Source: Selaginella moellendorffii
Taxonomy: Eukaryota > Plantae > Lycopodiophyta
DNA: 64,000 bases
NCBI RefSeq assembly: GCF_000143415.4
Contig: NW_003314280.1
Span: forward strand, 1,426,894 to 1,490,893
Direction of reading: 5' to 3'
A program made the translations under genes and the position numbers. The notes under the pieces are model-generated. The model made no database searches. It was not told where the DNA came from and worked only from the letters and a program-made list of their open reading frames with translations. Within the stretch, counting starts at the first letter, position 1. The number at the start of each line of letters is the position of its first letter. Below, piece by piece: positions 1-64,000 of this stretch.

Positions 1-79
1 ACAGCTTCACCTCTTGCTGGTGCTGGTGGTGCTGGAGCTGATGCTGCTGCTGCTGCTGCGGATGGAGCGGGTACGCCAT
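1..79 (-). CDS. 5' end of a gene running off the window (MAYPLHPQQQQQHQLQHHQHQQEVKL...), possibly VPS28-like
   Basis: ATG at 79 on the minus strand with an open Q/H-rich frame. It ends in EVKL, as at the VPS28 N-terminus. A telo-box-like CCCTAACCCTAA lies just upstream (~101-112). Only 26 codons are visible. Confidence 0.35.
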   Translation of the reverse strand, partial: MAYPLHPQQQQQHQLQHHQHQQEVKL

Positions 80-682
80 TTCTTCCTCTTCCGCGATCCT
101 GCCCTAACCCTAACACTCCACGAAGAGCCCTAAACTTTAGGACCGGCCATGGCCAAAACGTTTGGACCACACTGTACGGGTTATAATGGTGGTAGCTCCC
201 CAGTTCGCGTCGCGTGGGACTCCACAGACAAGGCACAAGCGGCCACTATGCGCGTTTTCGCGCATTTGTCGTACTAACACGACGCGCAGATGCTTGGGGA
301 AAAAAAAAGTGGCCACGCAAATAAAACTATGGACAATCCAATTAAAAGCGCGAGTAAACAGCCTCGAGTTCCCATGATCCCTGGAAGTTCAGCAATCAAT
401 CCTTGCTTTACTTTTCTTTGCTTTGCTGATTTTCTTGCATGCTTGCTTCTTGGTTGATGGACACCCGCCGCTCAAAGTCAAGACTCTCCACGATTTCTTT
501 TCTTTTTTGCTTGCTAGCAAGCATGCTTTGTTGACTAAAATCGCAGGAAGTCGCTGCTTTCGATCAGCCGATGCTAGTTGGATTCATTGGTAGCTGCTGC
601 AGCAAAAGGATGGAATTAGATTCTTCTTCGATTGAGTAGATTACCGGATCCGCCAGAGGGGAGAGCTCGCTCGGAGCTGGAG

Positions 683-2302
683 ATGGCATCGTACGAGAAA
701 ATCAGAAGCAATGGAGCATGGATTTCATCCAGACCTGTGAAAATTCTGCTGCTCATCTTCCTCCTGGGACCCCCTTTTCTCCTCATTTGCATTGAAACTA
801 TCGTCGAGCAGCAAGGGAGAGAATTGACTTCCACCATCCTGGACAAGCTCAGCTTCGATAGCCTCAGCAATACCACGAGCAGCAACGAGACTAGCACCAC
901 CAGCAGCACCAGCAGCAGCAATGTCACCACCAAGAACAATGTAAGTAGTGAAGACGATTGCCCCTGCCACAGTAGATGCGAGCAGGATTCCCTGCGGCGG
1001 CCATCTCGAATTCACAGTCTACCCCCGGCCCTGTCCACTGCATTGGCTGCGTACGAGAGGATGCATTCCAGTTGCTACCACTCGCGAGACTTGAGCAAAG
1101 CCATCCAGGCTCCAGATCCAAATGACCCCTGTAGATATCTCGTCTTCCTCCAGGACGGCAAATTCGGCCTGGGTAACCACATCCTCTCTCTCCTGTCCGC
1201 CTTCGTCTACTCCCTGCTCACCAACAGGATGCTTCTCGTCGACACGCGAAACCATATTCCCGAGCTCTTTTGCGAGCCTTTTCGAAACTCCTCCTGGCTG
1301 CTGCCTCCTGATTTTCCATACGATCGTCTGCTTCTAGCACCGATGCTTGCAGATGGCCTCAAACAGAAGTTCAGTTACGGCAGCACTGTCCACCTGATGC
1401 TGCTCAGCCAGCAAACGCCGCAAGAGCAGCTTTTCTTCTGTCCCGACACTCAGACCCGGCTCGAGAAAGTGCGCTGGATTGGCTGGAGCAGCAACCAATA
1501 CTATGTTCCCAGATTTTTCACGTTCCCACGCTTCTGGAGGCCTCTAGTTTCTCTGTTCCCGGATGTCTCCTTGATCTTCACGCACCTAAGTAGGTACCTC
1601 ATTCTTCCTCAAAACCCCGTCTGGGAGAAAATCCGTCGCTACCATTTCGCGTATTCGTCACTGGTTCCGGGAAAGGCAGTAGGAGTCCAGATTCGACGAA
1701 GGGAAAATGCGGAATTCCACGAGCCAACGTACAGACGGACCATGCAGTGCCTCGTTGAAAACGGTCTTGTGCCAAGCGTTTCAGAGTCCGGTCACGACAT
1801 CCCAGCTGACAAAGGCCAACACCAGTCAAGAAAAAACAGGACTAAAGTCTTCGTTACCTCGTTGCAAAGCAGGTACTACGAGGAGCTCCGGAATACATAT
1901 ATAAACAAGCCTACGGTTGACGGTAGCCTTGTACGGGTCCATACGATGTCACACGACGAAGTCGAGTCTCAATCTTACGAGCAAGTTCGCAACGCGTTGG
2001 CAGAGATGTGGCTCCTCAGCTTGAGCGACGAGCTAGTGACGAGTAGCTGGTCGACGTTTGGATACGTTGCGCAGGGACTAGGTGCGCTTCGGCCTTACAT
2101 CCTCAACATCAAGGGTGACTTCGGGAAGGACGGCCTCCCGGCATGCTCTCTCGGACAGTCTATCGAGCCCTGCAATCAGTTTCCGTTCAGTTCAGTGTGC
2201 GAAAGAAACGAAACCGCTGATTTGGAGCACAGCGAATGGATCAAAGCGCACATCAGACGTTGCCAAGACGAACCCAGCGGCATCCAGCTTATACAGGACT
2301 GA
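683..2302 (+). CDS. Xyloglucan galactoside 2-alpha-L-fucosyltransferase (GT37, FUT1-like), single exon
   Basis: Type II membrane anchor and S/T-rich stem. GT37 motifs GLGNHILSLLSAFVYSLLTNR, LFCEPF..SSWLLP, VGVQIR, ALAEMWLLSLSDELVTSSWSTFGYVAQGL and S.EPC. First in-frame ATG at 683. Confidence 0.93.
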   Translation: MASYEKIRSNGAWISSRPVKILLLIFLLGPPFLLICIETIVEQQGRELTSTILDKLSFDSLSNTTSSNETSTTSSTSSSNVTTKNNVSSEDDCPCHSRCEQDSLRRPSRIHSLPPALSTALAAYERMHSSCYHSRDLSKAIQAPDPNDPCRYLVFLQDGKFGLGNHILSLLSAFVYSLLTNRMLLVDTRNHIPELFCEPFRNSSWLLPPDFPYDRLLLAPMLADGLKQKFSYGSTVHLMLLSQQTPQEQLFFCPDTQTRLEKVRWIGWSSNQYYVPRFFTFPRFWRPLVSLFPDVSLIFTHLSRYLILPQNPVWEKIRRYHFAYSSLVPGKAVGVQIRRRENAEFHEPTYRRTMQCLVENGLVPSVSESGHDIPADKGQHQSRKNRTKVFVTSLQSRYYEELRNTYINKPTVDGSLVRVHTMSHDEVESQSYEQVRNALAEMWLLSLSDELVTSSWSTFGYVAQGLGALRPYILNIKGDFGKDGLPACSLGQSIEPCNQFPFSSVCERNETADLEHSEWIKAHIRRCQDEPSGIQLIQD

Positions 2303-2313
2303 TTTGTTTTTTG

Positions 2314-4232
2314 CTACTTGGCAGCGATGCAATCCAGTACTCTTCGGATGTCAGTAGCGGACGGATTTAGCTTCAATGCCTGCACAGTTTTGATAATCAC
2401 TGTCGATAAAACAATAAGTTTGCAGCAATACCTCCTTGAAGTCTGTGACAGCATCTTCAAGGTCTCCCAGGTGGCCGTTCGCACATCCTCGCCTTGCTAA
2501 AACACAGCTTTGAGCACGTCTATTCCATTCTTCGGAATCATCTGAGGCAGCTGCTCTCAGTAAATCCAAAGTGTCCATTGGGAGGAAATCCTTCTCCAAG
2601 GACATGAGTTTTGGAGCGGTAGACTGTTCGGCTTCAGTTTTGTCCTGGGCAATCTCGTTGTCTTGTCCACTTAAAAGCTGGAGTGCTCTTGTACAGTCAT
2701 TGATACAAGCTTGCATCTGGCTCATCTGCAAGTAGCAGGCTGCTCTGTTTGCACGAGATCTGTGCTTGTTAAGGAGCGTATCAGAGTGATGAAATGTAGA
2801 AAGGATACAAAAACAGTGAAGCATCCTTTTGTATGGCATCAGAGTACGCATTGACCGCACTTCTGAAGTCTCCAGCGCTGCAGTTTCACAAACAAAAGCC
2901 AATGCAGGCGTTACAAATTAGCTTTCCAGAAATACCTGTAGAATTTGTCGCCTTTGTCTTGCAGAAACAGTGGTTCCCTGAAGGTAGAATACTTGCAAGA
3001 TTACAACTAAGATATTGAGAAAAGAGCACCTTTCCGAAACATCAATCGCGTCATTGGAGATGGGAGCATGCTTTATAAGTTGAAGTTCTTTCTCTGACAA
3101 GCCATAGTTAGCATTATACCAAGCGGAGTCATAATGTACCTCTACTTTCACGCGCTGGAAGATGATTGGGAAGTGTTTTCTTCGTAAATGAAATGTAAAC
3201 TCGAAAGCCTCTTCGAGGAGCAGGCAATAATCTTTCTCCAGGTTTCAATGTCGCAATTTTGGCAGAAGCTAATCGTTTGGGCTCCAGTTTCTGAACTGTG
3301 TTTGCCTCGTCAATCTTTCCTGAAGCTTGAGTAACGTTATCCCATTCAAGCATAAAATCCTCCTGTTTACAAGTTGTAAACCCCTTTTTAGAATCACCAG
3401 CGGACAACGTTTCGACGTCATGCTGGCTGTTCTCTCGTGATACACCTTGTTGCCACGAGTTTAATGCATCCTGCGCGCAAGGCAAAGGATTTTTTGATAA
3501 TCATCTTCGAGACTTTGAGAGAACTTACACGTTCTTCTTTCAGCTCCGCTTCTTTCCTTCCCTGAATGGTTTTTCGCCTGGCCTTCGAAACAATGTTCGA
3601 GTGATGTTAGTCTTTGCAGTAGCGAAAGTAAGAGGAAGAAGAAACTTACATCTTCAAGCTTCATTTGGCTGCCAACTGCTAACCGTCGTATATGGGAGAT
3701 TTTTGCTTTGGCCTCCTCTTTTGTCTGCAGCAACAACGTTAAAAACCGCCCGTATAGCAGCAGCTGAAAAGGAAACTCTAACTTTTTGGGCATTCTCTCT
3801 CACGGCATCCAACGACTGCTGACGTCGCTCCAAGATAGCCTGCCTATCTCCACATCTCGTCAGCCTACCCCAAAGTCCTTCGGTCTTCTGCAATCCTGGG
3901 AAGAATAAATATAAAAGGTACCACTAAAGAACCAAATAATTACCTTGAACATGAAGAACTTCACCACCGCCTTGTCCAGCATAGCCGAGCTTTTCTTCAA
4001 ATCGATATCATCGTAGAGATCGGCTTGGAACAAGTACGGCGAGCAGTTGACTTTGATGTAGCAGTCTGTAGCTGCACGGTGAAAAGCCCAAGCAAGTTAA
4101 CTCCAACGAACAAACCAGAACAGACGACTTACTAATAATGTCGAGAGCTGCCTGTGACACGGACTGGAGAAAAACCTCGACAGTGACCCATGCTGGAGTT
4201 TCGCTCCACGAGTACGTCGGAGTGATCGGCAT
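2314..4232 (-). CDS. DNAAF4: Dynein axonemal assembly factor 4 (DYX1C1/PF23): CS domain, coiled coil and TPRs; multi-exon
   Basis: N-terminal CS domain MPITPTYSWSET...KVNCSPYLFQADLYDDID. Central LPAPRR.F.V.ISFT....HLPARES motif typical of DYX1C1. C-terminal TPRs (NRAACYL; LARRG...LGDLEDAVTDFKE|ALKLNP). The last exon ends at TAG 2314-2316. Confidence 0.85.
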
Positions 4233-4270
4233 TTCCGGAACCGATACCTAACTTCACGCCACCGGGACAT

Positions 4271-6691
4271 CTAACCAACGGTTGCCGCATATTCTTCTTC
4301 CCGAAAGCGAGAGGCTATGACCTCCCTCAAGCTCTCAGCGTCTCTTTCCACCCCAGCCGCAAAGTAGATGTTGGATAGAAGCACATAAGGCGACGGGTCC
4401 TCCGGGTCGAGCTCAAATATCCGCTCGGCGGCATACTTCCCGAGCTCCACGTTGCCTTGGAGCTTGCAACCACCGAGTAGCGTCATCCACGACATAACGT
4501 CCGGTTCCGCTGGCATGTCGAGTATGAGCGCGATCGCGTCGTTGAGCCGTCCCGACCGTCCCAATAGATCGACCAAGCTCACGTAGAGATCCAGCGTCGG
4601 CGTCAATCCATGGTCGGGTCCCATCGACAAGAAGTAGTCCCGGCCTCTGTCCAAAGACCCGGCATGGCTGAGAGCATGGAAGATGCACGTAAAGCTGATG
4701 TTGTCACCCTGTATGCCTTCAAGGAAGAGCCTGTGGAAAACGTCCACCGCTTCGTTGTAGTAGCCGTTCTGTGAGTAGGCCATCACCATCCCGTTCCACG
4801 AGATAACGTTTCGCTGCTGGTTGTTCTCGAAAACGTGACGAGCAGTGACTAGATCCCCGAACCTCGCAAACATGTTTACCAGAACTGTCCCGACGATGGC
4901 ATCGGTTTTCTCTAGCTCGTGCTTGCAGAGGTCCCGGTAAATTCTCCTTCCAGCCTCCAGTGAGCCCGATACGAGGCAGGCCGTGAGAACGTTGGTGAAA
5001 GTGATTGCATTTCCTTGAACACCTGCGCTCTTCATTCTCTCGTAGATGACGAGAGCCTCGGTTACGTCGTCTCCATACTGAGCGTAGGCAATGATGATCC
5101 CGTTCCAAGAGGCCTCGTCCTTGACAGCCATCTCCTCAAAGGCCTTCCTTGCAAGCTCCACACTCCCCAGCTTTGCGTACATCTTGATCAACGAGTTGTT
5201 GATCACAGCATCCGATCGAAACTCGCTTACGGCAATCTGTTCGTGGATCCGCCTGACTTCCTCCACGCTGGAACAGGCACCCAGTATGCTCGCGAAGATA
5301 AAGTCGTTTGGTCCCAGACCTTGCAGCTCCCTGCTCTGATAGACGTCGAATGCCTCCTTGTTCCGCCCGTGCTGGACGTAAGCCGCGATGATCGCGTTCC
5401 ATGACACGTCCGACTTGACGGGAATCTGGTCGAACAGCCGCTTAGCCTCGCCGAGCCGCTGGCACTTGGCGTACATGTTGATGAGAGCGTTCTGGACCGT
5501 GTCGGAAACCAGACCGCTCGCAGCAGCACGGCGGTGGACAGCCTTTCCCATCTCAAGGCTTCCCAAGTTCGCGCAAGCAGTGAGGACGCTAGAGAAAGTG
5601 CAAGCGTTGGGCTGCAAGCCTTCCAAGTCCATCTTCATCAGCAAGCCCAAAGCCTCCTTGTTCTTCCCATGCTGGATGTAGATCGAAACCATGACGGTCC
5701 AGGAAACCACATTCCTTCTCTCCATCCCCGCGAAAATCTCCTCGGCGTCGCGTAAGCTGCCACAGTTCCCATACATGCTTAGAAGAGCAGTGTCGACGAT
5801 CACATTGTGTGAGAGCTTACTTGCAAGAAGATGGCGATGGACGATCTTCCCGGTCTCGAGAGCCTCGCGTCCCAAACTCGCACAAGCTCCCAGGACGCTC
5901 GAGTAAGTGATGACGCTTCTCGCCACCCCCTGCGACTCCATCTGGTTGTAGACCTCGATCGCCTCCCAGCAATGCCCTTGCTGCGCATACGCAGCGATCA
6001 TACAGTTCCACGAGACCAAGCTCTTCTCGGCGGTGCCATCGAACACCGCCTTGGCCTCCTCGATGCTGCCACACTTCGCGTACATTGTGATGAGAGAATT
6101 GCTCGAGACTGTGTCGGGCACCAGCTCGTTCCTGGCGTTCATCTGCGAGTGGATCCTCTTCCCCTCCTCCAGAGCCCCGATCCCACCGCAAGCCCCCAGA
6201 ATTGTCGAGAATGTGAAGCGATCCGGTTCCAGATCCATCGTCTTGTAGAGATCCAGCGCGGCGCCCGGCAATCCATTCTCGACGTAGGCCGCGAGGATGA
6301 GATTCCAGCTGTAGACGCTCCGGCGCGGCATCCGATCGAAGACACCGCGCGCCTCGTCCAGGCGCTGGCACTTGCCATACATCTGGATGAGAAGCTCCGC
6401 GAGCATGATATTGGATGCGTACCCGGTGTGGCGGATGTGATCGTGGACGAGGCGGCCTTCGGGAAGGGATCCAGCGTTGGCGCAGCGCCGCAGAAGCGAG
6501 GAATAGGTCGCAATGTAGCTGAAATGGCTCACGTCCGCCGCTGCCTCGCAATCGAGCCGCGCCAGCGTGCTCGCCACCGAATCGTCGCCAATGCGGCCTC
6601 CTCCATCCAGCGGCGGGAGAGATTTTCCCCGCGGCGGCAGGAGGAGAGTGGAGGCGTGGGTGAGTCGGAGCTTGAGCTGCCTGGAAGCCAT
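4271..6691 (-). CDS. PLS-class PPR protein with E domain, no DYW
   Basis: 806 aa ORF with repeated MYAKCG / VSWN.MIAAY / FSSVL.AC triplets, and C-terminal LVDLLGRSG...WMTLLGGC...PYVLLSNIY. Confidence 0.95.
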   Translation of the reverse strand: MASRQLKLRLTHASTLLLPPRGKSLPPLDGGGRIGDDSVASTLARLDCEAAADVSHFSYIATYSSLLRRCANAGSLPEGRLVHDHIRHTGYASNIMLAELLIQMYGKCQRLDEARGVFDRMPRRSVYSWNLILAAYVENGLPGAALDLYKTMDLEPDRFTFSTILGACGGIGALEEGKRIHSQMNARNELVPDTVSSNSLITMYAKCGSIEEAKAVFDGTAEKSLVSWNCMIAAYAQQGHCWEAIEVYNQMESQGVARSVITYSSVLGACASLGREALETGKIVHRHLLASKLSHNVIVDTALLSMYGNCGSLRDAEEIFAGMERRNVVSWTVMVSIYIQHGKNKEALGLLMKMDLEGLQPNACTFSSVLTACANLGSLEMGKAVHRRAAASGLVSDTVQNALINMYAKCQRLGEAKRLFDQIPVKSDVSWNAIIAAYVQHGRNKEAFDVYQSRELQGLGPNDFIFASILGACSSVEEVRRIHEQIAVSEFRSDAVINNSLIKMYAKLGSVELARKAFEEMAVKDEASWNGIIIAYAQYGDDVTEALVIYERMKSAGVQGNAITFTNVLTACLVSGSLEAGRRIYRDLCKHELEKTDAIVGTVLVNMFARFGDLVTARHVFENNQQRNVISWNGMVMAYSQNGYYNEAVDVFHRLFLEGIQGDNISFTCIFHALSHAGSLDRGRDYFLSMGPDHGLTPTLDLYVSLVDLLGRSGRLNDAIALILDMPAEPDVMSWMTLLGGCKLQGNVELGKYAAERIFELDPEDPSPYVLLSNIYFAAGVERDAESLREVIASRFREEEYAATVG

Positions 6692-7254
6692 AGCTCCAGC
6701 AGCATTCTTGCAAGAACCCTAAAAATTAGGGCGGTCATTCTTTCCCCCCGAAATATTTTTTCGGGAGGGGGAAGAAGAAGATGGCGCGTACGCATTCGAA
6801 GTCAAGCGAGTCACATTCAAGAGGTACTCTCGATCGCTGCGTGCTTGCTTCTTGCGCAAGGATTTCCCTTGCGTTTTCTTCCTGCGCAAGAATTTCTCTT
6901 CTTCCTTGCGCTTTCTTCTTGCGAGATTTGAGAGAATTGCTCTACGATTTTAGCCAGCTCTTCAGCCAAAGCATCCTGTTTTATTCTTTCATCTCTCCAC
7001 TCTTTGCGTGTATCAGATGTTCGAATAGTTTGGAAGAGAACAAAGCTGTGACTTTTCTTTGTTCTTTTTGTTGTTCTTCTTTTCCTCTCTGTGTGTTTGA
7101 TTCGAACTTTACCACTACAAAACTTGTCGTGACGAGATCAAACTATGTACAGTTTCCTAAGGAGATCTTGCTGCCGAATCCAAACAGAAGAATCGATCCT
7201 ATCCAAGGCACTTGTGACTTTGACGTGGTACTTACGAACTCTCCTCTCGTGCTC

Positions 7255-7647
7255 TCACGGGTGCGGAATTCCTTCTGGAAATGGAGGAGGAGATCTTCTG
7301 GTGACGAGGAACTTCCCCGGCAGTGAATTCCCGACTGGATTCGGCCCCGATGGTACCGAGTGCAGCTTCTCGGCTTGGAAGTCACTCCCGCAGCTGCTGC
7401 TTCCTTCCTTGCATCTCAGGAAATGGTGAACAGGAGACTCGGAAGCTACGGCGACTTTGGCCTGGTTTTCATCTGAATCAAACCGAGGAACAAAAGGCCG
7501 GTTTTGTGAGGGATCCGCAGCGAAGGAGAACAAGAAGGAATGCTTACCTTGGACAGGAATCCGAGCACAGGACACTTGAGTCGGCTGGAAAACGTAGAAG
7601 CAACAGAGCAGCAGCATAAAAGCAGCAACTTTCTTCCAGCTCCTCAT
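7255..7647 (-). CDS. TDIF-like (H-type) CLE prepropeptide
   Basis: Signal peptide MRSWKKVAAFMLLLCCFYVFQPTQVSCAR and a probable 75-nt GT-AG intron (7547-7473). The 12-aa CLE box HSVPSGPNPVGN is at 7327-7362 (cf. TDIF HEVPSGPNPISN). Confidence 0.88.
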   Translation of the reverse strand: MRSWKKVAAFMLLLCCFYVFQPTQVSCARIPVQGKHSFLFSFAADPSQNRPFVPRFDSDENQAKVAVASESPVHHFLRCKEGSSSCGSDFQAEKLHSVPSGPNPVGNSLPGKFLVTRRSPPPFPEGIPHP

Positions 7648-9821
7648 GGTAAATACTACAGGGAGTACGCATATATGTCCAGTACTCGCAGAGGACGGCC
7701 AGCAACGCTTTTCACCACTGAAACTGGATGGATGACGGCGATCTCTTTCTAGCAATCGAACTGGCGCTGGGAAATACCTTCGAGTCTAGCGCCACTGCTC
7801 TGGAGGAAGTATTGGAAATTGCGTCCCGGGTGGATGGGAGCTCTACTTTGGAACAGCACGGGGGGTTGAAAATGGACCAGTAGCTCTGCGTGGTGTTGAA
7901 AAAGAAAGCGAAACGTTTTGAGAGCGAGACCGGGCGGAGCTGAGCTGAGCTGGTCAGTGACTTTGATGCGCGACGCTTGACAAAGAGAGCAAGAAATCGA
8001 ATCAAGCAGCCGCAAGGAAAAGTAACACGGCAGCGAAGAAATCTCCGCGGGGCTCTCGGGATTTATACTCATGACCGCTGGACTGGATCTCATCAGCAGT
8101 GTGGACAAGGAATGAGAAAGAAAAAGAAAAGCGAGAGTGATTACGCTAATCAGGAGGAGCCGAGGTGGTGTTAAGCGGGCCACGCAGCGCAGCGTCAGTC
8201 AATCAATCAATCAATCTGGGGATGGTAGGACTACAGTTCTCGAAGTTGGCAAACAAACAAGTCGACAATCAAGCAAGCACCAAGAAGAAGAAGAAGAAGA
8301 AGAAAGGGGGTGAAGGAAAAAAACGAAAAAAAAAGCCGAGCTTTGCCTGGAGGAAGGGGAAAGAATTGGGAAGGACGACGACGAAGAAGACGAATGGTGT
8401 GGTTTTGCAAAGGCGAGAGTGACGAGCGACGCAGCATCCGTGTCTCGTGCCACCCGACACAGCATGCGGCGATCGAGGACTTTGGTCTGGTTGCTTGCTT
8501 GGATTTGATCAATCCCCGCGGGATCGAAGAGAAAAGTGTGGGGAGAAGTGCGTAACGGGCTCGCCTTGCCGGTAAGTCTCTCGCAGCATTTGTTTAAGCT
8601 CGTGAAATCTAACGCCTTTGTTTTGCATCAGGAGAGGAGGGATTTTAATTGTTCTTCGCTGTCGGGATTAAGCAGCTGGAAGTTTGTTTCTTTTTCTGCG
8701 TTTCTCGGACATCGCTGATCAGGCTTCTCTTTAAATACTGGTAAAAATCTCTGTTTTTTTGGTCTTTGCGGAGCTCCAGAGAGGTCAGTCTCGTCACTTT
8801 GCTTCAAAGCTCGTTTTAAAGTTTAAACTTCTGGCATTGCTTGACACTTCCAATGGCAGGCTCGAAGGATTCGATCGAGAGAAGCGAGTCTTACTCCCTC
8901 TCAACAGGCAGGCAGACATGATCAAGAAAAAACAATTCTCGAGATCGCGAAGATAAATGGCCAGGCCCGTTTTCGAGCTTCTCGCTCGCTCGTTCCAGCG
9001 TCGATCTCACAGCAAGTTTACGGAACTCCGGAATCTTTCCCTGTTCCCCATGGCCAAAGGACAACCTTTACAACGAGGGCCGCACAACGTTTTCTCGTTT
9101 CGTGAAGTCTTTGCTCAACAAAAGGTTGGCTGCGCTGTCAAAACAAAACCAACAAGAAGATGAAAAGCAGGAAGATCACCGAGAGCCAAAGCCAAAAAAC
9201 TTAGGTGCCTTGTCAAAGTGTAGACTTTCAGAGACGAAACTCCTTGTTTGTTCTTCGCTTCTTTTTGTTCCTCGTATTGGACTTGCATAAAAAAAAGTCT
9301 TTTTTCCTGCAATTTTCCTCTTTTGCTCTTTTCGGATCTTCAGCTTTGCGTGGTGTGCCTGCCTTGTAGCCAGCAAATGGGACCCCGTTGCCTGCTGTTT
9401 GCTCGCCTCGCCACTGACACACTGCCATTTTCCATATAAATGTGTCGCGAACGAACTCTTTTGCTCGCTGCTGCTCGTCCTCGCGCACAAATCCTTGGTC
9501 TGGTCCCTGTGATTTTTCCATCTCCCCCCACCCCCTATTCTCCATCAGTGTCACGGGCACGAGGAAGCCTTCCAGCAGCATGAGCACCACCACCACCACC
9601 ACCACCAAACTCTTCCATTATTCCAGCACGATTTTCCCTCTGCTCCAGGCCAAAAGAACCAACCGACGAGACGTTCGTGGAGAAAGCTGACGCACCAGTC
9701 CTGTTGTTATCTCGATCGCCCAAAGTCCCCCGATCGATTGAATTCCCCATGTGTGTGCGTGAAGATCTTTCTTTGCGTTCTGACTGTTTGTGAACTTGAT
9801 CTGAACTTCCTTTTTGTGTTC

Positions 9822-13205
<3,384 letters not shown>

Positions 13206-13697
13206 TTTCCTTTATCTCCTTCACCAAACTTAAAGCATTGTATCAACTTGTACCTGCATAGACGACTTCCACGTACACCTACTCTTCAAGAACAAGAAAA
13301 ACGAGCTTGGAATCCTTCGCCTTCATCTTCTCCATCGCGAACAATGCCTAAGAAGAGAAAGAAAAGAGGAAAAAGCGTCAGTTTTTGCAGCTACCAAGTC
13401 ACGAAGCACTCACAGATCTTTTGGGCTCGCAGTACGAAAAGAGCATTCCCAGTTGCGCCCCCAGCATAAAGAATCTCACTTTCCAAAATGCTCCACAAAA
13501 GTCAGTTTGCCACTCCTCCTTTTCTTGAGCGCGAGGCACTCAAGTTTCACAGGCTCGGCATGCTGGTATCTGCCAAAACTTAAGCCCCAAATAAGAACTT
13601 TTTACTCTTCCTTCAATGGTATTCGGCCACCTATACCTGAGAAAGATTTCTTCCCTTCTCGTTGGATCTTGTCTTCGCAGATATTTTTCTCTGCCTC

Positions 13698-15335
13698 TCA
13701 GCTCGGCTCGGGAAAAGATCCAAGTCCAGCGCGGTAAGTGTTGGCCAGCACCACGTAAGGCACGGAATTCGCCGGGACCAAATCCGAGACACGCCGTGCG
13801 GCTGCTTGAGCGCGAGACACGTCCTCCAGCGTCCCGCAAGCTCCCAGGAAAACCCTCCACGCAACCTGGTCGGGAAGAAACGGCATGCTCGCGAGCAGCT
13901 CCTCGGCATGCTTTAGCTGCCCCGATCTCGCAAAGCTCGCAACTATGGAGCTGTAGTGCTCGGCCGTCGGCTCCAGGCCATAGTCCGAGACCATTGACGC
14001 AAAGTAGCCGAGAGCTTCCGCCACCATTCCCCGGTGGCCGCAAGCCGCGAGGAGACACATGAAAGCCACCTCGTCCGGTCGGACTCCGTCAACTTCCATC
14101 TCGTGGAACACCCGAATCGCCTCCTCCGTGTGTCCGAGGTGAGCGTAGGCCGCCAGCATTACTGACCACGAGTAGAAGTTCCTCTCCGGCATCTCCTCGA
14201 ACAGCCTCTCGGCCTCGGCGAGATGACCACCCTGCGAGTTCGTCGCCACCATCGTGTTCCACGACACAACATTCTGCTTGGGCATTCTTGCGAAAAACCT
14301 CCTTGCCTCTGTCACGTCGGCCTTCTCCGCAAATCCTCCCACCATGGTCGTCCACGAGAAGACGTCGCGCCCCGGCATCCGATCGAACAAGCGCTTGGCC
14401 TCGCAAACATTCCCGGTTCGAGCGTACGTCGCGAGCAGCGAGTTCCAGCTGATCAAGCTCCGCTTCGGCATCCTCTCGAACACGCACCGCGCCTCCTGTA
14501 TCCGGCAATCGTTGTGCAGGAACGCCGCGAGAAGCAGATTCCACGTCACAACATCCTTGCATGGGACTTGGTAGAACGTTTCTTTCGCTGCTTCCAAATG
14601 CCCACACCGGGCAAACGCCTGAAACATCCCGGCCCACGAGACGCTGTCACGCAGAGGCATGGATCTAAACACCGCCTCCGCCTCCGCCACCTTTCCATGC
14701 CTCGTAAACGCGAACAACATCGCGTTCCAGCTGACCACGTCCGTCGCAGGCATCTTTTCAAACGCCACCTTTGCGAGCTGCAGTTGCCCACTCCCGGCAT
14801 ATGCAGTGATCATCGCGTTCCATGGCATGGCGCTCCTGGCCGGCGCGAGATCGAACAGGAGCTTCGCGCTGGCGGCGCAACAGACGCGGTCACAGCCTGC
14901 GATCATCTCCACCCACGCGATCGTGTCCCGCGCCGGCATGCGGTCGAAGACGCCCTTGGCGGTGTCGAGGCAGCGCTGCTCCGCGAAGCCCTGCAGTAGC
15001 GCCGTCCACGCCACGACGTTGCGCTCGGGCATGGCGTCGAAGAAGCGCTTGGCGTCGTCCAGGAGGCCGTGGCGGGCGTGGATGGACGTGATGATCGTCC
15101 AGGAGAAGAGATTGGGGTCGGGCATCGAGTGGAAAACGCTGCGCGCGTCGGCGAGGCTAGCGCATTTGCCATACATGTGGATGAGCGTGTTGGCGAGGTA
15201 GCGGCTGCCGCGGTGGTGGGCGCTGCCGAGGATTTGGGCGTGGATTCGCCGCCCGGCCTCTAGGTCGTGGTGATCGCCGCATGATCGCAGGAGCGCCGCC
15301 AACTGATCTTGCTCCGCGAGGAGGGTCCTCCTCAT
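13698..15335 (-). CDS. PPR protein, PLS/SS-repeat type with truncated E domain
   Basis: 545 aa of tandem 31-aa A..F..MP.R..VSW repeats, ending in PYVVLANTY. Confidence 0.93.
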   Translation of the reverse strand: MRRTLLAEQDQLAALLRSCGDHHDLEAGRRIHAQILGSAHHRGSRYLANTLIHMYGKCASLADARSVFHSMPDPNLFSWTIITSIHARHGLLDDAKRFFDAMPERNVVAWTALLQGFAEQRCLDTAKGVFDRMPARDTIAWVEMIAGCDRVCCAASAKLLFDLAPARSAMPWNAMITAYAGSGQLQLAKVAFEKMPATDVVSWNAMLFAFTRHGKVAEAEAVFRSMPLRDSVSWAGMFQAFARCGHLEAAKETFYQVPCKDVVTWNLLLAAFLHNDCRIQEARCVFERMPKRSLISWNSLLATYARTGNVCEAKRLFDRMPGRDVFSWTTMVGGFAEKADVTEARRFFARMPKQNVVSWNTMVATNSQGGHLAEAERLFEEMPERNFYSWSVMLAAYAHLGHTEEAIRVFHEMEVDGVRPDEVAFMCLLAACGHRGMVAEALGYFASMVSDYGLEPTAEHYSSIVASFARSGQLKHAEELLASMPFLPDQVAWRVFLGACGTLEDVSRAQAAARRVSDLVPANSVPYVVLANTYRAGLGSFPEPS

Positions 15336-16299
15336 GAACCGCGCAAGAGATGGATCGTTAAACTCCCATTGTCATCTTTTAAGCTTCCAGAGAATGGAAG
15401 GTGATACGATTCTATACGAAGATGGTATTGCCCAGAACGGAAAGTATCACGAGTTGCTTCATATGATCCCATATATCTCTGTGCACACCACATGATTTGA
15501 TTTAGTTCACATGGTTCACGAGCGAGACAAGCATGGCAGCGTTGGAACTTTCAAATTTTTTTCAAATCTTCCCCCCTGTGCCAGTAAGTACTGAAGCATC
15601 ATTTTTCTTCTTTGTCCATTGTGTGTGTATTGTTAAACATTTCTCCACCAACTTTATTAATATTACATTCCATTCACCAACTCCAGTAAAATCAGTGATA
15701 ATAGGGGGTAACTAAAAGCGCACAGTGTCAAAAAAGCATTAATTCTTTTGAGACCCCAGGGAATGTATCAGCAAGCACCAAAGAACGTTTGCAAGTGACA
15801 AAACCTTCCAGAGCATAGGCCTAGAGTTGTAGGCTATGATCTTCCTCAAATGTATAGGGGAGAAAACAACATAGAGGAAGGACTTGAAGTATCTTCTTCC
15901 ACTTTTGTCTGGCTGATCGATCCCTCGGCATTAAGTTGCGTTTCGTCTCCTCTCGTCAATCCTGACTAAACAAAGAGGGGAAAACCGCAAAGAGGAGGAA
16001 AAGCCGAGACCTTGTTGTTTGTCCGTGGAAGAAGCGATCAAAGCGCTAGCAACATTCCTCTCCTTTCCTGCCAAGCATAGAAGAGGATAGCATCGAGCGA
16101 GTGTAGAGTTTTTTAAGGAGAGGGAAAGATAAAAGAGAGAGAAAGGGGGAAAAGTGGAAGGCAAGGACATCTTACATACCTTGCTTTGCTTTGTTTTTGC
16201 GGCTTTTGATGGGAGCAAAATGCCCCCTCCTCCATCACGCCTTTGCTTTGGAGTGCGGGAATGAGATGGTCTTGCTACCGCTGTCGTCGTCGTCGCCGC

Positions 16300-16345
16300 C
16301 GCCCTGTTGGTCGTGGTCGTCTTCGTCTTCGTCTTCGTCTTCGTT
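16300..16345 (+). repeat. (TCTTCG)n/(TCG)n microsatellite in the kinase 5' region
   Basis: Direct reading: TCTTCGTCTTCGTCTTCGTCTTCG. Confidence 0.7.
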
Positions 16346-16380
16346 TCCGTCTTTGTCACCACCACCGGCGCCTAGAGAGA

Positions 16381-19066
16381 ATGCGGGACGAAGCTGATCA
16401 TCCTCTCCTCCAGCCAAGCGAAAGCCAGCGGCAGGAAGAACTGGAGCTGGAGCTGGAGCGGCACTCCAAAGTCCTGGTAACTGTGAGCTTGGAGAGCCAG
16501 AGCTTGGAGAATCTTTCGTGGGCGGTCACCGTTGCTTCGCGGCCGGGTGATACCGTCGTCGCTCTTCACCTCCTCGAGGACTCGGATTCAGGTGCGCTGG
16601 TTGGTTCCAAAGTTTCGTTTTTTCCTCCTCTCTTGTTCACGGCGGCTCTTGAGCTGACTTGGGAAATATCCTTTCTTGCCTCTTGCCTCTTCCCAGAGAT
16701 CCGTTCCATTGAGAAGCAGTACGAGCGGGCGAGAGCAGGAGTGCTGTCGCTGTTGGAGCAATGCCGGGAGCTGTGCCACTTTAGACAAGTGAACCCATTT
16801 TAGATTCTCGGCGGCCATGAATAACCTCGGCTTGCTGGTCTCAGGTTACTACCAACGTCAGGATCGTCCCCACTTTCAATGGACCCAAGGCGGTGCTCCT
16901 GGAGCAAGCTGCTTTTCTCGACGCCACCACGCTGGTTTTGAGCTCGTCGGATGTGGCTCCAGATCTCAAGTAAGTTATCAACTCTGGTACTTTCGGATCG
17001 TCCTGACGCTTTTCCAATGTCAGGCTGAGCGGCTTCACCGAGTGTGGAGCGCAGTTTCCTGGACCACCGCAAGGCTGCTTAGTTTTCGTTGCTCAAAAAA
17101 AGAGAAGAATGAGCAGCAAAAAACTCACCAGCAGCGGCGTGATCTCCGTCCAAGGTGAACTTTTGGTTCCGGACGACCCCCAGCTCGCTGAGAAAGAGCA
17201 ACGCGACGAATCGGTGCAGAGGCTACTGCCGCATAAAGGGTTTCAGTGTCACATCACCACTGATCCAGTACTGGCTTCTTCCGAGCTTCACTGCTGCAAG
17301 GCCGCCCATGCCCGTCTCGATATCCCAAGCGACTACTCTCCCCGGGGTGTTCTCGAGGGGCCGCATTCGGATTCCAACGACGGTGGCGCGTCCCCGGAAG
17401 AACAGAGCTCCGGATCATCCCCGGTTTTCCCGCTGCTCGTCTCCACCTCCAGTAATGCCGCTGGTAGAGTGGAGGACCAGCGAGATGAGGAGGAGGAGGA
17501 GGAGCTCCAAGCGTCGTGCTTGAATCTGTTTAGGCACATGAAGCGCCACAACACTTTCCCTGCGACACCAGGTTCAGCGGTCCAGCGCCACCGGAAACTC
17601 ATTCCCAGCTTTAGTTGCAGCTCCGCTCACAGTGGCATGAGATTTTCCAGCTACAACTCGGAGGAGGCGGAGCTCAGCCTGCATTCGATGTGCGCCGCCG
17701 GTGACAAGCCCCCCTGGAGATGCTTCACGTACGACGAGATTCTGCTGGCCACAAGCTGCTTCAGTCCTGGTAACTGAAATCCTGTTTTTCTCTGTTTTGC
17801 TCAATGTCGACGTCGATCTGGCTGCAGATAATCTCGTTGGGAAGGGTGGCTACGCCGTCGTCTACAAAGGCACCTTATCCGACGGGCAGCTCATTGCAGT
17901 GAAGAAGCTCACCAAAGGCGACTCGGAGCAGCATAAAGAAGGCGGCTTTCTCACGGAACTCGGCATCATTGGTCATGTGACTCATCCAAACACGACGCCT
18001 CTGATCGGCTTCTGCGTGGAGCGGGGCCTGCACTTGGTCTTCCCCTTCTCCCCCCATGGAAGTCTCGCGTCCGTCCTTCATGGTAAGTCCAGATCTGGTC
18101 CGAGTTTCTTCGTTATAACTTCTCTTTTCTTTTCGCAGGAACAAAGTCCAAGGCGTTGGAGTGGTCGGTGCGGAGGAAGATTGCGCTTGGCACTGCCAGA
18201 GGTCTTCAGTACCTCCATAAGGTCTGTCCAAGAAGGATAATTCACCGGGATATCAAAGCCTCCAACATACTTCTCGGTCCCGACTTCGAGCCGCAGGTAG
18301 CCACTATTTAATCTTCCCAGTCCCCGGATTGGTAAAGTTGTTTGATGCAGATATCTGACTTCGGCCTCGCGAAATGGCTTCCGGAGCAATGGACACATCA
18401 TACTGTCACTCCCATTGAGGGGACTTTCGGGTGAGCCATCCACTCTTCAAACTGTTTGTGACTTGACAAGTTTGTCCTGAACCAGGTACCTCGCACCGGA
18501 ATACTTCATGCACGGCATTGTGGACGAGAAAACCGATATATTCGCATATGGAGTGCTGCTTCTCGAGCTCATCACCGGACGGAAGCCGATCGATGCCATG
18601 CAACGGAACATAGTTGTCTGGGTACACGAACTTTCTCAAATTCCTCCATTTGCTCAGAGCGTGCCCCTCCGTGTTTTTCCAGGCAAGACCATATCTGGAA
18701 TCCTGTAGCATCCAAGAGCTGGTTGATCCCGCACTTGCTGGTGCCTACGACTCCAACCAGCTGCGAAAGTTGGTACTGGTTGCCACCCTGTGTGTCCGAC
18801 AATCCCCTCTTTGGCGGCCCTGCATGAGCCAGGTAACAGTGCACCGCGAAGTCTTTGGTATACCAACACTCGTATTTTTTTCTTCCTTCCTGTTCCTGTC
18901 TCCTGGCCAGGTTTTGAAGCTGCTTTCTGACGAGACACTGGACCAGGAGCTTCCAACCAACTGGAGTACTCTAGTCTGCAACGCAACCGACGTTGACGAT
19001 GAGTACACGAGCAATGAATATCATACTGACATGAACCGGCATAGAGCTCTCGCTCTGGGGACTTGA
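16381..19066 (+). CDS. Receptor-like cytoplasmic kinase class VI (RBK-related) with N-terminal UspA-like domain; multi-exon
   Basis: UspA-like [20 protein letters not shown], then [72 protein letters not shown] and [11 protein letters not shown]. Confidence 0.9.
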
Positions 19067-19374
19067 GAGAACTTTCTATTCTTTCCTCTCTCTATCGTTC
19101 TGCTGCTGTTGCTATTGCTATTCCTGCTGGTGATCACTTGTAACATAACCTTCCTGCTGCGTGGAGACTGCCGAACAGAAGACTAATGAGGAGCTGTAAT
19201 AAACAAGATGTACATTGCTGCCGGCAATTCTTTTGAAAAAAAATAGTCACCTTGAATGAACTTCACATGGTCTATCACTTGCATTCATTGATTGCCCCAC
19301 AGCCTGTATGATACACCGTATACACAAAAATCGTTAGCTAGATTGATGGTGAAAACGATACCTTTAGTCACGAT

Positions 19375-20169
19375 CTAGCACCGAAAACCTCTACAAACTG
19401 CCAGCCAGACCGAGAGCAAGACCACGCACACGACAGCATCGATCGCGAGTATAAACTTCATGCTGCAACAGCACCGCATTCTTTGCCACTGAGCTCTCAT
19501 CCTCGAGTTCCCCACACTCTTGCCACCCGAGGAGGTTTCCATTGCCTGCGCTGGGCCATCGGACTTGTCGCACCGCTCCATCACCACCTCCCGGAGCTCG
19601 TACTGCTTGTGCTTGCTCGACTTGCCCCTGGCGAGCGGCGAGCACGACGACGAGAACTGCGCTTGCGTAGAGTCACCGGACATCCTCCTCTCCAACCGCC
19701 CCTTGCCCATCAAAGGCACACTATCGTCGAAAGATTGATCCGAAAAGCCTTCGTAACACTGCCTCCCGGTAGCGTCGTTGATCGCATTTCTCATCACTGG
19801 CAAGACGTCACGATCCAAGTGATAGTTTTGGAGCTCGTCTCGATCTTCCTGGAGGCCCCGGAGAAGCAGTAGCCGTCTAAAATCGCTCTGGATTTGGCCC
19901 AAGAACGTAAACCCGTGCTCCTTCCCAAAGACTTCGTCAAAGACCCCACAATACGTCAGCGGGGGCTGGATGAGGTAGCACGCCAGGCGATTGTTCGCGG
20001 CAAATGTGACGGTCTTGTGCATCGGCGGGAGCGAAGCCAGAGATTCCGCCATGGCGGCTGCAAATCCGGGATCGTCGTCGAGGCACTCGGCTAGAATATT
20101 GGTCCCCTGAGCGATGGAAGCGTAGAAAATGAGATTCTGGCCCTCCATTTTCTTCCTGGAATTCGGCAT
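19375..20169 (-). CDS. Phytolongin (longin domain plus C-terminal TM anchor, no SNARE motif)
   Basis: LIFYASIAQGTNILAE...LPPMHK.VTF longin start, and C-terminal ILAIDAVVCVVLLSVWLAVCRGFRC typical of VAMP7/phytolongin tails. Start is either 20169 or 20148. Confidence 0.8.
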   Translation of the reverse strand: MPNSRKKMEGQNLIFYASIAQGTNILAECLDDDPGFAAAMAESLASLPPMHKTVTFAANNRLACYLIQPPLTYCGVFDEVFGKEHGFTFLGQIQSDFRRLLLLRGLQEDRDELQNYHLDRDVLPVMRNAINDATGRQCYEGFSDQSFDDSVPLMGKGRLERRMSGDSTQAQFSSSCSPLARGKSSKHKQYELREVVMERCDKSDGPAQAMETSSGGKSVGNSRMRAQWQRMRCCCSMKFILAIDAVVCVVLLSVWLAVCRGFRC

Positions 20170-22811
20170 CGCTGGAGCGGCCGGAGCGCGGCGCGCCCGA
20201 TCGATCGATCGGCTGTAGCTACAGTGATCGAGAGAGAAATACCTGATCGCTATCTCCGCCGGGAGCTCCTTGACTGACCTAAAATAAAGAATGACGAGCA
20301 CATTTAAGAGGTTTACTAGCTAGAATTTTCCCGCCCATGGGCAGCTCCTAGGGTTTCTTTGGTGGGATCTCTTTGGTCGATCGATCTAGCTAGGCGCATT
20401 AAGAAACATCAAGCGCGTGCTTAAAAGTCTTGCCACGGTAAGATGGAGTGGAAGATTTTGATTTTTCTTGCCCGCATTGTTCAATTCAATCACGCTTCTT
20501 GAAGAGACGTATGGAAAACGAGATGACACTGATAGGATCTATTTGGAATTTTATTGTTTGCGCAATGCCAGGGTCTTTTTGGTTGAATCGATCAAAGTAT
20601 CGTAACAATGACAAGCTTTCTCACTGTTCGTTCCTCCCAATACTGCTTTCTAAGGGTAAACTTGTGCTACTTCTCATAATAGCTATAACAGTCTTAACTT
20701 CTATGCCTTGGACAATTTGGAAGCACAGGACGTCCACGGATAAAAGAAAAGGTTTGTGAGGCTACTAGAGCTCACCGCCTCAGGTGGAAAACAGTCTCTA
20801 CAGATAACGCTAACGAAAATCGAAAGCAATCAAGACTGGAATTTCCAGGTGACGATTTCTTCTCGTTTTTTGCGTTTATTTTCTTTAAGATTTTTTTTTT
20901 CTTTGTTTTGGTTCTCGTATACTCACGATTTTCCTTGGATTTGAACGTATGGCCAGGCAGAAGATGAGGGTGCGCATATTTTTTGAAGTGCACAATCGCT
21001 TCCGCATTGCGACAAGGATCTCTTGAACCAGGCCCGAGGTGAGACGCGTTTGAGGGGGAGGCGGCCAAGAAGGTGATGGTGACCATGCCTTGTCTCTTGC
21101 TCTTGCCAAAGTCAGGTGAATCGTCACTCCCAGGCGGACAGATCTCTGGAAGGAGACAAGCCGGGAATTAATCGCTCGCACTAAGCTAGTCACCATACAG
21201 TATCACAGGCGTTCTCTGAATCGCAAAGGTAAGTAATCACTCTTTCTCTTTCTCGCTCTCTCTCTTTCTCACCGCTTTGATTTATGAGAGAGCAGGGAAC
21301 CTGGCCTAGCAACTTGCAACACGCCATGCAATGCGAGAATCGCAACACCTAATATGTATGCACTGTAAGTACAGGAAAAGAGATGCGATTGCAAAGTAGG
21401 CATTCATCGTGTCTCATCCTTGGGAGGTAAAAAAACCTTTTTTTTATCTGAGCTTTACACGCATTTTCTTTCGTTTGTCACGATAGAGAAGACGACTGAA
21501 TCCGGCCCGAGCTCGAATCACTGGCAACTGGACTGCGAGAATGACCGGTCTTCCACCCCGTGGCAGGAGACTTCCCTGTCGCAAGGGTGGCATTTGGCAC
21601 GATAAGAATGGTACAAATATGCGGCTCTTCGTCTAGTTTTGCGGTCACGGTTTTACGTACAGCGAAGACGAGACAAATGAGCATGGAGCAAAAAGCGAAA
21701 TAAAATAGAAGCAAACAAACTCCTCGGTATCAACCGTGGTACCGGAGAAACACAAAACCGGGTATGGATTTTTCCGCATTGCATTTACTGTCTCTTGTTT
21801 TTGACGAGCATCGTTCTTCCAGGCTTACCATCACCAAAACAGATAAAGGATTCAGACAGCTTGAATGCGGTAAGTCAGGCAGTAAACTCCGCGATTGCGA
21901 CTTCCACTTCCAAAAACAACAAGGAAATAGAATGAGCACCGCGAGTTTTTCTATCTCGAAGAATTCCAGCAGGAGGAAGAGGAATGGTTCAATGAAGTCC
22001 GGAAGGAACTAAAAGAGACAAGCAGGAGAGGTTGGGACTGGATAGCTTCGGCCAAAGCAGATAGGTCCGGGCAGTGCGAAGAGATAGGCCCGGCAATCAC
22101 CGAGCCAAATCGAGAGCTTAAGATTGCGAAGATAAGATTTGCTTTTAAGGTGCTGTACGTTAGCGTTGTACGAGAGCGATCAAACAACCATACCGATTTG
22201 CACTTCTATATAGTTTTCTAGTTGGTGGAAAAAGGGAAAGTTGGAATCAAAGTAGAATATGCGCAATTTGGACACGTGGCCTTATCCGTGGTATTGTGAT
22301 ATGATTTGAATGGTGAGCATCCCACCGCGGGAGAGAACTGTGTGTGTCGACAGGAGCTTGGAGCTAATTTTACTTATTTTTGAGAACCACACAAAAAGAT
22401 CTAAAAGGCCATTGCTTTTGTGGACATAAGATTGCCCTTCTCTTTTCTCATTCTTCTTATTTTTTTTCCCTTTGAATCTTTGAGTGTGGGTGTCCATCTC
22501 TCGGCCATTCGATCTCTTGCTTGTTTCCTCTCTTCTTCTCTTCCTTCCTTTCCAAGTAAGCTTCTTCTAGAGTTTTTTCGGGATTGATTCTTCCTCCAGC
22601 CAGCGCGATACAGAATCGCATCCAAAATCTCAGTGGTTTTGCTCCGGCAAAGCCGTGGAATTTAATTGCTTTCCCGTGAGCACCGGATGCGTCAAGGGCC
22701 ACATTGCGTCCAGGGATTGATCCGATTGAATTGAGGATCGATTTAGTGATCGAGAATACTCTAGCGCTACCATCCAGCTCCAGCGCTGTAGCTTAAGCGC
22801 TCGCACTCGCC

Positions 22812-25800
22812 ATGGCACCTCGCGCGGGGCGCGCCAAAGTCCACAAGCCCAAAGGCGAGAAGAAGAAGAAGGAAGAGAAGAGTGAGCACCCAAAGATCCA
22901 TCCAGCGTTTGCGTTTTGAGATATTTTAGGTTTTAGGGGTTTAGGCGATGGCGCTCACAATGTCGTGGTTTCTTGCTCCTCGCAGCGCTGCCGGTGATGC
23001 TCGATGTTACTGTCCATCTCCCATCGGGCACGCAGATCACGCTCAAGGTAAGCGCTCGCGCTTTCTTTCGCTGGAAATGATCGATTCATCGATGGCGCGC
23101 AGGGTATTTCCACGGACCGCATTCTGGATGTGCGCCGCCTCTTGGCCGTCAATGTGGAGACGTGCCATCTCACGAATTTCTCGCTCGCGCACGAGGTAAG
23201 AGATCTGGAATTCCCTCTGGAAAATTTCACCCATCCCTGGTGTCCAGATAAAAGGAGGTCGTTTGCGGGACTCGTTGGAGATCGCTGTTCTTAAACCCTG
23301 CGTTCTTACTCTTGTCGAAGGTGCCATTATTTTATTTACACTTTGCTAGACTACAGCGTTTTTATTCTTTCTCGATTGTTTTTTCAGAGGATTACACCGA
23401 GGAAAAGGCAATCACACACGTCAGAAGGCTTCTGGACATTGTTTCAAGCACAGCGTGTTTTGGGCCTTCAGGGAAGCAGCTGACTGATACTCATGACGGA
23501 AGTCACAAAGAGAATTCTCCTTCAACGGAAGACTCGGCTGTTTCCAAAGAAGCGGATCAAAAGCACAATACTGTAGCTTCCAAAGAAGCGGAACAAAAGC
23601 TGATTGCTGCTGCCGGCAACAAGGCTGATCCGGACAAGGATGAAGACGGCAAAACAAAACAGGCAGGAGATCATGCTCGAAGGAACGGGGAGATTAAGAA
23701 GCTAGGAACCTCCAAGTCGAAAGGAAAATCAGAGGCCGCAGCTGTTATTGCAGAAGCTAAAGAGGCATCAGAGAAAGGTGACATCGACAAGTTGTGTCCT
23801 CCATCGAAGCTTGGCCAGTTCTACCAGTTCTTTTCTTTTTCCCATCTCACTGCACCAATCCAATGTAAGAATTTGTTTTTTGGTTCCGCTTCACTGATCC
23901 TGCTATTTTCAGTTCTTCGGAGATCGACGAGACAAGCATGCGAAAATCTTGCTGAAGGGGAGTTTTTTGCAATTGATGTAAGGCTTCTCAAATTTTGTTG
24001 CTTTGATCTTAGGCCCGCTACTTTCATTTTGCAGGTAAGATTATGCAACGGCAAACTCGTAACGGCTGTAGCTTGTACCTCGGGATTCTACAATGCTGGC
24101 AAGCCTCAGACAAAATTCTATCAACTTGTCAATCTGCTTCGACACGCTAGCAAGGCTTTTGCCAACGTATGTTTTACTCTCTCGCTTTTAATGTTTGACT
24201 TGCTTATGACGTGACGTTAACAGGCATACGATGACCTTATCAAGGCATTTGTGGAACGTAACAAGGTAAGCTGGATTTATTTTACAAATTTGAGAGGGGC
24301 TTATGTCTTTGCTGCATGTAGTTTGGAAACATCCCGTATGGACTTCGATCAAACACCTGGGTGGTTCCACCCACTGCAGCAGAGGCTCCATCAACATTTC
24401 CTCCATTACCTTCAGAAGACGAGACTTGGGGTGGTAATGGTGGAGGACAAGGAAGAGACGATGAAAGCGTTGAGAAGGAATGGTCTCGGGATTTCATGGT
24501 TCTAGCGCGCATGCCGTGTAAGACAGATGAAGAACGCCAGGTTCGGGACAGGAAAGCCTTTCTTCTTCACAGCCTTTTCGTAGACACGTGCCTAGTTCAT
24601 GCTACATCAGTTTTGAAAGATGCGGAACAGCTGCCAGATGTACCTCTGATTGACGACCGTGGACATTTTCTCGTTAAAGAAGCGGGGTCCCTGAATGTTT
24701 TGCTAGCTCAGGACGTTACAGACGCAAGCAAAAAAGTTGATTTCAAGATTGATACTATTCATAGCCGACAACTGACACCTGAAGAGCTTTCTCAGAAGAA
24801 CCTCTTCAAAGGAATTGCAGCTGACGAAAGCACCACTGTTCATGTAAGCAGTTTGCTATGTTTGCGTTTTCTTACTCGTGTGTTTGAATTTCAGGACACT
24901 GCGACGCTGGGTGTTGTTCTGATCCGGCATAAAAAATATATGGCATTGGTCGAAGCAAGGGGCCTTAAAGAAGCCCAAGAGATGATAAATTTACCAAATG
25001 ATCTTCAAGTTGAGGAACAGGCAGAGGGAGGAGCCAATGCTCTAAACGTCAACAGGTAAACCCATTCAAACTTTCTTTATGCTTGTTTTGCTGATGACAT
25101 TACTTTTTCAGCCTACGAAGTCTCCTGCATCAAACGGCTAGCGTTTCAGTGGATCCTGAGGAAGTTAGGAAGTCCAGGGATGTGCTTCAGAGGATAATGG
25201 CTGAAAGCTTGAAAGGGCTGCAGAACGAGTCAGACAGGACTGATGGATTTATAAGGTGGGAACTGGGAGCGTGCTGGGTTCAGCATCTTCAGACACAGGC
25301 CAATTCGGAGAAGGCTGATGCAAAGGGATCAAACAAGCAAGACCCAAAGAAAAAAACAAACGAGAAGCTGGTTGATAAAAAGACGGTCCTTGAAAAGACC
25401 AAGCCACTGGATTCTTTGCGTGATCATGTCAGTGATTCACAAGAATCTTCTTCTGCAAGTTTGGAAAAGCCAAAAGAAGTAGATCCTCTGAAAGTACAAT
25501 CGGAAGCGCATCTCAAAAGCTTACTTGGAGACGCAGCATTTACTCGCTTGAAGGAGTCGGACATAGGCCTCCATTCGAAGGTAACAAAATATATATTTTT
25601 GTATATAACAAAGCTTACGTTTGCTTCTAAGCAGACTGTCCCCGAACTTGTTGCTGGAGCAGATCAATACTATAATGACGTTGCGCTTCCTAAACTGGTA
25701 TGCATTTACATGCAAACATTTGTAATCATTGTCACATTTTTGTTTTTAACAGGTGTCCGATTTCGCATCTTTAGAATTATCACCAGTTGATGGGCGCACG

Positions 25801-28800
25801 TTGACGGACTTCATGCACACACGAGGCCTCAGAATGAGATCCCTGGGTCGGGTGGTAAGTCTTTTGTTTCTTTCTCTTTCTTCATATGCAAACTTTTAAT
25901 TATTTGGCTTTTTGTTTGATAGAGTAGGCTGAACTCTCGAAAAATCTTCCACACATTCAGTCTCTGTGTGTTCATGAGATGGTTGTTCGAGCGTTCAAGC
26001 ATGTACTTCGTGCAATGGTTGCAGCTGTCACGCATCCATCCGAACTAGCAGTCTCAATCGCCGTCGCACTCAATGCAATGCTGGGAACTCCTTCCAAAGA
26101 GTCCATGCTCGAGTCCTCCAATACGTCCGAGCTTCTGACTTGGAAATGGTTGGAAGCCTTCACCTTGAAAAGATTTGGCTGGACACTGTCAGTTGATCCT
26201 CGGCCCGAGTTAAGAAAGTATGCAGTTCTTCGTGGCATTTGCCATAAGGTAAACGTAAACTGTCTGCTTTTACTCTCTAAATTGTGTTTTCAGGTTGGTG
26301 TGGAAATCGCACCTAGAGATTACGACTACCAATCTCCTAACCCCTTCAGTAGCGCTGATATTATCAGCATGGTTCCAGTTTATAAGGTACTTTTTTTCTC
26401 TGTGGTAACCGTAAATGATTATATTATACGGCAGCAAGCGGCTTGTTCATCTGCGGACGGACGGACACTGTTAGAATCGTCAAAAACTGCCCTGGATAAA
26501 GGAAAGTTAGATGATGCGGTTGCTTACGGCACGAAGGTATTTACGATGTTTCTTAAACGTATGCTAATGCCATTTTTGTAGGCTTTGGCGAAACTGGTGG
26601 CTGTCTGCGGTTCTTATCACCGAATGACTGCCGGAGCTTATAGTCTTTTGGCAGTGGTATTGTATCATACAGGGGATTTCAATCAGGTCTGGTCTTGTCA
26701 CTTGCGGTTTTATACAATCTAAACGTTTGTCGACGCTTCTCAGGCTACCATCTACCAACAAAAGGCTTTAGACATCAATGAACGCGAGCTTGGCTTGGAC
26801 CATCCGGATACCATGAAGAGCTATGGAGATCTGGCTGTCTTTTACTACCGGTTGCAGCATACCGAACTAGCTCTGAAGTACGTTCTTTTGTGATTCTTTT
26901 TAATTGATGACCTTAACCTTCTTTACAGGTATGTCAACCGGGCCTTATACCTCCTTCACCTGATCTGTGGACCCTCCCACCCGAACACAGCAGCTACATA
27001 TATCAACGTTGCAATGATGGAAGAAGGTCTAGGGAATGTGCATATAGCGCTTAGATATCTTCACGAAGCTTTGAAATGCAACCAGCGACTTTTAGGAGCG
27101 GACCACATCCAGGTAAAGATTGGGGAACGTTTAAACTGTTCTGAGTTCTAATTTTTTGGATTTTAGACGGCCGCTAGCTACCATGCCATAGCTATCGCCC
27201 TTTCGCTAATGGAAGCGTACTCCCTCAGTGTACAGCACGAGCAAACAACGCTTCAAATCTTGCAAGCTAAGCTTGGTCCTGATGACTTGCGCACACAGGT
27301 ACTAACTTATTTGCGAGTGCACTATTTTATTCGATTTGTTCTTTTTCTTTCATTATGTAGGATGCAGCTGCTTGGCTGGACTATTTCGACTCAAAAGCTG
27401 TAGAGCAGCAAGAGGCTGCACGAACTGGGGCACCAAAACCAGATGCTTCAATCGCCAGCAAAGGTCATCTCAGGTATAACTCGGTCCATGTAAGAAATCA
27501 TGCTTGAAACAAATATGACGATACTCGGAATGTGATGCTCAGTGTTTCAGATTTGCTAGAATACATCAACGCTGAAGCAGAACTCAAAAGAAAGGAGTTG
27601 GAGAACATCAAACGCAAACCAAAGCGTTCAAAAGTACGTCCTTCGCTTTTATGCATTTGCTCAATAATAATAATATTTTTTTTGCAGCCTTCTAAAGGTC
27701 TCTCAAGTAAGCCATCAGATGAGGGAGCTGATGAGGATCAGAGCTTCTCGGACACAGACTCTGCGGAATCACCACGCGAAGCTCCACCGGACGTTATTTT
27801 AAACGAACCTGCAACGGTAGAGAATGGCAATCACATCATGGAGGATAAGAAAATAATGGTACCGCCATCCACAGCGATGGAGGACACGTATCTCTTCGAG
27901 GACGATGGGTGGCAAGAGGCAATGCCTAAAGGACGGCATTTGAACGGGGCTGTCAAGAACTTCTGGCGCAAAGGATCAAATGGTTTCACAAGGAACAACA
28001 ATCGCAGGAACTTGCTAGCCGCTGGTCAGAATAAGGAGCAGCAGCCTCTTGTGCAAGCTGCCGGTAAAAGGAAAGTCACAATTTCGTCAAATAATGGCGC
28101 TGGAAACTCCCCGACGGGTGGAACGGCAGCACCGACGGTCAAAACAGAGCTGGGTTACCGCAAGCTCGGAAAGTTTTTCAATAACAGGTCTCCCTCCAGC
28201 AATGGCTCAACGCATAACGTGCCCGAGCTTTCAACAGTAACTTCTCCGCAGTACACAATCAAACGAGTAAAGAGCAGTAGCAATCAAGCGAAGGTAGCCA
28301 GTGTGGATCCTGAGACGGCCTCTGTGTCGTCCTCTTCTTCAGCTGGAGTACCGTCGGAACCGCCAAGATTAGCTTCCTCTGGCAAGGGACACTTTTCCTA
28401 CAAACAAATAGCATTGGCACCACCCGGGACATGCACGAGTCCACCACCTATTGTGGACAACAAGACTCAGTTGGAGGAATCATCTAAACCGGAGGCTACA
28501 GAAGTTCAAGCAAAAGACGTGGATGGTACTGAACGTGACGCTTCTCCGGACCGCCACGCACGGCCTTCGCAGCCAGCTGAGGATGCAAACTCTAAATCAT
28601 CTGGTGTGGAGGAAGTGGGGACGACGGCCGAAACACAGCAAAGTATGGCTGAGGAAGTCGGCGACTCCTTGGACGTGGAGGACCAGCAGACAGACTCGGA
28701 TGGAGGATCGTCAAAGAGGCTTTCTGCCGCAGCGCCACCGTTCAGTCCCATCGCCAATCCCCCCAACGTGGAGAGCCCGACAGGACCGGCAGTGGTCGTC

Positions 28801-29742
28801 ACTCCGTTCAAGGATGGAAAGAGTTTGCCAAACGCAAACTTGTCGTCACAGGCGGCTGTTACACAGACGACAGTCGCAGTCACTCCCATCAAAAAGTCCT
28901 CTCAGTTTCATCTCGGCAGAGGTCCAGCGAGATCACAAGGTCCTTTCAACTCTACGAAGAGGACTTACGTTTTCGCTCCTCGAACGCCTCAACCTCAGCC
29001 TGTGGTACAGATACCGGAAGAAGCTCAGCAACCATCCGAAACAGTATCAAAGTCGGCCCCAGTGACTCCCAACACAGGTGCCGAGTTCAGTCCCGGTGGG
29101 AGGAAGATGAACCCAAACGCAGCGGAGTTCGTTCCCGGAAAGCCGTGGTTTTCGTCGCAGCTGCTGGATTTTCCTCCTCTCGTTAAAGGTGACCCCCGCC
29201 AACTTATGGTTGCAGTACCGGTTTACCAGTACAGCAGTGAGCTCGAGATGGAATACGCTGCCGCTGCCGCCGCTGGCGCGCCTCAGAACTGCCTCATGAT
29301 GGAGCCCATGGTTCCCATGGGATTCGAGAGTGCTCCTCCACCTCCTCCAGCCGAGGACATCATCAAAACTCTCGAAGGCAGTGGTGAGGCAGAAATGCCA
29401 GTAGCAGCAGCAGAGGGGACGAGCAGTGTCACTCCGGCATCAACCTCTGGCTCTACTGCGACGAAGCTGTGGGCCGACCTTGCAAGCGAGAGCGAGTCCG
29501 AGGGCGACGAAGCTCTTCACGGCACTCACGAATCAAATGGTACACAAGCTAACGGTGAGGCCACCACCAACAAAATTGCCGAGAACGGCAGCGATGCACG
29601 AAGCACGACAGAGTCGTCCTCCGGCGACGTGTGTTTCGAGCACAGCACCCGTGCGCATCACAAAGGCTACGGGGGAATGGTGCACAGACCCGATGGCGGA
29701 GATTGCATCCCTCCAGTGCAGCCGGTTGTGATCGTGAGGTAA
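22812..29742 (+). CDS. REDUCED CHLOROPLAST COVERAGE / TSS-like CLU-TPR protein; many exons
   Basis: Exon 1 [23 protein letters not shown], then [70 protein letters not shown] and [11 protein letters not shown]. TPRs include [15 protein letters not shown]; [10 protein letters not shown] follows. Confidence 0.93.
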
Positions 29743-30387
29743 CCAGCCTCGCTATAGTCTAGCTCACCCGGCGAAGTACAGGCCAGAGTGACGAGAATGA
29801 AGAAGACGACGACGAATGACGCCGATAAGCTTAGCTTCAATCAGCGAAATCAAGCCGCCAGCTAAGAGCAAAGCATGCAGCTCTCGAGGATAATTTGCCG
29901 GGGTGGTGGTTTGCTAGATTCAATTTTTTGGAGTGATTGATCCGAAAGAAGAAAAATGGGAGATGGAGCAGCAGTAGTAGTAGCAGCATTGGGAGCATCA
30001 GCAGCAGCAGCAGTGGCAGCAAAACTTAGCCAGTGTCAGAACTGGGAAAGAAAAGGAATACGAAAGAGCTCTCTCTCGCTCGTCTCCTTGCGAGCTGCTG
30101 ATATCCAGTCCGTGTGACCTCAAGTACTGGGACATGTCGGCATCACTAGTTACTGGATTAGTTCAGTATCATCGGCTTTGGTTTCCTGGAATGGAGTGGC
30201 TTACGGAATGGTCAGATATTCTGGGAGGAAGTGATAAGATAGAGACGGAGAGAGATGCGAGACCGACGAAGATGCCTGCTGAGCTACGCGACGAAAGGCT
30301 AAAGATCAAGTCTTTGGGAGAGAAGGACAAGACTGGAGGAAGAAAACTCGAGATTAATCATCGCTGGTATCATCTCATCATCTCAAC

Positions 30388-31259
30388 TCAGTCTGAATCA
30401 ACAACGTAAGCTCGGCTATGTACACTCTGGCCGTCCTGATCGTCGGAAGCTCGCTCCCCGGCCTCCTCGACCTGAGTACTCTCCGGATCGACGACTACGA
30501 CTTGCTCTAGCTGGCTCTGGTGGTGGTGGTGGTGGTGGTGATGAGCTCCAGACTGCTGCTGCTCAGGCTGGTGATGATGGCGACGGTGTTGGTGTGGCAC
30601 AGCTGCTGTGGTTTTCTCCGGACTGCCTGGAACGAGCAGTGCGTTACGACAGATTGGACACGAGGTGTGCGAGTGGAGCCACTGTTCGATGCACTTTCGG
30701 TGGAAGCCGTGGCTGCAGTGTGGGAGGATGCGAACCATCTGGCCGTTCCGGAAGTCGCTGAGGCAGATCATGCACTCGGTCCAGCAGCCGCCGCAGCCGC
30801 TGGTGTCGCTCTCGGCCTTTTCCCGCAGCGACGATGATCCATACCTCACCAGCTGGAAGGATTTGATTATCTTTTTGGTCAGGCCCGAGGCTGGCTGCTG
30901 CTGCTGCTGCGGCTGCGGCTGCTCCTCGTCGCCCAGTGCCGCGGTTTCTTCCGGCTGCTCGTGGTGAGGATTTTGGTTTTGGTTGTCGGCGCTGCTGCCA
31001 TTGCATTTGATGTTGTCCCAGGGAATGGCGCAGATGATGACGCACAGGAGGATAGCAATGAAGATCATGGTGACGTGAAGAGCCGTGAATCTCATGGGAG
31101 AGGAGGAGGAGGAGGAGGGAGAAGTTCTTGGGAAAGAAGCTGCGTTGATGCCATTGCCATTGCTGACGGAGCTTGAGGCTGGAGGAGAAGGCCATGGAGG
31201 TGCCAAGTCTTCCATCACCACAGCAATGTCAGAGGATGAGGAAGGAGAAGGAGGCATGA
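30388..31259 (-). CDS. ATL-family RING-H2 E3 ligase
   Basis: Hydrophobic TM segment, GL.K motif, and RING-H2 CMICLSDF...LPHCSHGFHRKCIEQWL..HTSCPICR. Start codon uncertain. Confidence 0.9.
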
Positions 31260-32330
31260 GGAGCAGCAGCAGCAGCAACATCCTTCTACACTCTTTTCTG
31301 GAGGAATCAAAGGAGAAAGAATAAAGAGGGAGGAGAGAGAGAGAGAGAGGTGTGGAAGTAACTTTCAAGGAAGAAGTCCCTCATGTAGTAGTAGTACCAT
31401 TTTGATGATTGAAGTGATTCTCCTCCTCCTCCCTCCTCCCCTGTTGGCCTGCAAGCTTCCTCCAAAATATCCTCACAAACAATTTGATTGGGAATGAGAT
31501 TTCCTGGGAGCTCCAAGAACAAAAATTTGTCACCTGGAAAACGAGCTAACCTTCTCCAAAATCCCAACAACACAAAAACAAAGACACACCCCCACCACCA
31601 CCACAGCTTACAATCAAACCAGAAAAACTTGTCTTCTCTGTTCTCCCATAGCCAGACCCTCTTCCTTCTCTCCCTCCCCCCCTCGCAATCTCTGTTGCCT
31701 TGCAGAAAGAGAGCATTTACATTTACTATGGTTCAACTACCTCTGTGGAGAGAAAAAAAAGAGAGGGACAGAGAAATGAGAGAAATTCTGGATACTTGTG
31801 ATTCAATTCATCTCCTTGATCCTAGGACCACAGGAGACTAAATCGCTCCAGTCCCCTTCTTCTTCTACCGCTCATCCCTTCAAATCAGAAAGAGAGGAGA
31901 GCTCCTTTCAGATGTGAAGCGCCTTTTGGCTTTGACACACACTCTTCTTTTCCCTCTTTGTTGCGGAGCTGTAAGTAATGCCCGGGCTCTCTGGATCTCG
32001 AGTGCGCGCGCGTGTCTAAACGTCGGTGTGTGCGTACATTGTAGTTGAGGGAGAGAAGTTTGCGAAACTCCCCTGGCCACTTAAATTCTCCGCACTCTCC
32101 ACAAGTCCCCTTCCATGGGATTAAAGAAAGCATAGACTAACCAAACCACGTTTCCTCTAGCATCTGCCTCGCAAAGATCACTGCTTCTCCACCACCACAA
32201 GAAAGAGAGTGCCATCAATCTCCACTCCCTCTTTCACATTTACGTGAGAGCCCACCATTGCGGGCCTAGGAACGTAGCCCCTGACCCTTGAGAGCGACAC
32301 AAAGAACACACAAACAAATAGAATTTTGTG

Positions 32331-32362
<32 letters not shown>

Positions 32363-32522
32363 TAGATCAGTGTTTTGAGGCCAGAGGTAATAAGCGTGAA
32401 GAGAAGGTGGCGGCTTTGATTTTGTGAATCAGTGCGTGAGTAAAAGAGAAGAGTGAAGAATCATGTGCATTTTCCTGGGAACGGCAACTGGTGTATTGAA
32501 TCTCTTGAAAGCGAAAGATCTC

Positions 32523-32561
<39 letters not shown>

Positions 32562-33493
32562 TTAGAGATTACTCAAAAGTGCAGGCCAGAAGGGATTGGG
32601 AGAGGAAGACTTTGAGTCCATTGGCAAGGCCGTAAATGAGACGTTAAGACGTGCTCAAATATCTGGCGATTCATCTCTACATGTGGTCTCGGCATGGATC
32701 GCGACAGTGATCTCGGAACTGCAAGCTTCTGGACCTTCGCATTTGTTTATCGTTCAACCGACGAGAGATACAGGCGAAAAAAGAAGGGAAAGAAAAGGAA
32801 ACAAGGATATAGATTGTCTACCAGCGATGACCATGGGTCTAATATATAAGCGTTTCTTGTCTCATCTCTCACCTGGGGGGGTTTTTTGGGGAAATCTCCA
32901 AATCATTCACGCCATTTGCAACGTTGCAGCGTGACAGGCACAGCCACAAACAGATGGTGATATCGCTTCACCCCACGGAGCAAAAGTGCTACAAGGGACC
33001 CTCCCGGAAGAAGTGACCATTTTAAGGTCTTCTCCGTATTTTCGCTTTCTCGTTTCTCGGACAGTTTTGGGGGCCAAGAGCAACGTAGCCAAGCCAAATT
33101 CTTCGAGATATAAAGCAAAAAAGAATAAAGAATATAGCTCGTGGAACAGTGATTGACTCCCCACAAATGCTCATTTCTCCACGCCAAAGCATCTTTCCAT
33201 CCTGTTCGTATTTGCCTTCTTATAATTCTTTTTATCGTCTGTCAGGTGCGCTTTGTGGGCGTACGAATCTAAGCCCGCGCACGCACCAGCAACAAGAACA
33301 AGAGCCCACACAGAAGCAACACGAGAAACAACCAAAAGTTCTTCCTCACGATCATGAGGCCTCGTTGCGAGTTTAAGATAGGGAAAAAGCCACGAACAAG
33401 ATCTAGGGAGGAGAGTGGAAAATGATTTAGAATGACATCGACAAACACCTCTTCCAAAACCCCAGTGCCTTAGTTTGGAACTGGACGACCTGT

Positions 33494-33826
33494 TCAAGCA
33501 AAGACTAGATCGAAAACAACCAAGAAAAACTTTGCACAAGTAGTTCCAGAGGGAACGTTGATCCCACACTCAAGGGGCAGGACGAGCGCCTTTCCAACTG
33601 AGAGGCCGGCCCTGGGCGTCTCGGGCCCTGACACGGCCTGGCAGAGGCAAACTTGGGAGGTTTTGGAGATGGAGTCGCAGCAAGCAGCGGTGGGAGCCTG
33701 CCTGGGCCCTGTGGCCTTGATCGCGGGAATGCAAGGCTGTATATCCGCCAAGAAGCAGTAGCCATTCCCCATTTCCACCATGGGCAGCGCCGCAAACACC
33801 ACCAGAAGCACCACCACCTTCGCCAT
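33494..33826 (-). CDS. Non-specific lipid transfer protein (8-Cys motif)
   Basis: Signal peptide MAKVVVLLVVFAAL, then C..PC...CC...CLC...LP..C...TC. The 3' end may be spliced. Confidence 0.85.
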   Translation of the reverse strand: MAKVVVLLVVFAALPMVEMGNGYCFLADIQPCIPAIKATGPRQAPTAACCDSISKTSQVCLCQAVSGPETPRAGLSVGKALVLPLECGINVPSGTTCAKFFLVVFDLVFA

Positions 33827-34089
33827 TCCTGTTCTTGGGCTGACGATCCCAAAAGCTCGGAAGTCTCCCAAACTAGTATAGATGATCCCTGGCTTGGATC
33901 GATTGGATTTGTTTTTAAATCCTGGAGCGCTGTGGAGGAACGATCGCGCTGTGGGATTTTAGCTGGGGATACATGATCTTCTGCCACCCACACTAAGCTT
34001 GTGGAGCGAGCACGTTACGAGCGTGAAATCGCGCCTTCTTTGTCCCGATTCGCGGGCTTTTCAAACTTTTAAATAGCTTAACTTAGGGT

Positions 34090-34377
34090 TTAATGTAGAG
34101 CTTTGTTTGGCGCGGCGATGTGTAGGAGGAATCCATGGCCCGAGAACAAGGGCTTGAGGAAGGGGCTGGCTCGCGAGCACAGCGCCCTCATCCTCTTGAG
34201 GATCCGGCTAGAGAAGAGAGGAGGAATCGCCACATTGAATCGCTTGACTCGCAAATTCCGCCTGCTCACTCTGATGTGTTGGTACGAAGAGCGCGAGATT
34301 CTCCTCTGCTGCTGCCGCTGGCTGCTACCGGCGCTGCCCGGGAAAACGCGAGCCCAAATCTTCCTCGTCACCGGCAT
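34090..34377 (-). CDS. Small basic uncharacterised plant protein (tentative)
   Basis: 95 aa Arg-rich ORF. Its C-terminal LKPLFSGHGFLLHIAAP loosely resembles the LF.G..LF.Q..P tail of a small basic plant protein family. Recognition is weak. Confidence 0.35.
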   Translation of the reverse strand: MPVTRKIWARVFPGSAGSSQRQQQRRISRSSYQHIRVSRRNLRVKRFNVAIPPLFSSRILKRMRALCSRASPFLKPLFSGHGFLLHIAAPNKALH

Positions 34378-34825
34378 AATTGCCGCTGCTGAGCTGCTGC
34401 TGCTGCTGCTGCTGCTGCTGCTACCACTTGCGGAATTGAATGGTGGTGAAATGTATCCTTAGCTCCAACCAAGGCGCTTGAATGTGACCCTGATCCTGCC
34501 GAAGAACTCACCGCAATTGAGAGCCCAGCACGAGATTGCGACTTGCAGTTGCGCGCTGGATTCGTGAGAGGCAAGGCGTCGAGATCGGTGCTGCCTGAGG
34601 GAAGAATAAGGGGGAGCGTGACCGCGATCGGCAACGAATGCTGCATCCATAAAAACAGAGCACCATCAATGTGATGGATTGACCCCGCTGACCAAACCAA
34701 AGAACTTTGAGCTACCTCTCTTTTGCAGACTTTATTTCTCCCGGGCCTTCACGCGGCTTGCACCGATTTTAAGAGGTGGTGGTCGACCCGGAATCAATGA
34801 TCTTCCACCACCGCGGATCAACGCC

Positions 34826-37342
34826 ATGTCCTTTTCACAGCTACCAAGCATTGACTCCAGGAGCCTGCCTTTTAGAACTCGCAGGCTCCTTGCCGGAGAA
34901 TCGCGGCCGGATGGTGTCGAGCATGGCGACGATCAGCTGGAGAGCTTCATCCGGGTGGTGAGATCCTGCACCAGTTCCAAGAACCTGGATGAGGGCCGAC
35001 GGATCCATCTGAGGATAGCGAGGAGCGAGCACAGGAGTAACAGGTACCTTGCGAATTTGCTGATCGAGATGTATGGCAAGTGTGGCCGCATTGCCGACGC
35101 TGCCAAGGTCTTTGATCGGATCCAGGAGCCCAATGTCTTCTCGTGGAACATCATGTTTGGAGCGTATGCCCAAAACGGGCATATCGAGGAGATGAAAGAG
35201 CTGTTTGATCGGATGCCCGAGAGGGATGAGGTTGCCTGGAACGCCATCGTCTCGGCCTACGCTCAAAACGACGACCTGGAGAAGGCAAAGGAGATGTATG
35301 AGATGATGCCAAGAGCAACGGTAGTGGCCACGAATACCTTGATCGTGGCCAATGCAAGGAATGGCGATCTCGCGGAGGCCGATCGACTATTCCAGGGACT
35401 GGGCCGGAAGAAGAACATCGTTTCTTGGACTGCGATGATCACGGCCTATGCTCAGGCAGGCCTGGCGCTCAAGGCCAAGGCGATTTTTGACTCCATGGAT
35501 GCCCGATGCAAGGATTCCCTGGCCTGGAACGCGATGATCCAGGCGTACTCCCAGACCGGCCATTTCCAAGAAGCGATGGAGCTGCTGGAGAGAATGCCGC
35601 ACAAGGATGCCGCTTCTAGCACGATCCTCATCGCGGCACTCGCGCAGCAGGGATTCTTGAAAGAGGCCATGGATCTGTTCGAAAGAATGCCGGATCCCAA
35701 GAATATGGTTGCCGCCACGGCCTTGCTCCGCGCATCTGACCTGGGGCATGCGGAGCTGATCTACCACAGCATGCCGGAGCGCGATCTCGTTGCCGAGAAC
35801 GCGATGCTCCAATCTTACTGCGAGAATGGCTGCCTGGAGGATGCCAAGAACTTCTTCCACCAAATGCCGGAGCGAAATATCTTCTCCTGGAGCTCCATCG
35901 TCTCTGCGCTCGCCCTAAACGGCCATCTCCAAGAATCCACTCGCTTGCTAAAGAAAATGCCCGAGATGAGCCTCGTGGCGTGTACGGCGTTGATCACTGC
36001 GTACGGCCAATCCGGTGACATGGACGCCGCGTGGCGGATATTCGACGAGATGCCCTGCCACAGCGTGGTGTCATGGACGGCCCTGGTCGCGGCCTGCGGA
36101 AGGAACGGTCATTTGGAGGAATCAAAGCGAATCTTCGACGCAATGCCGTACCGCAACCTAGTGACGTGGAACGCCATCGTGGCAGCGTACGGACAGAATA
36201 TGCTTATAGACGCCGCGAAAGCCTCTTTCGATGCGATGCCGGAGTGGAACATTCCGTCGTGCGTCACGCTGCTGGCGGCATATTCTGACAGGGGGAATCT
36301 GGAAGATGCTACGCGGACATTCTCTTCCATGCCCGAGGTGAACGCCATGGCGTCTACCGCGATGCTCTCCGCGCTCGCGGCAAATGGCCGGCTGGACGAG
36401 GCGAAGGATATCTTCGAGAGCATTCCAATCCGGGGACTCGCGACCTGGAACGCGATGATCACTGGATTCGTCCAGGCTGGGGATCTCGCCAGCGCGCGAT
36501 CTCTGTTCGATCGAATGCCCGAGAGGGATCTCATATCCTGGAGCGTTATGATCGCAGGCTACACCGAGAGTGGGGGTACACACGCGGAAGCCGTGAGCCT
36601 GTTCGATTCGATGCCCGTCCGCGACACAATCTCTGGTAACGCGCTCATCGTTGGCTACGCTTCGCAAGGGGATTTGGAGTCCGCCACCGCGATCTTCAAC
36701 CGGATGCCGCAGCACAGCGCGATCTCCTGGGCAACGCTGATCAAATCTTATGCCCAGGCCGGGCATCTGGATCTCGCCGACGCAATGCTGCGCGAAATCC
36801 CCTACCCTAATCTCTTCGTCTGGAACGCAGTGATCGTGACATATGCCCAATGTATGAAGCTCGACAGGGTAAAGCAGGTGTTCGATTCCATGGACGAGCG
36901 CAATGCAGTGACGTGGAATACCACGCTAGCAGCACATGCCCACAATGGGCATATTCTCCAAGCCGAGGCTCTCTTTAAAACCATGCCAGATCCAACGTCG
37001 GTGTCTTACAACGCAATGCTTAGCGGCTATTCGCAGTTTGGAGAATGGAGAGACGTAGCATTGACGCTGGCAGCTATGAGCTTATGTGGTTTCCAACCGG
37101 ACGAGGTAGCTCTCACGAGTATTCTTTCATCTTGCAGCCACGAAGGCTCTATCGACAAGAGCCGCGAGTATTTCTCGTCTGCGGTGGTGGACTATGGCCT
37201 AGATTATCTCCCCGAGCATTTCTTCGCGATGGTGGATGTCTTTGGGCGTGCTAGTCAGGCTAGGATGGCTCGAGAGCTTAGCAGCTGCTTGACTCACAAG
37301 GAACCTGTGAGAAACATTTCCTGGAGCATGCTAAACTTGTGA
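34826..37342 (+). CDS. Long SS-repeat PPR protein with truncated E domain
   Basis: About 22 tandem 31-aa repeats (F..MP.....SW.A.I.AY). The ORF ends shortly after MVDVFGRA. First plausible ATG at 34826. Confidence 0.92.
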   Translation: MSFSQLPSIDSRSLPFRTRRLLAGESRPDGVEHGDDQLESFIRVVRSCTSSKNLDEGRRIHLRIARSEHRSNRYLANLLIEMYGKCGRIADAAKVFDRIQEPNVFSWNIMFGAYAQNGHIEEMKELFDRMPERDEVAWNAIVSAYAQNDDLEKAKEMYEMMPRATVVATNTLIVANARNGDLAEADRLFQGLGRKKNIVSWTAMITAYAQAGLALKAKAIFDSMDARCKDSLAWNAMIQAYSQTGHFQEAMELLERMPHKDAASSTILIAALAQQGFLKEAMDLFERMPDPKNMVAATALLRASDLGHAELIYHSMPERDLVAENAMLQSYCENGCLEDAKNFFHQMPERNIFSWSSIVSALALNGHLQESTRLLKKMPEMSLVACTALITAYGQSGDMDAAWRIFDEMPCHSVVSWTALVAACGRNGHLEESKRIFDAMPYRNLVTWNAIVAAYGQNMLIDAAKASFDAMPEWNIPSCVTLLAAYSDRGNLEDATRTFSSMPEVNAMASTAMLSALAANGRLDEAKDIFESIPIRGLATWNAMITGFVQAGDLASARSLFDRMPERDLISWSVMIAGYTESGGTHAEAVSLFDSMPVRDTISGNALIVGYASQGDLESATAIFNRMPQHSAISWATLIKSYAQAGHLDLADAMLREIPYPNLFVWNAVIVTYAQCMKLDRVKQVFDSMDERNAVTWNTTLAAHAHNGHILQAEALFKTMPDPTSVSYNAMLSGYSQFGEWRDVALTLAAMSLCGFQPDEVALTSILSSCSHEGSIDKSREYFSSAVVDYGLDYLPEHFFAMVDVFGRASQARMARELSSCLTHKEPVRNISWSMLNL

Positions 37343-37390
37343 GAGCTCAGCGAAGGAGATTTAGCTGTCAATAGTTTTTGGAGTCGCGGT

Positions 37391-39123
37391 TTACACTGTG
37401 CAGCATAGCTTGGAATCGATGGAAGCCAAACAGATGCCGAAAGCTTGAAATCCTGTCAATGGAAATCTGGAAACCACGGGAGTGTTACAGTCCAGCCATG
37501 TCAAGCATGCTTACCGGTATTCCATGACATAGGTGGACTTGCTCAGCTTCCCAAGTAGCAAAACAGCTTGCTTACCTTGGTCCTGTATCAGCAAAAAACA
37601 AAACTGTCAATTTTCCGGAGAAAAGGAGAGTTTTTGGGTACCTCAACTGTCAGCTGAAAGTTTTTAACCGAGGTCTTGATCTTGGCGCCCATTTTTGACG
37701 ACTCACGAAAGTCGAGTTCATATCTTTTTAAAAGATTGTTGTAACGAGGTGTTTTAGATACGAGCTCCTTGACATTGCTCATGTTTTCCTCCCAGTCCTT
37801 TCCTAAACCGAAATTAAACTGCGAGTTCCCGGAACATATGAATATCGAAAGAACAACGAAACACTAAGACTGCGTTTTACCTGAATACTAGAACCATTTG
37901 TTTGAATCGACTGATACTTCGGGATAAAAGCCTTCAATTTTCTGGAGTCGCCCGTGAGCGTCGTGACTGTCGGCTCGAACCTTCATAAAGAAAGCCAAAG
38001 AAACAAGCACTAGCTGTCAATCAAATGGATGACATTTAAGCTGGAAAACGCTCACGTCACAACGCCCTGAAGCACCTTCTGTCGAGCACTTAAAAAATCC
38101 CCCTGCAGCCATGGATATAAAATACAACAAGCTTCAAAAGAAAAGGCAACCAGAGTAAAGCAAAAGAAGGCTCCAATACCTGTTCCCAAAGTTGGTACCG
38201 CGATCCAACAAGGTTCGCTCCCAGGTTTCCCAAATATCCTTCGTCTTGCGACTGTAGCACCGTTCCGATGGTGCTTTGAGCGATCAAAAACTCCGAGCGC
38301 CCGACCCGTCGTCTGTGACGAGCAACAGCCAGCAAACGATCCTGTCGACCTTGGCCCTCCTGACAACAAGACTTTCAGCCACTAACTCGAAGAAAACCGA
38401 GCAGAGTTTCACTTACATCTGTGTAGAGCGAGTAAACCGAGGGACCATCTCGATGCTCTCGAACAATGTAGCATCGACACTTCCCCACATCCACAGGCAA
38501 AGGCTTGAGGAGCAAAACTCTGCCGAAAAAGAAAGAAAAGAGAAGCCTCTCAAGAGAAGTCTCGAACAAAGCACGATAAGTAGAGGAGAAGGAAAGAACC
38601 TGTTGCCAAGAGTCGACCACGCAGAGGCAGGAGCAGCTTCTTCGTCCCAGACATAAAGCCGGTGATTTGGAGTGGCACAAAACAGCGGAGTCTCGCCTGA
38701 AAGCTCGCCAGACTTGTTCTTGTTGCTCGAGCTCAAATCCCCGGCATTGTTGCTCCTGTTGTGCTTCTTGGACGCGCTCAAGGGGCCCCGGTTGAGCTCG
38801 CAAAGTGGCTCCGACTTGGAGACGATGGAATCGAAGGAGTGGTGCCTCTGGCTTCGACTCTTGCGCAGCGCTGGAGAGGACGAAGAACGGAAGGCATTCT
38901 CCTTGAGAACGTCGATAACGTTGCGCTGCACCGAGGAGCTGTGGCAAAGGTGCATTGGAAGAGCCGAGCCACCACCGCCACCGCAGTCGACGAGGACTCC
39001 ATGGCCGCCAGACGACTTGGAAGACTTCTCCTTGTCTAGAGAGCCACCGAGAGGATTCAAGTAGGACTTGAAGGACTGGTGGCTGGAGGATTTCTTGAGC
39101 TTGCTGCTACCGCTGCTGGACAT
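37391..39123 (-). CDS. TLP8: Tubby-like protein 8 (no F-box); multi-exon
   Basis: WDEEAAPASAWSTLGN and YELDFR...IKTSVKNFQLT. The last exon FPLTGFQAFGICLASIDSKLCCTV* matches the TLP8 C-terminus. Start uncertain. Confidence 0.88.
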
Positions 39124-39965
39124 TATCCTCCTCCTCCAGCAGCAAAGTCGCTGGAAGATGGGTCGGAGCAGCAGCTGCCAGGCACTGGATTTCTCCCGCT
39201 CAAACACTTCAGCAAAGGAACTTCCACTGGAAATTAAAGAGCAAGCTCACCTGGTGCGATAAGTTTGCCGAGTGGATCGTCAGTAGTCCCATAGTGGTGG
39301 TGGTGATGTTGTCTCCTCGTGGTCCATGCCAGAGAGCTTTTTCGATCTAGCTCGGTTTCTCGCTGCTTGTCACCACGTTGAGATCTGGCACAAGCATTAG
39401 ATGATGTAAGGCCGTGAAGTCATTGAATTTTCCACATATACCATGAATGAGATAGCGCGCAAGAGGCCTGCCTGCGAGTGTTCTTCCCTCTTTCTTTCTG
39501 AGCGACAGTGACCTTGGACCGCGCCTGGACACCGCTGATCGACGAGAGAAAGGCTGTGGCATTCGGTTACCTTGTCGCGGCATCCATTAATCCTCAGATG
39601 CTAAGAAGAGCGCTTAAATCAATCCATGCGTACTGGAAGAAACCTCGTGATCGTCACAGGAAGTGGAAGAATGTAGCTAGCCAAGAGATCCAGCAGCCGT
39701 GGAGAGGACGAATTTACCCCCACAATCCAAGAACCCTAAAAATACAGGGGATTTGGGAGCTTGGGATTGGGATTTTTGCCGGGCTTGAGAGTATTTGAAA
39801 TTTACGTCTGACAAAGAAAAGCTTTTGCTTTCACTCATCGTTACTTGGAAAACGGTTGATTTCGAAGAAGACGTCAAGAGCTTTGGCATTTACTAATGCA
39901 ATAAGATTTTACCCTCTGACATCCTGTCAACGGTTAAAAAGCTAAGGTAAGTTTCAAATTTGAGT

Positions 39966-40039
39966 TTCCATTGCCGGGATTTGAACCCGGGTCACCTGGG
40001 TGAAAGCCAGATATCCTGACCGGACTAGACGACAATGGA
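39966..40039 (-). tRNA. tRNA-Glu(UUC)
   Basis: TCCATTG acceptor stem pairs with CAATGGA; anticodon arm TCTGG-CTTTCAC-CCAGG; T arm CCGGG-TTCAAAT-CCCGG. Confidence 0.95.
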
Positions 40040-40129
40040 TTTGTACTTATGAGAGATTTCTTAAGGTTGATAGAGGGAGGTTTTAGTGATTCCATATAGG
40101 AGCCCTAATGTGCTTGGGGGCGCGAAGCT

Positions 40130-41550
40130 ATGGTCGGCTTCGTCGTCGAGTATGCGAAATCCGGTAGGTCGGCGTGCAAGCACTGCAAGCTCGAGCTCGC
40201 CAAGGGCGAGGTGAGAATCGGCATTGTGAGCAAGGGCGCCGGATTCGCCATGACCAAATGGTAAAGATTTTCCATTCCTTTATAGCAATTTCTTTGTTTT
40301 CTTCTTCTTGTGGAAGGCATCACTCCAAATGCGTTTTGGAGCTCCAAGCTCCTGTCGCGGACGTTCTCAAGGCCAAAGGCTTCGCTGCATTGAAAGTAAT
40401 TTTATTTTTTCACAGAATGCGATGAGCCATGAGAACTTTTTGATTTGGTACAGGCTTCGGATCAAACTATTTTGAGGGAGTTGCTACAGCGAGAAACCGT
40501 GGAAGTGAGCCGTAAAAAGATTTGTCTCGAGAAGAAAGCTGTCGTGCCGGAGGAAACTCGACTGCTTTGGCATGCAAAGTTGTCCAGCTTTGAGCCATCT
40601 CAGTTCTCTACATGCTACAAGGTTTGTGTTTTGCATTTAACGCTTTTGATTATATTCATCTCTCAAGACGCATAGGATTCATCTCTGCCCATGGGGTGGA
40701 AGTCATTTTCCTCCATAATCGTGAACACTGTAAGGTTTCTCTTACGAGAACACACGGGATCAAGCTGAGACAGTACTTTTACTCGATTTGCAGCCAGATG
40801 ATAGTGGAACTTTGTCAGAGAAGGTTGCAGCTTTCGACTTTGACGGTTGCCTTGTGAACACTGACGTGAAAAGGTGATATAAATCGCAGCTAGAATCTTT
40901 CCTAATCAACTCTCTTTTGCAGAGTGGGTGCTCAAGCATGGTCCCTACTATACACTTCTATACCGCAAAAGCTACAAGCCTGCCACGAAGACGGGTATAA
41001 ACTGGTGAAGTGCTTGCTGATTGCTTTCACTATGCGGCCTGTTGTCAAACTGTTCTTTTTCTTGTCAGGTGGTGTTTACAAACGAGTCCAACATCGATAG
41101 GTGGACAAAGAGCCGGCAGAAGGCCATCGATTCGAAGCTGGGAAGGCTGAACGCGTTCATGGATCTTGTCAAGGTTCCGATACAGGTATTGTTGTTCCGA
41201 TAAAAAACCACATTTTGACAGTGTTGCTCGCGTTTCTAGGTGGTCATTTCGTGTGGCCTGGACGGTGACCCGTGTAGAAAGCCTGCGCCTGGCATGTGGG
41301 AGTTTATGGAGCGGCACTTGAACGGCGACATCGCCATAGACAGGAGCATGTCTTTCTATGTTGGTGACGCGGCTGGAAGAGCAGGAGATCACAGTGATGC
41401 TGACATTGGATTTGCAAAGGTGAGAGATTGGCCATACATTCCAACTAATGCATTCCAGTCCTCCTTCCGCTTGCACAGGCAGTCGGGCTCAAGTTTTTCG
41501 TACCCGAAGATTATTTCGACGTAAAGCAGAAAACATCTTTGATCGATTGA
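40130..41550 (+). CDS. ZDP: Polynucleotide 3'-phosphatase ZDP (one PARP-type zinc finger plus HAD phosphatase); multi-exon
   Basis: VEYAKSGRSACKHC...WHH.KC zinc finger, then AFDFDGCL, VFTNESNIDRW, RKPAPGMW and FYVGDAAGR..DHSDADI.FA. Exons join in frame with GT-AG introns. Confidence 0.9.
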
Positions 41551-41627
41551 GTGAAAGGATTGTTCCAGTTACCTTGTCACAAGCTTTCGTAACGGTCATT
41601 GGACTTCAATCGCTTCGGTTGTACATT

Positions 41628-41876
41628 TCTAGGTTACAATGGTGCTTTCGTCGACGTTCATTCGTTCTTGGGTTTCTTCGTCAACCTTCACTGCGTCCTC
41701 GTACTTTATTTCTTCCCATGAACAGGCACCGACGGACAGTTCTCCAGCTCTGTGGCATCAAACTATACCATCAGCAATGCGATAGAGAGATGGTTTCTGA
41801 GGTGGCTCTTTATCATCGTCTTTGTCGTCGAGAAGTTGAAGCAGCAAGGGGAAGTGTGGGATGGAAGGAAAACCCT
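41628..41876 (-). pseudogene. 3' remnant of the duplicated TCAB1 gene
   Basis: Near-identical to 47748-48050 but with several internal deletions. Confidence 0.8.
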
Positions 41877-42198
41877 TGTCATATACAAAGATCTTGCATA
41901 AGCATCTGCCATGTGTGAAAGTAGAACCACGTCAAAGTATGTTTACATCATCAAGGAAATTGTACAATGTGGCCTTGAGTTTAATCATTAAAAAATGATT
42001 ACTTAATTAATAATACAATTTCCAGAATTTTCTTCTTTACTGATTTTTCGCCCCCCTCCTCGTCCCGTCGGAAGTTTGACTTCGTTTTATCATTTGTCCA
42101 AAGTCCCTAGCAAAAAAAAAGTTTAAGAAAGTATTATTTATCATCCCATCCCATCCCATTTAGTACTATTATCGCTTCGCGTCGTCGGGACTCCTGCA

Positions 42199-43090
42199 AT
42201 GGGCGGCTTATTTTCTCGAAATTCAGTTTCCCAGAGGAGGTGCTGCTGCATTCAGATCAACACAAAGCTCCCATCACACACAACACCACTCGACCAGCTA
42301 CGCCTTCATCTTCCCAATGGACTACCCAAGCGCGAGCAGCTCGTGGGCATTGCAATGGTGATTCTGCCCAGCGTCCGAGAGAGCCGCGCAAACATCGAAG
42401 TTACTCTGGAGATCAGAAGCTTCTTCGTGGGCGTGGACGACGAGGATGTAATCATGAGCGCCAGAGCTTTAGGATTCTATCCCTACCGCGTCAAACTCTG
42501 GATCGAGCCAGAACTTGGTGAAATGAAGAGCTCTGTCAACATTGTTACCTACAATTTCCGTGATGGGGATGCCAATTCCAGCACGCACATCACGAGCAGC
42601 AATGGTGAGATTGGAGCTCAACTTAAATTATGGCCAGTATCGCTCAGATTAAAGAAGACGTGGGGGCGATCAGTCCACAACCCCATGGAGTACGACTCAA
42701 TCACCGTTGGAGTTCCTGGGAACATAGCAGAGCTTGAGTGGAAACTCCTTCGCTGGAATCACAATGGAATGAAGTATAATCCATCCAAACCATACTATAA
42801 GCTCAACTCTCTCAAGGTAAATCATTGCTTTTGTTTCCATCTAAAGGTGATTCATACAGCCTCCATTGCGAGGAGGACGAACAAGGATTAACGTGGAAGA
42901 CTTTCCCATTGTTGTGTGGCATCTGCCGGCAAGCATGGCGTCCAAGTTTCCTCTCCGGTTCAAGCTGCGTTTGGTGGCCGAGATGCATCTCCTCTGGTAC
43001 GCGAGAAGCAACTGGGTGTACCGCAAAGCCAAATGCACCAGCGAGAGAATCGAGTTTTCTCACGAGTTTCTTGTCACTGAGGGCGAGTGA
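42199..43090 (+). CDS. Orphan ~282 aa protein, two exons (42199-42816, 42860-43090), with predicted N-myristoylation and S-acylation
   Basis: MGGLFS (G2/S6) plus CCC at residues 15-17. A 43-nt GT-AG intron joins the two ORFs in frame. No family recognised. Confidence 0.7.
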
Positions 43091-43389
43091 GAAGCCATGT
43101 ATACCTGTTTGTATACCTGTTTAAGTGGCCGCACTGCTTTGCTTCTTTTGGAGACTCCCCTGTTCTTTGGGATCCGGTATTTGCTGAAGGTCACGGTGTC
43201 TTTGAAGGGATTTCCGCAGGTACCTAATCTATCTAATATGTCAGACGACCAAATCTTTTGCTGTGGAATCATAAGCGCGCAATCGTGCCACAACTATCTC
43301 GGTGCACCACAGCTTTTCTCCATGCTGCGAGAGATTTAATCAAGGGCTCTCTCGAGGAGAAATTTGAACAGGCGCTTGGTGCGCCTTTG

Positions 43390-44440
43390 TCCTGTGGAGA
43401 TTTCTGCCGTACTTAGAGAACTGAACATGTTTGACTTAGCAGCTTATAGATAGACTCAAGCGAGGAACTATGCTTGAGTGAGGCCTCCCTCGTGTCCTTG
43501 CAGCACATATAGAAGCTCCATGTTGCCTTCGTTGTACACTGCTATGGTTCGATCGTAAGAACCAGCCGCAAGAAGATTTGTTTGGTGTCCGCTAAAAGCT
43601 AGGCACGACACAATTCCTGCAAGAGGCCCGTGACCGTCGAAAGACGATCACCCTTCTTTGGAACTCGTTGGCAGTGACGACCGGGATTTGGGGCATCAAA
43701 AATTCTAATCTTTTGTTGTATCCACAAAACAGCCTACGAGCGCCATGGGCAACCATATCAGAAATCTTCTACCTGTTACCCACAGGATTAAAAGCGACTG
43801 ACAATGCTGCTGAAACTTCAATTGTAAGTTCTATAATGAACTGGATGATCCTGCGTTGTAGTCATGAAGACACAAGTTGACAGATTTACAAGAAATCAAA
43901 AGCCTTACTGAAATTCAAGTGCAAGAGATTAAAACGAAGAACCTGTGGCGACCATGTGAGGACCAGCAAAAATCCACAGGCTCTCCTTCAATGACATAAA
44001 CTCAAGCCCATAACTTTCATGATCCAGGAAAAAATCTAGAATCATACCCGAGCAAGATCATCCAATGCCTCAACTTCCAGAGTGTTTGGAGGCCTGAAGC
44101 CACAAATGTTCCATCAAAACAACCCCACGAAGAGAAGAACAAGGAAGAAAAAACCACAAAACCTAGTGGACTTACAGATTGAAAATCCTGAGCCTCTTGT
44201 CCTCGTTGCACGTCAGAAAGCAGACCTGCAAGAGAATGCCATAGAAATTGCATAGAACAAGCTATAGGTCCAGTACATAGAAACGCAATGGAAACTTTTT
44301 TTCTTTTCTTTCTCACCACTTGACAACCTTGAAGAAATTGTTGCCGCTGCCATCCAGCCGGAACTGACGATGCAAGTGATAGAGTCTCTGCGGCGGAGAA
44401 TCGAAATGCACGCGAGGGCACCACAGATACGAATGCAGCG
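43390..44440 (-). pseudogene. 5'/middle remnant of the duplicated TCAB1 gene
   Basis: Colinear with ~48490-49735 but has many short deletions and frameshifts and has lost the start region. Confidence 0.85.
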
Positions 44441-44467
44441 CTGGCAAATTTTGGGCACACTTATCAA

Positions 44468-45190
44468 TCACACATCGATGATCTGGAGCTCCTTGCTGCT
44501 GCTCATGGACGATCCATCACAACTGGGGCACTGGATCTTCCCCTGCCCCTTGCACGCCCGGCATTTGGGCCCCGAATTCCGCTCCTTGAGGTCGGAGAAC
44601 TCGGATCGCTGGAGCCACCCCATGCTCCAAAGCTTGCGATCCTGGAAATTTGGGAGAAGATAAAAAAAAAACCAAGAATTCGATGGAGAAATCCTATTCT
44701 TACCCGGAGATTTTGCGCATTCACCCACAGCTGGGTGGTGGTGTCACAAGTGGCCACCATTTGGACGAACCATTCCTTGTCGCTCATCCGCTGCTTGGCT
44801 CGAGCTTCGTAGTGGCGCCATCCAAAAGTGCGCTCCATGGCTGTCCATTTGGATCCTGGAGACTCGAGAGAAAGATTGGGAACAAGATCGATCACTCCCC
44901 AATTCACTCACCAACAACGCGGGCCATGTCGACGGGATTTTTGCGGTGGTATCCTCCCAACGCGAGCGTGCCTCGGCCATCGCATTGCTCGCATGCCATC
45001 TCTCCATAGCCTAGAAGTCTCGGTTTTGAAGGTGAACTGGCCGGAAAGAATTCATACCTTTGCAACATCGGCAGGGGAGTGGAGGATACGCATCACTGAG
45101 CGGTTTCACAAATTGCGAGCAAGATTTTTGGTTGCTGCTGCTACAGGACCTGATAGGAACAAGCGACCAGCAGGACTTCAAGCTCTTCAT
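44468..45190 (-). CDS. DnaJ-type zinc-finger protein with inserted TIGR02450/DUF2389-like Trp-rich domain; 4 exons, ~185 aa, putative plastid transit peptide
   Basis: Exons 45190-45058, 45010-44912, 44855-44704 and 44641-44468 (GT-AG introns of 47, 56 and 62 nt) splice into one frame. Motifs CRCCKGYG and CEQCDGRG, then GSKWTAMERTFGWRHY...VQMVATCD....WVNAQNLRDRKLWSMGW, then CRACKGQG and CPSCDG. Confidence 0.85.
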
Positions 45191-45299
45191 CAGAAGTCCT
45201 GATATTTTTCTCTGTATATGGTATAATCGTGAGCAAGTGTTTTAGCGTGCTTCTACACCACAATTCTCAAAACACTAACACAATGTAACAAATGAGAAG

Positions 45300-47110
45300 G
45301 CCTTCCAAAAAACAACAATCTCATAAAACTAGACGGTCATGCACATTTGGGTACTGTTTCCGAGCAGGATCCGGCACTCGTTTTTCAGCCATGCCCTGGC
45401 TCTGCCCGGTCGTTTCTTGGCCTCTTTCAAAGAGTTTCCTCTTTTCTTGGGGAAGGGTTTTCAGACTAGCTTGATAGCCCCATTGGCACATGAGACGCTC
45501 TGTTTTCCTTTGTTCCACTTCTACCTTCTCAGGTTGCCCAGCTTCTTAAGAATGTTGATTTCATCCTGTTCAAGGTTGGTAAGGCACTGGTTCAGCTCAA
45601 GCTCATGCGTCGTGTACGCTACCTTCCCTTCCTCTGTACTGTGTGAAACAGTTGCGCGGCTGGGCAGATGTACACACAGTGCACCCCAGTATGCCAGCGT
45701 TGAATCTCTTCTTGCGTCACAAACTTGTACTCTGTCTTCCTGTGTGTTTCTGGACGAACAGTCACCTGCAGTGCAAGTTTACCCACGCTAGCACGCCATC
45801 CACATACTTGAACGAGTACTTCCCGGGCAACATGTATATTGCCTGGTGCGGCTTCCATTGATATGGCCTGATCACTGCTGGTTCAGCCTCCAGCTTGAAC
45901 ACTTCGATTTGTTCCCCTTGGAAGTTCAACCCGATAGCCTACATAGCCTCTCCGAGAAATCGCAAGCCCACCCCACTTCCGGCCAAATCGCGTTGATTTT
46001 CTTGAGTTTGTGCACTTGTACTCTGGTGAGCGATAGACTGTGCCCTTCAAGCGCTCTAAACCAGCTTCTGCATGTACTGCATGGAGATAGTTGGTGCAAA
46101 AGGATCCATTGCGAACATAGCCCTTCAACACAGATGCGGGATCTCTACCTCCCCTGCATACCTGTACTTGATGTAGTCTCGGATGGATTCAAAGGGCTCA
46201 GCTGGCCTGAAGTTAAGCAGGACCATTTCCCAGTCTCTCTTTTCGTCCAGGTACCTCTCCAAGCTTAGTTCGGCCGCGGAGACCTTGTTCATCTCCCGTA
46301 TCCAGGTTCTGAAAACGTCTCTTGTAGACGACTGGCGGTGTGATGCCTTCGATGTACTCTTTACAGGCCTAGTCTAGGAAGAACAGGGACATTGGGTGCT
46401 TGTCATCATAAAGCATAACATCCGCTTCACGTTCAGGATGCTCTTGAAGCATTGTGCCGAGGAGGGTCTGTTGCAGAAATGAAGCATACTCGTTCTGCAC
46501 ATAAAATTTAGTAAGCGAAGTATGGCAGGAGAACTATTACCTGGCCAAAGACGACATCCCTCAGCTCATACCGGGCTTAGTTCGGCTGCGGAGTCTTGTT
46601 CATCTCCCGTATCCAGGTTCTGGAAACGTCTCTTGTAGACGACTGGCGGTGTGATGCCTTCGATGTGCTCTTTACAGGCCTTATCTAGGAAGAACAGGGA
46701 CAATGGGTGCTTGTCAGCATAAAGAGTAACATCCGCTTCACGTTCAGGAAGGATGCTGTTGAAGCATCTTGCCGAGGAGGGTCTCTTGCAGGAATGCAGT
46801 ATACTCGTTCTGCACATATAAGCGAAGTATGGCAGGAGAACTAATACACGACATCCCTTGGGATGTCCTGCGCATCAACAGCTTCAAGCGACAAGGCCTT
46901 AACGACAAAGTCAGAGTAGCGCTCGAGGGCAGTCATCGGAGTGCGTTCTGAACGATCCCGGCGCAATGCATCTAACTTCTCTTGGCCATCGCAAAGCACA
47001 GTAATGTAATCCCCGGCCGCTCTCCTGTCCAACAAGAATTCGGCAAGGTCCGCGGGAGAAGAGATGTCACCTGGCGTCGGAGATCCTGCTGAGCATCGAA
47101 GTGCCAGATG
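45300..47110 (-). pseudogene. Decayed copy of an unidentified gene family with an internal tandem duplication
   Basis: Protein-like blocks (YLDEKRDWEMVLLNFR; EIPHLC; LPGKYSFKYVDG) interrupted by stops. Homologous to 51660-52260 on the opposite strand. Confidence 0.6.
46263..46843. repeat. Direct tandem duplication of ~270 bp (46263-46536 and 46575-46843)
   Basis: Both units start GCTTAGTTCGGC.GCGGAG and share TTGTTCATCTCCCGTATCCAGGTTCTG...GCGAAGTATGGCAGGAGAACTA. Confidence 0.9.
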
Positions 47111-47251
47111 CAAATTATTCTCTCATGCTTAGATAAGCGGCAAATGAGCTCAATCGCAAGCGCGCGCAGGAGGCAGCTCTTGCTGTTATGATTAAACCAA
47201 GGAAGACGTCTTCTTCTTGTTCGACGGCAATCTTCTTGAGGAGGGAACCAT

Positions 47252-47680
47252 ACTGTTCTTTTTCTTGTCAGGTGGTGGGAAGGCTGAACGCCTTCATGGA
47301 TCTTGTCAAGGTTCCGATACAGGTATTGTTGTTCCGAGAAAAAACCACGTTTTGACAGTGTTGCTCGCGTTTCTAGGTGGTCATTTCGTGTGGCTTGGAC
47401 GGTGATCCGTGTAGAAAGCCTGCGCCTGGCATGTGGGAGTTTATGGAGCGGCACTTGAACGGCGACATCGCCATAGACAGGATCACATCTTTCTATGTTG
47501 GTGACGCGGCTGGAAGAGCAGGAGATCACAGTGATGCTGACATTAGATTTGCAAAAGTGAGATACATTCCAAGTAATGCATTCCAGTCCTCCTTCCGTTC
47601 GCACAGGCAGTCGGGCTCAAGTTTTTCGTACCCGAAGATTATTTCGACGTAAAGCAAAACACATCTTTGATCGATTGAGG
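47252..47680 (+). pseudogene. 3' fragment of the duplicated ZDP gene
   Basis: Near-identical to 41049-41550. It lacks the zinc finger and DxD motif and carries a ~65 bp deletion in the FTNESN exon. Confidence 0.88.
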
Positions 47681-47747
47681 GAAAGGATTGTTCCAGTTAC
47701 CTTGTCACAAGCTTTCGTAACGGTCACTGGACTTCAATCGCTTCGTT

Positions 47748-49761
47748 CTAGGTTACAATGGTGCTTTCGTCAACGTTCATTCGTTCGTGGGTTTCTTCGT
47801 CAACCTTTACTGCGTCCTCGTACTTTATTTCTTCCCATGAACAGGAGAATCTCCACACCGACGCACAGTTCTCCAGCTCTGTGGCATCAAACTATACCAT
47901 CAGCAATGCGACTGAGAGATGGTTTTGGAAGTAATTGCCTGTTAGAATCTGCGGTGGCTCTTCGTCATCGTCTTTGTCCTCGCTAGTGCTAAACCTCCGA
48001 GCGCCAGAAGTTGAAGCAGCCAGGGGAAGCGTGGGATGGAAGGAAAACCCATTGATGGTATCTGATTGTAAGCGAAAGTGAGGGAAAGAATAGAATTTTT
48101 TGGTTTTGTACCTGAGGCTGCGTGAATGCTGGCAGTGAATTCACCAGTTCGAAGATCATAGAAACGAATATCACCGTCCTGCTTGGTTGCACCTAGTGAG
48201 CACTGAATAAAAAAGAAGAAGATAACTCAACCTCGCCTCCTGTGCCGAGGTGTTGAGCATATGGTTCAATGTCAAACGCTATCCTCTGGTTCGTGTTAGT
48301 AACAGCTCTTTCAAGCCTGCGCAAAAAGCACAAGCTAAGTAATCTAGCGACTAGAAAATTCAGTTGAGGCATACTTGTACACTAAACTCGTTGTATACCG
48401 AACGTCCCAGCAGCATATCGATGGATCCTGGATCGAAGCACCATAATGAGGATAGCCAACAGAAGAAGAGACTTTGAGACCTTTCGAGCCCCGCTGTACA
48501 GATAGTTGCCGTCCTTGGAGAACTGAACCTGTTCGAGAAACGAGCTTAGCAGCGCATAGATAGACTCGAGAGGAAAGAGAAGAACTATACTTGAGTCAGG
48601 CCTCCTTCGTGTCCTTGCAGCACATATAGAAGCTCCATGTTACCTTCGTTGTACACTGCTATGGTTCGATCGTAAGAACCAGCCGCAAGAAGATTTGTCT
48701 GGTGTCCGCTAAAAGCTAGGCACGACACAATTCCTGCAAGAGGCCCGTGACTACTTTTGTTACTATAGTCGAAAGACGATCACCTGTAATGCCTTCTTTG
48801 GAACTCGTGAGTGTAGAGTGCTCTTCGCAGTGACGACCGGGAGTTGAGGTATCGAAAATTCTGATCTTTCTTTTGTATCCACAAAAGAGCCTGCGAGCGC
48901 CTAATGGTCAGGCATGGGCAACCATATCAGAAATATTCTACCTGTTACCCGCAGGATTAAAAGCGACTGACAATGCTGCTGTAACTTCATCCATGGCATT
49001 GTAAGCTCTATAGCTGCAGCGGAGCTACAGACAGGTAAAAACACCAAATCTATACTCTGCTAGACGCAAAACTTCAAGCTTACATTACCAGTAGCAGCAT
49101 CCCACAGATGAACTGGATGATCCCGAGTTGTAGTCGCGAAAACACAAGTTGACAGATCTACAAGCAATCAAAAGCCTTAGTAAACAGCAAGCGCAAGAGA
49201 TTAAGACGAAGAACCTGTGGCGACCATGTGAGGATACCAGCAAAAATCGTACACAGTCTCTCCTTCCGACACCGTCAATGACGAGACAAGTGGATCTAGA
49301 ATCAAGCCGATAACTTTCATGATCCAGGAAAATTCTAGAATCATACCCGTCTTGGCAGCAAGATCATCCAATGCTTCGACTTCCAGAGCGTTTGACGGCC
49401 TGGAGCCACAAGTGTTACATAAAAAAACGACCCCACAAAGAGAAGAACAAGGAAAAAACAGCACAAAACTGGACTTACAAATCGAAAATCCTGAGCGTCT
49501 TGTCCTCGTTGCACGTCAGAAAGCAGGAGCCATCAGGAGACCTGCAAGAGAATGCAATAGAAATAGCGTAGAACGAGCTATAGAACATAGAAATGCAATG
49601 AGAACTTCTTCTCACCACTTGACACCCTTGAAGAAATTGTTGCCGCTGCCATCCAGCCGGAACTGGCGATGCAAGTGATAGAGCCTCTGCGGCGGAGGAT
49701 CGAAATGCACGCGAGGGCACCACAGATACGAATTCGGTGCTGGCGCCTTCTCTTCTTCCAT
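47748..49761 (-). CDS. TCAB1: Telomerase Cajal body protein 1 (WRAP53/WDR79), WD40; multi-exon
   Basis: NNFFKGVKW|SPDGSCFLT.NEDKTLRIF, EGETVYDFCWYP.M, TTRDHPVHLWDA, YRAYNAMDE and NGFSFHP.LPLAAS.SG.RRF. The last exon is ENCASVWRFS...*. Confidence 0.88.
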
Positions 49762-59599: not shown

Positions 59600-59900
59600 C
59601 ACTTTCTCTAATGGCTGTTCCATTTCAATTTTTGATGGATCTGGAAACTTCTCAAGCTGGAGGTCCCCATCCTCAAAGGCAAGGGAGTTTGGGGAATTGT
59701 CAACGGACACAAGCTGAAGCCAGAAGCTGATGCAGAGTATCAGAAGGTGGATAGTTGGAGTTGGCGTGAGGACAAGGACACAATAACGATTCATGTTAGA
59801 TTACATGATGATTTCCTCCATGATGGCAAGTATGGCACAACTAAGCTAAAGCTTATAGACCCCATCTCCATATAGAGATGGCCAATCAAGACATGCATCT
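59600..59900 (+). mobile_element. Possible decayed Copia-type gag N-terminus
   Basis: IFDGSGNFSSW...LKA..LW-like pattern across a frameshift, in CpG-poor sequence. Confidence 0.3.
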
Positions 59901-62149
59901 ATTGCTTGTGCTTCTCATACAGCTTCTTCCAGAGCTCATTGATGGTGTAATTCTTGTTGAGGGTGAGATCAGAAGGATGTTTGGATTTTCCATTTTAAAT
60001 TTGATCAAGCCTTGTTTGCAAGAATCTCTTCTAAGTTAAGAAGAACAACAACAAAGTTTTGAAGGAAGTTTTCCAAAGTGAAGGAGAGAGACATAGAGTC
60101 CAAAAAGGACTCCGAGAAGAAGTTGTCTTCTGGTTATTGCAACAAATTTAACCATGATGAGTCTGAATACAGGTTGAAAATAAAAGACATTCAATAATAG
60201 TTAGAGGATTTTAAATCTTCAAAACCTATAATTCATTATGGATGATGTTATATGAAGTTTGTGTTGCCAAGGTTAAAACTAAGACTTGCAACAATGTCAT
60301 GGTAATTAACTCTTTTGTGACTGATTTTGGAGCCATTATTCACCTGTCTTTCCATAAAGATCATTTTGTCATCTTAGCCAATATACTGCACAGCTAGGAG
60401 ACAATAATGAGCATGGTGTTCATGGTATTAGTGACATCAGAATTTAACTTTGAATTACTTTTTCAAAGATTTATTGTTGCTAACCTGGTTATTAATTTGG
60501 CCATCCATCTTAAATACAAGCAAAAGTCAGCTAGAATGTTCCTTCCAGCCATTATGAATGTGTTTGTGATCACTAACACTATTGTTATTGCAGAAAGGCA
60601 TTGTGCTTGAAAGTGTGTGCCTGCTAGACCCTTCTTTCTATTCATCATCATCTTTATCATAAAGTTGAAAGTGAGATCCAAGAGCTTGGACATTAGCTTT
60701 ATAGGATTTATCAGGTAACTTAAGAGTTCTTTCAAGAGCATTAACATCTCAACCTTCCAAACTTATTAAAATATATAGACTTGCTTAGAAATTATATAAC
60801 AACCCAAATTGTTTTGGGATTTTGTGTATTAAATTCAAATTGGTGTATAGTTATCTATGTGGTAAATTTTGGTACTTAATTTCAGATATATGGTTTTTTC
60901 AAACTCTAAAGCACCATTTATATGGTTTTTCATATATTTTTATAGATAATGTATAGTTTTGTATATAGATTATAGTTCATTTAATACATTGTTCCAAGTG
61001 GTTATTTAAATAGTTTTCTAAAAGTTATACACTATCTGATTATTCATATAGATTATAGTGGTCTCCCACACCACATTCTATACCAATTTATTTTTTTCTA
61101 TTTTGTTCTCTATGTTTCCAAATATTCTATCTATATATTCTATTTAAGCATTCCAATCTATGTAATACTTTTCTTATATAGTTAGGCTTTCTAAAATACT
61201 TTAACATATAATTCAACACTTTAAAAAATTTCTACTTATACTAACTTAAAAGATGAACCTAGGGTTCTATTGGCCATGGCTACTACCATTGACTATTGGT
61301 GGTTTTGGCCACTAGCTGTTGGCCATGGTCGTCGTTGGTTGCCAGCCCTAGCTTTAGCCATTGTGGCTATGGCACTGTCATTAGCTTTAAAGCAACATCA
61401 CTTAAAGGTAAGATTTTTGCTTAAGCAAATCTATAAGGGGACTGGGATATATTTAGAATATGTTTGAATTTTCTAGGATATTGTACCATTTAATGTTTGT
61501 TATTCATTTAGATTAATCTTGTATTTATAATTTATAAACATGTTTATAAATTATAAACTTTTTTAAACCCTTTTTAGTATATTCTTTTTTATTCTATCAT
61601 CTAATGGTTGATATAGATTAATCTTGTGTTTATAAATTACAAACATGCTTATAATTAAAAACCATGTTTGATCAATTAGATTAATAAGTAATAATAAAAT
61701 TACTATTAAGCAAACCAAACATTACTATATGCAACATGTAGGTCACTTTTTTTTTTTGTGTGTTTGGAATCTCATTCCAAATGGAGGAGAATCTGGTCTC
61801 TAATTACACTCTAGAGAGGATATTGATAGGCTACATTGAGAGAATACTAGTGGGATTTGTGATATAACACATATATTTGTTTGTATAATTGTTTTTTAAA
61901 AAAATCATATTTTTTTCTAAAAAATGAGTATTAAAAACTATACAAGGACACTATAATATAAACTAAATAATGAAAACATATCAAAACTAAATGAAGCACT
62001 ATTATGAAATTATTACAAAACTATTCAAAATTTACAAAAACTATACACTAAATTAGATGATGTAATTTTTTTCTATATAGTTTTCTCATATTGGAAGTCT
62101 TATTTCTCTCACTTAATATTTTCATAAAGTTAAATTTTGAAAAACCACA

Positions 62150-62490
62150 TAATATAGCTTGTTGTATGAGGAGCTCTAGGGTGCATAACTTCCAAAAGTT
62201 CCTCCAATGATTGCCATAGGTGGCCAAGACCATCTTAGCTCCACACCCAAAGTTCTTACTAGCAATTGTCCTAGGTCTAGAAGAGAAGATACAATCTTGT
62301 ATCTTGAGGAGTTCCTTGGTAGTGTCACTTGTGGAAATGATGAATGTTCTAGAGTTTGAGGAGCATGAGGTTGTCATACCTCTAAGAGAGCTTTGAGCTT
62401 ATTAAGAAGATGGAGATGGCTGAGGGTTTGGAAGTCTTGAGTAGCAATTTGCCACTATTCCCTTGGTTACCACAGAAGATGAGAGCAATG
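62150..62490 (-). pseudogene. Cytochrome P450 (CYP71-clan) N-terminal fragment
   Basis: FIIST....KELLK.QD.IFSSRP........YG.HWR...KLCTLELL. Truncated and AT-drifted. Confidence 0.75.
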
Positions 62491-63049
62491 CAAAATGTGA
62501 AAATAATCTAAATAACTCTATTGATTTCTTCTTACGATTATATATGAAATTTAAGAAAATAAAAAGTCTATGAACCATTAGTCACTGATGTCTGATAGAA
62601 TTTTAATTAAATTTTGTTAGAGATAGTAAACATGGATTGTTAACCTATTTTAGTCAAACCTGTTATATTACTAATATATATGAGTCGACCCATTGAAATG
62701 ATTATATGCACTTAAATCCTTTATGAGCATCAACTCTTTTAACAAAGTCTAACATAATTTTTACATATCACTGGTTTAATATATAACATAGTATAAAACT
62801 TGGGTTTAGACCCAAGCTATATGCAAAACAAAGAATAACACGATGGAAACTAAATTAATATTTCAAGTGATTAGCGACACTTCCAACCATTATCCCTCCT
62901 ATATATTGCCTTTCCCCTCCAACACTCCTCACCCAACATATGATTACTGCCAGTAGGCAATTGCCACCCTGGGATGTCATAGAGATTGACATTACTGTAC
63001 TTGGCAGCAGCCTGATTGACTCTATGCTCTTTGTGCATTTAGTCGGCAA

Positions 63050-63960
63050 AGCTCATCCATTTGTAGCTCTCCCCAAGAATTTGATAAGTTTTGTCAGAGA
63101 TGAGGCCAAAGTTGCCTTTGAGTTGAGGAGAATGTCGAGGATTGGATTGCCAATCTGGGAGTTAAATGATAAAAGACTTTGATTTTGGTGTGTTGGTATC
63201 CAACTTACAGCTATTCCTTTGAGATTGAACGTGGAAGCTTTTTGTTTGTTGTGGTCGAGGAGATGAGCTGCGAGTTGAGGAACATAGTGTCCTGTTCCAC
63301 GTAAATATATATGAATCTTTGAAGAGTTTTAACAAGATTTTGTACACCTGCGTAGCTTTCACCTGGGGTTGCGTTCTTATACCGGAAATCTTACAAACCA
63401 AGTTTGCAAGAACACAACCAGATCTCTCGCTGGTGTAAAAGATCACAAAGAGGTTTGAAATATAAGAAAACATACATGTCTTCTCGTCATCGTGTTTTTC
63501 TACTTTGTGCGAGTAAGCCCATCCAACTCCAACAGGTGCATCCACGAACAACATATTCGACACTGCCAAGATATCGAAAATAACAAAATCGATCTTTCCA
63601 CTCTCCAATTCTAACCTTGATGCTCGTTTCTAACAAGCCCATCGGATTTGGGACCTGGATGAAAAGGTCCGAGCTCCGTGAAGGCACCAATTCCCACCGA
63701 TGAACACCCGGGACTTGGACTCAAACCAGGGAGGTTTGTTCGCGGGGAAAAGATCTCGTACCTCCATTCAGCCAAATCGTCAGGGGCTTGGTATCGTGAT
63801 TGCTCACAGCCTCCACAAAGTAGTAAAACAGCGCCTTGCTCGAATTCTCGGCATAGTGCTTGAATGGAACCCATGGCTGGCCTGGAAGATTTGGTCCGAG
63901 ATGGGAGCTCCAGCGGCTATCTCAAGCAAAACTAAACTGGAGCCTCGCATCGGGGATCTA
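63050..63960 (-). pseudogene. Serine carboxypeptidase-like (S10) pseudogene
   Basis: [23 protein letters not shown]|PGCSS.G.GAFTELGPF, SNMLFVDAPVGVGWAYS, GESYAG and HYVPQLA. The GY.. and WN segments are deleted and there is a frameshift before GESYAG. Confidence 0.85.
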
Positions 63961-64000
63961 CAAAGGCATATAAAGGAATTTTATCTTCCCATTGGAAAGG

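What the first reader, a model, noticed from the sequence alone, without database searches (positions are those of the whole stretch)
44468..45190. Hidden chimera: DnaJ/BSD2-type zinc finger with a bacterial Trp-rich TIGR02450/DUF2389-like domain at its tip
Seen: four short exons that the ORF track splits across frames splice cleanly into ~185 aa: MKSLKSCWSLVPIRSCSSS...PCRCCKGYGEMACEQCDGRG..GSKWTAMERTFGWRHYEARAKQRMSDKEWFVQMVATCDTTTQLWVNAQNLRDRKLWSMGW..KCRACKGQGKIQCPSCDG. Known: in DnaJ zinc fingers motif 1 pairs with 4 and motif 2 with 3, so the insert sits on the distal hairpin. The pattern SKWTA...GWRH...MVA.CD...W.N...L.D...W..GW matches my recollection of the small, functionally uncharacterised cyanobacterial/proteobacterial TIGR02450 proteins. 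J-less plastid zinc fingers (BSD2, PSA2, LQY1, ORANGE) are assembly chaperones. Inference: a plastid-targeted chaperone presenting an endosymbiont-derived domain, not one I recognise from angiosperms.
Basis: partly seen in the sequence, partly recalled or inferred. Interest (0 to 1): 0.82.

Follow-up and report, generated by a model that had tools for sequence, protein, structure and literature searches.

The report
Cyanobacterial Trp-rich barrel inside BSD2-type zinc finger
A small, expressed spikemoss (Selaginella) gene encodes a chaperone-type zinc finger with a cyanobacterial domain of unknown function grafted into its tip. The same uncharacterised protein occurs from green algae to gymnosperms, but no flowering-plant copy was found.

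Summary
A four-exon minus-strand gene (45190..44468, GT-AG introns) encodes 185 aa identical to RefSeq XP_024533097.1 (Selaginella moellendorffii LOC112347072). Spliced transcript contigs from four studies carry all three junctions.

Residues 79-137 match Pfam DUF2389 at 65.7 bits (cut-off 25). Exon 3 alone passes TIGR02450. The domain sits between CxxCxGxG motifs 1-2 and 3-4. In the AlphaFold2 model (pLDDT 86) the two halves superpose on BSD2 (6ekb, Z 5.1, 35% identity), and DUF2389 forms an SH3/Tudor-like barrel at the tip.

The same architecture occurs in chlorophytes, streptophyte algae, bryophytes, lycophytes, ferns, gymnosperms and one pelagophyte. No named angiosperm appears. Stand-alone DUF2389 proteins are widespread in cyanobacteria, and the eukaryotic domains form one clade.

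No paper on this family was found. Plastid targeting and a holdase or adaptor role are inferred, not shown. The gene is not hidden: RefSeq already models it.

The scan found the same thing earlier on another piece of this genome (s1-424102, probably the other haplotype), and my results agree with that report.

Verdict: a real, conserved, uncharacterised variant of the plastid J-less zinc-finger proteins.

The parts
45191..45258 (-). 5' UTR (minimum extent)
   Evidence: Transcript contigs reach 45258 and 45233. An in-frame stop lies at 45244-45242 upstream of the ATG.
45058..45190 (-). Exon 1: ATG, a Ser-rich N-terminal extension, the conserved FVKPL motif, and the start of CxxCxGxG motif 1 (C40, C43)
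   Evidence: identical to P0234; junction confirmed.
45011..45057 (-). Intron 1 (47 nt, GT-AG, phase 1, inside motif 1)
   Evidence: Skipped in contigs of 4 runs. Marchantia has an intron at the same position.
44912..45010 (-). Exon 2: end of motif 1, motif 2 (C51, C54) and the conserved linker GGY..NPV...R.VG
44856..44911 (-). Intron 2 (56 nt, GT-AG, phase 1), exactly at the N-terminal edge of the DUF2389 match
   Evidence: Same position in Marchantia and Physcomitrium.
44704..44855 (-). Exon 3: DUF2389 residues 79-128 (GSKWT, GWRHY, the CD dyad, W.N)
   Evidence: Exon 3 alone scores 51.2 bits on Pfam DUF2389 and 39.3 bits on TIGR02450.
44642..44703 (-). Intron 3 (62 nt, GT-AG, phase 0), inside the DUF2389 domain
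   Evidence: Same position in Marchantia and Physcomitrium.
44468..44641 (-). Exon 4: end of DUF2389 (W133, G136, W137), helix 140-148, motifs 3 and 4 (C155, C158, C166, C169; 44513-44563), conserved C-terminal tail LQIIDV (44471-44488), and the stop codon (44468-44470)
44615..44853 (-). DUF2389 / TIGR02450 domain (residues 79-137; the span includes intron 3)
   Evidence: Pfam 65.7 bits, profile positions 1-60 of 61. Modelled as a five-stranded SH3/Tudor-like barrel.
44315..44467 (-). 3' UTR (covered by transcript contigs)
   Evidence: Beyond 44315 the contigs join to 44222/44223 with 13-14 other letters in between (unexplained).

Best explanation
This is a real, expressed nuclear gene of Selaginella moellendorffii. 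It belongs to a vertically inherited family found across the green lineage. The protein has no J-domain. It is a DnaJ/BSD2-type two-zinc hairpin (four CxxCxGxG-type motifs) in which the loop between motifs 2 and 3, the distal Zn-2 tip, is replaced by about 96 residues. That insert is a conserved linker, a cyanobacterium-derived DUF2389 domain folded as an SH3/Tudor-like beta-barrel, and a short helix. Shown: the gene model, its transcription and splicing, both homologies, the modelled fold, and the taxonomic spread. Inferred: the protein enters the plastid through its N-terminal extension. There it would act as a client-specific holding or assembly factor, or as an adaptor. The zinc hairpin would supply the BSD2/ZnJ2-like chaperone surface. 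The Trp-rich barrel would supply specific recognition of a partner or ligand inherited from cyanobacteria. The barrel carries an invariant Cys, a near-invariant His and Asp, and five conserved Trp. The conserved C-terminal tail may be a further docking motif.
For: Gene model and expression. DUF2389: 65.7 bits against a cut-off of 25, and TIGR02450 above its cut-off on exon 3 alone. Zinc finger: four Cys motifs read directly from the sequence. BSD2 is the best solved-structure sequence match (9ci1 E 6.8e-4, 6ekb E 1.5e-3). BSD2_CRD scores 24.7 bits. The AF2 model has pLDDT 86, and above 90 over residues 41-170. Its residues 36..172 align to BSD2 6ekb_A at Z 5.1, 54 of 62 residues, 35% identity. 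Barrel: Z 5-6.6 to CarD, UvrD, RDM15 and SMN Tudor-like domains, for both the plant model and a stand-alone Crocosphaera model. Conservation: 93 of 145 fetched relatives have at least two CxxC on both sides of the domain, and the architecture is aligned. Taxa. The gene tree broadly follows the species tree, and intron positions are shared with Marchantia and Physcomitrium. Cyanobacterial stand-alone relatives were found in at least 591 species genomes, and the eukaryotic domains form one clade with SH-aLRT 97. N-terminal extensions of 37-136 aa are rich in S/T/A/R and mostly poor in acidic residues (Klebsormidium is the exception); the pelagophyte homologue has a hydrophobic N-terminus that may be a signal peptide, read by eye and not tested. 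Holdase activity of a J-less relative is published: ZnJ2 keeps it even when all cysteines are replaced by serine (PMC5818400).
Against: There is no localisation or activity data for any member. The zinc-finger Pfam models score below their gathering cut-offs (BSD2_CRD 24.7 < 27; DnaJ_CXXCXGXG 15.4 < 32.7 on the exon 4 piece), which is expected for a split domain but is still a failed formal test. Motif 4 is degenerate (CPSCDGSS here, CxC in liverworts). The Selaginella presequence is only about 26 aa before the first conserved motif. The fold matches of the barrel are generic (Z < 8) and name no partner. The cyanobacterial gene neighbourhood gives no functional clue.
Confidence: 0.55

Rival explanations
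1. The conserved activity lies in the DUF2389 barrel itself, for example binding a metal, cofactor, nucleic acid or RNA polymerase/ribosome through the invariant Cys, the His/Asp and the Trp residues. The zinc hairpin would then be only a rigid clasp that eukaryotes added to stabilise or position the barrel. On this reading the protein is not a chaperone.
For: The barrel is far more conserved than the finger. One Cys is invariant, and His, Asp and several Trp are at least 90% conserved, across 104 plant and cyanobacterial sequences. Cyanobacteria use the domain alone. By the DSSP strand register, H92 and C114 should face each other across the beta2-beta3 hairpin (this is an inference). Many top fold matches are bacterial Tudor-like domains that bind RNA polymerase, or KOW and ribosomal barrels.
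Against: Fold scores are generic (Z at most 6.6). There is no sequence-level link to the CarD, KOW or Tudor families. The finger motifs, the linker and the C-terminal tail are themselves conserved from chlorophytes to gymnosperms, which suggests they do more than stabilise.
Confidence: 0.3
2. It is a thiol-disulfide oxidoreductase, like the zinc-finger proteins LQY1, CYO1/SCO2, ZnJ6 or OR, acting on a client selected by the barrel.
For: Several plastid DnaJ-like zinc-finger proteins have reported disulfide isomerase, oxidase or reductase activity (abstracts of PMC7865324 and PMC9225386). The protein has eight finger cysteines plus one invariant Cys in the barrel.
Against: The closest solved relative is BSD2, not LQY1. 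ZnJ2, the algal BSD2-like protein, showed no oxidoreductase activity and worked without its cysteines (PMC5818400). No transmembrane segment of the LQY1/ZnJ6 type is evident in the model.
Confidence: 0.08
3. It is an artefact: an annotation or assembly chimera, or a pseudogene joining unrelated ORF fragments.
For: The ORF list splits the gene across frames.
Against: Spliced transcript contigs from four studies exist. The RefSeq protein is identical. The same architecture is found in dozens of species. Intron positions are conserved. The AF2 model is confident.
Confidence: 0.01

Closest known systems
BSD2 / ZnJ2 (J-less plastid DnaJ-type zinc-finger Rubisco assembly chaperone; PDB 6ekb, 9ci1; Pfam PF25436)
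   Same: Both are small proteins with no J-domain, four CxxCxGxG-type motifs and an N-terminal extension. BSD2 is the best sequence match among solved structures. The model's split finger superposes on 6ekb_A at Z 5.1 with 35% identity.
   Different: The finger here is interrupted by a 96-residue insert at the Zn-2 tip. The HMM score is below the gathering cut-off. This is a separate family, not the BSD2 orthologue: BSD2 is reported as universal in plants and algae (PMC7217058 abstract), whereas no angiosperm member of this family was found.
Stand-alone cyanobacterial DUF2389 / TIGR02450 Trp-rich proteins (PF09493)
   Same: The domain is homologous over its full length, with 34-43% identity to the cyanobacterial reference protein P0196 in the 14-sequence domain alignment and 36% to Crocosphaera in alignment A5. 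It shares the signature GSKWT, GWRHF, CD, W.N, W..GW. The predicted barrel is the same.
   Different: The cyanobacterial proteins are about 70-130 aa and have no cysteine motifs. Here the domain is embedded in a zinc finger and encoded in the nucleus with introns. The function of the stand-alone proteins is itself unknown.
Other plastid DnaJ-like zinc-finger proteins (PSA2, LQY1, CYO1/SCO2, OR, ZnJ6)
   Same: All combine a J-less zinc-finger module with something that confers client specificity, and all act in the biogenesis or repair of plastid complexes (PMC4806229, PMC7865324, PMC5818400).
   Different: None is described with a domain inserted inside the finger or with DUF2389. All of them have angiosperm members.
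Tudor / SH3-like barrels (CarD N-terminal domain 4l5g, UvrD/PcrA C-terminal Tudor 7egs/5dma, RDM15 Tudor 7de9, VapX 6zn8)
   Same: A five-stranded small barrel; Z 5.3-6.6, rmsd 2.1-2.9 A over 51-64 residues.
   Different: Sequence identity is at most 13% and there are no HMM links. The Z values lie in the range the tool calls a common arrangement. An aromatic cage or an RNA polymerase contact could not be tested.

Membership tests
DUF2389 / TIGR02450 (PF09493) | HMM score above the curated cut-off | tested here: met
   Pfam 65.7 bits against 25, covering profile positions 1-60 of 61. TIGR02450 39.3 bits against 36.85 on exon 3 alone.
DUF2389 / TIGR02450 (PF09493) | Trp-rich signature (GSKWT, GWRH[FY], CD, W.N, W..GW) | tested here: met
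   All of these columns are invariant or at least 90% conserved in alignments with cyanobacterial members.
DUF2389 / TIGR02450 (PF09493) | Small stand-alone protein (the NCBIfam model is a 'hypoth_equivalog' for whole proteins) | tested here: not met
   The domain is embedded between two pairs of CxxC motifs in a 185-aa protein. This is domain membership only, not an equivalog.
DnaJ central cysteine-rich domain / BSD2_CRD (PF00684, PF25436) | Four CxxCxGxG motifs | tested here: met
   Motif 1 is CRCCKGYG, motif 2 is CEQCDGRG, motif 3 is CRACKGQG and motif 4 is CPSCDGSS, which lacks the last Gly. Seven of the eight finger cysteines are at least 90% conserved across 146 sequences: C40, C43, C51, C54, C155, C158 and C166. 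C40 and C43 correspond to consensus positions. C169 is invariant in the 7-sequence alignment.
DnaJ central cysteine-rich domain / BSD2_CRD (PF00684, PF25436) | HMM score above the gathering cut-off | tested here: not met
   BSD2_CRD 24.7 bits against 27 on the whole protein. DnaJ_CXXCXGXG 15.4 bits against 32.7 on the exon 4 piece. The domain is split by the insert.
DnaJ central cysteine-rich domain / BSD2_CRD (PF00684, PF25436) | Two-zinc hairpin fold with motif 1 paired to 4 and motif 2 paired to 3 | tested here: inconclusive
   Model residues 36..172 align to BSD2 6ekb_A (Z 5.1, 54 residues, 35% identity) and to anti-TRAP 2bx9 (Z 4.8).
DnaJ central cysteine-rich domain / BSD2_CRD (PF00684, PF25436) | Binds two Zn2+ | not testable with these tools
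   Needs a PAR/PCMB zinc-release assay or ICP-MS on recombinant protein.
J-domain proteins (DnaJ/Hsp40) | J-domain with the HPD motif | tested here: not met
   No J-domain family was listed in the Pfam scan of the whole protein at E up to 1.
BSD2 orthologues (Rubisco assembly factor) | Orthology to BSD2 and a contiguous finger | tested here: not met
   All relatives carry DUF2389. No angiosperm member was found, although BSD2 is reported as universal (PMC7217058 abstract).
Tudor / royal-family readers | Aromatic cage that binds methylated Lys or Arg | not testable with these tools
   Only generic barrel similarity was seen (Z at most 6.6). No coordinates or residue-level alignments were available.

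The most novel reading that the evidence does not exclude
The family could be a dedicated assembly or maintenance factor for a cyanobacterium-derived plastid component that flowering plants discarded. Its phyletic pattern (cyanobacteria, green algae, bryophytes, lycophytes, ferns, gymnosperms, but not angiosperms) is the one reported for the flavodiiron proteins FLVA/FLVB (PMC12344627 and PMC11850960, found). From my own knowledge it also resembles the pattern of dark-operative protochlorophyllide reductase and PsaM. On this reading the DUF2389 barrel would be the ancestral partner-binding module, and the zinc hairpin a eukaryotic chaperone add-on.
Probability: 0.15. Interest if true: 0.75.

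Novelty: new variant of a known kind. Interest (0 to 1): 0.55.

Why it matters
J-less DnaJ-type zinc-finger proteins (BSD2, PSA2, LQY1, OR) are key client-specific factors for Rubisco, photosystem and carotenoid biogenesis. All known ones were found through angiosperm or Chlamydomonas genetics.

This family is equally ancient and well conserved. It appears to be missing from angiosperms, which may explain why no paper mentions it. It is also the only eukaryotic setting found here for DUF2389, a domain present in hundreds of cyanobacterial genomes with no known function.

That gives two routes to the function. One is knock-outs in Marchantia, Physcomitrium or green algae. The other is deletion of the stand-alone gene in a model cyanobacterium. 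A domain grafted into the Zn-2 tip of a DnaJ-type finger is also an unusual protein-engineering solution, and the structure would be worth solving.

Tried and rejected
**Cyanobacterial gene neighbourhood.** I clustered ORFs in 80 loci. The commonest neighbour, an ABC ATPase, occurs in only 19 of 80. DUF2973 occurs in 17, DUF2605 in 13, a rhomboid in 10 and a sigma-70 factor in 8. There is no conserved operon and no functional lead.

**Literature.** I searched for DUF2389, TIGR02450, PF09493 and IPR012663, for locus names (Mp4g02800, LOC112346931 and others), and for combinations of DnaJ-like zinc finger with tryptophan-rich. All returned nothing. The survey of the ZnJ family (PMC5818400) mentions no inserted domain. 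I could not tell whether one of its unnamed Chlamydomonas entries is the orthologue.

**Chlamydomonas reinhardtii identifier.** A search with the C. incerta protein found Volvox, Gonium and other relatives but no named C. reinhardtii entry.

**Fold and feature searches.** Foldseek against PDB found nothing at E 0.001 or better for either model. The protein-atlas feature search gave no usable hit. The atlas fold search returned only the family's own cluster and one unnamed 73-aa bacterial cluster.

**Failed scan.** The first genome scan, with a mixed plant and cyanobacterial alignment, failed because no stretch was conserved enough. I repeated it with cyanobacterial sequences only, so that scan is biased towards cyanobacteria.

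**Readings considered and rejected.** An assembly or annotation chimera is rejected. The Selaginella BSD2 orthologue is rejected because every relative carries DUF2389. A tandem duplicate of the gene within the window is rejected because only the neighbouring gene and the 3' UTR are duplicated.

**Not possible here.** Model coordinates are not exposed, so I could not measure Cys-Cys distances or the solvent exposure of the Trp, His and Cys residues.

Full report
**1. What is in the sequence**

Reading 44300-45400 on the minus strand and translating the pieces gives a four-exon gene. The exons are 45190-45058, 45010-44912, 44855-44704 and 44641-44468. The introns are 47, 56 and 62 nt, all GT-AG, in phases 1, 1 and 0. 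The ATG at 45190 is the first start after an in-frame stop at 45244-45242.

The product is 185 aa. A database look-up returned two Selaginella moellendorffii RefSeq proteins. P0234 (XP_024533097.1, LOC112347072) is identical to the window's product. P0001 (XP_024532659.1, LOC112346931), on another scaffold, differs by K5R and D55E. It is probably the other haplotype. The gene is therefore already modelled in RefSeq as an 'uncharacterized protein'.

**2. Expression and splicing**

Twenty public runs hold part of the stretch. Contigs of four runs from four studies were laid on 44200-45500. All four skip 44642-44703 and 45011-45057. One skips 44856-44911 exactly. The other three show the same junction with a synonymous A>G at 44913.

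The D55E allele (44979 A>C) appears in two of the runs. The contigs reach 45258 on the 5' side and 44315 on the 3' side. The runs are only guessed to be RNA, but spliced forms with GT-AG ends can only come from RNA.

**3. Family scans**

- Exon 3 alone matches Pfam DUF2389 at 51.2 bits (cut-off 25) and NCBIfam TIGR02450 at 39.3 bits (cut-off 36.85).
- The whole protein scores 65.7 bits on DUF2389 over residues 79-137, covering profile positions 1-60 of 61.
- The zinc-finger models score just below their cut-offs: BSD2_CRD 24.7 against 27 on the whole protein, and DnaJ_CXXCXGXG 15.4 against 32.7 on the exon 4 piece. This is expected for a split domain.
- Read directly, the four motifs are CRCCKGYG, CEQCDGRG, CRACKGQG and CPSCDGSS.
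- No J-domain was listed.
- Among solved structures, the family profile hits BSD2 first (9ci1 E 6.8e-4, 6ekb E 1.5e-3), then EMB2737 and DnaJ. Nothing matches the DUF2389 part.

**4. Structure**

AlphaFold2 with 146 homologues gave mean pLDDT 86 and pTM 0.68, with block means above 90 for residues 41-170. Residues 80-135 form five strands plus a short helix, and a helix at 140-148 follows.

An exhaustive VIA-align search aligned model residues 36..172 to BSD2 6ekb_A: Z 5.1, 54 of 62 residues, 35% identity. Both halves of the split finger are therefore modelled together as a BSD2-like hairpin.

By established knowledge of the DnaJ cysteine-rich domain (PDB 1exk), motif 1 pairs with motif 4 and motif 2 with motif 3.

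The DUF2389 part (68-137) matched Tudor/SH3-like barrels:

| Match | Z | rmsd (A) | Aligned residues |
|---|---|---|---|
| CarD N-terminal domain 4l5g | 6.5 | 2.1 | 57 |
| VapX 6zn8 | 6.3 | – | – |
| UvrD/PcrA Tudor | 5.8 | – | – |
| RDM15 Tudor | 5.6 | – | – |

A separate model of the stand-alone Crocosphaera watsonii protein (pLDDT 82) gave the same list. Foldseek found nothing at E 0.001 or better for either model. These Z values are in the range the tool describes as a common arrangement. The conclusion is limited to 'SH3/Tudor-like small barrel' and implies no function.

**5. Relatives**

A word search restricted to the domain found 8 proteins. A profile of seven of them found 212 proteins. 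An exhaustive HMMER search of 1.84 billion representatives found 491 at E 1e-3 or better and 70 at E 1e-30 or better.

Named members with the same architecture:
- Chlorophytes: Chlorella, Micractinium, Coccomyxa, Trebouxia, Scenedesmus, Volvox, Chlamydomonas incerta and C. schloesseri, Picochlorum, Tetraselmis.
- Streptophyte algae: Mesostigma, Chlorokybus, Klebsormidium, Chara, Spirogloea, Mesotaenium, Closterium.
- Liverworts: Marchantia, Riccia, Calypogeia.
- Mosses: Physcomitrium, Ceratodon, Sphagnum.
- Lycophytes: Selaginella, Diphasiastrum.
- Ferns: Ceratopteris, Adiantum.
- Gymnosperms: Ginkgo, Cryptomeria, Welwitschia.
- One pelagophyte: Pelagococcus.

Every name given is 'hypothetical' or 'uncharacterized'. 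Of 145 fetched proteins with the core motif, 93 have at least two CxxC on each side. Most of the rest are fragments or cyanobacterial stand-alone proteins.

No named angiosperm appears among the 120 best rows, among the long proteins looked up, or. In a tree of the conserved region, the unnamed (Logan/ENA) sequences fall inside the moss, fern, gymnosperm or algal groups, and none sits where an angiosperm would. Hundreds of angiosperm proteomes are in NCBI and UniRef, so this argues for loss in flowering plants. It is not proof, because 92 weaker hits were not listed and genomes were not searched directly.

The tree otherwise broadly follows the species tree. The three intron positions of Selaginella recur in Marchantia, and two of them were confirmed in Physcomitrium. 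Both points indicate vertical inheritance.

**6. Origin of the insert**

Stand-alone proteins recovered by the eukaryote-derived profile are about 70-130 aa, have no cysteine motifs and share the full signature. All named ones among the best 80 are cyanobacteria; that scan used cyanobacterial patterns and is therefore biased.

In a domain tree, the eukaryotic domains, including the pelagophyte, lie on one side of a branch with SH-aLRT 97, and the cyanobacterial ones lie on the other side. The tree is unrooted and uses 77 columns. This fits one acquisition from the cyanobacterial endosymbiont followed by one fusion event before the green lineage diversified, but it does not prove either.

Across 104 plant and cyanobacterial domains, W81, T82, G89, C114, W133, G136 and W137 (Selaginella numbering) are invariant. 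G78, S79, W90, R91, H92, F/Y93, D115 and W121 are at least 90% conserved.

By the strand register of the model (beta2 90-100, beta3 106-112), H92 and C114 should be cross-strand neighbours. That is an inference I could not check without coordinates. An invariant thiol beside a His and an Asp hints at a metal, cofactor or catalytic site.

**7. Other conserved features**

N-terminal extensions before the first motif are 37-136 aa. They are rich in Ser/Thr/Ala and basic residues and mostly poor in acidic ones (Klebsormidium is the exception). This fits transit peptides but was not tested with a predictor. The Pelagococcus protein starts with a hydrophobic stretch that, by eye, could be a signal peptide of the kind secondary plastids need; this was not tested.

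A motif FV[KR]P[LI] precedes the finger. The linker GGY..NPV...R[IV][IV]G precedes the barrel. The very C-terminus is conserved: LDIIEV-type in streptophytes and GQVVEL-type in chlorophytes. In the model this tail has low confidence (pLDDT about 60), as expected for a docking peptide.

**8. How it most likely works**

Shown: the gene, transcript, architecture, homologies, modelled fold and distribution.

Inferred: by analogy with BSD2/ZnJ2, PSA2, LQY1 and OR, the protein probably works inside the plastid as a client-specific holding or assembly factor, or as an adaptor. Those proteins are J-less zinc-finger factors that hold or assemble particular plastid clients, and ZnJ2 is a zinc-binding holdase whose activity survives Cys-to-Ser replacement (PMC5818400). 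The cyanobacterial barrel would act as the specificity module.

The main rival is that the barrel carries the real, ancestral activity and the finger is only a clasp. I rate the two readings 0.55 and 0.30.

The phyletic pattern equals the one reported for flavodiiron proteins (PMC12344627, PMC11850960). This suggests, speculatively, a client that angiosperms lost.

**9. Comparison with what is known, and novelty**

The protein is a domain-level member of DUF2389. It is not an equivalog of the stand-alone proteins. It works like, and is structurally closest to, BSD2-type fingers, but it fails their HMM cut-offs and is not the BSD2 orthologue.

No paper in the searchable library mentions the domain, the family accessions or the locus names. 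I file it as a new variant of a known kind: a known chaperone-type scaffold with an undescribed inserted domain, forming an uncharacterised but database-visible family.

**10. Earlier scan note**

A words look-up showed that the scan had already reported the same architecture on another piece of this genome (s1-424102). That is presumably the LOC112346931 copy, and the follow-up verdict was the same. I reached my conclusions before seeing it, and they agree.

**11. Limits**

- No targeting predictor was available.
- No model coordinates were available.
- No plant genome collection could be searched.
- One genome scan was biased towards cyanobacteria.
- The RNA status of the runs is a guess by the tool.

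Noticed in passing
window 41139-41875 vs 47276-48050; 43392-44445 vs 48494-49744: There is a tandem segmental duplication (79-87% identity) of the gene to the left of the finding. It ends about 20 nt before the stop codon of the zinc-finger gene, so the 3' UTR is duplicated but the coding sequence is not. The duplicated ORFs (41240-41524 and 47377-47652) contain a ...FYVGDAAGR..D.S..D..FA motif. From memory this resembles HAD-type polynucleotide 3'-phosphatases; I did not test it.
   Followed up: partly
window 44222-44315: Transcript contigs of three runs join 44222/44223 to 44315 with 13-14 other letters in between. In one run the contig continues for about 2.1 kb further left. This could be an indel between haplotypes in the 3' UTR or an overlap with the neighbouring transcript. 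It is unexplained.
   Followed up: no
window 44979 and 44913: Transcripts show allelic differences: 44979 A>C gives D55E in motif 2 (CDGRG to CEGRG, as in the other RefSeq locus), and 44913 A>G is synonymous and lies next to intron 2.
   Followed up: yes
P0257 (Pelagococcus subviridis, 361 aa): A stramenopile (pelagophyte) has the same finger-DUF2389-finger core, with a hydrophobic N-terminus and a long basic C-terminal extension. It falls in the eukaryotic clade on a long branch. This hints at spread beyond the green lineage or an older origin.
   Followed up: partly
P0060 (Cryptomeria isoform X2), P0123 (Closterium), P0116 (Picochlorum): Some members carry extra residues inside the barrel. 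The Cryptomeria isoform has 14 extra residues exactly where intron 3 lies in Selaginella, which suggests alternative splice-site use. Closterium has a long low-complexity insert between strands.
   Followed up: no
P0002, P0235, P0020 (liverworts): Motif 4 is shortened to CxC (PCIC or PCSC) in Riccia, Marchantia and Calypogeia, where other lineages have CxxC.
   Followed up: no
L001-L080, downstream of the DUF2389 gene: In 13-17 of 80 cyanobacterial loci, small genes of two other unknown-function families (DUF2605, DUF2973) follow on the same strand. This is too infrequent to call an operon.
   Followed up: partly
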